A stretch of 64,000 nt of DNA from Takakia lepidozioides. Its lineage: Eukaryota > Plantae > Bryophyta. How positions within the stretch are numbered: position 1 is the stretch's first letter; each line of letters opens with the position of its first letter. Below are positions 1-64,000 of this stretch, in pieces. A program made the position numbers and the translations under genes. The stretch covers positions 81,282,001 through 81,346,000 of the forward strand of contig CM060732.1 in NCBI GenBank assembly GCA_030704615.1, given 5' to 3'. The notes beneath the pieces are model-generated. The model did no database searches and had not been told where the DNA came from. It was given only the letters and a program-made list of their open reading frames with translations.

Positions 1-3000
1 CACAGCCGAGAAGGAAGTGCAAGAACAGGTGTCAAAAAGAAAGAGGACAAGAACGGCCGTCAAAAGGAATGAAAGGCGGGCCCATTAATGAATACGGAAA
101 AAGGGAAACGGAACGAACGGCAAGTACAGAAAAGCGGAATTCTTGTCACATGTGTGATCCTAGTGGACTATCCAACAGGGAAAGTCCACTAAAGAAAACC
201 AGAGAAAGGATCAAGAAAAGGGAGGGAAATTGAGCGCAAGAGGCGGCGTCGTTCTGAGTAACGGGCGTCTCGACGGGACAGACCATCAATGCTATAGCTT
301 GGAAACTATGGAGGAACTAACAGACTATACGCTCGCAATATTACTTACGCAGTGGCATAGACACGAAAGGACAGAGCGGAGCTTTTCTCTTGAGCGATGC
401 TTGCAAGCCCCGCAGGCTTACAAGAAATTACCCATAGCTTTCTGCGGCAACCATACGTTTATGCTTTGTGCACTACAGGCATTCCTGCAGTTGTTACAGC
501 CAAAACAGTTCTGTGAGTCTAAAATGAAGAGAGTGAGAGGAATGGAGGAAATCAGGGTGAAGAGCACCACAATTCTGCAGAAACAAACGATTGCTACCCC
601 ACAGGCGATACAGATACTGGAGGAGCTGAGATTGCAAGGATTGCAAAGCCTAGATTGGACATACACCATAGACAGTACATGTTACAATTTTTGCAGAACT
701 TTGAGCCAAGGACAGGAACAACAACGGTGAAGGGAGTTGAATTAATGATTACTCCCCTATACCTCCAGCAATTGTTTCGATTGCCAGCAGGTCAGGTGCA
801 TGTGGAGGAACACAGGGCAAGACTGCAAATAGGGGACTTATTCCAAGAAGGGAGTTTCTTTAAAACTCAGGGTTATGCTTGTACCAAGGCTGTGTACCCA
901 GGGTTAAAAGAGGTAGGCCAGGTATTGAACGTTCTGATTGCCATGAAACAGAACCAACAGTATTTGAGCAGATCCTTCACGGAGGAAATACTCAAAGGCC
1001 TGAAGGGACAAGAGGTACAATGGGCGGACATAATGTACAACGCACTGGTAGAGGAGATGAAAAGATTACAAGGTACTACCGCAAAGTCTCCTATCATAGT
1101 GTCTGGCCCAATCATTGCTCAAATAATCCTTGATTCTGGCATACTTGATGCGCAAGAAAGAAAGGAAATGGGAGTGTTTGAGCCAGAAACAACTGCAATG
1201 GAAGAGCAAGGCTCTTCACACAGTGAGGGTGGACTAGCAGGGCAACCCGAGACTAAGAGGCAGAGACGGGGAAAGACTGTAGTGGCGGATCCACTGGCTT
1301 CACGGATTCCGCATGATAATGTTTCCCAAGCTCATGGCCAGGAAGGGGCACAGCAGCACAGAGAAATGCTATTACTGGAAGCAGGACCTTCAGAGAGGGA
1401 GGAGGAAGTTACTTCTGTATCACAACCATCACAGCCAGCTGATCGACTTGTCACAAGGTCACAAGTTATCCATGCAGCTCAACCAGAAATAATTGATTTG
1501 GAAAGAGAAGGGTTAGATATTCCAACTACAGAACAGATAGTGGCAGAAATGGAGAAGGGGGACCTTCTCTATGAATATTCTGGTCTGGTCAAGGAGACAG
1601 AGATCCCAGAGGTGCAACAGTTGCCCAAGGGAAATCCTGAGGTGCATATAATACACACACCTGTGTCGGAGGTACCACAGGCGGAAGGTCATGACACTGT
1701 AGCACCGGTGATAGATGAAGTAGTTCAGGAAGAAAATCCGGTGGGACAATGGCCTGAATGGTTCGTGAGACATCACACTGTTGAAGATCAGGAGGAACAG
1801 CAGCAACCTCACCATGATGACCCTCAACAGGCAATGCTGATGAGTTCCATAGGCAGGACACTTAATTTGTTGGGGACTTATGTCAAATCCCATGTTCCAA
1901 TTACCCAATTGACAGCCTTGAGAGAGGAACTCAGGAAGGAGTTTGAGGCTCGACTAGCCACTGAGTGTGCAAACAAGGTCGATGAAGAGGTCACTCTCAA
2001 GATGAAGCAGGACTTGGGAAATACAGAAATGGCTTTGCAATTGGCCAAGGAACAATTGATTGAGGCAGGCCTCGCGCAAGACCAGTTGCACGAAGCACAT
2101 AAGCAACAGCTATACCAAATGCAGGTGCAGCATGAAAGCAAGTTGCAAGAAGTGAATGCACTACATACGGAGTTGCAGACAGTGCATGACAGGATGGCGA
2201 TACAATGTGCTACATTCACAACTATGCTTGACCAATCTACAAAAGAAATAAACAGTCAAGCGGAAAAATGTACGAAGGCAGAAGAAGAGAATGTTGAGCA
2301 AATGAAGCTCATTGTCGATATGAAGAATACAATCTGTCGCAATGAAGATACTTTCAAGCAATACAGGCAGATTGAAGCTGATCAAGAGAAGCACATCGTG
2401 GAGTTGCAACAAACCATCATGGCCAATAGAAATGAAATCGCGGTCAATAACAAGGCTTGGAAGGAAGCCAATAATCTACTTGCTGCTTATGCGCAATTGG
2501 TTGAACCTCAGGCGAAGCGCATGGAGGCTTTACAACAGCAGTTGGAATTGTACAAGCTAAGAGAGGAGCAAACTCTCAGGGGAACCACAAGCAACTTGGT
2601 GGATAACAGCCTTATGCAGGTCTGGTTAGCACAAGGGCCAGTAGAGGGCAAAGCACCACGAAAGCTCACCCAAAGCGAGATGAATGAGCTCAGGCTGCAG
2701 GTGCAGAACATTGCCACAACTACTATAGACAATGTCTATAGTAGGATAGCAGAGTTACAAGAGGATGTAGACGGACTGCAGACTCAAGTGGAAGACCTCA
2801 CTTCAAACATCGACAAAAGAGTCTATATCCCTCAGGAACAGCTAATGGCTTCTTATTTACAAGCCAGAACTTTGGCTTTTCAGTCTTCACAGGAGGTGCA
2901 GGAGATGCCAATGATACAAGAGCCAGTACCACCACCACCACAACAAGTCACTGTACCAGTAGCTGAACCTGTGGTTACTACAACCACACCACAGCCACCA

Positions 3001-4073
3001 CAGCCGGAGGTATGGGGCAATGCCGCTTTTAACCCACCTAAAACTCCAGCTGCAAGGGAGTACAGTAGGGCTATGATTATGCCCTTCAACCAAATTCCCA
3101 TCATGTTGGATTTGGCTTGGAAAGAATTTAGTCCTCCGCAGTCATTCGCACATTACTACCAAATCATGCGTATTTGGCTGCCAGTGGCAACTAGGACTAA
3201 AGTTCTTCCGAACAATCGACATATTGAAGATCATCACTTTGCACAATACTGGCACGAGGCAGGTACCATGTTGAGGGAATTATTGCTTTCCAGGTTGTAC
3301 ATGGACTCATTTATACCAAGACCAAGGAGGTAGCAAGTATTGTCATGGGATGCGGGTTATACTACGCTGCTTGTTTTCTGGTACGTTACCACATTGAGCA
3401 ACAAAAGATGCAAACACGCTTTCTGAGTTATTCCAGTGGAGATCATTGGGTATTACCTTCGGTGCCACCTCATATGTACCTATATGACCCAAAAGTTATG
3501 ATGCAAAAGGATTCTCAAATTCGTTCATGGTTTCAAGCGGCCTGGAACCATTTGTCAACACAGAAATTCGGCATTGATGACATTTTCTATAAGGGACATG
3601 TGGCATGGAAATACTTGCACGCTGCACCAGTAATTGGTACCCCACTCACCTGGACAGACAAGGAGCTCAGTGTCTACACCAATTTTGCTGTTCAGCGGTT
3701 ACACCAAGTTGTAAAATACAAACTTCCAGACATGGTAGGACAGCATTGTATGCCCCAGATGATTCCACAAAAAGTTCGAAAATTAAAACACCTGAGAGGC
3801 GATGAGGATTCTGATACAACTGTTTCTTCACCGAATTCTTTTGACATGGGAGAAGACTATGCAGTTCAGATGGCAGAAAAGAAGCGACGGGGGTCTCCTA
3901 TGCCGGAAAAGTTACCTCGATATCAGCCTCCAGAGGGCCTCACTTATCCAGGTAGTGATCAACCATCTCCGTCAACCAGAGACAGACCTCGGGCTCGTAC
4001 ACACAGTCCGCCACGAAACTCTCAACGTCAAAAAGGTGCTCACTCACAAAGGTTTGCTAATCGAAATCAGTAA
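1..4073 (+). pseudogene. 3' extra (env-position) ORF of element A, >1300 aa when two 1-nt frameshifts (~661, ~3283) are repaired; plant-transposon-protein-like N-terminal domain plus long coiled coil
   Basis: ORFs 230-730, 655-3333 and 3345-4073 are joined in frame in copy 2 (DWTLHHRQY; RELVAFQVVHG). FLQNFEP..TTVKGVELMITP..LQQLFRLP...G.EVQW resembles extra-ORF domains of Athila/Tat-type elements. E/Q/K-rich heptad region at ~1900-2800. Confidence 0.75.
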
Positions 4074-4111
4074 ACCGTGAGGACACGGCTTTTTGAGGGG
4101 GGAAGGGGTAA

Positions 4112-5159
4112 TGTTAGAGGACTGTCGGGGACTTAGACACTTATACGGGATCTGTAGGGTACCCTTAATTTTTGCACAGACTGAGACCAACACTGAGACC
4201 AACACTGAGACCAACAGGAGCCTTAGGGGTGACAGCAGCGCACTGTAGAGGGGGGTTACACAGCCCATCACAGTCGTCACAGCCGACACAGCCAACACAG
4301 CCCGTCACAGTCGTCACAGCCGACACAGCCAACACAGCCCATCACAGTCGTCACAGCCGACACAGCCAACACAGCCCGTCACAGTCGTCACAGTCGTCAC
4401 AGTCGTCACAGTCGTCACAGCCGACACAACCCGACACAGCCAACACAGCCACACAGCCAGTCACAGCCCGACACAGCCAAACACAGTCGCACAGCCAGTC
4501 ACAGCCCGTCACAATTTCACACAGCCAGTCACAGCTTGACACAGCTGTCACGATCATAGGGAACGGAGAGCAGGACAGGGAACGACTGTGGGGAACATGT
4601 TAGTTCACAGACGACGGTTAGTGAGGGAAACGGTTAGAACCACGGATAGGAAGATAAAGGGAAGAAACGGTGAATTGGGGATTGGGGATTCGGAGAAGGA
4701 CTTCTTGGTCATGAAGGAGAGGGGATCGGGCAGAGATGAAGAACGGAAGTGAAGATAGAGAGATGATGAGTAGATGCTTGATATAAGGAAGGCTGTAATG
4801 ATATTGTAGAGCAGATTAGAGACACAATGGCTTCGGCCTGATATCTGATAAATCATAATCGGATACTTTTACGATACAATCACACTGTGTAGAGAGATCT
4901 GAGTGAAGCTATGAAATGAATGGATGAGCTGATGGAATCCAATAGATTGATAAAGCAAACTGATACTTAATTATCAATGGTAAGATAGCTAACATGAATA
5001 CAAAAAGGGAAATAAATAGGAAACACCCCCATGATACACTAGCTGTAGGTCATGACTGATTGTTCTGCGCGGGCTGAGTACTTAGAGATTTCCAACTCTT
5101 CTATCTTGGAGTTTCCGCCTCGAATAATGAAGGGATGGGTGAGTAAAAGCCGCGCGACA
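4112..5159 (+). repeat. 3' LTR of element A copy 1, with internal CACAGC/CACAGTCGT tandem array (~4259-4550)
   Basis: TG...CA termini; homologous to the LTRs at 40313-41305 and 52255-53247. Confidence 0.93.
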
Positions 5160-8100
5160 GGCTCAGACACACGTCCAATCCGGTCATACTTTATTTCTTA
5201 TAATTTGTGTTATGAGATCAATGCCCGTCTTTGTTGACCCAAAACTCAGAATTAGGAAGAGAATGATCGAGAACTTCTTGATCATATGAAATTCCAATTG
5301 AGGTCTTTGACGAGCTTCACCGCGCGCGCAACCGCGGGGGGGAAAATGCGACGTCGATCCGGGGCCTGGAGTCCGGCGACGAGGTGGGTTGGGCTCAAGA
5401 ACCGCCCACCCGTGAGATGTGTTGCTAAGCTTGGCGGAGGGTCAGCGGTCGATGGAGGGAACTCCTCCCGCTATCCTAAACTCCCATCAAACGCAGGATT
5501 CATCTCCTACGCTCGCGAGGCAAAATTTGTTCGTGTCACTTACGGAATCTACTCCTAGCTAATTTCCTTCCAAGACTTCTTTATTAGCGTTAACAGGGCT
5601 TCACCCCGGAGTTAGCGGTGTCCCCGGAAGATCCTCTTCACATGGAGTGACTGCTGCCGGAAGCGTTAAGGGCAAGCCGCTTAGGTCTGGGTTGCTTCAC
5701 CAACATGCTCCCCCGGATCGTACGTGTATGCAAAGGGGCCGCCTACGTTCCTGCTATCCGGAGGGGAGAGAACATCCTAGCCTAGAAGATAAACTCTTCG
5801 CCTGGACGATATCGCAATTTCCCGCTAATTTCTAGAGCCATTGGTTATTTTCTAGCAATAGCTGTTAATAAGGAAATTGAGAAAAATACTATCCTAGGCA
5901 AGCTCTTGTACTTAGGAAATAGAGATAAAAACCCTAGATTTAATTATATCTATCCCTATTTTCTGGTAACTTTCTAAGCAGAAAACCCCCTTCAAAATTA
6001 ATTACTTTGGTGAAAAAATCACTAATTCTAGAAAAATAGGCATTAGGTAGGAATTTATCTAAGCTTGGCCTCTAGAGTCTAGATAATTCTCTAACCCCCT
6101 CCCATTGCCCAAAAACCATTCTCATGATGTGGAACCACATGGAATTGGCCCTATAGATCAAAACAACCCCCTATGTCCTTAATACATAGCCCCCTAGCCT
6201 CTAGGTCCTAGGTTCAACCCCCCCCACCCCAAGAGCTAAAATAGCTTTTCAAACAACGGATGAAAAATTGTTTTTTCATCCACTGGTCATCCCTGCAACC
6301 AGATGAAAAACTGCATTCCTCATCCTATCTTCATCCATTGTTCATCCATCCTACAGATGAAATACTGCTTATCTCATCCGCCTCTCATCCATCCATGGCT
6401 AACCATCCTCTATTCCCCATTCCTCAAAAAACGCTTCTCACATATGAATAATATATTTTGGTGGGTCCACTGTTGGTTCCTCCACCTTCCTAAAGTGCAT
6501 TTTAAGGCTCAGTGCAAATGGAAAAGACTCCCTCTCCTACTCCAAACCCCCTTCTACCCCTCCCAAAAGCTTTGTACTTCTCGTCCGCTTTTCGGGAGCA
6601 AGGTGTTTCGGTGTGAGCCGAGTGGCCGATTCCCCATCTGACTACCTATGACATACCAAAACGAAAGCCTCGAAGACCTCCACCCTCCATTCTAATTTCC
6701 GATCCAGCCGCTAAGGAGACGACATATCAAAACTCCCTCAATCGACCAAGACAAGAACTATTCAAAAAGTATTTTCCTGCCTAAGACCCCCCCTTAAGCT
6801 ATTATCCGTTGGTCCGTCCCATCCCTTTTACCCGCTGGTCGCAGATCCTTGTAGGGCCATGTGGCGAGGCGTAGTAGGACGAGGCGACGGACCGATGGTC
6901 GCAGCCGCGCGGGTAAAGCGACAGACCGTTGGGTAAATCCAGGAAGATCTTAAGTGGCAAGCACGGCCTACCCCACTCTGCGTGGCTGCTGTCGAGCAGC
7001 TTGGGGGCTGGGATGGTCAATGCCTCGAGGTACGCGGGGCCTGCAGCCCGCTTCAAACCAATAGCCAGCTCCTGGCTATTGCCATGGTATCCCCTTTATG
7101 GCGCCTCACTTTTGGGAACCCCATCATGGATCCATGTCTTTTTGCCTTTACCTAAAAAAAACAAGAAAATAAAAACAAACCTAACCCCAAAGGGGCTAGC
7201 CTAACCTTCCCAAGAACCAAGCTAGGTAGGCCATATTAGATCAGATTTTTTACCTGTAAATTAGTTATGCATGAAAAATAAAATTCCAGCGACAAAATAT
7301 ACTTGAAAAAAACATCAAAACTTTGCTAGCTCTTCCACCTTGCTTCTCCCCTATGGGCGGTGATATGCTTAACAAAGAGACACTTGAATGGCAAGTATAG
7401 TGGGCTTAGTACACACTAAGCTACACTCACTTGCTTCAAATGAAATGAAATAAAAAATCTAAAGAAGGTTTCCCACCAAGCTCATGCAAGCATCTACCCA
7501 AATGTTAGTGGGTTAGCTTCCCTCGCATGCTTAGTTAGCTTCACACATGAAAATAAGGCCTAGTGCCAACAAAAAAGAGAACGCACACCCCACTTAGAGA
7601 TCCCATTGCATGGTTAGCTCCCTAGGGTTAGATCTTTCCACTCTTAAGACAAAAACAAAACATCAAACAAAAAAGACAACTCCTTGGGCCTCTTGGCCAC
7701 TAATGAGGGTTAGTCCCCTCTTTCCCAAGCTCCCACTACTTCTTTGTTAGTAGGACCAAGCTAGGGTTAGTTCAAAGGTCTCCAACAACAATGGACAAAC
7801 CAAAAACACAAAATGCAAACAAAAATGGACAAAGGGCTAAGAACTTTCTCTCCACTCAAAGTTGCTTCACTTGACTAAGTGGGCTACCAAAATTTAGATA
7901 GAAGGGGTAGTGCTCACCTCTCCTATGGGGTTTGTTGCTCCTACCTCTTCTTCATACTCCAAGGGCTCACCACACTCTCAAATTCAAATGGCTCTTGGCC
8001 TTATAAACTAGACACCTAGGATCTTCCTACTCTTCCTAGTACTTCTAGATGCTTCCTCCAAGTTTGCCTAAAACAACTAGGCTAAACTTTAAGCCAACAA

Positions 8101-9451
8101 GCAATCTAGGACTTCACAAGCAAGATGCTAAGGCTAAGCAAGATTCTCAAGCTAGCTCTCTAAGCACTCACTGACAAGCAACTACAAGCAAAAAACAAAT
8201 GTGAAGTGGTGAGCAAGCTCACCTCCTAATCTACTTATACTAGAAAATACTATAAAAAAAAAAATGGATGATATCCAAAATCCTTGGATGGAAAAGACTA
8301 TCAACCACTTTTTGGTTGGTAGGTGGCACATTTCATCCACCCAGCTGGTTTGGGTTAGTGCTAGATATTTCTGGCCCAAAAATCCCCTTCAAATGAATTT
8401 CTTGTGGCCACAGACGCCCGAAAACCTCAAAAATAGTGAATTGCTGATAACTTCATCCAAAAATCTTGAAACTTGGCCACAAACTCCCTTGTGGTATGCT
8501 TGAAACAAACACCAATATTGAGGTCCATGTGGTCCAACTATCAACCATAAAAAATAAACAAGTCCCAAATCACCGCGAAAACACTGTTTCCAACGGGTAA
8601 CATATTTTTTGGTTGTGAACAGATCGACGCTTGGGCCTGAAATTCCTTTCACATCATCTTGCTTCGCTTTTAACCACATCAAAAAAATCCCTCCACAAAC
8701 AACACTTGATTCTGGCTTCGTCCTGTTTGCTGAAGGTACTCCGCATAGCAAAAACCCAGTCGGCCGCTACCGCTGGATGAGACCTCTTTAGGATTTTTTG
8801 TAGGAGACCAAGACTCCTTGGAATCACCTTGAATTGAATTCACACTAAAAAGTAAAAATGTCCTCATGGGAAAAAGAGATCACTGTCGGCAGTCTGCTAC
8901 TTGCCGCACTGCAACGTCTGTTTTGCATGAATGAACTAAAACACAGGGGAACCCATGCTTGATCCCTGTCATTGACATATCCGAGCATGAAAATGAAATT
9001 GTATCATGAGCATGTGTGCTCCACGCCTCCAGCGTCTTCATGAACTGCATTGGAGCTATGTGAAAATTTCTACCTGACATTTGCAAGACTGTTGTCAACC
9101 GTGTTGTTGAAAATATAACCCAGTGGGTAGTTTGTCGTTGAGGTCAAGCTCTCCTAACTTGCATCTACTTGAATAACGATCGGATGTTGAGGTGAGGAAC
9201 AGGCAGACCGTTGCCTGCAGTTGTTTAATCGGCCCCTAGATGTTCGAACGGACGACTGGAATCACACACCCTATTTCTCCCTGCAGGTACCATAGTCATA
9301 TAAACTCCTGAGCGCTTTGGCTTCATGGACGTTGCATACATCTTCTATGTGCGGCCATACCAGTAGCTATGTCGATGTTTCGTCATTTCTGATACAAATG
9401 GTCCTTGTTCTTTACTGTCTGTGTACAATTCAACTATCCTAGCTCAAAAAA

Positions 9452-10940
9452 CTAAAAAACAATCCGCGCGTTTTTTAATGCACCTACAGTCTTCTCATCA
9501 GAACTAGTCACAATCTCTTTCCCGGAAGTGCATATGTTAATATCCTCGTTCACACAATTCTTGACAACAAACCCCATCTCTTTGCCAGAAAGAACTGAAG
9601 CATTCACGATATCAAGTTTGTCTACAGCTCGCTGTTTAACAAGCTCTTCGTCTAGCGCTTCTTGATATAACATCGGCTTACCATTTTTTGTTTATCCTGA
9701 AATGATTCTTTGGCAAGCTCGATTTGCAGCAACCTTGTCAGTACGGTTGTACTTGGCATATGACTTAGCATCCCGATGTCCAGTGATGTTCATTCCATGC
9801 TCAATATGAACTTATGCCTTCTCCATTCGTGTTATTCCAACACGAGCCCTGTTTTGTTCGTGATTTTCATAGGTCCATTCAGGTCCACCTATAGTCATCA
9901 ACTTTGTAATCGCAACCAAGGTATTTTTCCCGATATGAGTTTTGTAGAACTACATTTCTTCATTTGGATTGACCTTGAGTTTGGGAGTTAGAAAGAAAGG
10001 ATGCAGACCAGGCTCGGTCTCTAGGAAGACACGTCTGTGTTTCCTCAGAATTTTATAAATATTCCTCATATCTTCGTTCTAATAACCAACAGCCTTCCGT
10101 TGATTTTCAGCTGCACATCGAGTAACGTCAACTTTCCAGTTCTTTGACGGAGAATGATGGTATTGCATGAATTCTCCACATCCCTCATCATGTAACGAAA
10201 AATCACAATCCTCGACCTTCCGCATTTAATGTCCTGCACATATGAAAAAGTTCTTCGTAGCAACGAACACAAACCGATTAATAACACTTGAAGGTGTTTT
10301 CACTGAAGCTTTATCTGACAACAACATTTTAGCCTCTTGGCTCCGATTGAGAACATCGCTTTTCACCACCGACCTTCCGAGACTAGCAGCCATTGAACGA
10401 CACACAGCTTCATCAGCTGATAATTTGACAGGGCGATAGTTCAAGTTATGGAAGATATTAAATGGCATTGGAGGCTTCACACCCATAGAAACAATTCGAA
10501 ATTCCTCTCTTGCTCAGATAATACGTCTGATGGCAGATAGTAATGCATTGATCCTCCAAAATCTACAACACATTTTGTACATTAGTCATGATAAAAAAAC
10601 AATAAAGAAACAAAATCAAGTACTGAACTCAATGTGATGTGAACAAAAATGAAAATCAATTACTTACGTGATGGGAGGGTACAGAGAGCCATCTCGTTTT
10701 GTCACCTGCAGTATAAAGATGCTAAGCATCTCAACAAGTGGTCTCACATCAGTTTCTTCAGAAAGGTTTCCAATGGATTTCTCAGTGGAATACCCTTTGA
10801 ATTTGCGCCACTCATCGAAGGCATTTTTGGCCCATGTTGCTGAGTGCTTACTACGCCAAATTCCACCTTCCGTCATATTTTTCAACTCACGAGTATCAAC
10901 ATCTCGGAAGTTTTGCATTGAATCCAGCAGATGCACTTTG
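9452..10940 (-). pseudogene. Degenerate Crypton/DUF3504-like tyrosine recombinase
   Basis: Exon 1 reads SATWAKNAFDEW...LSIFILQVTKRDGSLYPP, then a GTAAGT donor at ~10667. Downstream frames give FFI(C)AGH, SSKN, IGKNTL and GITRME...NITGHRDAKSYAKY (~9745-9800), the H...Y catalytic end of tyrosine recombinases. Several stops and frameshifts. Confidence 0.72.
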
Positions 10941-11306
10941 CATACTAGCTACTGATTGATGGAAAGTTAATGTAATCAGACGAGATAACATTCTCTTCGG
11001 AATGTTCATTAATCGCTGAAATGATCTGCAGGTTGATAGGATCGACACTATTTGATCACTTCCTGTTCAGCCGAGGATTCACACTACTCGTAATATTATC
11101 CATCATTCATCATGCTTCTCTCAACAATCCATTCGCTGTAACTCAAATTAGATGCAATACACGGTATGCAATAACCAAAAACACAAACAGGGTCGCGCTT
11201 CCCATGTACAAGGTTGCTCAATATCAACCGTAGATCTAGACAAATATCCACCGTCCATCTGAAACGATGAGCCACCATTAAAAGAAAAGAAATCCGGGCT
11301 TTACGG

Positions 11307-11409
11307 AGTGGGAGTCCCCGCCACTCGGGTGTACCTTGGTATTCGGGTCGTGGCCCTCGGGCTACGGACCCTCATACCGCGGAACACCCTTGTGGCGGGG
11401 ACTCCCACT
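11307..11409. repeat. 103-bp GC-rich hairpin (inverted repeat)
   Basis: AGTGGGAGTCCCCGCCAC (11307-11324) is the exact reverse complement of GTGGCGGGGACTCCCACT (11392-11409). Inner arms pair imperfectly up to the loop GCCCTCGGGC. Confidence 0.9.
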
Positions 11410-13462
11410 ATACATAAGTCCTCCTGTCACGATGAAACTTCTTGTCGGAGAAGGTAAGGATTTTAACAAATGGAATTGCTAGGCATTGGGTGGTAGTTGG
11501 CTCACGCTCACCAAAATGGCAAGGTCTAAGTTGTTCCATGGTCACACCCAATGACCCCCATTTTATAGGAGGGTGATGGATGAATAGATGGGCCGTTGAA
11601 CCCACAAGTGGCCCATCTTCCTTTGGGAAAGTGTACAATCAACATGTTATCATCAATTATCATAATATTTTACTATAAAATGGGTTGGCTATAATGAATG
11701 ATCCATGAAGCGACCTTGTGCCCTAATGTTGCTAGGCCATGGCATTCCATAAATACATTTCTTTTTTAACATTTTGTACAAAGATAAACCAAAGAAAAAC
11801 ATAACATTCTAGGACTAACATGAGCTCTCATATTAGTATGTTTGTTAGTGTAGTATAGTGAGAGTTAGAAGAAGGTCATTGGAGGCTTTGGGCTTCATTA
11901 AACAGGTTCTAGAGACATTAAACAACCATTGGACATGGATAATGCAAGATGAAATGCCATAAAAGTGTGTATACCATGTTGGGTCATCATGCATTTTTGG
12001 CCTGTATGTGTATTTTGATTCTTGCATAATATGAGGCTTTGAGTACACACTTGATGACAGTCTCTAACCAGTCATCCCATCATGGATGCCCGATATAGCC
12101 GGTCCAATATTTTGAAAAAAACATACTATCCAGAAAACTAGATATGCGTAAATAGCATCCATTGGACCAAAATACTTTTACTGATGAGGCTGTTTATGAG
12201 TCTTATAGAGTTGAATCAAAATGTTATGATAATGATAAGATGAAGTTTCTTTACCGTCCAATGAACAAATCAAGCTCCTATTTGTTTTTCCTAACTTTGA
12301 AGATTTTTTTTGCCGTAGTGGGTCTATTGACACATTTGCATCTCACGCAACTATAGGATCGATCATCTTCAAGGTCATGAACAAATTTGAATTTCATCAA
12401 ACATCACACCAGTTTCTCCATCTCAACAAATCCCAACTCTGTTCAGCGACAGATCACGTTAGCCCAATCAAGGAAATCCAAGGTACTGGCAGGCCACCAT
12501 GAAGACCTGCAGCTATCCTGAGGATGATCTATCTGATGTACATATAACTACAGCCATATTTCTCAGCAATCTTACAAACAGTTCCTCTAGAGATTCCAAG
12601 ACCTAATTGGCATATTTGTTCGGATTTGGCCACTTGAGTGCTCTTGATCCACTGCCGCCAGTGTCTTCCATCGACTCCAACTTCACCGTCTGGAATTATT
12701 TTCTCCACCTGGTTCGCACTAAGTTATTGTAGATGTGGCCGGCTGCACCGATCACTCACAACTGATTTGGTGCACGGTAGTCTTATTGATTCTTATAACG
12801 AGAAGATCACAGAGCACTTTCATCTACTTAGTGCCAAGGCACCACCATACCTGAATTGACATTCAAAGCCACAAGAATTTTCAGAGATGCACCAGGAATA
12901 TAGTCCAGAAGTACACACACACATTAATGGCAACTAAAGATATCCATTTGAAGCTTGCAAGGAAGCACTAGATCGGAGGATTCTGGACCTCATCTCACGA
13001 CATCAATGCTACATTACATCCAAAATATTCTCATGCCTGTCACAATATTATTTGAGGTTCTAGATCAGCACCTATTGTTTATAACGTGTTAGCATTACTA
13101 AAAAAGTGGGTTCACTTAGGACGATATAATCGGCTATCAGGACTTGTGAAAATATCCTTACGAAAGGGGAGTGTATGGAAGGGGTCTAGAGATAATCTGA
13201 GACCCATTTCAGCTGAAAACATTGTATTTTCTGTGTGCTGCAGGGTCACCATCTCGCTGGCCATCATACAAGTTGAGTGTTCATTCTAAACATAAAGGAC
13301 ATATGAAAAAAATTCCAGATGGGATCCAGTCAATGATGGGTGATAAGGACTCCAACCACTGGCAGGTGTGGCCAACAGAACCATGCTTACTGGACAAGAC
13401 GTACGTAGCTATGAACAATCTCTCAGATAGATACTTCTTCAACGACTTGGAAACAAATTTAC

Positions 13463-13826
13463 CGTTGCACGTCGTTCCAGGTTCCACTCTGACATCGCAA
13501 GCAAGAGGAATGGCGAGTGCGCTCTTAGCATCGATACCAGTAGTATGGGTCGCAACAAAACACATGCATTTTGGAGAGACATTTGCAATGGGAAGACAAC
13601 AGTCTCTTCCTGGAGAAGGACCAGGAGTCCTGGCATACTTGAGACATGGGGCCAGCGTGAGCATGGCTGGCGTACAGGAGGTATCGTCCCCGCCGACCTC
13701 GACACTGGTTGTTCCAATCTCGGTCGAATGGCTGATCTCTCTCATGGCAAGTGACGGCATCATACATGCCAGTAGCATGAGCATTGTGATCAGCAGGGCT
13801 CTAGTCCCAACCAGCTTGTGATCCAT
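13463..13826 (-). CDS. Non-specific lipid-transfer protein / AAI-fold protein, exon 1 (3' end uncertain)
   Basis: Hydrophobic signal peptide followed by the eight-cysteine pattern C..C..CC..CMC..C..C. A likely phase-1 GT donor follows TCNG. If unspliced, the ORF ends at 13281. Confidence 0.82.
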
Positions 13827-13963
13827 ACTTGCAGATACCCCCGAAGATCAGCTTCCCTTCCAGACCAGAAAACTATGAAATCTCGTCCTCCTTCACCAGC
13901 TCGCTTTGGTTACTAGTCTCTCTTAAAAACCCACAAGCTGCTGCCAAGGATCGAAGGCCTGCT

Positions 13964-14066
13964 AATATATATACTGCAGTTTTCTTTTTTTCTTTTTTCT
14001 TTTTTTTTGAACAGCAGTTGATAAGGGCGCATTAACTATTCTTCCCATGCCGCCAGGCCACGTGTC
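13964..14066 (-). promoter_or_regulatory. Putative nsLTP promoter: TATA-like box (~13965-13973) and G-box/ABRE CCACGTGT (~14058-14065)
   Basis: TATATATA about 140 bp upstream of the ATG and a CACGTG core about 235 bp upstream. Motif match only. Confidence 0.4.
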
Positions 14067-16479
14067 CCTCGCGGTGTACCACTCTTTCGGCTGGTAGCTC
14101 ACAAGGACCCCAGCCTCGACCGGAAACTACCGGTCGCCAACTGCTTGTCGGAGCAATCTATTACCGGTAACTACCAGTACCCACTAACCGGCAATCACCG
14201 GGTTTGTCCTCTCTTTGGAAAAAACAATTAAAGAAGAATAAATAAAGAAAAAAACTTTATTAAAAATTATTCCATGTTGGCTCTAGCTTGGCATGTTTTT
14301 TGCAATCCTTTGTGAAAGGAAGACTAATTAATCTGAAAGTGCTTCCCCACTTGGGTCTTTTTATAAAGCTATACAGGTTATGTTTTGCTTCATATCCATC
14401 TGATCTTTTTTTCAAGACATCACCTTTACAACACTAGCATGGATCAGCCATGATCGTCTTTTCGTTATTGAAATGCTATGGGAAAGAAGACTTGGTCACG
14501 CTGAAATCGCTTCATACCGACAGCGGTCTGCGGCTGTTTACATCGGCATCCAGAGAACATGATATTGTGAATTTTATGCCTCCTGCAGATGGTGAGGTGT
14601 TCTTGGTCGTTCTCACGAGTTCTTTCATATTCATTCGAGGGATCTGTGAGCTTTACTTCCAGAAATGACATTATATGAATTCAGGTCACGGAATGGCGTG
14701 GATCACTCTCTCTCAGAGGTGCCAACATTACTGAGTTCCTTCGCTAGCCAGACTCGGACCTTTACTTTGAAGATCCTCTGTGAGAACCTAATTATTTCGT
14801 GGGTTATCCGCTGGAAGGCTAGAATGGCCAGGCCCACCGACCTGAGAGGCTGCCTGAGGGCCTTGCTCTGCATGGGCTCTCTTCAAATACAACTTTGGTG
14901 GACTCTGCGCGCAGGGCCCACTTGAAAAAGCAAACTAGAACCCGAGGACCCATCTGCTGATCAAAGAGACTGCAATTGGCATGGAACAACTTTGAAGGAA
15001 CGTTGAAGCAGCACCGAGATCAGGCAGGCCAGATTAAAGCCCCATAAACTATCCAATTAGTTGATCCGAGATATGAGCTATCACTCATTTGTCGGCGTTC
15101 ATTTCAGCAAGTATCTCTTGGTTTTTTAGGTACTTTATTCGACCTTCTATACAGTTTTATTATGGTCTGTTGTCCTGTTGCAGTTTCCGTTCTTAGTGGG
15201 CCAGCGTGCAGAGCCCAGCAGATTAAATAAGTACCCAAGAACAAGTCGGAAAAATTGAGGCGGGGGAGGCCACAAGCCGTCCCCTCGTTTTTATACCTCT
15301 TATTATTAGGGTCTCAGAGGTCGGCGGGCCCGACCCGGCCAAGCGGTGGTGGACCTTCCCAAGTTCCCGGAAGGCTGGTCCGTCTCCACACTTGTGCAGT
15401 TCCACACTTGACACTGCGTGCACACGTTTCCAAAGCCTGGACACACGGCTTGATCCAATCGCTGTACTGTACCATGTTCCTGCCTCCGTGTTGGCCACTC
15501 CCAACGTCTCGTTTTTCTTGACCTTAAATTTGTCCCCGAACTGTTGTTGGGTGCTTAGTTAGGACGAACGGGAGGTCTTAAAGCCCCAGTGTTTGCTACC
15601 GTCCTTTGGATTAAGATTAAGATTCTTCTTCTATTCCGCCAACTCGGGACGTGTATCTTCTACATTGTATCTGGATAGCAGATGGGTTGGTAGAGGTAGG
15701 ACCGGCGGTGAAGCGAGCCTGTCAATATAAATACAACATACAAGTAGGTCTACATGGGTCAACACCGCCATCTTTGCAACCGACGCCTTTCGAGCCACAC
15801 GGTGGAGTCCGTTGGAGTCCGCGCTATAGCTTCGCCTACTCACAGCGTCGTTTTTTATTCAACAAACTGTCATCATAGACCAGCTCCAAAAAAAAGCCTC
15901 ATATGTCGAGTCATATGTCCAGTTTACAGTCGGAGGGCTCTGTCAATCTGTTACAGATTCGTAGAATCACGTCGTCTTCAGCCCAACATGTTCTTACACA
16001 GGTGAAAATGGTGGGTTTCCTTAATATTCCACTGGTAACATTTGGTTTAGCAACGCATTCATAAGTTTACTTATTAGGGTGATGCTCATTGTGGTTAGCC
16101 GATACCTCAAGGCAGACTATGGTATGTGATGTGAGGTCATACCTCTTCATGGAGTGTAAGGGCTGTTATTCTTCAGTGGATGCTTAGGTCAAGACTTTCA
16201 ATATAATTTGTCCATTAGGTTGATCCAGACATGCACTTTGAGATGACGTTCCAGTTACATACGTACATGTACGTATGCAATTGCAGGAGTGCAGTGGGCC
16301 TGAGGAAAGCAACGCAGTGATAAATGAAGGCCCAAAAATTCAACGGGGCAGAGGCCTTTCAAGAGAGGCGCGCCAACAAGGGCCAGACAGGTGGTTGGAG
16401 AGCTGAGTCTAGCTTTGGTTTGTGTCTGAACACCGTATTCTGTGGGCTTGAGGAGAGCCTTGCTGTGATAGATGAAGAT

Positions 16480-19400
16480 CCAAATATTACAGCAAAAGAC
16501 GGGGCAGTGGACTCCAAAGGTAGGCCAGCCAACAAGGCCCCGACAGGTGGTTGGAGAGCTGCTGCCTATCTATTAGGTATGCGTCTGAACACACATCCGA
16601 CTTTGAGACTGGCTTGCTTGGCAGCTAGTGTATTATATACTTACAAGATCGTAATGACCAGTGAAATCGTGACCATAACTTCAAAGATTAACACCAGTAC
16701 TTAGAGGACGTCCGTACGTGGATGTGGATAACCGCATCTAGATAAAAATGTGTACAAGTTGCTACCACTCTAAGACCTGTTTCCATTGGAATAATATTAT
16801 CAGTCCCAGATGCATTCTATACTGGTCAAGTAATCTATGTATATAGCTAATTTGTGCAATTAACCTGGACCATTTCAGAGGGCCATCTAGGATCTTCTCC
16901 TCAGACGGTGAGATGTTTGGATATCGCTGGTGCTAACACAATTTGTATATGACAGCTTGTCATAATGGGATTAACACAAATAGTGGGTGCCGCTCTCTTG
17001 GTGGTGCAGATCACAGCTAGTTGAAACCCACTTATGATAATACTAGGGTGACCATGGCAGTGGATGGTTTCACGCGCTATAGTTTGACGGATACAGGAGC
17101 CGCCCTTAGAACACTGCACCTTCATACGCGCAAACTAGCACATTTCAAACATCCACCACCGGTGATCTAGAGTGTCTGCAGGACAGATTCGTCGAGAAGT
17201 GCGCAGTACTCCGACATTGCTCGGACTGTCCTGTCTAAAACTCCATAGAGCAAGGTGAGAGAGATCGCGCTATTGGCCTTGGTGGCATCGCGATCATCTA
17301 GGCGGCTGCTCCAAACTGCACAGTGCTGGCCCACCAAGAAATCTGGAGTAGCTGCAGCTATGTTCTCAGGCTTTCTGCGGTGGTCTATGAGTCGAGACCT
17401 TCGAATCTTCTTTACTTACAAATCTACAACAACCCTGGGTTCTGACAGGAATCACTATGAACAATCCTTTGACAGTTCAGGTCTTGATGGAACCATAATC
17501 ACAAGATCTACACAGTCCTTTTGTAAAAAAGAACCTTTTGTAAAAAAGGTGAACCATAGTCCCTGTCCTACAAAAGCCAGTGACTATTTCTAGATTAACC
17601 AACTCTAATATGCACAGCACCGGTTATCACATCCGGTCCACCCAGCCACCACGCCGTGCCTATCTCCTGCATCAGTTCTATCAGATCCTAGTGTCCTCCA
17701 GGCCACCATCCTCAATCCTCTTCTCCTCTCCTCGTGTCTGCCAGAACCGCCGCTCTTTCTTCGTGTACAGGTGACCTTCACCACCTGTTGACGTCCTTGG
17801 CAGGTGATCAGTACTCAAAGCTGGCAGTTGTCTCTCCAAACCTTCACGTGACACTGCTCCAGCTTTCCCCCACCTGTCATTCACACCGCCCCATGGCCTT
17901 TTCCACCCAGAAGTCATTCAGACTTGTTGCCTAGAGGGCCATAACAAAATCTTTTCGAGAAATTTCAAAAGACTATCGACCGTCAGGTTATAAACTCCAG
18001 ATAGGTGGAGAGGTGGACCCCAGTATGACCTTGGGTAGAGTGGAAAATCTACTAAGTCTGCACAAATGAAGGAAAAGAAGTCGTGCTGCTGCCAAGTTTT
18101 GCAAATTGCTAACAATCTATCTAGACAAGCCCCCTGGAGGAAAGCTTATCGTAAGTAATGTAGCAAATTTCTGATTGTCAAATCACTGGCACCATGCAGT
18201 GAGATCGATAACCTCAAGGTCCAACAATGTAGAATTCGCTAGGCGTCCAAGTTATCATGTCAATCCTAAATGCCAAGCGCCCAGCTAAATGTCGATAGTC
18301 TTCCAAAGAAGCCGTTAGAATTCTGATGAGCTAAAAGAAATTCTGACCAGCTCTGCACCGCCCAGTTCGAATTCGACGCCAATTGATTTATTGAATAACC
18401 AGATTTCCCTCGCAGCTGGAATCTATAGGGCTATTAACTTGTGATGATCTAGCAACATCAACAGCTGCACCCTTTACCAATTTTAGACTGAGTTGCTGTA
18501 GTAGTACAAGCGTTGTGTCATTATATTATCTTATAGAACGATGATACTTTCATCGTCACTGCAATGTCCCTTCTAAGGTTCCATTAGTGAGCTCTGAGTG
18601 AATTCCAGGCCAAGGTTCACGCACGCGAATAGGGTCGAGTCAGTCTCATACCGGTCCAGCGGCCCGGCATATGTGTCCTGGGATCAGCTAGCGACTGTAC
18701 GTATAGAGACCTTGAGAGGGCTGTCAAGATTCATCACTCTAATTGTCTCTATTTCAAGCTCTACGTCCGTGTATCTCGTGAGTTAATTAGTGATATATGA
18801 GGTCGAATGATGATAATGAAAAAACTGTTATGGGGCAGGGCACGGTGATATTGACTATCTCGGACGGTATCAGTGCCGGCCCTCCGCTCGCTCCTCCATG
18901 TCCGATAGGTATTCACTGCGCACCAGCTCATGGGTGGAGTTTGGCAATCCTGTTCATTGGATTGTACACCACAGCATTCGGAATGGCTGGACTTAAGGCC
19001 TCCAACTCTACGCTGGGGGCCAATCAGTTTGACAAGGAGGACCTGGTAGAGAAATGAAATGAAATGGTGCTTTATGACGTCCGCGGAAAGCTCATAGAGC
19101 TTATGGGACAAAATGGAAAGGAAACATGAGAGATGAAACAGAAAACCAGAGCCAGAGATAACAAGTTCGAGTGATTGTCTAAGGGTGAGTGCCTAGTGCA
19201 GGTAAACTGCCAAGCATTTCTGATCTTCATAGTGAAAGACTTCAGTGAGAGATTGGGTTCCCCGGAATAGACAGTGGAATCTCCCACAGATCCCATAGTA
19301 TAGAGGGCAATAGAAGAAGAAGTGTTCTTCAGTTTCAATTTCCTGGTTGCGCCATGTGGAAGCTGGGCGGTCCTCCCGCTGCAGGCCGTTTTCCCATCTG

Positions 19401-22400
19401 CCAGTCTCTATCCGGAGGTTGTGGGAGCCCACCCTGACCGCCCCAGTGCCCTCAAGAGAGAAGGAGATAAAGATACCGAAAAGTAATTGGGCCGCAAGAT
19501 CATCTCGGAGAACCAAGAATGTTCTCGATAGAAATGGAGCTTTCACATGAGGTTGGGTAATTTCCAAGTTCTCCTGACATGAAGTTCCATTCATGAGCTC
19601 CTTTCTAATGAGTCTGTTGCAGTCATGATTGGATGTGATGTCCACGTGATGTCCACCCCTTCTGGAGTCACTGGCAATAGTGTAGCAATAGATCTATTTA
19701 GTCCATGGCGTCCAAAAAAGGTGTCCACGCGAGCATACCAGGATTGTTTGAAACCTACATTTTTGAGCCTAATATAAGATGTTGCGAGAACTCTGGCCAC
19801 AAGCCCCTTGAGGGGAAGGGCTTGTAACCCATGCAGGAAAATTGTAAGCCGGAAGAGGGCCTCAGTTTGCAGTGGCATGCATGCGAATTCTGCACTCAGT
19901 ATATGATGGAGTTGTGCCTCTGGCGCCAAGCATTGCTTGGAGGAAAGATGACTGCAATGGTTCCAGATTCTTTTCCCACCAGGAAATTGGGACCGCAGGT
20001 GCCTATAATTCACAACCAAAAGTGGCATTTGGGGTGACAACGCTGTCAAACAGCCACTTCTTGGTCGGTGGATGGCGTAGATGTTTTTTTTTGCATTTGG
20101 CCTGAAGGCAGATGGAGGCTGCCTTGCCTTTTGTCAATCTGTCCACCTGGCAGTCGCTGTAAACTGGAATTTGGGGGAGTGGATAACCAGACCCAGATAC
20201 CGGTACGATTTGACTATCTCAACCTCCCGATTGTTGAGGAAGAATCTGTGGTCGGCCTGCCCATTGAAAACCATGATCTTGGTTTTGGTAAGATTGACTT
20301 GCAGCCCATAGTCTTTGGAGAGCTGTTCCAGGATGTGGAGATGGCGTTGCAGGAAGACAGGAGATTGTGCCAAAAGGGCAACATCATCCGCGCAGAGGAG
20401 ATCTGATTGCGTTGGTCGCCCATCCAATGGTACCCCAACCCCATGGTTTTTTTATGTATAAACCTCCAAGGCATCAATGTAGATCCCCAAAAGGGTAGGT
20501 GAAAGGGGCCAGCCCTGTTGACTCCAATGTTGCTCTGGACCTCTGCTGAGAATTCACCAACAACGTTGACCATACGTGACAATCTCATGTATACATAGAA
20601 GAGATAGCATATAGGATGTCTGGAGGGACTCCCACTCTATGGAGCCGTTGGAAGAGAAGGTCTCGAGGAAGTGAACTACCTCATTGAAGATGTGAGCTAT
20701 AAATGGGGCTAAAGTAGGTACAGCGTGCTTGATGAATGCACTCTAAAGGCCTGAAATGTCCACTGCCCTACCATTTTGCAGCTGCTTGATTGCCTTGCTG
20801 ACATTAGCTATAGTAAAGAGAGAGAAGTGTAGGGGTTTAGAGGTTATGGGAGAGGGAGTTTGGGTTGGGGAATGGTACAAAGACTGGGCAAACTCATATG
20901 CCAAACGTGAATGTCAGTGAGTGCGGGAGGGTCTATGTGAGGTTTAAGGAGGGACTAAAGAATGAGGATAAAATCTGACTTTTGCAAGGAAAGAAGATTG
21001 CAACTTGAGAGTATAGGCTCTCTTTTTGGACCTAATGAGGGACGTATAGTGCTTAAGGGCTAGGTTTGTGGAATCTGGAGAAGAATGGATATCAAGTAGT
21101 AGAGATTTGATGCGATGTCTAGCAACCAGCTTGCATTCTTCATCATAAAATGGTGCATAACGACAAGTGGAGAAGGGTGAGCAGGTAGATGGGAGGGTGA
21201 CGGGGAAGGATCGTAGGGATGAGTCAAAGGGCGTGCGTAAGATGGGTAGCCTTGTCATTTAGGAGATGGCTAGGCATGTTTCATACTCGGCATCGTGTAA
21301 GTGAGAGAAGGGGCTATTAAAGTGGATACGTGGGTGTAAAGGGAGAGAAGCAGAGGAGCCCTTCACGAGGAGAGAGATGGACGGAAATGCAAAGGAAAGG
21401 CAAGAGTGATCAGAATCCGCCCGGTACCTCGTGATGTAAAAAGAAGGTTATCCTATCAGTCGTGTTGGAGCTCCCCAAGAGATAGTCGACTACGCTCTGA
21501 CCCTTGTATGTGTGGCAGGTGAGCTAGCTGGAGGATTTGAAATTGGTTGTGCCATTGTAAATGACAAGCCCGTGGATTTCACAAAACTTGAGTAGATGGT
21601 GACCATAGCTTGTGATTTCGCAAGAGACGTCCGCATTTTGTCTCTCCAAGTCCATATATGAGTGTTGGATATGCAAATGATCGGTGGGGTCGAAGGTGGG
21701 GGCCTGTACATAGTGACCCTGTACGGGCGTTGAAATCCCCAACCAATAATATGTCCGTGTGTGGGGTACAGAGACGGGATGTATCTTCTTCCAATGGAAC
21801 AATATATGACAAATCTGTGCGCATGTGTAGGCCTTTGTGTGGAGATGTAGCCGAAGGTAAATAACATTCCGCTAGCAGAATGTTTGGTTGAGGGTTGTAA
21901 TCTTTGATGTGACACCAAATGTACCTTGCGAGTGGGTCTTTGTATGGGAAGGAGATAAATGGGAGAAGCCAGTCCGCAAAGTAACAAGCCACCCCACCAG
22001 ATCCTTTGAGACCTGTATGTGGACGAGTCACTGACTAGAAACTATACCCGAGAATAGAAGGAGGGTTCTTTCCTTCATATGCATGTGTTTCCAAGAGAAA
22101 AAGAACTTCACACTTGGAAAGAATATCAAGAAGCCAATAAGGATGACTCCACAATGAGCCATTACAATTCCATGAGCCAATGTGGAGATGTGAGCATGTG
22201 TTGGTCTCATAGGGCCCCAACCCCTATTTAGAGTTAGAGTGGCGGGGCTCCTGTTTTCAGACAATTACACTCCCATCTCGGTACACTGCATAGTGCCCTT
22301 GGGCCGAGCTTGTTTGACCTGCAAGAGTTGCGCTCGCATGGCATTGTATTGCAGGGGGGTCAAATCGTCGTTTAGGTACATACCCTGACCTCTCAATTGA

Positions 22401-23710
22401 GGCCTCTGTCTGAGGACCCTATCCCGAGCACCTTTATTTTTTGAAACGAATAAATAGATTTTGTGCTCTGAAGTTTTTGCTCGCCAAGCCCGTTCAATGC
22501 CACTCACTCCTCGTGGGAGAGCAAGGTTTCGCTGAATAAGGGTGGTGGCCGCTTGTAGAGGGTCCCCCTCTGCAAGGTTCCCTAGCTTTCCAGTGACCCT
22601 GATGTTAAGGGCTTTGAAAGCCCGTTGTTGTTCCTCCCCCAAGGTAGCCGAGATTGTCTTCTCTAGAGAGTGAGGACTGTGGTAGCCGCGAGGCGAAGTG
22701 ACTCTTAATTACGCCGCCTTCGGAGTCTTCTCTCTGAGGACTGTTGTTGGATGTGTTGCCTATACCTTGTGAGCTTGGAGCTCCTGAGCCACTGTAGACG
22801 TTGCAGTTCTGTGTGTTTTCAGCTCTTTGCTAAGGGATTCCACCGGCTGGTGGATGTTTGCCGTAAAGGGTCTGGGAGGCCTTTCTCTGCGAGGGTCTTC
22901 ACTTCGCCTTCCAGTCTTGAAAGACGCGCAAGTGTTGAGTTGTTTCATCATACTATGTATCTTGCTATTGCTCTCCTGAAGAGAGGCCCGCAGAGCGGTG
23001 ACCTTCGCTCGCAGATTCTTCATGTGTTTGTCTCGGGTTACCAATGACTTCTCCAAGTCCTTGTCTCTATCCACCATCCGCTTCTCCCAGTCTTTTGTCT
23101 CAGGCGGCGAGCGACTTTTCCAAGTCCCTGTCTCTATCTACCATATGCTTCTCTCAGTCTTGGTCTCGGGCAGTAAGTGATTGCTGTAGAGTCTCTTCAT
23201 AAATGCATTGAATTTGTAGGATAGTGATCTGGTCCCGAAGCATTTGAATATCAGCACTCCTCGTGGAGTACTGACGCAATGGAGAGGCCTGTTGGGAGAC
23301 CGGGCAGGAAGAAGAAGCATAGCGGATCTAGGGTGGGGTGAGAGAGATGGGGAGTCTGCATCCTCGCCAACCATCCTTTGGCGTTTAGAGGAGGTCATCA
23401 TGGGGTGGAGGCGGCGCTAGCGCGCCAACGCACGTGAACGAAGCGCCGACGCACGAGCGTCGACGTTCTAATGTGCGCGCGAGAGAGACAGAGAGGAGAA
23501 CAAAAGAAATTTGCGATGCAGCGCACCCTCACAGCATTGTAAACATCTTCATGATTTTTTCTTCGCAATGGAGAGAGAACCAGAGCAACACTGCCCAGAA
23601 TAACAAACAACTACGCAAGGTACTATAGATAGAGAGCTGAGAGTAGATGGCAAGTTTCTTCAGTTGGTTTCTTTTCCATGTGTCTGGTGATGCACTGTTT
23701 CCACCTTATT
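16480..23710 (+). pseudogene. NPF/PTR (NRT1/PTR) transporter pseudogene split by a LINE; pieces ~16480-16576, ~18718-18777, 18839-19052, 23647-~23710
   Basis: DGAVDSKGRPANKAPTGGWRAAAYLL|gtatg; LSRFITLIV..VYL|gtgagt...cag|GTVILTIS...LFIGLYTTAFGMAGLKASNSTLGANQFDKED; after the LINE, MASFFSWFLF. These are consecutive NPF signature segments. Confidence 0.8.
19051..23636 (-). mobile_element. Degenerate non-LTR retrotransposon (APE endonuclease + RT; RTE-X/CR1-like)
   Basis: ORF1 remnant LRGQGMYLNDDLTPLQ (22265-22642). Endonuclease motifs GSWNCNG, LETH, GGVA and GDFNART (~21700-22200). RT motifs LLCADDVALL, VNLTKTKIMVF and YRYLG (~20190-20400). C-terminal SHNLRIETGRW...EEHFFFYCPLY. (CATTT)n tail at ~19052-19066. 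5' boundary is approximate. Confidence 0.88.
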
Positions 23711-24129
23711 GGTATTAATCTAGGAACGGTTAGGAAGGGGGCTGGTCTTCCTCATATGCAGGTAAACCAACTAAGTTATCGGTCTTCTGTTTGTGTGCAC
23801 TGTCTGCTTCCCATAAGACGTGTTCGTGACGCTAGTACCGAGTGAAACTATAGGAAAAAATGTCGAGGACCTTAATTTCCATCTCTTGTCTTGGTTGAGG
23901 GCAGCTTCTAGTGAGAGACTACGATTGAGAATATCGGTGACCACAACAAAATGTGGGTCCACGGGAATTACATGAGGGATGATCATCCTTCTGAGGTTCT
24001 CGCCTCAACCATGGATAATCACCTATGTACTCGTATGCCAGACGCTCAGGTTTTTCAAAGGAGCAGAAAACGGAACGAATCCTCACAAAGCAAAAAAGTT
24101 TGGAGTCGCTTGTTGATTAGAAGCCAACT

Positions 24130-26141
24130 TACCGGAATTGTTGGGTGTCAGTATGCCCTCCATGTACATGAGAGAGAAGTTTCATAGTCAATGGAGAAGG
24201 TAGGTGGCGATTCTGGAATGCCGCCTTAAAAACACGAAATATGTGGGTCATTGGAGCGATGCGCTCTCCAAACAAACTACAATGGGAAGAAGCAATCAAC
24301 TCAGAGTTGGATTCATTGATACAAACACAAGCATGGACACTCACTATGTTGTCTGCAGGACGAAGAACCATTGGTTGCAAGTGGATCTTCAAAGTTGAAG
24401 TACAAAGCTGATGGATCTATTTACCGGTACAAAGCTCGTCTTTTAGCTAAAGGCTATGCACAAATTCAAGGAGTGGATTACAATGAAACCTTATCACCAG
24501 TGGTGAAGATTTCTTCTATCAGAGTGTTGTTAGCTCTTGCAGCTCAACATGATCACGAAGTTCATCAAATGGATATTAAGATCGCATTTCTAAATGGAGA
24601 ACTACAAGAAGAGATCTACATGAGACAACCTGAAGGGTTTGTACAAGGAAGAAGTGATATTGTGTGTAAGCTGCAAAAGAGTTTGTATGGACTCAAACAA
24701 AGTCCTCGAGCTTGGTATGCTAGGATCGATGTTTACCTCTTAAAGGCAAGATTTGAGCGAAGCATTGCTGACACAAACATCTATGTGAAAAAGATGGGAG
24801 AGCAATTTGTGGTCATAGCTCTATATGTGGATAACACAATCATTGTCACCAACGATCATCAAAGGTTGTTGCCAGAAACCAAAGCACTGTTGAGTGCTGA
24901 GTTTGCCATGACTGACATGGGTGAGATTCGGTTCTGTCTTGGTATTCAAATCAGCAGAGATCGAGTGAACCCTACAGTATTCATGCATCAACGACAATAC
25001 ATTGAGACAATTCTACAAAGGTTTAAGTTGGAGATGAGTAAGCCAACATCAATTCCTCTCGAAGTTGGTTTAAAACTTACGAAGGATATGGCATCTAAGA
25101 CTCAAGAAGAGCAAGAAGATATGAGGAAAACTCCTTATCAAAGCGCAGTCGGCAGTTTGATGTATTGCATGGTTTGTACTAGGCCAGACATTGCACATTC
25201 AGTGGGAGTGGTCTCACAATTTCTTTCAAATCCCGGACAAACCCATTGGAAAGCAGTGAAGAGGATATTTCGATATCTAAGAGGAACATCAACCTCTGGT
25301 CTACTCTACAAGAGAGTGGAAGATCCAAGTTTGTTGGGGTTTGCTGATGCTGACTGGGCAGGAGACGTTGATAGTAGAAAATCAACTTCAGGCCATTGTT
25401 TTCTCCTAGCAGGTGGAGCTGTATCTTGGTCTAGCAAACGACAAGTTGCAACAGCGTTGTCATCAACAGAAGCTGCGTACATGTCCATTACACAAGCAGC
25501 AAAGGAGGCTATTTGGTTACGGAAGTTGCTTGGAGATTTGGATCATCTCCAATCACTACCTACGACTCTCTATTGTGACAATCAAAATGCGATTGCACTA
25601 AGTCAGAATCCGAAATATCATTCAAGGACGAAGCACATTGAAGTGCAACATCACTACATACGGGAAGTTGTATGCAAGGGACAGATCAAGATGATCTATT
25701 GTGCTACAGGAAATATGGTTGCGGATGTTTTGACGAAGAGTCTACCACAAACAAAACACATGAAGTGTTCAGCCTTACTTGGTGTCTCTTCTCCAAAGAC
25801 AAACGAAGTAGCTTAATGATATGGTTTAATTGAGTGGAAGTGTTGGAAATAATTAAACATATCTAGAAGACTAAGAGTCTTGAAGGCCAAAGGTTTAGAA
25901 GTCTAAGAGACTATCTTGTTTAACTCACCTTTGGAAGGTGAATGGCTAGAAGGTGGATGGTCACCATAGTGGAAGTGACCAAGTAGGACTTTCTAGAGAC
26001 CTTATTGTACAAGCTCGGGGGTAAAGCCACTAGTCTAAGTGTAAGAGTACGATGGTGGCTTCTATGGTTGGGAGGAGAGCTTTAGTTTTAGCTTTAGTCT
26101 AAGACTTTAGTTCTTGTTCATGTTCTTGCTCAATTCTAACA
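24130..26141 (+). mobile_element. 5'-truncated Ty1/Copia retrotransposon (RT-RNase H, PPT, 3' LTR)
   Basis: WEEAINSELDSL..IGCKWIF (frameshifted), YKARL, QMDIKIAFLNG, SLYGLKQSPRAW, YVDN, ADWAG, RTKHIEV. PPT TGAGTGGAAG at 25831-25840. LTR TGTTGG...CTAACA at 25841-26141. Confidence 0.93.
24371..25816 (+). pseudogene. Copia reverse transcriptase/RNase H, inactive (YVDD to YVDN)
   Basis: 481-aa ORF with Copia RVT_2 and RNase H motifs. The catalytic Asp is replaced and the N-terminus is frameshifted. Confidence 0.9.
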
Positions 26142-26775
26142 GATCTAGCGAGATGTTACACAAAATGATTTCGCATGATCAACGATGCTTCATGTGTTGC
26201 AGGTCTTCATGCACATTGGACTTCCACAGAGAACATGACACGAGCCTATACATTTGCCCAGAGCCTTTGCAAGATTACGCTGCAAAAATTCAGATTCAAA
26301 AACTTGAAAAGAGTCCCTGCAACTTACATGCAAAAATCATGGTATAGCAGAATCTCCAAATTCGCCAATTTACTCCGGAAGAAATCAGTGTGCAGATGCC
26401 TTGCAGGTAGTTTTTTCGGTGTGTCCTAACCCCGCTCAAAAATTATGGTGCAGAAGAGACCTCACTTTGAGTTGAACCAAGCTGGCCAGCTCCTATTAAG
26501 CTGCACTGAACCAGCATTTGCCCTAGGTAATCTCTTCTTCTATACACGATCATCGACGATGCCACTGTATACACATGCAACACCTCAACTGGTGAGGTGT
26601 TCTGCTGTAGTATCTACATGTTTGATCAGAGTGGGGGTTAGACTTCATACGTTCATAATCTGGACTATCAAAGATGTCTGCTAGGGCACTCATGACGTCA
26701 ATGTCCAAGCTCGAAACACCACTTTGGTAAAATCGATGGGTGACCAGGATTCTTGGTTGAGACCAATCAATCTCT

Positions 26776-27495
26776 TTATCGTGTGAGCTTGCAGCTCTTG
26801 GAATTCACCTTGGCCGCCTGGCCCGAAACTGTGTTCAGGCTCACGTTCAAATCGCAAGTCACATGAACCCAGAAATGGAAAGACTTGTAAGATCCGATCT
26901 TCACGCGGGCCTTCACGTCCACCCTGACCTGCAAAGGAATGCTGTTTTTCGAGATATCGGTTTCTAATGAAGTTCCCAGTTTCTGTTCGAGAGCGAAGTC
27001 CGTAACACGCACCTCTGAGGTCACTGTGGTAGTGTTCTGATGACCCTGATAGAAGGGAGCAATTGTGCTGTTTCCAAACTGAGTTCCATCGTACGAAGTG
27101 TACATGTTGATGGTGTCATACTCGATGCCTATTTTCTTGTTGGGATTTCGGGCCTCAACAGTGTAAACGATGTCCGAGTTCAGCAACAATCGAGAGTTAT
27201 TTGAAGTGACAGCGAAATCTTTGAACTGAACATCTTGGACGGAGTAATGAGGAGCCTTCGGTCGCAGAGTCAGCCAGATAACAAGAGCGGCGATGCCTAA
27301 AACCAATACTATGGAGATGAGAATGGAGCAACACCATGAGAAGACACAACAGCAGCAACCGCGACCATGGCGACGGCGAGGTGGGGAAGCGTAGGTGGCG
27401 GGTGGAGGAAGGGGCCCAACATCAGCGCCCATCATTTTGTACACGTTCGGCCTCGCTGGTAGTGACTGATCCGGGTAGATCCTTTCCCCTGTCAT
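26776..27495 (-). CDS. NDR1/HIN1-like (LEA_2 domain) protein, paralog 1
   Basis: Intronless. MTGERIYP...Pro-rich stretch, Cys cluster, one TM helix, LRPKAP, ARNPNKKIGIEYD, FYQGHQNT, terminal CKL. Confidence 0.92.
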   Translation of the reverse strand: MTGERIYPDQSLPARPNVYKMMGADVGPLPPPATYASPPRRRHGRGCCCCVFSWCCSILISIVLVLGIAALVIWLTLRPKAPHYSVQDVQFKDFAVTSNNSRLLLNSDIVYTVEARNPNKKIGIEYDTINMYTSYDGTQFGNSTIAPFYQGHQNTTTVTSEVRVTDFALEQKLGTSLETDISKNSIPLQVRVDVKARVKIGSYKSFHFWVHVTCDLNVSLNTVSGQAAKVNSKSCKLTR

Positions 27496-29912
27496 TGCTC
27501 GAATCTGCTCCTCACAGTGTTTTTCTTCCGAGTTCACTCTTTCTCAGGAAGAGCTGCCTGACAACCTCCCAGTGACACAATGCGTCCGAATCGCCAAGAG
27601 AAACCAATTTTCCTGTGGAAAACCCAAGTCTTGCGACAGGCAGCAAAAGAGAGAGAAAACCGTGGAAAGTCTTGTACTGCTTCAGGCTGATATTGTCGAT
27701 CACAGCATACAAAGGAATGATCGATTTGCGCTTAGCTCAATGCAATACAAGAGAGCTCTAGAAGCTACATATACATACAGAAGAAGGTTGGCTGGTGAAG
27801 CTGGCAAGATTGCGACAGGAAGGCGTCCAAACGCGCAAGGAACAAGCGCGTCATCAAAGTACTGTTCACCGCCGTCACTGTGCCTTCCGAGTGTTTTCTC
27901 GCCAACAAAAGTGGAACACACGCATTCAGTGTTACCCACATACGGGAACTTGGGAATGCGTCAAATAACACAAAAAGCATGAACCCTTTTCTCTTGTGCG
28001 TACATCCCCTCTTCCTTCTTTCTACTACCCTCTCTCTCACCTCATCACTGAGCGAAGCGCTCCAGAGGTGACTCTTCGCTCACATGTTTATAACTAATGG
28101 TCACTCCACACCGAACTTCCTCTTGGTACCTCAAGGGACATTGAAATCCATCATCTCTTGCCAATTTATGTGGCAAGCGTGAGCAATTCTTACTGGATTT
28201 ACGTCTCTCGTAACATTACGTATGTCTTCTCTCATATTGCTATATGTAAATCATCACCAAGGAAGCATGTTTGCTGTCTGCAAAGCCTTCAACGCAGCTT
28301 TGTATATTTAGTGAGCCTGTAGTGTAAGTTTCTTTCTCGCGATCGGGTCCACCGCCAGTGTACTTCATTACCCAGGTTATAGAGATTTTCTCCTTCAGGG
28401 TTTGTCTCCCTGGGATTCATGAAAATTCCCTATCTCAATCTGGTACTCATTTGAATTTGGAGATCCGCAGCCAGCACGGAGACTGTGAGATTACCTTGCA
28501 AATGAGATCTGACATCTGATGTAGTTCCTCCAAACCCTAGCCAATCTACTGAGCAGGGTTAAAACTGCAGGGATCAGACTCTCTTCCTATTCTCTTTCAT
28601 GCGGAAAAAGGTAGAAGAGATTTTCAAGTACCTGAATACTAGGAAGGACTGACCGTCTAGATGAAGCTGGCTGTTTCTTAGGCCATGTCGGAAGCACGAA
28701 GATCTGTGACCCGAACAAAACGAAGTTGGGCATAAACTTCCCCTGTACTCGTTTCCAGTTTGTGACATGGGTGAGGAGTGAGTACCTTAAGGATGATCAT
28801 CTGAAGGCTTACCTACTACCCCTCAACACAAGACTGAAATTTGAAGTTGGGAGTCTGCCTTCGAACATTAAAAGAAAAGGGAGATCGTCAAAGTGCGCGC
28901 CGCCTGAAACAACAACCAGTTTCTGCTACGATGTCCAGGGTATTCTCATCAGAGCGCTACTCTTCAGGACCATCAAGAACATAGTCCCAGCATCTCTGTT
29001 CACCAACTTCTAAAAACCTCGAGGCTGGCCCTAAAGCCCTGTTCCTGTTGAGGTCTAATTGCTGGGCAGCTCACACACAGCAGATTCATGCGTGTGTAAA
29101 TTCTTGTGTGATGGGCTTTCTAGAGGAAATCTGGAAAGCCTACACTAACTGTTTATACCAACCAAGGTAAGTCCCACTACTGGAGTGAGCCCGTCACAAA
29201 GTTAGTGGCTGTTTCCTCTTGTTCCGCCCAAACTGAGCGCCGGGTCTATGGCCGCAAGGCTACCTCAAACAATCTTCTGAGTACATTCGTTCATCATGAC
29301 CATCTTTGCTCTTTGCTTTTGAAACATGTCTAAGTTTCCCCATACATGTAAAGCCGACGAGTAGCCGAAGTGTGAACTGCTTGTAAACAACGCTCATATA
29401 ATTTCAACTTTCAGGAGATAGAAGGCCCGAGGCTTTCAAGCGGGGAGTATGAGGGCTTTTGACTGTGGCAGATGTTCCGATGCCAGGGCTGTCTCAGTGT
29501 TTGTTTGTTTGTTTGTTTAATAAAAAATTCTAAAAAAAAAAATCAAAAAAAAAAAATAAAAAAAATCCCTTTGGACAGCTGCAGGTATGAAGATCTAGTC
29601 AGCAGAAAATGGTCTGGTAGCTCAAAATGCCAATGGCTGAAGACAAGCTTCAATTTTGAATTTGAAAAAAAAAAGAGGCGGTCAATTAAAAATCAGCATC
29701 TTTGCCCAGCAACTCAGTGCAAACATGCTGAAAGAATCACTGTACAGGTGCCTAGTAGGCTTTTTGGTTTCTCCTCATCCCCGCTTTGGGGAGGGCAACA
29801 GGGAGACCTCCTTTGGCCAGATCGGTTACATCGATTCAAACCATCAGGCCCTATCGCACAAACTAAACTTCTCGGTGTCACTTTGGTAAGATTGGATTCA
29901 TACCAATCTCTT

Positions 29913-30635
29913 TTATCGTGTGAGCTTGCAGCTCTTGGAATTCACCTTGGCCGCCTGGCCGGAAGCTGTCCCCGGGCTCACATTCAAGTTGCAAGTCACG
30001 TTCAAGTTGCAAGTCACGTGAACCCAGAAATGGAAAGACTTGTAAGAAACAACCTTCACGCGAGCCTTGACGTCCGCCCTGACCTGCAAAGGAATGCTGT
30101 TGTTCGAGATATCGGTTTCTAATGAAGTTCCCAGTTTCTGTTGGAGAGGGAAGTCCGTAACACGCACCTCTGAGGTCACTATAGTAGTGTTCTGATGACC
30201 CTGATAGAACGGAGCAATTGTGCTGTTTCCAAACTGAGTTCCATCGTAGGAAGTGTAAATGTTGATGGCGTCGTACTCGATGCCTATTTTCTTGTTGGGA
30301 TTTCGGGCCTCAACAGTGTACACGATGTCCGAATTCAGCGAGTAGTTTGAAGAGACTGAGAAACCTTTGAACTGAACGTCTTGGATGGAGTACTGAGGAG
30401 CCTTCGGTCGCAGAGTCAGCCAGATAACAAGAGCAGCGATGCCCAAAACCACAATAACAAAGATGAGAATGGAACAACACCATGAAAACAAGCAACAGCA
30501 GCAACCACGACCATGGCCACGACGAGCTGGGCGCGAGTAGGTGGCGGGTGGAGGAATGGGCCCGATATCAGCACCCTTCATTCGGTGCATGTTCGGGTTT
30601 AGTGGTACATGATCCGGGTAGATCCTGTCTGCCAT
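29913..30635 (-). CDS. NDR1/HIN1-like (LEA_2 domain) protein, paralog 2
   Basis: Same motifs as paralog 1 and highly similar. Start taken at MADRIYP by alignment. Carries an in-frame TCNLNV duplication. Confidence 0.92.
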   Translation of the reverse strand: MADRIYPDHVPLNPNMHRMKGADIGPIPPPATYSRPARRGHGRGCCCCLFSWCCSILIFVIVVLGIAALVIWLTLRPKAPQYSIQDVQFKGFSVSSNYSLNSDIVYTVEARNPNKKIGIEYDAINIYTSYDGTQFGNSTIAPFYQGHQNTTIVTSEVRVTDFPLQQKLGTSLETDISNNSIPLQVRADVKARVKVVSYKSFHFWVHVTCNLNVTCNLNVSPGTASGQAAKVNSKSCKLTR

Positions 30636-33099
30636 TGCTGTAATTCTCTCCTTTTGAGCACAGTCCTTTCTTCCCGCGAACCTCCAATCCCTTTCAGCGA
30701 TGCGCCAGGCAACCTCCCACCAACGCAACGTGTATAGATCGCCGAAAGAAACAAATTTGGACCCCGTCTATGAAAACCCAGGTGAGCTTGCAACAGGCCC
30801 GGAAAGGAGAGACCAACACAGGTCTGCTCGATCGAGAGAGAGAGAGATAGAACACTGTTGGGTGAAATTCACTCACAGCAGCACGAATTTCTCTGTATGC
30901 GCAGTGCTTCAGGCTGACGTCGATCACAATGGGGAGATTCCCCAAAAGTCTTCAGATCTACGAGAGCTCGAGATGCTGAGACTCAATGGGAAAGATTATG
31001 GAAGAGAGCAGGATAAAGCGATATATATATAGGTGTTTATCAATGCACAACGAACGCGTCAATACGCGCACCGAGACAGAGAAGCGCGTACCCAAATTCT
31101 TTGTTTTGCCGTCGCTGTGCCGTCCCAGCGTTAATCCTCCGGACTAAGTCTCCCGACCCACCAAAGTAGAGGATTTTGTCTCACAATTGCATTGATTTTA
31201 AATGGGTTTTCCTAAGATGATCGGAAGGTGCCGAGCAAGATACCTACTCCCGAGCTGCAAGGCGATCGCCATCACTGCAAAATAGTCGTGACCACTCATC
31301 ACAGTCAACATACAATCATCGGGATTACTTTTGTTTTCCTCCGAATTTAGACGAACGTGTGCCTTTTTCTGGTACTAGCTGGATTCGTGGGGTCCATCTG
31401 CAGTAAACTGGCAGCTTCCATAGGGCGTCCATCTCACATATAGCTCATAAGGTGTCGCACATGCACACAGTGGACAGCCGATCACATGTACACACAATTT
31501 GTGTCTTAGTGGGCCAATGCTTCGTCACACTATCCGCCTTCAATGACGGGCTTCGAAAGTTCATTTGTTCAACTAATTTATTCGCCTCTTGAAAACAAAA
31601 AGGGAATTTGTGCTTCTGTTGCTTCGCAGCTGCAGAAGCCATGTGTCGGGCCGACCCCACCCACCTCCCCCTTATCTACTTCAGGCAGATGGTTGGGAAT
31701 ATATGCTTTTTCTATTCTGTTGTTTCTACTTTTCTTTCTCTGTTGGAGACGTTTTGCTCGTGTTGTACAATCACGTCATGTTCTGGTACTTAATAAAGCC
31801 CTCGGGTTTCAGCAATTTGCGTTCCATTCGATCTCCTGTCCTTTATTTGCTTTTTATTGATCCTTGCACCCACTTTGTTGCATCTCTGTATTAAAAAACT
31901 TGCTGCTGCTCGAGTAGATCACTGTTATACAGGCAGATTCATCTCCGAGAAAGATCGCAGAAGCAGTAGAGATCCCTCAGTTTCGCCATGCTGTATGGGG
32001 TCTTGGGACCCAAATGTTGACAAAATAGCAACCTTCTCCGTGAATTTTGGCCCGCAACTGCTGGCTTTCTCACAAATTCCACGGCAGCCCTATGTTTGCG
32101 GCGTTTCCGAGAGATCAGAGAGGTGGTTAGGGCATGGTGGCAACGGAGAAGGCGAGTCCCAATCCAAATACATATCTCATCTGTTGGATCTAACGTTTTG
32201 TGATACTCCGCTTGGTAGCAAAACGGGGTCACCTGGAGAGAATTGACCACATTAACGAATTAAGGATTGATCTTGACCTAAGATAGCTTCACTACTTGCC
32301 TTTTCCAGTGCATACTGTGCTCGATGTTACCAAGCATCCCATAGATAATAATTAGGGAAGTAAGGGCCAATCTCGTCAGTGCACTGGACACTCACTGGAC
32401 ACGGAAAGATAGCTCGGCCTCTATCGATCGCATTCTTTCTTTTGCCATTCTGAGAGTACGACTGAACAGTGAACCTCGCAAATCTTGTCGTAGGACTAGG
32501 ATTTCCAAATTAGTCAGAATGACAGTCAGATCCGGCGACCTTATGGGACTTGACCGTCATATCGATCAGGATTGAAAGGATGACTTCACTGCTACGTTGG
32601 CACCACGGAACCTCAATATGTACATAGTCATAATCTGTCAGAGCACGCGTGGAAAATCACACCTGACGATACATGTTGGGTGATGATCGAACAAGTATGT
32701 AACCGTCGTAGCATGATTTCAGCCATGGAGCGAGCTGGCTTTCCATGTAGATGAGACACATACAGGAAGATCGATCTGACTGTGATTCTCAGCATGAGTC
32801 CCAACACACTGTATCGCAAATTATACAATCCGGTAAGAATCCGCATTCCACCTAAACTTGGGGCACGATCTGCAAGTTGGTGTCGGAAGGTGAGGCACCC
32901 ATCTCTTTAACAGAAGCAGTGCTGATCAGTGGGAGAAAGATCGATGATGATCAGTGAATCTGTGATGCTCAAAACACGCTTAGGGTTAGCATTCTCGTTG
33001 TGGCACCAATTGGTGGATTGAACGATTGAACCCACAACCACTTCTGAGGTTATGTGTGCCCACGTTTTATATTCCAGGAAAACCCAATTTGCTCTTTTT

Positions 33100-36000
33100 A
33101 ATGAGTTTCTAGTGATAAAAATACTTGAAATTCAATATCTACCACACCGGAAGTCCAAAAATTATGAAAGAAACGAAGAGACAAATGCTTAGGTGGCTGC
33201 AGTCATATTTGTGCATGTAATGGCGGAAATGGGCGATGCACCCCTACCCATTGAGGGCTTTCCAGCGGTATCAAGACCCCAGGCGGAGGCCTTGCGGTTT
33301 GGGAGATCTCAACGACGAAACAAAACAAAACAAAGTACCTTGCTTAATATATTGATATTCACATCAATATATGAAGCAAGACATCTGTTTTGTTTTGTTT
33401 TGTCACGTTGAGATGTCCCAAACAGCGAGGCCCCATGTGCTTGGTACCCTTGGAAAGCCCTTGGTCTCATGATTTTTGGACCTGCGGTGTGGGAGAGGTG
33501 GAATTCCAAGTACTTTTGGTCGCTGGAAATTCACGAAAATAGCAAAATGGGCATTATTGGGACAATGGTTAGAGCCTTGACAGGAGAGATATCAAGGGAA
33601 AGGTCTCCGGTTCGAATCTGGTCGTAAGCTCTATGGAAAAAAAAATGCATTTGGACTTAGACGACATTGGACACTAGGGCCAACGGCACGGGCTACCCTA
33701 TGGAATTTCAAGTACTTTGGGCCGTTGGAAATACGGGAAAAATAGCACAGCGGGCTTTCCTGGAGCAGTGATTGGCCGTTCATGTGGGAGATTTGGAATT
33801 TCAAGTACTTTTGGTCGCTGAAAATTCGCGAAAAATAGCAAAGTGGATATTTCGATATATAAAACCTCGATAGGGGAGATTGCAAAAATAGCAAAATGGG
33901 CTTTGTTGGAACAATGACAATGAGATCTCCCAAACTGCAGGGCCTCTTTATGCACGGGGGATTGCACTTGGGCCTATACATGGGAGAAACACTTGGATAC
34001 ATCGGAGATTGCACTTGGGCTTAGATTTCAATTCTTTACATATAGGCCAATGGCACATGCTACCCTAGGCGTAGATCTCCCAAACATGAAGGTCTCTAGA
34101 CACATAGGGGATTGCACTTGGACTTAGATGACCCTGGATACTTGGGCCAACGGCAGAGGCTATCCTAGTCAATATGTGAAGGAAGCCAGTTTGTTTGTTT
34201 GTTTGTTGTTTGTTTTGTTTTGTTTTGTTTTGTTTTGTCACGTGGAGATGTCCCAAACCGCAAGGCCCCAGCCCTGGTGCTTGGTACCGTTGGAAAGCCC
34301 TTGACGAGGAGGGGTGCACGGGCTTGGTCTCATGATTTTTGGACCTGCGGTGTGGGAGATGTGAATTTTCAAGTACTTTGGGTTGCTGGAAATTAGTGAA
34401 AGTGGGCATTCATGGGACTATGGTTGGAGCCTCGACATGAGGGATATCAAGGGAAAGGGCTCCGGTTCAAATCTGGTCGTAGGTTCCGTGGAAAAAAAAT
34501 GATTAGATATAGCTTGCTTCATATATTAATGATGCACTTGGACTTAGTTGACATTTGACACTTGCGCCAACAACTCATGCTACCCTAGATACCGGAGATA
34601 TATCAATAATGATTGGATATATTATTACTCACTGCGGGAGAGTTTGCTTTGGGTACTATACCAATAGAGGGTGAGGAAATTGGTATACTAGTATATAAGG
34701 TTATCAATAGTCTGGGTTTAGTTTTCCGTTACGAAGCCGCGTCTATTCCGTAGAGTACTTTCATCATGTCCGGAAACGTTGCTTCGAACGCAGTGTCTGG
34801 GGGTTCCTCGGGAAGTGGGCGTAAAGGTAGGAAGCATAAACATGCACATGAACGAGATAGTCAGGTCAACAAAAAAGACTATCCAAGCGCAGAGGCCGCG
34901 AAGGTGGTGAAGCAAGTAGTGTTGGATTATTTGAAGGACAATGACATAATGCGTTTGAATCTAAAAATATATATTGGGCCTTGATAGGGGAGACGAACTT
35001 GGATACATAGGAGATTGCACTTGGGCTTAGATGACAATGGGCACTTGGGCCTCTACATAGGAGATGCACTTGGATACATGACTAGAAGATTGCACTTGGG
35101 CTTAGATGGGCCTCGACATATGAGACGCACTTGGATACATGGGAATTTGCACTTGGTCTACATTTCGATTCTTCACACATGGCCAAAGGCACAGGCTACC
35201 CTAGAGGTCGCACTTGGTAGGAGACGTACTGGGATACATAGAAGATCTTACACTTGGGCTTAGATAACACTGGACACTTGGGCCAACAGTACAGACTACC
35301 CTAGAGGTCGCATTTGGGCCGTAACATAGGAGACGCACTTGGATACATAGGGGATTGCACTTGGACTTAGATGACACTGGACATTTGGGCCAACAACACA
35401 GGCTATTCTAGTTGATAATGATATTCCCCTTGTTATAAAGTTCTCTGAGTTCCCCTTTGTTTGCAGAAGTTCTCCAAGGCGTATTGGCTCCCTCATGACA
35501 GATTTTGACAACTCCTGGGCAAAAAGTGGGCACATCTCCTCTAGGAAACCTTATGTCCACCCTCATTGGCGATCATGGTAACCCTTGGCCATCCCCGTGG
35601 ATGCTGAGGATCCTGAGATTAATTGGAGGCATTGGAAAAATTGAGAGACAATAGTTAGGGCCCTCTACAGGAAACACGGACTCCATATGTCTCTTTGTTG
35701 TCAGCTAGCTACTTGGACTCACTCCTGGGCACTTTTATTTATATCTATGATTAATTTTAAAAACAATAGGCTCCCTGCATGTAGCGTAGTGTCACTGTTT
35801 GGCTATATCCACTCTGGGCCCTTCTCTTCATGCTTGGTTCTATTTGGTGAACATCTCCTCTGGATGTTGTCCTACTTATTAGGACCAGCCATTTTCCTTT
35901 GGTGATGACTGTGACCTCGGGAAGTTGATCTTATTATGGTTCCTGGCTCTTTTCTTTGTGCCACTAGCATACAGGTTCTTAATAGATTCTTTAGCTTCTC

Positions 36001-36520
36001 TTTCGTCATGTTCGTCCCATGGCTCTCTAAGTCATATCTTTGTTGACCGAGGTTTTCTCGGGGATATGTTCTTTTTTTTTAGCTTGCCTTCGATGGTTGG
36101 GTTAAGGTGATACTCTATCGTTCTGATGTATCCCTCATGGACCTTCACATGCCAGTTATTTTTTCTATGTTATTTGAATATGAATTGCAGGGCCTCCGTC
36201 CCCTTTTTGTTTTTTTTTTAAACAATTGAGGGCCTCTATCTCCTCTTCATTAAGAAAAACAATACATATATACATCAATATATGAAGCGAGATGTTTTTT
36301 TTTGTTTTGTTTTGTATTGTCATGTTGAGATGTCCCAAATCGCGGGGGGCCGGCCTTGGTGCTTGGTACCGTTAGAAACCCCTCGATGAGGAGGGGTGCA
36401 CCAGGTTGCTCTCATGATTTTTGGACGTGCGGTGTGGGAGATGTCATTTTTCAAGTACTTTGGGTCCCTGGAAATTCGGGACAAATAGCAAAGTGGGGTT
36501 TCTTGGGACATATATATGTA
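33100..36520. repeat. Cluster of a non-autonomous repeat family (Helitron/MITE-like)
   Basis: A ~250-bp unit (GAGATGTCCCAAA...GGTACC...CTCATGATTTTTGGAC...TTCAAGTACTTT) occurs at ~33385, ~34225 and ~36300 and inverted at ~33100-33335. Many CACTTGG modules end in GGCCAAC/T...GCTACCCTAG. Starts are shared (CATCAATATATGAAGC). Confidence 0.6.
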
Positions 36521-37969
36521 TGTATGTATGTGTGTATATGTATCCAATGTATAAATGTTAGTGATAAATTTATAATATAAAATACATATATTTGTTAAAG
36601 TGTAAAGATAAAGCTAAATCCTAAACTTGAGAAGTGTCCCATGAGCCTTGTAGCTTGGCCCCTCATGGCAAGAAAAATGTTATTTTTTCCTCCCCTACAG
36701 TTAAAGGGCATGTATTTTCTTTTACTTTATATTTTAAATTTCAAAAAGAACACTAAAGTACATGTTCTTCTTTTCGCTATGCCCATCAATCTACAAATTA
36801 GAACAACAACAACAAAATTACCAATTAGAAAGACACAAGGACTATAATCAACTTGACCCGACTTTTTGGGAGACATGATTTTTTTTTTCTTTTATTTGAA
36901 AAAAGGACACCAGGAGCAACCTCGAGTCACAAATCAGCCTTATAGTTAGAGGAGATGTCAAGTTATTTTTACCACTAGTGTGAAGTTAGCTAGGAAATAG
37001 GTAGCTTTTATATATTGACATTTGGGATTGACCCAAGTGTCAATCCAAGGGCCAATATATGTTTGGGCACCTGACGTTGTTATCTTCACGGCAGATCGCG
37101 GTGGGCTCATCTTTCTCGAATTGAGCCTCACCGCGCCTAGCTATGGCGCCGTAGTGTGGATTCCCCATGGCGTGGGGTGCACTTGGCTTGACTTGTATTT
37201 GAGTGATGAGTTTATATATGCATGAGTTTATGCTTCAGCTTTGTGAGCTCGCATGAGCTTGTGCTTGTCTTCTTCTTTTTTATCACTCGAGAAAGATGAG
37301 CTCGTATCTGTGAGTGCCAGATACGAGTTAGTTGTAGCACTTGTGGTTTTTGCTTGAGAATGAGAGAAACCAGGTTGTTATGCAAGAAGCACCGTGGAGC
37401 TCTTGGTTGTTAGAAGCGGAGGCAATGTGGGTTACGAGGTGGTAGACCTTGGCATTCGATCTTCAGCTTCAAAGATGAAAGCATCATGCTGCAGGTAATT
37501 CCAGAGCACCTTGATGGTTTCAAATTGTGTACATGCATGAGCAAGCACGATTGGGAAGAGGACCAGTCAAGAGCAGGTTATAGTGGCTTTGGTGGCAAAG
37601 CTGAGAACTGGACTTGGGAATGCGAGCTTTCATTGTGTGAAGGATTGCAAGACCAAGCGAAAGGGCTGATTTAGTTTGGGGCAAATCAGTGCACTTTGTG
37701 GAGTATGTTGAGATTGGGTTTCAATCTCGAGCTTCAGCATTGAGAGGGCTCTTGTCATGGCAAGAGCAGGGCTGGAACAGGAGCTAAGAAGTGCGGCAAG
37801 GCCATGGAATGTGCACCTAGGGTTTCAGAGCTTGGAAGAAGAGCTCTTGCACCATAAGATGAGTGTCTTGTGGCTGGAAATGTAAGCCTTAAGGTTTCAG
37901 GAGCTTGGAAAAGACTGTGGAGTGCTTAGTCTAGTCTTAGAGAGCATCAAGGAGCCAAGGAGCCAAGAT

Positions 37970-38430
37970 AGGGGGCTGATACCTCTTGTGTGAAGAGGTT
38001 GCATGTGTGGAGCATGTATTCAGCTCATTGAAGCTTCCATCTTCAAGCTTGGAGGGCAAGCAAGGAAGAGGGAAGGGCTGACTTCCCTTATGTGAGGGCA
38101 ATGCATGTGTGGAGCATGCTTTCGGCCTGTTGAAGGCTTATACTTTCAAGTTTGGGAGTGCAAGAAAGGAAAGAAAGGGCTGGTTTCCCTGTAGGGCATG
38201 TGTGGAGCATGCTTCCAGCCCGCTGAAGCTTGTATTTTCAGGTTGGTGGATGCAAGAAAGGAAGCAAAGGGGCTGATTCTCTTGTGGTGAGAGTGGGGCA
38301 TGTGTGGAGCATGCCTTCAGTCCATTGGGCTTTTGTTTTCAAGCTTTAGAGAACTAGAAGAGAAAGTAAGAGGCTGATCTGCTCTTATGTGACAGTCCGA
38401 CACTTGTAGAGCGTGTTCTTAGTTGGGGTT
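37970..38430 (+). repeat. ~100-bp tandem repeat, about 4.5 copies
   Basis: Core GCATGTGTGGAGCATG at 38001, 38103, 38196 and 38298, plus a degenerate fifth copy. Confidence 0.85.
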
Positions 38431-38817
38431 TCAACCTCAAGCCTAGATAGAGCATGGCTCTTGAAGTGGCAGATGTAGGGGGCTGGAATAGGCTCTAAAA
38501 CAGGTGCTATGGCCAAGGAAAATGCTTGAATGAGTGCTCACAAGGGCTGGAAATCAGCAAGGCTTGGTTGTTTGCCATTGAGTTTAGTGGCGTGTTTGGG
38601 GAGTTTAAGTGATAAAGAATGCTTGGTTTGTGGCAACCATCTTCCTCATGGCTTAGGGCTACTATTGGTGGTGTGTGGGAGCCGAAAGAGCAAGAATACC
38701 TTGCTGATTTCTTCACACCCGCCATAGCTCGGTGCAAAGAAGCCTAGAGTCCAAGAGACACAAACCCTAGCTTGGCATGGCTAAACCCCTTGGAGAAATG
38801 TGTAAACTGTCATGAGT

Positions 38818-39410
38818 GGCCTGTGGGGCTGTGACGGGCTGTGACGGGCTGTGGCAAGCTGTGACGGGCTGTGATGGGCTGTGACAGGCTGTGCCCTGTG
38901 GCCTGTGGGGTTGTGACGGGCTGTGACACGCTGTGATGGGCTGTGAGGGGCTGTGACAGGTTGTGCCCTGTGGCCTGTGGGGCTGTGACGGGCTGTGACA
39001 GGCTGTGCCCTGTGGCCTGTGGGGCTGTGAGGGGTTGTGAGGGGCTGTGCCATGTGGCCTATGGGGCTGTGAGGGGCTGTGATAGGCTGTGGCCTTTGGG
39101 GCTGTGACCACTGTTACCTGTGTAGGGCTGTGACAGGCTGTGTCAGGCTGTGCCCTATGGCTTGTGGGGCTGTGACGGGCTGTGAGGGGCTGTGACAGGC
39201 TGTGCCCTGTGGCCTATGGGGCTGTGACAGGCTGTGGCCTTTGGGGCTGTGACCCTGTGACCTTTGTAGGGTTGTGACAGGCTGTGCCTGTGGCCTTTGG
39301 GGTTGTGATGGGCTGTGACAGGCTGCGGCCTGTGGGGCTGTGACCCTGTGACCTGTGTAGGGCTGTGACAGGTTGTGGCCTGTGTGGGGCTGTGACGGCT
39401 GTGACCAGTG
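38818..39410 (+). repeat. GGCTGTGAC/GGCTGTG minisatellite upstream of element B gag remnant
   Basis: Dozens of degenerate GGCTGTGA(C/G) units, directly visible. Confidence 0.9.
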
Positions 39411-40312
39411 ATCTGTTTGGGCATGTGCTGGTCTGTGGTGGCCCATGTTGACCTGTGGACGGCCTGTGCTGACTCGAATCAACATGCTCAAGGCAAGAAG
39501 GGGGCTCAGGTGAAGCTCAGGGAAGGGCAGAGAGGACCTCAGATGCAAGGGTCTCTCCCTTCATTTGCTGGGCAACAACGAGCGGATGTGGTGTACTGGA
39601 CATGTGGAGGACCCCATGTCAAGAAGGATTGCCCAGAGGGAGGCAAAGGGCCGGCACATGCACAGCCTGCACAGTTGCAGTGTGGGCATTGTGGCAAGTA
39701 CGGGCATGGAGAGGCCTAGTGTTATGGTTTGCATCCTGAGTTGCGCCCAGGCCAGTTCCAAGGGAACAATGGTGGCCGGAGGCGAGGTGGAGCAGCCCAG
39801 AGAGGATGAGGTGGCCAGGCACGAGGTGCAGGCTAAGGGCAAGCTCAACATGGCCAAGGACGCGGAGGTCAGGGTGTTGACCAAGGCATGGCCAACCGAC
39901 TTCAGCAGCTAGAGCAGAGGCTCGCTGCCATGGCTATAGCTCAGGTGGTACCGGCTCCAAGGCCGGATGGTCCACCTCCTGCTCCTGAGAGAGGAGATAT
40001 GGGAGGCATGGGATTCATGTGCGGAGCAGCACTACCACTAGTGCAGGTGGAGTTTGTTGCAGCCGTGACTCGAGGAGCAGCACGAGTTCCTGAGCCACGA
40101 GGTGCAAAGGTGGAGTTGGATCCACAGCGTGGGGTGCAAGCCGTCAGGCTAGGCTTCCTCAGTCATTCACATTGGTGGAGACAATGTCGACGCCATCCAT
40201 GGTACCTAGTTCTCGCCCGACTGTTACCGAGGCGGAGGTTACTATACTATTGGGGAGAGCTACACGGGTAGCACCACTACCTAGTGTTGCCAAGGCTACG
40301 GCAGCTAGTGTG

Positions 40313-41305
40313 TGTCGCGCGGCTTTTACTCACCCATCCCTTCGCTATCCGAGGCGGAAACTCCAAGATAGAAGAGTTGGAAATCTCTAAGTACTCAGCC
40401 CGCGCAGAACAATCAGTCATGACCTACAGCTAGTGTATCATGGGGGTGTTTCCTATTTGTTTCCTTTTCCGCATTCATCTTTGCTACCTTACCATTGATA
40501 ATTAAGTATCAGTTTGCTTCATCAATTTATCGGTTTCCTTAACTCCTCCATTCAATCCACAGCTTCACTCAGATCTCTCTACACAGTGTGATTGTATTGT
40601 ATAAGTATCAGATTATGATTTATCAGGTATCAGGCCGAATCCATTATGTCTCTAATCTACTCTACAATATCACTCTAGCTTTGCATATGACAAGCTTCTA
40701 CTAATCCTCTTTTCTCCTTCATCGTGCTCTCCGATCTCCGCTCCCGCCTGTCTCCGAAGTCCTCCCCGAATAATCCTTAATCCTTCCTATTCCCCGTTCT
40801 TCCCTTTATCCTCCTATCCGCGGTTCTAACCGTTTCCCTCTCTAACCGTCGTATGTGAACTAACATGTTCCCTTCACTGGTGTTGTTCCCACAGTCGTTC
40901 CCTGTCCTACTCTTCGTTCCCTATTATCGTGACAGCTGTGTCAAGCGGTGACTGGCTGTGTTTGGCTGTGTCGGGCTGTGACTGGCTGTGTGGGCTGTGT
41001 CTGCTGTGACGACTGTGACGGGCTGTGTGGGCTGTGTGGGCTGTGACGACTGTGACGGCTGTGTGGGCTGTGACGACTGTGACGGGCTGTGTTGGCTGTG
41101 TGGGCTGTGTGGGCTGTGACGACTGTGACGGGCTGTGTTGGCTGTGTGGGCTGTGACTGCTGTGTCGGCTGTGTGGGCTATGTAACCCCCTTCTACAGTG
41201 CGCTGCTGTCACCCCTAAGGTTCCTGTTTGTCTCAGTCTGTGCAAAATTTAAGGGTACCCTACAGATCCCGTATAAGTGTCTAAGTCCCCTACAGTCCTC
41301 TAACA
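40313..41305 (-). repeat. 3' LTR of element A copy 2
   Basis: TG...CA termini, adjacent PPT, near-identical to 52255-53247. Confidence 0.96.
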
Positions 41306-41343
41306 TTACCCCTTCCCCCCTCAAAAAGCCGTGTCCTCACGGT

Positions 41344-44300
41344 TTACTGTTTCCGAGTAGCAACCCTTTGTGAGTGAGCACCTTGTTGACGTTGAGAGTT
41401 TCGTGGTGGGCTGTGTGTACGAGCCCGAGGTCTGTCTCTGGTTGATGGAGATGGTTGATCACTACCTGGATAAGTGAGGCCTTCTGGAGGTTGATATCGA
41501 GGTAATCTTTCCGGCATAGGAGATCCCCTTTGTTTCTTCTCTTCCATCTGAATTGCATAGTCTTCTCCCATGTCAAAAGAATTTTGTGAAGAAACAGTTG
41601 TATCAGAATCCTCATCGCCTCTCAGGTGTTTTAATTTTCGAACTTTTTGTGGAATCATCTGGGGCATACAATGCTGTCCTACCATGTCTGGAAGTTTGCA
41701 TTTTACAACCTGGTGTAACCGTTGAACAGCAAAATTGGTGTAGACACTGAGCTCCTTGTCTGTCCAGATGAGTGGGGTACCAATTACTGGTGCCGCGTGC
41801 AAGTATTTCCATGCGATATGTCCCTTATAGAAAATGTCATCAAGTCCGAATTTCTGTGTTGACAAATTGTTGCAGGCTGCTTGAAACCATGAACGAATTT
41901 GAGAATCCTTTGTATCATAAGTTTTGGGTCATATAGGTACATATGAGGTGGCACCGAAGGTAATACCCAATGATCTCCACTAGAGTAACTTTGAAATCGT
42001 GCTTGCATCTTTTGTTGCTCTATGTGGTAACGTATCAGGAAACAAGCAGCGTAGTATAGCCCGCACCCCATGACAATACTTGCTATCTCCTTGGTCTTGG
42101 TATAAATGAGTCCATGTACAACCTGGAAAGCAACCAATTCCCTCAACATGGTACCTGCCTCGTGCCAGTATTGTGCAAAGTGATGATCTTCAATATGTCG
42201 ATTGTTTGGAAGAACTTTAGTCCTGGTTGCCACTGGCAGCCAGATACGCATGATTTGGTAGTAATGTGCGAATGACTGCGGAGGACTAAATTCTTTCCAA
42301 GCCAAATCCAACATGATGGGAATTTGGTTGAAGGGCATAATCATAGCCCTACTGTACTCCCTGGCAGCTGGAGTTTTAGGTGGGTTAAAAGCTGCATTGC
42401 CCCATACCTCCGGTTGTGGTGGCTGTGGTGTGGTTGTAGTAACCACAGGTTCAGCTACTGGTACACTGACCTGTTGTGGTGGTGGTGGTACTGGTTCCTG
42501 TACCATTGGCATCTCCTGCATCTCCTGTGAAGACTGAAAAGCCAGAGTTCTGGCTTGCAAATAAGAAGCCATTAGCTGTTCCTGAGGGATATAGACTCTT
42601 TGGTCGATGTTTGAAGTGAGGTCTTCCACTTGAGTCTGGAGTCCGTCTACATCCTCTTGTAACTCTGCTATTCTACTATAGACATTGTCTATAGTAGTTG
42701 TGGCAATGTTCTGCACCTGCAGTCTGAGCTCATTCATCTCGCTTTGGGTGAGCTTCCGTGGGCTTTTGCCCTCTACTGGCCCTTGTGCTAACCAAACCTG
42801 CATAAGGCTATTATCCACCAAGCTGCTTGTGGTTCCCTGAGAGTTTGCTCCTCTCTTAGCTTATACAATTCCAACTGCTGTTGTAAGCCTTCATGCGCTT
42901 CGCCTGTGGCTCAACCAATTGCGCATAGCAGCACAGTAGATTATTGGCTTCTTTCGAAGCCTTGTTACTGACCGCGATTTCATTTCTATTGGCCACGATG
43001 GTTTGTTGCAACTCCACGATGTATTTCTCATTCTCAGCTTCTATCTGCCTGTATTGCTTGAAAGTATCTTCATTGCGACAGATTGTATTCTTCATATCGA
43101 CAATGAGTTTCATGTGCTCCACATTCTCTTCTTCTGCCTTCGTACATTTTTCCGCTTGACTGTTTATTTCTTTTGTTGATTGGTCAAGCATAGTTGTAAA
43201 TGTAGCGCATTGTATCTCCATCCTGTTATGCACTGTCTGCAACTCCGTATGTAGTGCATTCAGTTCTTGCAACTTGCTTTCATGCTGCACCTGCATTTGG
43301 TATAGCTGTTGCTTATGTGCTTCGTGCAACTGGTCTTGCGCAAGGCCTGCCTCAATCAATTGTTGCTTGGCCAATTGCAAAGCCATTTTTGTATTGGCCA
43401 AGTCCTGCTTCATCTTGAGAGTGACCTCTTCATCGACCTTGTTTGAACACTCAGTGGCAAGTCGAGCCTCAAACTCCTTCCTGAGTTCTTCTTTCAAGGC
43501 TGTCAATTGGGTAATTGGAACATGGGTTTTGACATAAGTCCCCAACAAATTAAGTGTCCTGCCTATGGAATTCATCAGCATTGCTGTTGAGGGTCATCAG
43601 GGTGAGGTTGCTGCTGTTCCTCCCGATCTTCAACAGTATGATGTCTCACTAACCATTCAGACCATTGTCCCACCGGATTTTCTTCCTGAACTACTTCATT
43701 TATGACCGGTGCTACAGTGTCATGGCCTTCCGCCTGTGGTACCTCCGACACAGGTGTGTGCATTATATGTACCTCAGGATTTTTCTTGGGAACTGTTGCA
43801 CCTGTGGGATTTCTGTCTGCTTGACCAGACCAGAATATTCATAGAGAAGGTCCCTTTCTCTATTTCCGCCACTATCTGTTCTGTAGTTGGCAATATCTAT
43901 CCCTTCACTTTCCAAATCTATTATTTCGGGTTGAGCTGCATGGATAACTTGTGACCTTGTGACAAGTCGTTCAAGTGGCTGTGTTGGTTGTGATGCAGAA
44001 GTAACTTCTTCCTCCCTCTCTGAAGGTCCTGCTTCCAGTAATAACATTCTTTTGTGCTGCTGTGCCCCTCCCTGGTCATGAGCTTGGGAAACATTATCAT
44101 GCGGAATCCGTGAAGCCAGTGGATCCGCCACTACAGTCTTTCCCTTCTCTGCCTCTTAGTCTCGGGTTGTGCTGCCAGTCCACCCTCACTGTGTGAAGAG
44201 CCTTGCTCTTCCATTGCAGTTGTTTCTGGCTCAAACACTCCCATTTCCTTCCTTTCTTGTGCATTAAGTATGCCAGAACTAGGATTATTTGAGCAATGAT

Positions 44301-45450
44301 TGGGCCAGACACTATGATAGGAGATTTTGCGGTAGTACCTTGTAATCTTTTCATCTCCTCTACCAGTGCGTTGTACATTATGTCCGCCCATGGACTCTTG
44401 TCCCTTCAAGCCTTTGAGGATTTCCTCTGTGAAGGATCTGCTCAAATATTGTTGTTCTGTTTCAGGGCAATCAGAACGTTCAATACTTGGCCTATGTCTT
44501 TTAACCCTGGGTACAAGCTTTGGTACAAGCATAACCTGAGTTTTAAAGAAACTCCCTTCTTGGAATAAATCCCCTATTTGCAGTTCTTCTCTGTGTTCCT
44601 CCACATACACATGACCTTCTGGCAATTGAAACAATTGCTGGAGGTATAGGGGAGTAATCATTAATTCAACTCCCTTCACCGTTGTTGTTCCTGTCTTTGG
44701 CTCAAAGTTCTGCAAAAATTGTAACATGTACTGTCTATGGTGTAGTGTCCAATCCATGCTTTGCAATCCTTCCAATCTCAGCTCCTTCAGTATCTTTATC
44801 GCCTGTGGGGTAGCCATCGTTTGTTTTTGCAGAATTGTGTGCTCTTCACCCTGATTCCTCCATTCCTCTCACTCTCTTCATCTTAGACTCACAGAACTGC
44901 TTTGGCTGTAACAACTGCAGGAATGCCTGTAGTGCACAAAGCAGAAAACGTATGGTTGCCGCAGAAAGGTATGGGTAATCTCTTGTAAGCCTGCGGGGCT
45001 TGCAAGCATTGTTCAAGAGAAAAGCTCTGCTCTTTCGTTTCGCGTCTCCGCCATTGCGTAAGTAATATTGCGAGCGTATAGTCTGTTAGCTCCTTCATAG
45101 TTTCCAAGTTATAGCATTTATGGCCTGTCCTGTCGAGACGCCCGTTACTCAGAACGACGCCGTCTCTTGCGCTTAATTTCCCTCCATTTTCTTGATCATT
45201 TCTCTGGTTTTCTATTGGCTGTATCAGCTGTGACTGGATTTTAACTTTTATCTTCTTAGTGGACTTTCCCTGTTGGATAGTCCACTAGGATCACACATGC
45301 GACATGAATTCAGTTTTTCTGTACTTGCCGTTCGTTCTGTTTCCCTTTTTCCGTATTCATTAATGGCCCGCTTTCATCCCTTTGACGCGCCGTTCCAGTC
45401 CTCTTTCTTTTTGACACCTGTCCTTGCACTTCATTCTCTGCTGTGTGTCG
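41344..45450 (-). pseudogene. 3' extra ORF of element A copy 2 (multiply frameshifted)
   Basis: ORF pieces from 44889-45107 down to 41344-41865 match the 1-4073 protein. Confidence 0.85.
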
Positions 45451-45483
45451 CACCCTGACCTCCACGTGTCTATTTTAAATTAA

Positions 45484-45983
45484 NNNNNNNNNNNNNNNNN
45501 NNNNNNNNNNNNNNNNNNNNNNNNNNNNNNNNNNNNNNNNNNNNNNNNNNNNNNNNNNNNNNNNNNNNNNNNNNNNNNNNNNNNNNNNNNNNNNNNNNNN
45601 NNNNNNNNNNNNNNNNNNNNNNNNNNNNNNNNNNNNNNNNNNNNNNNNNNNNNNNNNNNNNNNNNNNNNNNNNNNNNNNNNNNNNNNNNNNNNNNNNNNN
45701 NNNNNNNNNNNNNNNNNNNNNNNNNNNNNNNNNNNNNNNNNNNNNNNNNNNNNNNNNNNNNNNNNNNNNNNNNNNNNNNNNNNNNNNNNNNNNNNNNNNN
45801 NNNNNNNNNNNNNNNNNNNNNNNNNNNNNNNNNNNNNNNNNNNNNNNNNNNNNNNNNNNNNNNNNNNNNNNNNNNNNNNNNNNNNNNNNNNNNNNNNNNN
45901 NNNNNNNNNNNNNNNNNNNNNNNNNNNNNNNNNNNNNNNNNNNNNNNNNNNNNNNNNNNNNNNNNNNNNNNNNNNNNNNNNNN
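45484..45983. other. Assembly gap (500 N)
   Basis: Run of N between the integrase and the extra ORF. Confidence 1.
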
Positions 45984-45989
45984 GGAGTC

Positions 45990-48900
45990 TTGCAATTCCA
46001 TTCTTTTTCCCCTCCGTTCTCATGGTAGATAACAGAATTCCACTGGAAGTAAGCGCTTCATACCATAAACTAATTGGAAATGGTGTATACTTTGTGGTGA
46101 CTTTATACGAAGTCCTGTATGACCATAAAGCTGTCAGCAGCTTTGTATCCCAATCCGTTCTGTTGCATTGACTATCTTAGCCAAGATAGTACATAGTATT
46201 TTGTTGGTAGCCTCTGCCTGTCTTACCTGTGGGTAATATGTTGTACTCTTTTATGCACAATCATAACTCTTTAGTCAATAACTCAATGGTCTCATTCATG
46301 AAGTGACTTCCTTGATCACTGATAAATTCTAAGGGACATCCAAATCGTGTAAGTATGTTCTCGTACAGGAACCTTGCTGTGGACTTGGCTGTGTTGTCCC
46401 TCAAAGCTTTAGCTTCCCCCACTTTGTAGTATAATCAGTGGCTGTAAATTATGTACCTGTTTTGTGTATTCTTGATGGTGGATTAATTGTCCAACAAAGT
46501 CTAGTCCCCATTTCTGAAATGGTTCCGTAGGCATTGTAGGATGCAAGGCCATTCTTCCTGATCTCTGCAAAGGTCCTAGCCTCTGACATTCATCACATTT
46601 TTGACAATACTCATGTACATCTTTGAACAACGTAGGCCACCAGTATCCTGCGAGTAGTATCTTTCTACTGGTAGTCTCTTCTCCAAAATGACCTCCAGCC
46701 ACTCCTTTATGAACTTCCTCCAAGACTTTATTTCTTCATGGTGGTACAAGCATCGTTTTAGTACTCCTCAGGTCCTAACTTATACATTCTGCTTCCTACC
46801 TAGTAAAAGGTAAAGCTCTGATAGCAATTCTCTTCCTCTGCTCCTTACCATAACTAGTGGGCACTGACCATGAACAAGGTAGTATCTGATTGGCCACTGC
46901 CAATCTAACCATTCATCTACACTTCCTTGCACCTCCATTACATAACTCGCATCAGGTACTGATCGTCCACTCCTGTGGCGGCTCTCCTGTTGTTAGTCGT
47001 GACAAATGATCTGCCACAAGATGCAACGGCCAGGCTTGTAAATAACCTCAAACTCAAACTCATGCAAGATTATTAACCACCTCGCTATCCTTCCACTTAT
47101 CAAAGGTTTGTTCACCAGATATATCAGAGCCTGGTGATCCACATAAAACATAAACTTTCTTCCCAATAGGTAATGCCTGAATTTCTTCACTGCATAGATC
47201 ATTGCCAATGCTTCTCTTTCCGTTGTGCTATAGTTCCTCTCAGCACTGTTCATCAACCGGCTAGCATAGTACACAGGTGAATCTATATTCCCTGTAACAT
47301 TCTGGGCTAACACTGCTCCAACGCTTCTCCTGATGCATCGCAGTGAACATGAAATACTACATGCCAGTGAGGGTTAATCAGCACAGGTGTAGTTGTTACT
47401 GACAGTGTAAGTTCCTCAACGCCTGTTGACATTCAGCTGTCCATGCAAACACTGCATCTTTCTTCAGAAGCTTGCTCAATGGTGCTGCTATTTGTGCATA
47501 CCTTTTGACAAATCTTCTGTAATAACTGGTTTGCCCAAGGAATCTCCTTAACTCTTAACATTCACTGGTGGTGGAGAGACTTTAATGGACTCTGTCTTCC
47601 TGGGATCCACAAGGAGTCCCTTCTTACACACAATGTGTCCCAGAAGCACCCCTGAGTTCACACAGAAAGTACACTTCTCTGGGTTCAAGCCCAGACCTCT
47701 CATCCTGCATCTGGCCAGGCATAACTCCAATTTATGCAAGTGCTCATTCTTAGAGCTGTACACACTGAAATCATCAAAACACCTGCATGAAATCATCCAG
47801 ATACTCTTGAAAAGATTCACTTATCACTCTCTGAAAGGTCGCTGGTGCATTACAAAGCCCAAGGGCATGACTTTGTATGCATAAGCCCCCCAGTCTGTGA
47901 TGAAAGCTGTTTTCCCTTGGTCTTCTTCTGCCACTTGCACTTGATTATAACCACTGAAGCCATCCATGAATGAGTACATCTCATGGCCTGCCACAGTGTC
48001 TAATACTGCTTCTGTGAATGGCAAAGGGAAAGGATCTTTCTTCGTACAAGCATTCAGCTTCTTATAGTTCACACATACTCTTAGTTTGCCATTCTTCTTG
48101 GGAACTATAACAATGGGTGACAACCAAGTTGTATACTCTATTGGGTATATAAACTTAGCCTCAGCCAACTTCTTTATCTCTTCTCCAACCTTCTGTGCGT
48201 AGTTGGGATTCATTCTATACCTCGCCTGCTTGATTGGTACTGACCCTGGTTCCAGTTCATTTTATGCTGACAGACTTCAGGTGGTATCCCTTTTAGATCC
48301 TCATAGCTCCAAGCAAATACATCTCTGTATTTGATGAACAAGCTTTTAGCTTCTTCGAAGAATTCTGGCTCCAAATCAGCTCCTACTTTCACCATTCTCG
48401 GTTCCTCCTGAGTTCCCACATTTACTTCTCTCACCTGCTCATCAGCTGTGATTGTCCAACCAGTCACCACTTCATCCTTTAAGCTCACAGTGGCTGGTTC
48501 TTCTAGGATTTCTATCTCTCTCCTTTTCTTCATAGAAATGTGGTGGGTAACAGTTGGTTTCCTCTTCAATTGGTGTTGCTGTCACTACACCACAGCAGAT
48601 ACCTCTCAAACAACTTAGGCTTTCCAGCCGCATCTCTGCAACCTGCTCCCATTCTGGGTGTGCAGCAAATAGGGTAGCTTCCTGCTCCTCATCCAGTCCT
48701 CCCTTCCAGTCATACTCTCTGACTCCTCGAGGTCTTCTTGTAGCAGGTAATCTACTAGATTTCTTTGTGGTAATTTGTATCTCGTGCATCCCATTATGCA
48801 CAGTTAGTAACTGAGAATTCCAGTCATGGAATACCCTTGCCTGTTTCAGCCACGGACGTCCCAATAATAAGGAGTAAGCCTCCATGACTTCATCCATTTT

Positions 48901-49100
48901 TAATACAGTTACTGTGATCATAAAGATCATTTTCTGTATCTGTATCTTAACTCCTCTTATTAATCCCAATGGCTGTACACTTCTTTGATCTGCCATTGTT
49001 ACTGTAAATGGGGCTGGTTTCATGTTATTTAGACCAAGCTTCTTCCTTAATTGGTCTGTCATGATATTTACTCCAGAACCACCATCTATCAGTATTCAGT
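45990..49100 (-). pseudogene. pol of element A: protease, RT, RNase H, integrase (frameshifted)
   Basis: ILIDGGSGVNIM (~49060-49095); WLSPIVIVPKKNGKLRVC and FMDGFSGYNQ; FDDF; ERNYSTTEREALA and YVDHQAL; GGHFG...CQKCDEC and KWGLDF. Confidence 0.95.
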
Positions 49101-52100
49101 TAGTTCTGTGCTTCCAATTCTCAATTGGATTACTGGCATAGAATCATCAAAGTCCATGACTGGTTCTCGCCCTTCCGGCTTCACATTATAACTGGTCACC
49201 TTGCTGTTCAGGTCTGTGTTTCCTGTCTCTTGGGCAATTCGATTGATTGCCTGATACAGCCTGTGCCTACAATAAGGTGCCACAGCTAATAGCTGTCCAA
49301 TGGTAATTTCTGCTTTGGTCTGACATATTACTTCAGCCAAAGTCTCTTCATTACTTTGCATGTCTGCATCTTCTTTTTTCCTTTCTTCCTCACTCCCCTC
49401 TTTTTCTCCATCCGAATCAGAGGAATCTGCCACAGGAATATCCGTACTCTTTTGCATTTCCCTTATAGTATCTGCCACTTCCTTGTGCAGTTCCTTCTCA
49501 TCCTTCCAAGTCTCTTCATCTTCAGGCATATCATTGCCACTTCCAGTCTCATCTTCTTCCTCTTCTACTGGAGGTATTAGTTTGGCTTTACTTCTTGTTA
49601 CTATCATTGTACTTACTTCTGGTACAACACATGGCCTAACCATGTGAGCTGCCACCACTGGGCCCTCATTCACAGGAGCTCTCATCTCATTCTGGTGTCT
49701 TATCCAGAATGAACAGGCTGCCTTGCGATGTCCTGGCTGATTACAATAGTAACATAGCTCTTCACCATTGGGTCCTCGCCCTTGGTCTGGTCTTGGATTA
49801 TTTCTATAATCCTGATTCCGGGCTGGTAATTCCCCCTTGGATTACCCTGATAGTTGCCTCTGGAATTTCCTTGGTAATTCCCTCTTGAATTACCTCTCCC
49901 TTCCATGCCATTGTTATAGCCACCAGACCTACCATAGTGGTCCTGATCATTGCTTCTTCTTGGCTGGGGCTGCACCTGATGCACCCTCACTTGCCTAGGT
50001 TCTCTTGCAGCTGTCCTTCTGTTGTAGTAACAATTCTCAGTAGAATGGTTATCCATTTTACAGATAGTACAGTGTTTCTCCTTCATGTGGCATTCTGTAG
50101 TGGTATGGCCTTCATTCTGGCACTTTGCACACCATACACCCTTCCTCCAATGTGTTGCAGCCTCTGTGGCATACTTCTTCAAGATTTCTTCCAATCTTTT
50201 CTCATAGTTATCCCTCTTCAACTTTTCCTTTCTCTTACTCTTTCTTTTTAGTTCTTGCTCTTCTTCTTCATCTGACTCATCTTCAGAGTCCTCATCTTCC
50301 TTTTTCTCTCTCCTGAGCATTCCCAATTGCTCAATTCTGTTTGCAGTTTCAAATGCCTCCTCCACTGTATTATGGGGTAACATATCCACTTTCTTCTGCA
50401 ACTCTGGTCTTAGTCCACTCACAAACCAAGTCTTCTGTAAACCGGGTGCTGGTACTGCAGCCAGCTTTTTCATCATCAATTCCATCTTCTCCATATACTC
50501 TTCAACAGTTTCATGCTTCTTCTGCTTCAGCTGTTGTAAACTTCCATACACTTCATCCTCAGTTTTACTTGTCCTGAACCTATTTCGAAATGCTGTATTC
50601 AAGCCATTCCAGGTTAGGAAATGATTATCAGGGAATCTTGCATACCATTCACTTGCTTTCTTGATAAGTGAACAAGGAAACAGTCTCATCTTGGCATCAT
50701 CGCCATTCTCATTGTTCACTATACACATGTGCTCAAATTGGCTAATGTGTACATCGGGATCCCCTTTTCCTGAATATATTGGAAAGGGTGGTTTTGCCCG
50801 TGTTGGTTGTAACGCCATCTGTGGCCCTACCTTCTGCCCACTGACAGGTGCTGGCACCCTTGCTGGTGCTGGTCCTTCTGGACCTGTTGTTTTTGTGGTG
50901 GATCTTCCACCAAGTGGTGGCCCTTGAGCACTCCCTGCTTCTGGCCCCACGATATTCACAGTATTCCCAGCTTCAGTTGCACTACTTCCCACACTCCCTG
51001 TCCCCCCAGAGCCAGATCCAGGCAGCCCGCCTGATCCCCCTGAGCCGACACCTTCGTTGGCCTGTGATCCAAGTGCTCCACTTGATCCAGGTCCAACGGG
51101 TTGGGATGTCCTGGTTGTAGTCTCAACCTCAGCTGTTGGGTCTACTTCTTCATATTCTTCCTCTTCCAATTTCTTCTCTTGTTTTCATCCTCCAAGTTCT
51201 GCCCTTGGGTTTCTTCTTCACTCATGTAACTCAACTGTAATGGTGTTGGAGAGTCTGAACTCTCCGTTGGCTCTGCCACATCCTCATCTCCTTCTTCATC
51301 TTCTGCTTCAGAAACTGGAGTTCCTGCTTTTGGTGTTCCATGCCAACTCTTATCAAAGATTTCTGTCAAGTCTTTTATCCAAGGATGTACCTCAGATCTT
51401 TCACCTCGTGATTGATCTTCTTCCTGTACCAATTCCTTAATCTTTCTTGCAAAGAAACAGAAGGAGTGGCATCCAACTCTAGTTCTTCCGGTATAGGTGA
51501 TGCACTTTTCGATCTTGATGGTGTGAGAGGTCCAGATGATTCCCCTATGTCTATTCCTCTCTCCCAAAGATATGGATAATTAGCTTTCAGATAGCTTTCT
51601 CTTTTTGATGAATATCTTTGTCGTCTAGCTTCTCTTTCATCACTCATGTCCATGTCTTTCATTTCTTTTAATGTGGCAATAACCAAAACTCTCTTCTGTA
51701 ATATCTCTCGTATATGCCTGGATTTCTTTCAAGCTTCAATGCACCCTTGGCTATACTTGAAGTCTCCGTTACCATATAACCATATGGCAAACAAGTCTGA
51801 AAAGCTGTTCTTGGTGTGAGTTTGATCCACAAAATATCCTTTGGAATCCAATTCTTTACCAGTACAAGCTCTTCATGCATATGGGTATAAACATTCACCT
51901 TTCTTTCTTCCCAACTTCAAACTCTACTCGTTTAATGGATAGCAACGCTATCACATAAACTAATGTTGGTAACCAACGTGCTCTTCCTCTACAGGCTACC
52001 TGATAAATCTTTATCACTCCTTTCTCCAGACCCCATTCTGGATCAGCATCATGCACTCGTTTAAGAATATTTTCTTTACATCCGTCTGGCAATTCCAAGA

Positions 52101-52230
52101 ACCTTTGAAAGAATTGTTTAGACAATCTTTCTTCCTTCGTTCCACAGGGAATTTGATTCACTTCAAACTCTTTAATGGTCCAACCTCCATGATCCCACCA
52201 GATGCCTGTCACATCTGGTTGTTCATGTCC
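49089..52230 (-). pseudogene. gag of element A with long N-terminal extension
   Basis: Retrotransposon gag core (YSGKGDPDVHISQFE...LFPCSL..ASEWY...LKQKKHETVEEY), CCHC knuckles CAKCQNEGHTTTEC and CTICKMDNHSTENC, and upstream ORF fragments 51142-52230. Confidence 0.88.
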
Positions 52231-52254
52231 CAGGTCCCCAGTATGGTCGCCAAA

Positions 52255-53247
52255 TGTCGCGCGCCTTTTACTCACCCATCCCTTCGCTATCCGAGGCGGA
52301 AACTCCAAGATAGAAGAGTTGGAAATCTCTAAGTACTCAGCCCGCGCAGAACAATCAGTCATGACCTACAGCTAGTGTATCATGGGGTGTTTCCTATTTG
52401 TTTCCTTTTCCGCATTCATCTTTGCTACCTTACCATTGATAATTAAGTATCAGTTTGCTTCATCAATTTATCGGTTTCCTTAACTCCTCCATTCAATCCA
52501 CAGCTTCACTCAGATCTCTCTACACAGTGTGATTGTATTGTATAAGTATCAGATTATGATTTATCAGGTATCAGGCCGAATCCATTATGTCTCTAATCTA
52601 CTCTACAATATCACTCTAGCTTTGCATATGACAAGCTTCTACTAATCCTCTTTTCTCCTTCATCGTGCTCTCCGATCTCCGCTCCCGCCTGTCTCCGAAG
52701 TCCTCCCCGAATAATCCTTAATCCTTCCTATTCCCCGTTCTTCCCTTTATCCTCCTATCCGCGGTTCTAACCGTTTCCCTCTCTAACCGTCGTATGTGAA
52801 CTAACATGTTCCCTTCACTGGTGTTGTTCCCCACAGTCGTTCCCTGTCCTACTCTTCGTTCCCTATTATCGTGACAGCTGTGTCAAGCGGTGACTGGCTG
52901 TGTTTGGCTATGTCGGGCTGTGACTGGCTGTGTGGGCTGTGTCTGCTGTGACGACTGTGACGGGCTGTGTGGGCTGTGTGGGCTGTGACGACTGTGACGG
53001 CTGTGTGGGCTGTGACGACTGTGACGGGCTGTGTTGGCTGTGTGGGCTGTGTGGGCTGTGACGACTGTGACGGGCTGTGTTGGCTGTGTGGGCTGTGACT
53101 GCTGTGTCGGCTGTGTGGGCTATGTAACCCCCTTCTACAGTGCGCTGCTGTCACCCCTAAGGTTCCTGTTTGTCTCAGTCTGTGCAAAATTTAAGGGTAC
53201 CCTACAGATCCCGTATAAGTGTCTAAGTCCCCTACAGTCCTCTAACA
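52255..53247 (-). repeat. 5' LTR of element A copy 2
   Basis: TG...CA termini, followed on the minus strand by TT and the PBS. Confidence 0.96.
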
Positions 53248-53559
53248 GTGTGCTGCTGGGAGCGGCCACATCTGTGTGTCAGGCTCCATTGTGCTCGGCT
53301 ACCATGATTGCGACGCCGGGGGTAAGACCAGCTGAGGTGTTCAGGCTGACAGCTACACTCTGTGAGAGTGGGGAGGTTACTTCATCTTCTGCGGAGATAG
53401 TGGGAGGTGTAGTGCCGGAGGGATCTTCGGATTTGAGGGTCAAGACTGCCACGGCGGCGCCATGGCAAGCTGCAGCTGCCAGGTTGATGGAGCTGCCAGC
53501 TAGGCCAGCCATTGAGCGCGCCATGGTGACACCTGGAGTTGTCATGTTAGACAACCAGG

Positions 53560-53973
53560 ATGACATTTTCTGTTTGAGGGGACCGGCAGGCAAGAGGTAC
53601 CGGCCACTGCGGGTCTTGTTGGACTCGGGAGCTCAGCCATTGATGTTGGGCAGAGCTGCTATTGCAGGCTTGGGCCTCACGGAGGCGGATATGGAGCCTT
53701 GTCCTTTCCAGATACAGACGTCTCTGGGAGGATCGGGGCATGACACAGCGTGAGTTAGCTATCAGACTACGACCGGATCACCCTACAGATGGCTCAGTGA
53801 TGCGAGCCAAGGCCATTGTGACAGACGCGGTCTCGTACGATGTCCTGGTTGGTGGGGCAGTGTTGTACCCCATGGGCTTCACCCTGGATTTTTGGGAGGA
53901 GTCAGCTTCCTATAGGTCTGCATGGCAGTCAGGGGAGGGCCGGCGTGTGCAGCTCCCTGTGACGTTCATATGA
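53560..53973 (+). pseudogene. Retroviral-type aspartic protease of element B
   Basis: RVLLDSGAQPLMLG (Asp at ~53622) and SYDVLVGGAVLYPMGF, with one frameshift near 53740. Confidence 0.85.
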
Positions 53974-54321
53974 GGAGTTGCGGTTGCCCAGCGAGGCAAG
54001 ATGCCGACACTAGCAGCATTCACAGCGGCAGTGAGTTGGCCTGGAGAGTTGCTTAAGGGCAACGCTCATTCAGAGGATGTGCCACCTCCAGGAGAGCAGG
54101 ATGACATGTATGGTATGGCGGAGTTGCCTACCATGGTTGCTCAGACTCCATTGTGGGGCACGAGCAAGGATTTGCAGCGGGATGCTGATCGACGGGTGTA
54201 ACAAGCCTGGGTGGAGGCTTTTGTACCGTCAGGAGAGGAAGAGAGTGCGGGGATTACACCAGGACCACCTCAGTTGTCTCCATTGGACACCACACCTATT
54301 GTGTGGCAGTATCCGGATGAA

Positions 54322-54382
54322 GGCATTTGTCTTCTGGACTTGTTTGGCGGGATCAGCAACGGATTGGCTGTTGTGTTACAGG
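54322..54382 (+). pseudogene. C5 DNA methyltransferase motif I (element B, part 1)
   Basis: ICLLDLFGGISNGL, a SAM-binding FxG motif, in the same frame as the protease C-terminal half. Confidence 0.8.
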
Positions 54383-55078
54383 CCCGGGGGGTGCATTCTT
54401 TATAAAATGTCCGTATCATGTGCGTTCGCCGCCTAATAAAAAAACCCCCTGTATACGGGTCCTTGGATCATTTTCCCCCCCTCTGTACATACATTTTGAA
54501 GATTATAAAACCCCCTCATGTAAATATATAGAAATTTGTAATTTTAAAAAAGTACCGTCTTCTGTATGTATATTTTCCTTTCCAATAATTAAAAAATACC
54601 CTCAAATATGTATATGTATGTTTTTATATTATATCAAGTTTATTCATTTAAAAATAGAATAAAAATCTAATTAATTAATTTAAAAAAAATTGTTTGCCCT
54701 CGATAAAACTTGTTTTGGAATCTCACTTTGAACAAAAATCAGATGCAGAGAGGAAGAGACATTGTCAATGCCCGATGTGCAAGAGGCCTGAAGAAAGTTT
54801 CCATTTTCTGATATACAGTCCTGGGTATTTTCATCAGAGAGTGAACCTCTTGAAGACCATCAAGACCTAGTCACTGCACCTCTGTTCATCAACTAGGACA
54901 GTTTTTGAACTTGTTCTACAGTTTCAACCTTCGCAAGGTCCAATTATGTTCAAAACCTACTGTTGAGAATTCCTCTCCAAAAAGAGATTTCGTACGCCTT
55001 TGCTGCCACTGTTGGAGTCCAACCTAACTCGCAGTTGACAGAGTTCAATACATTCAATTAGGTGACAAGCATTTCATT

Positions 55079-55335
55079 TCACCAATACTCCCCACAAGAA
55101 CAAACACCATTTTGGAAGTGGTGAAAGCGGTTTGCATCCCGTACAACAATCTCTTGCTTAGTTATCTTTGAGATGAATTTGGTGGCTGTGTGGCAATCAC
55201 CACACATCTGAAGATTCCTGATGATCCCCAAAGACATCCTAGAGGGTGTGTTGATAAGCCCAAAAACAATGGCAAACTTCTCATTGTGGTGGCAAAGAGA
55301 CGATTCTTTAAGCTCTTCCTCAACATCATGCAATG
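55079..55335 (-). pseudogene. DYW cytidine-deaminase domain fragment of a PPR editing factor
   Basis: LHDVEEELKESSLCHHNEKFAIVFGLINTP...NLQMCGDCHTATKFISK...VRDANRFHHFQNGVCSCGEYW. Confidence 0.93.
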
Positions 55336-58300
55336 CCAAGCGGGCTTCACCCCTTTGCACATCATTTGCTCATAGGTCTCCAAAGCCTCCATCCCGCGCC
55401 CTTGCTGTGCATATCCTGCAATCATCGCACTCCACGACAGCACATCTCGTTCAGCCATACCGTCGAACACTCCCTTCATACATGTCCACGAGGGTATTGT
55501 TCATAATGACATTTGATACAATTGCAAATCTGACAATGTCGCCATGGACCTCTTTGCCCTTTTCCAGAGCTGACAGGCTTGCACACACATTGCAAATGTA
55601 CACAAACGTGATGTGGTCGGGCTTCACCCCTTCCCCCATCATTTGATCATAGGTCTCCAAAGTCTCCATACGACGTCCCTGCTGTGCATACCTACAAGCA
55701 CCGCACTCCACGACACGACACCTCGTTCAGCCATGGAAACTTCCTTCGCATCCTTAATGCACCCACATTTGGCATACATGTCCACCAGGGGAGTGTTCAG
55801 AATGACATCTGGTACAATTCCAGCTTTGACAATGTCACCATGGACCTCTTTCCCCTTTTCCAGAGCTCGCAGGCTTGGACACTCATTGCATCCTGCCAAC
55901 ATTATATTCCACGTGATCAAAGATCGTTGAGGCATTATGTTGAACACTTGGTGAGCATCGATGATGCTCCCGCACATAACATACATGTTGACAAGGGTGT
56001 TGAGTAGAAAAACATTGTGGACTCCCTCTCTTGATCCTCTTTCAGAAGCTGTGGTCATGGTTGAGGTGCCTGATTTTATCAACTGTGCCGCTGCAGCTGC
56101 AGCCTTTAGTTGACCATCTACCCATGCAGGTTTTTTGTAGCTACTGACCCCCAAATGGAATCAAGGTAATCTGGAGCTTGAAGTCCAGCCCTCTTGGATG
56201 AATCTGGACCCACACTCTATCCATGCTCATTCGGAAAAAACAGGGAAAAACAGGCTGAAATGTGTTGAAGAAGGTACCTTCATTAGCAGCGCCTTGTTCT
56301 ATCAAATGCACTGCTGCCGTTGCTGTTTCCAGTTGACCATCTACCCACGCAGCTTTCTTGTAGCTATTGATCCGCAGGGAATCAGAAGTAATCTTGTGTT
56401 TAAAATCAACCTCTTGGATGAATGTGTTCCTCGACACCAGCTCGTTCAGCCATAGTGTTGAACACTCCCTCCGCATCCTCAATGCTCCCACAAATGGCAT
56501 ACATGTCCACAAGGGTATTGTTCATAATCACATCCAGTACAATTCCAACTTTGGTGATGCAACCATGCACCTCTTTGCCCTTTTCCATGGCTGCAGGCTT
56601 GCACACGCACTACAAACGCACACAAACATGATGTGGTCGAGCTTCACCCCTTCCCCCATCATCTGCTTTCAGGTCTCCAAAGCCCCATCTCGCGCTCCTG
56701 CTCTGCACACCCTGCAAGCATCGTGTTCCACGACACCACATCTCATTCACCATAGTGTTGAATACTCCCTTGGCATCCTCAATGCTCCCACATTTGGTGT
56801 ACATGGCCACTAGAGCAATGTTCAGGATGACATCTGGTACAATTGCAGATTTGATGATGTCACCAGGGATCTCTTTGTCCTTTTCCAGGGCTGCCAGACG
56901 CACTGCAAACGCACACAAACGTTATGTGGGCAGTTTCACCCCTTCCCCCATCATTTGCTCATAGGTCTCCAAAGCCTCCATCCCGTACCCCTGCTGTGCA
57001 TACCGTGCAAACATCACAATCCACGACACCACATCTCGTTCAGCCATAGTGTTCACTCAAGATTCACTCAACCAGCTAATTTTCAAAATTCAATATGGAT
57101 ATTTAGGGCCGATTCTGATGAGAGGGAAAAACGGGGTGAAATGTGTTGAAGAAGGTGCCTTCATTAGCAACGCTTGATTTTATCAATTGTACCGCTGCTG
57201 CTGCAGCTTCCACTTGACCATCTATCCATGCAGGTTTCTTGTAGGTAATCATAGGTAATCTGAAAACGGCTCCTGGCAAATCACCTTCATCTTCCCAGAC
57301 AATCTTCTCAGCTCAGCATGGATTTCCTTAATTCTGGGATGCAACTTGTCATCTACAACGAAGGTGAGCACCCTGTTGCAAACCTCAATGCAGCAGCGAC
57401 CTGGCTTTTTTTCAACCCCTCTGACCTTCATCATTCTTCTCACATTTCCAGTATCAACCCACCTGCCAGCTACTGCATAGATGTTTGATAGCAACATAAG
57501 TCGTGACATCCAGTTCATTCCACTTGAGGATAGATGTTGCCGCACGTTCAGGTCCACTGCCTCATCCAGTTGTCCCCCACGTCCAAGAAGGTCCACCATG
57601 CAGCCAAAGTGCTATACTGTCAGAGTAACACCATGATCTTGAATCAGGGAATCAAAGTAGTGTCTTCCTTCATTCAGAACGCCAGTGTGGCTGCATGTAG
57701 AGAGAACACAAACTGCTTCAAGCTGTTCTTTTGCATTCCTTCAAATAGTTGCAGGACCTCCCTATGACAACCATGTTGTGCATATCCTGCGATCATTGCA
57801 TTCCACGACACCACATCTCATTCAGCCATATTGTCGAACACTCCCTTTGCATCCTCCATGCACCCACATTTGGCATACATGTCCACCAGGGCAGTGTTCA
57901 GGATCACATTTGGTACAATTCCAGCTCTGACGATGTCGGCATGCACCTCTTCGCCCTTTTTAGGGCTGCCAGGCTTGCACACGCACTGCAAACACACACA
58001 AACGTGATGTGGTCGGGCTTCACCCCGTCACACATCATTTGCTCATAGGTCTCCAAAGCCTCCATCCCACGTCCTTGTTGTGCATACCCTGCAAGCACCG
58101 CACTCCACGACACCACACCTCGTTCAGCCAGAGTGTCGAACACTCCCTTTGACTTTGTAAATGAAGATAGGTCCCTTTGATGGGGCATGGATTGAAGTGG
58201 TTTCGCAGTCCTACTTGTTGTTTCTTCCTCGCCATGTCCATCTTCTGCTTTGGGCGGGGTCTAGGGCTGGCAAGGTTTTAGCAACCAGTGTCATGACTCT

Positions 58301-58925
58301 CTCTCTCTTTCTCTTTGTTCTGCTCAATCTGGGTGCAGGGTCTATGGCCACAAGGCTATCATGAGTACTTTCTCCCTCACACACACCTCTCCCTGTTCCG
58401 CCCAAACTGGGCACGGACTGGGTAAATAGCCACAATGCAATGACAAACGTCGTATGAGTACATTTCGCTCTCTCTACTCTTGGCAATAGACTGAAATTGA
58501 AATGCAATCGGGGAGTGTACCTTTGAACAAACAAGCAGATGCAGAGAGGAAAGGTAGCCTATCAATGCCCGACGTGCGGTAAGCCTGAAGACTTAACATT
58601 TTCTGATACATTTCCGGTGTACACTCCCATCTGAGAGCGACCCTCTTCACTTACATCAAGAACAGAGTCCTTGCACGGTTGTTCGCCAAGATGCACCCAC
58701 ATTTTGCAAACATGTCCACCAGGGTATTGTTCCGAATGACAGCTGGTACAATTCCAGCTCTGAAGATGTCGCCATGGACCTCTTTCCCCTTTTCCAGAGC
58801 TGCCAGGGCAGTGTTTAGAATGACATTTGGTACAATTCCAGCTTTGACAATATCCCCATGCATCTCTTTGCCCTTCTCTAGGGCTGCCAGGCTTGCACGA
58901 CGCCACATCTTGTTCAGCCATCTTC
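55336..58925 (-). pseudogene. Mosaic of PLS-class PPR fragments, including an E/E+ domain with PG box (~57290-57700)
   Basis: Repeated ALEKGKEVHGDI, LVDMYAKCG.IEDA, VVSWSAM..GYAQQGRG.EAL and KPDHITFV motifs; MVDLLGRGGQLDEA...LSNIYA...KKPG. Many deletions and frameshifts. Confidence 0.9.
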
Positions 58926-59274
58926 GCGGAAGGGAAGGCGAACGCGCGAGAGGAGATAAGAGGAGGAGAGGGAAAAGAGAAAGCCGCGGGAGGGAAGGGG
59001 AGAAAGATCGCGGGAAGACAATAAAAAAAAAAACAAACAAACAAAAGGACGAACCCGCGATTTGATCCCGCGGTGCATCGCAGCCTAATCATCGTTCTTA
59101 CCACTACACTACCCCTGAAAACTCAACAACCCCCTCCTGTAATATTATATTTAAGGTGTTTTAAACCCCCCTCTGTATGTATAATGTTGTATATGGGGGG
59201 GTTTAAAATACCCCCTCCTGTACACGCACATGGCTGGTACATTTAATGAGGAGTGTACCTCCCAGGGTTACAGG

Positions 59275-59387
59275 CAGGTGTATGAGTTCGGCGTTACCTG
59301 TATGTGGAGAGGGATGAGACTGCACGACACATCTCATTTCGTCATATTGCTCAGTTGATGCAGCAGTACCCTGAGTTGTTGCCGGTG
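59275..59387 (+). pseudogene. C5 DNA methyltransferase, part 2 (motif II/III region)
   Basis: After removing the TSD the frame continues VLQAGV*VRRYLYVERDETARHISFRHIAQLMQQYPELLPV. Confidence 0.8.
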
Positions 59388-59599
59388 TTTGTTTGAATAG
59401 TTCTAATTTTACTCGGGTCACAATTCAGAGCTCTTTGTGGTTTGAACATTTTACCTTTTTGGGGTGGGGTATACTTGGCAAAATAAGTACAATGTTCAAG
59501 GTCATTTTACCTACATCTGAATTGTTCTAAGGTTTTTTTTGTGAACGTTTGTCTACTAGTTTTGTGTGGACTAAGCAAGGATTATTTCCTACACAGTCT

Positions 59600-59930
59600 A
59601 CTAGTTCTAAAGGGTCCCTGTTGTAGGTCCAACCTGACCTCCCGATGCCAAGATACACAAGAAGGCAGATGCATGCCATCCCGGCACCATCTCCTCGTCC
59701 GTCTCACCATGCCACCATGCTCCAGTGTCATCCTGCTGGCTCGTGCGTGGATTGCGACTCAATCCATCCGCATCCCTATTGACCAAATCCGGTCGATGCA
59801 CAACCTGAACATGTCTCTCATGCTCCTCCACCGTAGCACGAGAGGCAAAGCAATTCCTGTAAGCCTCAGGAACCGCCGTATACGTCGTCTCTCTCCTCTA
59901 GTAACAATGGGTCCAATGTCAGGCTCCCAA
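59600..59930 (-). pseudogene. Internally deleted RT/RNase H remnant of element B
   Basis: IRRFL/RAYRNCFA (RT start) is fused to ATVEEHERHV and VVHRPDLVNRDADGLSR (end of Gypsy RNase H). Confidence 0.7.
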
Positions 59931-60145
59931 TTGCCCTTCGTAACTGCAACCTTAAGTCCAGCAGACTTAGAGGTAGAGGACGCGTCCCGTGGTTGCTATG
60001 CCGCAACCTCTTGAGCAGTACTCCCTGCCTGCTCAGTCAATGACAAGGCCTCATCCTGCCCCATCATCTCATCCTTGAGGACCTCCTCAACCCGAGAAGA
60101 ATCCCCAACCTCATCCATCACAGCTGCCTTGGCTGCCAACTCCCT

Positions 60146-61068
60146 TTAAACCTCGAGCACCTCCCACGTGTGCCATGGATGTCTACACCCTGTGGTCCTC
60201 ACTGGCTCGCCCCCACTCACTGCTTGTACCGTCTCGGTAGGCAGAGAGACCATTGAGGGAAGTGTACTCCGCACTCTGCGTTGCTCAGCCATAGCCAAGG
60301 TGATAATCCAGGTCAAGCAATTGAGATCCATTGCTTGCTTCAACACCTGACGACGTGATGCCTCAGAAAGAGACGACACCGCCGTGGTACTAGTGGTAAA
60401 ACCCATTGCCCGCTCACGCTCGTCAGCATTAGGCTCCACTAACTGCTGCAACTGAGCATCCCACAGGAGGCCAGGTCCACTATCCCGGAAAGCATGCGAT
60501 CCTGGAAAGCTAAGCAGTGTAGGTAATGCTGCTCGTGGTTGACCCACCTTATTGACCACTGCCAAAGGCGAACGGTCATCGGTCTCACACGTTGAGACTG
60601 CCTCCCTATGTCCAAAATGCTATCCACTGTGAGGTGTGCTGGCCGCTGCACCCCATCAAATGCACGCTTGAGCAGTGCGGGTGGCATCAAGTTAGTCTAC
60701 CATAACCGTGGACGATGAGCCCGTGACCCCACTGCAGCGGCATCTAGCAACACTGACCGAAGCCACGACCGGACTTGATGCACACTGGCCATCACCCTGG
60801 CCCGAGAATCACCCATCAGTGGCACATTCTCCAAGATGTATGCTGGAGATACAACCTGATGAAGCTGTAAGTGGCGCAAAACCCGCACCATCTCCCAAAA
60901 CAGACATGACCTCGAGTCTCGCAATCCATTGCCATGCCCGGCTGATGAATATCCTTGGCAGGGCCAACCTGCCACTACCAAATCGATGAAGCCAACCCGC
61001 TCCAAATCCTGCGCCCCCAGCAAAAAGATGTCTGTTGGCAAGGCCTGCTGATATCCACGAACCGTAAT
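60146..61068 (-). pseudogene. C5 DNA methyltransferase catalytic domain, part 3 (inverted)
   Basis: IDLVVAGWPCQGYS (motif IV), YILENV (VI), RAHRPRLW*TNL (VIII), ERERAMGF (IX), RRQVLKQAMDL (X). Confidence 0.92.
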
Positions 61069-61331
61069 CAAAAGCTATAAGTGCTCGAAAAATATTTGAG
61101 GTAATTTGTAGGAGAAAATTTGTGCTAGGTAAATTTCACACTGCCTAAGGCAAAGTATTCAGTCAACAAACAACATAGCTCAATAAATGAGTATAATTAC
61201 AGCAAATCAGATTTCCACAAAATGCCAATGAGATCTCTCATAGGATCAATATAATAATGTCTCAAATACATTGTCTGAATGCTTGTTAGTTGCAGGGAAA
61301 AAATATCATAGATCAGCCTTACTTTGACTAA

Positions 61332-61345
61332 GAGCATCTCCAACG
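61332..61345. mobile_element. Putative PIF/Harbinger (Tourist-like) terminal inverted repeat, one end only
   Basis: TAA at 61329-61331 is followed by GAGCATCTCCAAC. The partner end was not found in the window. Confidence 0.5.
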
Positions 61346-64000
61346 CGTCCACTCCAACGGGCACGCCAACGCTGGTCTGGGGCGGATATTTTTAGTAACG
61401 CCAAACACTGCCTCCAGCCATCACCTCCAGCTCCCCACCGCGCATGACCTCGCTGAACGCCAACCCCAAGCTACCCGCCTTTTTTGGGTCCCACCAATCC
61501 TACGTGTATTTCCTAGCTCCATCTCTCATCTCTCATCTACCCCTCAGCTCACACATTCATCTCTCTATCTCGCAGCTACAGCCTGATGGAGGCTTGGAGG
61601 GCGCGGTTGCTTGTTGTCAGGGAAGAAGTTTTGGAGGAGAATGATGACGGCGACGAAATAAACGTATTGCGAACTCTCTAGGTTTTGCAGGGATTTTTTT
61701 ATGACGGTTATCGGAAGCGCCCAAGGCATGGTGGCTCGCGGCGGGGTAGGGCTCCCAATATTGATAGATCCAGTAGGGTAATTAGGTGCTGGGGGTTGTT
61801 GAAAAGATGAAGCAGAAGGATATGGTTGCGGATTATACCCATGCAACCAACATTTCCCGCAAGTGACAAAGGAGCTGTAGGGTTGGTTGGTCTAACTCTA
61901 CCCCCTGGGTGCCTAGGTGGAAGTTGTGGAGTGGGATTTACAACAGGGCTAGACACAGGAAACTGAAACATGGATTCTTTGGGTTCCTTTTCCCTTTAGA
62001 CACTTTACACGGTCGTGCAACAATACAGAATCAATAGGATGGACTACAATGTACATAATATATGTCCGGAATAACCCTAATGGATACAATCACTAACTAT
62101 GCATATGCTAGCCCAGAACGACACAACAATTAGCTGAAGTAGCCAAAGAACTATTCATCAGAATATATGTATATGAAAGTGACAGAGAACATAGAATTCT
62201 GGAGGATCAAATGCTAACCCAGAACTCCATGAAGTCTTCAGTAGTGAAAGAACCAAACTTGATAGTCTCCTGCCTATCTCCAGCTCGAAATTCGACGAAC
62301 ATTCTCTTGTTTTCAAGGTTTAGGGTTACATATGTGGCGGATGCAAGAGAGGCTCGTTTTGCGTGCACTCCAACATTGTCATCTCCACTACTTTCTTGCG
62401 ATGCTTCATCACCTTTGTCACCCTCATCTCCTGAAGTGAAGTCTTTGTCTGGTTCGTTGTCATCGCTCCTCTCGGATATAGAGGAGTCCACATACTTCTC
62501 CGCAGTAGCCATGGACCGCAAACGTCCACTCCTCCTTACACTTGGAGGATGACTCGGCTGCAGCATGGCCCGTGCAGGGTTAGCAACCTCAGTCGCCTTC
62601 CTATGACCTATACAAGACAATACAAGACAATACATTAGTACTCACTCCTTATAACTCACATTTTACTGAGTACCCACTATACAGTGTAAAGCCTCTCCAC
62701 GATCTGAAACAAATAGCAGCTAAGGATGAAATCGTCACTGACGCACTAACAAAACTCACGCGTTCGACCGTGCTCACAAGATCAACTAGCGTGCTCAAAG
62801 CGGGCACGCTATATGAACTCACCAAACTCCACACTGTATGCTGGAAATACTCACGCGCTCGACACTTAGTTCCACTCGAGGAAGATGAGGAAGATGAATG
62901 CACGGTGTACTTGCCCGCGTCCGATATATCTCGTAAGCTAGCAATGATGTGACTAGCGCGACGTGGCTCCATTTATCATCAATACTACCTCCAGCTTCCT
63001 CCCCTTTGCTGTAGCATTGCGTAGAGACTCACAATCTAATTTCAAGGTGTACGAACTGCACCAGAAGAAACGTGCTTGCAAGAAGAAATTAGTGGAGATC
63101 ACTATGACAGAGGACAGCCCTCCCAAAGTACGCACCATTATCTTAACATGATCATATCAGCGAGGCACAAAACAATCAAACCCCTTCTACACTACATTTG
63201 TGAATAGTGAGACTTACCAAGGGGGTGGTTATCAGTAGATGTCGATGTTTTGTAAACTCGAAGGATACAAGTTAAATATGACATAAATGACATATGTGTC
63301 ATCATGAATGTCCCATTGTCATGCCCTATTGCCTTGCATTTTCATTTCTCTCTCTTCCATATATATGTAATATATATATATATATATATATAATATATAT
63401 TCTTTCATTTGTCTTTAGTTTTTTTTTTTTTTGTAAGTGTTGTGGTAGGTCGTGTGTTGGAGGGAGTGCTGCAGCAGACTCTGATTGAGCTGTGACCCAC
63501 CCCGCCTCCAATCGCTGCTCCACCTACACGTCAATTCTTTGTAAGTCTTATACTTGTAGGTCCATGGACCACAATACATGTGCGGGACGATGACCAACGG
63601 TTGTCAAGTGTTGAGCACTCGTGTGGGATGAGAGTCAAGGATCTTTGGAGAGGTTGGTGAAAGATTATATCTGCTTCTAGACTATTTACATTTATTCTTC
63701 AAAATATTCATTGCAGATGAACAATCAATAGTCGGATTTATTGTTTAAGTGATACTATTAATACGTATGATCACATTGTTGCGGTACACATTTAATATTT
63801 CATTTGTTGTCATTGTTTTGTAGTTTCTAATAAAATATAAGTTGCATTGAACAATCATCATCAGTAATGTTGTAGAGGACAATAGCTAAAAAACGAAATG
63901 GTTCTTAATTTTGTCAGTTATGACAAAAGTTTTTTCTCTCAATTCAGCGAAAAGCTATTACGTGATACGAAACTTCAAAAATTTGAAATGTAACTCTTTT

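Follow-up and report, generated by a model that had tools for sequence, protein, structure and literature searches.

PPR-DYW editing factors make up one of the largest gene families of plants, the growth of which is usually credited to retroposition. In the moss Takakia lepidozioides, 2,016 PPR genes have been reported, mostly attributed to dispersed duplication and with limited marks of retroposition (PMC13386178). Transposons that carry gene pieces are also a known kind, including the Pack-MULE transposons (Jiang et al. 2004, cited in PMC2528002) and the grapevine Cactavine-5 CACTA elements, which carry part of a PPR gene together with its 3'UTR (PMC2528002). Here we describe a 4.9-kb element with a PPR-DYW cargo, which is unusual, in a 64-kb window (the whole stretch of T. 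lepidozioides DNA analyzed, 64,000 nucleotides).

Like Pack-MULE and other Pack-TYPE elements (including Pack-CACTA and transduplicating TIR elements), the element combines terminal inverted repeats (TIRs) and a target-site duplication (TSD) with an interior of host-gene fragments, has no transposase, belongs to a multi-copy family and carries cargo of the usual non-functional sort. In contrast to these systems, its superfamily is not fixed, hAT-like features fitting at least equally well; its pieces derive from a single gene family and run in one direction, rather than from mixed unrelated genes; and they form a near-complete module set (PDF, PLS, E, DYW and 3'UTR). With Cactavine-5 it shares the nature of a cut-and-paste transposon bearing PPR coding sequence plus 3'UTR. 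However, Cactavine-5 is an autonomous-type CACTA element that contains a transposase ORF and duplicates 3 bp at its target, whereas the element described here has no transposase, an 8-9-bp duplication and a cargo of the DYW editing type. The retroposition model (PMC13386178) likewise accounts for dispersed PPR copies beside transposable-element sequence, but the copy analyzed here moved as DNA between TIRs, with a TSD and no poly(A).

The insertion and its ends

The segment from 54383/4 to 59266 is a true insertion within a retrotransposon gene. A nine-base repeat, GTTACAGGC, is exact at both flanks, with the left TSD at 54375-54383 (GTTACAGG[C], the ninth base possibly being the first base of the element) and the right TSD at 59267-59275. 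Excision in silico gives ...DLFGGISNGLAVVLQAGV*VRRYLYVERDETARH... and rejoins the methyltransferase motif-I frame of the host. The rejoined host contains an in-frame TGA two codons past the joint, indicating that this host copy is itself decayed. In an independent public run (X5), one contig has a 29-letter loose end directly before 59267 that agrees with the left flank (54346-54374) in 27 of its 29 letters. It therefore represents a paralogous host copy with an insert-free site, in which the duplicated word is present once. The earlier note had claimed a true 4.9-kb insertion, bounded by TSD and TIRs, whose removal restores the methyltransferase frame. The first part is confirmed by the exact duplication, the inverted ends and the insert-free contig; the second is borne out in silico, for a host copy that carries the TGA just after the joint.

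Both TIR arms begin exactly at the duplication. The left arm (54383-54425, plus strand) pairs with the right arm (59224-59266, minus strand) over 43 nt with 72% complementarity, giving a local alignment score of 43, compared to 25.9 ± 4.1 (maximum 40) in 200 shuffles. Note that TIRs this short and only 72% matched count against a Pack-type reading. Inside the arms lie an AT-rich left subterminal region (54426-54725, plus strand), in which the motif CCCCC(TC)NTGTA occurs three times, each time on the plus strand, and a right subterminal region (59046-59223, plus strand), in which it occurs three times on the plus strand and once inverted. Within the 64-kb window this motif is nearly confined to the ~150 bp next to the element ends (6 matches versus 1.3 expected; all 5 regular-expression hits near the ends). 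Its identical orientation at both ends is unusual and also counts against a Pack-type reading.

A cargo of editing-factor gene pieces

PPR-derived DNA occupies ~3.3 of the 4.9 kb (about two thirds) and originates from genes for PDF-PLS-E-DYW editing factors, with every piece on the minus strand; the remainder consists of the ends, a 3'UTR-like stretch and other repeats. Pfam searches of the minus-strand ORFs detected DYW_deaminase (1.2e-38), E_motif (2.8e-11), Eplus_motif (7e-6) and PPR repeats. A transposase domain was found on neither strand of the element interior, and the non-PPR parts are too short for coding one. All PPR matches in the window lie inside the element. The earlier description of an interior composed almost entirely of same-strand PLS repeats, an E/E+/PG-box piece and a DYW domain, with no transposase, holds for the modules, their strand and the lack of a transposase, Pfam finding PPR, E, E+ and DYW only. 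"Almost entirely" overstates the PPR share, and N-terminal PDF-like pieces are present in addition.

Read from the left, the interior begins with the first copy of an ~160-bp repeat, repA (54726-54887), a third copy of which lies outside the element at 28916-29008. A 3'UTR-like stretch (54888-55078, minus strand) follows, downstream of the DYW stop codon; contigs from X5 and from two RNA-like runs (X6 and X8) extend from it into the DYW coding end. The C-terminal part of the DYW deaminase (55079-55360, minus strand; PF14432) retains HxE and CxDCH and ends in EYW plus stop, with HNE, CGDCH and EYW all present in the ORF at 55082-55360. Next come PLS-type PPR repeats with frameshifts and stops (approximately 55361-56060, minus strand). 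Their last repeat is fused to the DYW piece at a short common motif, GVKP, where the GVKPD of a PPR repeat replaces the GYVPD of the DYW domain.

An N-terminal PDF-like motif (..DFKHK..AWV..) is present as two partial copies at 56068-56452 (minus strand; repeat families D10 and D11) and as a third partial piece at 57100-57283 (minus strand), with D10 and D11 copies at 57123-57257. The first two copies were detected by tblastn with the N-termini of P0085 and P0086 (E 0.001-0.002); no Pfam family matched the motif. By its definition in the literature (PMC6963530), the motif probably corresponds to the "PDF motif" of OSB. Between the second and third pieces are further PLS-type repeats with stops and frameshifts (56442-57060, minus strand). 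The E motif, PG box and E+ (the start of the DYW domain) occupy 57255-57599 (minus strand) and end after ..GKMK. Residues 1-76 of P0006 map to 57482-57255 and residues 73-161 to 55348-55082; thus, the two parts of the E/DYW module are separated by 1.9 kb that holds other PPR pieces.

To the right of the E piece, PLS-type repeats with stops and frameshifts (57600-58150, minus strand) are followed by a non-PPR, repeat-rich spacer (58151-58520), which partly resembles 29219-29287 and is matched by many contigs, and by the second repA copy (58521-58684; 72% identity to the first). As repeats themselves, repA and the spacer may have arrived after capture, which also counts against a Pack-type reading. 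A short PPR piece of two partial repeats, beginning at an ATG (58680-58920, minus strand), adjoins a leader-like low-complexity stretch, CT-rich and then T-rich (58921-59045, minus strand). Two candidate features were rejected. A tRNA or SINE relic at ~59040-59115 (minus strand) was suggested by eye from words resembling an A box and a B box and from a run of T, but neither ARAGORN nor Rfam, even with lax filters, returned a match. Likewise, repA resembled the zinc-knuckle end of a LINE ORF2 by eye only; Pfam found nothing, and we treat it as an unnamed repeat.

The cargo is a patchwork of at least five co-oriented PPR-gene pieces. Each stretch is interrupted by stops and changes of frame, and no single ORF runs through PLS repeats and E1/E2 into a complete DYW domain as in a working editing factor. 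The cargo is a dead pseudogene. None of the ten ATG-started ORFs of the element was present in the protein collection by exact look-up. A search for close paralogues of the DYW ORF gave a best match just 69% identical, and the closest named proteins were those of the lycophyte Diphasiastrum (35-46% identity).

Copies of the ends and competing readings

Contig depth is not equivalent to copy number, and we give instead the number of different contigs. In the DNA run X1, 19-41 different contigs with variant letters cover single end positions (54419, 54474-6, 54557-8 and 59192), with 19-35 across the left subterminal region and up to 41 across the right. The stretch 54715-55035 is covered by 7-24 different contigs, again with variant letters. 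The termini are thus not single-copy, in keeping with the family proposed in the earlier note. Searches of the 64-kb window (blastn and patterns) returned no further copies of the ends, and a degenerate 28-nt TIR pattern had no match among JGI metagenome contigs. An autonomous partner was seen neither in the window nor in the metagenome contig scan, and we know of no partner transposase for the element. No contig provided an end-to-end reading of a second copy. Contigs linking the 3'UTR-like stretch to the DYW end suggest that the cargo may be common to other members.

Because the element is bounded by TIRs and a TSD, lacks a transposase and is filled with co-oriented PPR/E/DYW gene pieces, we assign it to the Pack-type class. 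With a probability of roughly three in four, it is one copy of a multi-copy, non-autonomous Pack-type TIR transposon that carries PPR-DYW pieces and is moved by a transposase encoded elsewhere. We infer that such a transposase, acting in trans, would recognize the ~43-nt inverted ends and probably also the subterminal CCCCC(TC)NTGTA. It would have cut the target with an 8-9-bp stagger, inserting the element into the methyltransferase region of the retrotransposon. In the element itself, the patchwork of PDF-PLS-E-DYW pieces with their 3'UTR-like tail takes the place of a transposase gene; this cargo would travel with the family. At least one joint, GVKPD/GYVPD, is consistent with template switching in the course of gap repair or with unequal recombination among repeats. 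The earlier proposal of a non-autonomous TIR family shuffling editing modules is supported as far as a Pack-type element with multi-copy ends is concerned; expansion of the working PPR family is not supported by this copy, a frameshifted, scrambled pseudogene.

MULEs duplicate 9-11 bp of target and have long, well-matched TIRs of at least 100 bp, while hAT elements duplicate 8 bp and combine short TIRs with subterminal repeats, their ends usually starting C/T-A-G/A. It is conceivable, though we doubt it, that the element is specifically a Pack-MULE, moved by a MURA-type transposase. The exact nine-base repeat, read as a 9-bp duplication, would suit this assignment. However, the ungapped TIR register places the start of the left arm at 54383, so that the true duplication may measure 8 bp, with the ninth base, C, matching by chance; the 43-nt, 72% TIRs do not resemble typical MULE ends; and short ends with arrays of a subterminal motif are more hAT-like. 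From the ungapped end alignment, the short ends and the motif we lean towards hAT. Non-autonomous (Ds-like) hAT elements resemble this copy in their duplication, if its length here is 8 bp, in their short imperfect TIRs and in subterminal regions of ~150-300 bp that repeat a short motif, but here the ends lack the usual C/T-A-G/A start and the motif points the same way at both of them. As the earlier note had cautioned, one copy cannot fix the superfamily, both the 8-bp and the 9-bp readings being possible.

Other alternatives concern the cargo rather than the ends. The element could be an ordinary non-autonomous, MITE-like TIR element in which PPR DNA is found in this copy only, having arrived after insertion through nested insertion, gene conversion or local duplication. 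The summed X1 depth drops from ~41,000 at the left end to ~12,700 over the 3'UTR-like stretch, indicating that many members may be without this interior, and the interior also contains other repeats. We nevertheless consider a late arrival improbable: neither a second TSD nor an insertion scar bounds the PPR block, the multiple contigs over 54715-55035 lie between the end and the DYW piece, and a 181-nt contig of non-PPR spacer has ~10-fold the depth of single PPR contigs. A role of the element as carrier or source of a functional or regulatory PPR gene is very improbable; transcription from the right end could in that case yield a new editing factor, or antisense or small RNAs directed against PPR genes. 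The CT-rich leader and ATG do adjoin the right end in the orientation of the cargo, the DYW piece has kept its HxE and CxDCH, and contigs from RNA-like runs are 96-98% identical to 54925-55342. These contigs differ from this copy, however, and may originate from a parent gene. The depth of the RNA-like runs at the ends is almost nil (0-18 right, 5-15 left), and no contig in them joins an element end to the cargo. The stops and frame changes throughout and the split E/DYW module likewise argue against a functional product.

Implications for PPR family expansion

As a dead pseudogene inside another transposon, this copy alone shows only that the route exists. A multi-copy DNA transposon with PPR-DYW cargo represents a second, testable route of expansion, and would also provide scattered homologous pieces for recombination. 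It is a speculative and rather unlikely extension that the ~5-kb element is one of tens to hundreds of Pack-type copies with a PDF-PPR-DYW gene as standard cargo, and that the editing-factor modules of this moss were dispersed and recombined by DNA transposition as well as by retroposition. If true, many of the dispersed Takakia PPR duplicates without marks of retroposition could be explained, and some copies might have stayed intact or act as donors in the gene conversion of working genes.

Boundaries of the element and evidence for insertion

The ~4.9 kb element (54383/4-59266) is bounded by a target duplication, the nine-base word GTTACAGGC at 54375-54383, which is repeated at 59267-59275. 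Directly inside the duplication copies are terminal inverted repeat (TIR) arms of 43 nt each (54383-54425 and 59224-59266) with 72% complementarity. Gapped local alignment of the element ends began at base 1 in both and reached a score of 43, compared to 25.9 ± 4.1 (maximum 40) for 200 shuffles. One degenerate pattern fits bases 1-13 of each arm and is unique to them within the window. Because the ungapped TIR register begins at 54383, the duplication may be 8 bp long, with the C after it matching by chance, or 9 bp long, with the arms slipped by one base.

In-silico excision of 54384-59275 joined ...DLFGGISNGLAVVLQA to GV*VRRYLYVERDETARH..., and C5 cytosine methyltransferase motif I and the downstream frame were regained. 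Note that one TGA is present two codons past the joint, indicating that the host retrotransposon copy has itself decayed. Independent proof was obtained from public reads of X5, a sequencing run from a different study than the best DNA holder. An X5 contig covering the sequence from 59267 on carries a loose end of 29 letters ahead of it, 27 of which agree with the left flank (54346-54374). The contig therefore represents another copy of the host retrotransposon, with the site empty and the duplicated word present once. The duplication, the TIRs, the regained frame and the empty-site contig bear out the proposal of a true insertion made in the earlier note.

The host methyltransferase is found in two opposed parts, at 54211-54383 and 59276-59400 on the plus strand versus 61071-60146 on the minus strand. 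The plus-strand part contains motif I and then an E.D..A stretch. The minus-strand part, about 1 kb further on, contains motifs IV (PCQ) and VI (ENV) and the C-terminal part (Pfam DNA_methylase, 4.4e-13). This arrangement could reflect an inversion or two head-to-head host copies. An aspartic-protease-like DSGA stretch is located upstream (~53600-53700). The window consists mostly of nested retrotransposons, with a Copia-type reverse transcriptase at 24371-25813 (plus; RVT_2, 7.9e-65) and a Ty3-type gag at 49703-51169 (minus; 1.4e-12). Two LEA_2 (NHL/NDR1-like) ORFs on the minus strand, 3 kb apart (26779-27537 and 29916-30728; Pfam 4e-16 and 4.5e-14), are probably tandem ordinary host genes. 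A 1-kb stretch at 45001-46000 has 22% G+C and a strong AT skew in a region of ~45% G+C.

Cargo and subterminal motifs

In the window, all protein-level PPR matches fell within the element, where they occupied the minus strand only. Pfam identified a DYW_deaminase domain at 55082-55360 (1.2e-38), an E_motif and Eplus_motif at 57252-57599 (2.8e-11 and 7e-6) and PPR repeats in several other minus-strand ORFs. The non-PPR stretches are each <700 bp, and no element ORF on either strand matched a transposase, in agreement with the earlier note. Among named proteins, the best relatives come from lycophytes and show low identity.

Read on the minus strand from the right end, the cargo begins with a leader, an ATG and two partial repeats (58920-58680), followed by a copy of the ~160-bp repeat repA and a spacer. 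Next are PPR repeats, then E, PG box and E+ (58150-57255), a PDF piece with PPR repeats (57283-56442), two PDF pieces (56452-56068), and PPR repeats fused to a DYW C-terminal piece (56060-55079). A stop codon, a 3'UTR-like stretch and repA follow towards the left end. The database E/E+/DYW fragment P0006 (161 residues) aligned to two separate places, with its residues 1-76 at 57482-57255 and its residues 73-161 at 55348-55082; thus, one E/DYW module is split by 1.9 kb. The intervening sequence holds further PPR repeats and three incomplete copies of one N-terminal motif (..DFKHK..AWV..), which in a small search matched the N-termini of the long Diphasiastrum PPR proteins P0085 and P0086 (E 0.001-0.002). 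This motif is similar to one described in OSB proteins as the 'PDF motif' (PMC6963530), for which there is no Pfam model.

The repA copies are located at 54726-54887 and 58521-58684 in the element and at 28916-29008, 26 kb off. By eye, the plus-strand reading (C..C...E...H.L...P.Y...R) is like the zinc-knuckle end of LINE ORF2; Pfam returned no match on repA. Also by eye, 59020-59115 (minus) contains a tRNA-like word (TAGTGGTAAG ... GGGATCAAATC) and then a long T-rich run; neither ARAGORN nor Rfam called a tRNA there.

The motif CCCCC(TC)NTGTA occurs in three copies within ~150 bp of each end, all on the plus strand, with one further, inverted copy at the right end. A pattern search of the 64-kb window gave 6 matches versus 1.3 expected, 5 of them in the element ends, and the window matches to a looser regular expression were confined to these ends. 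The motif may well be a transposase-binding site, and its same-facing orientation at both ends is unusual. Direct alignment of the subterminal regions (54419-54566 and 59072-59222) scored higher than inverted alignment (67 versus 43), a difference driven by the repeated motif. Thus, the element combines inverted tips with same-facing subterminal arrays.

Copies, decay and transcripts

The element ends are not single-copy; single-copy ends were what the earlier note had named as evidence against its reading. In the DNA run X1, different contigs with a non-window letter numbered 35 at 54419, 19-21 at 54474-54476, 22-24 at 54557-54558 and 41 at 59192. Positions 54715-55035, between the left end and the DYW stop codon, were covered by 7 to 24 different X1 contigs. 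Note that contig depth does not equal copy number, and only counts of different contigs were used for the copy claim. A 181-nt non-PPR spacer contig (58150-58329; 4 differences) had ~10-fold the depth of single PPR-like contigs, which hints at several near-identical interior copies. No contig joined an element end to cargo over a long distance, the best being a 429-nt X5 contig (54716-55141).

Each cargo stretch contains stops and frame changes. The DYW piece retains HxE, CxDCH and the terminal EYW. At its upstream joint, ..GVKP from a PPR repeat replaces ..GYVPD of the DYW domain with a one-base frame slip, placing the joint at a short shared motif. The sequence of the joint suggests template switching or unequal recombination.

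X6 and X8 are presumed RNA runs and behaved like RNA; the very high-copy host flank had a depth of 0-37 in these runs versus about 800,000 in X1. In X6/X8 the PPR stretches were deep and the element ends had a depth of 0-18. The 3'UTR-like stretch reached a depth of 320-750. Contigs there were 96-98% identical to 54925-55342, indicating that transcription of related genes or copies runs through the DYW end. The X6/X8 contigs gave no sign of transcription of this element copy or from its ends.

Classification and possible relation to PPR gene spread

In conclusion, the core reading of the earlier note, a real Pack-type TIR element with PPR-DYW cargo, holds: the element is a non-autonomous Pack-type TIR transposon whose cargo, a patchwork of a PDF-PLS-E-DYW editing-factor gene, is dead. 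Pack-type gene capture is well established. By analogy with Pack-MULEs and other transduplicating elements, the element would be mobilised in trans, with transposase binding at the subterminal motif, and the cargo would have been captured by gap repair. As to superfamily, we tentatively consider a hAT-like element possible; an 8-bp duplication, the short imperfect ends and the subterminal motif arrays lean that way. A MULE, which a 9-bp duplication would suit, is doubtful, and membership of some other superfamily is likewise rather unlikely. The terminal letters (CCC/CCT GGG..) are not known as typical of either hAT or MULE.

A grapevine CACTA element similarly carries PPR coding sequence and a 3'UTR (PMC2528002). 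In our literature search, no paper connected Pack-type elements with DYW-type PPR genes, and none connected transposons with the PPR genes of Takakia. A 2026 survey ascribed PPR expansion to retroposition and reported 2,016 PPR genes in Takakia, with dispersed duplication and limited retroposition marks (PMC13386178). A DNA-transposon route for PPR spread, raised in the earlier note as a possible source of PPR family expansion, would bear on these limited marks in Takakia.
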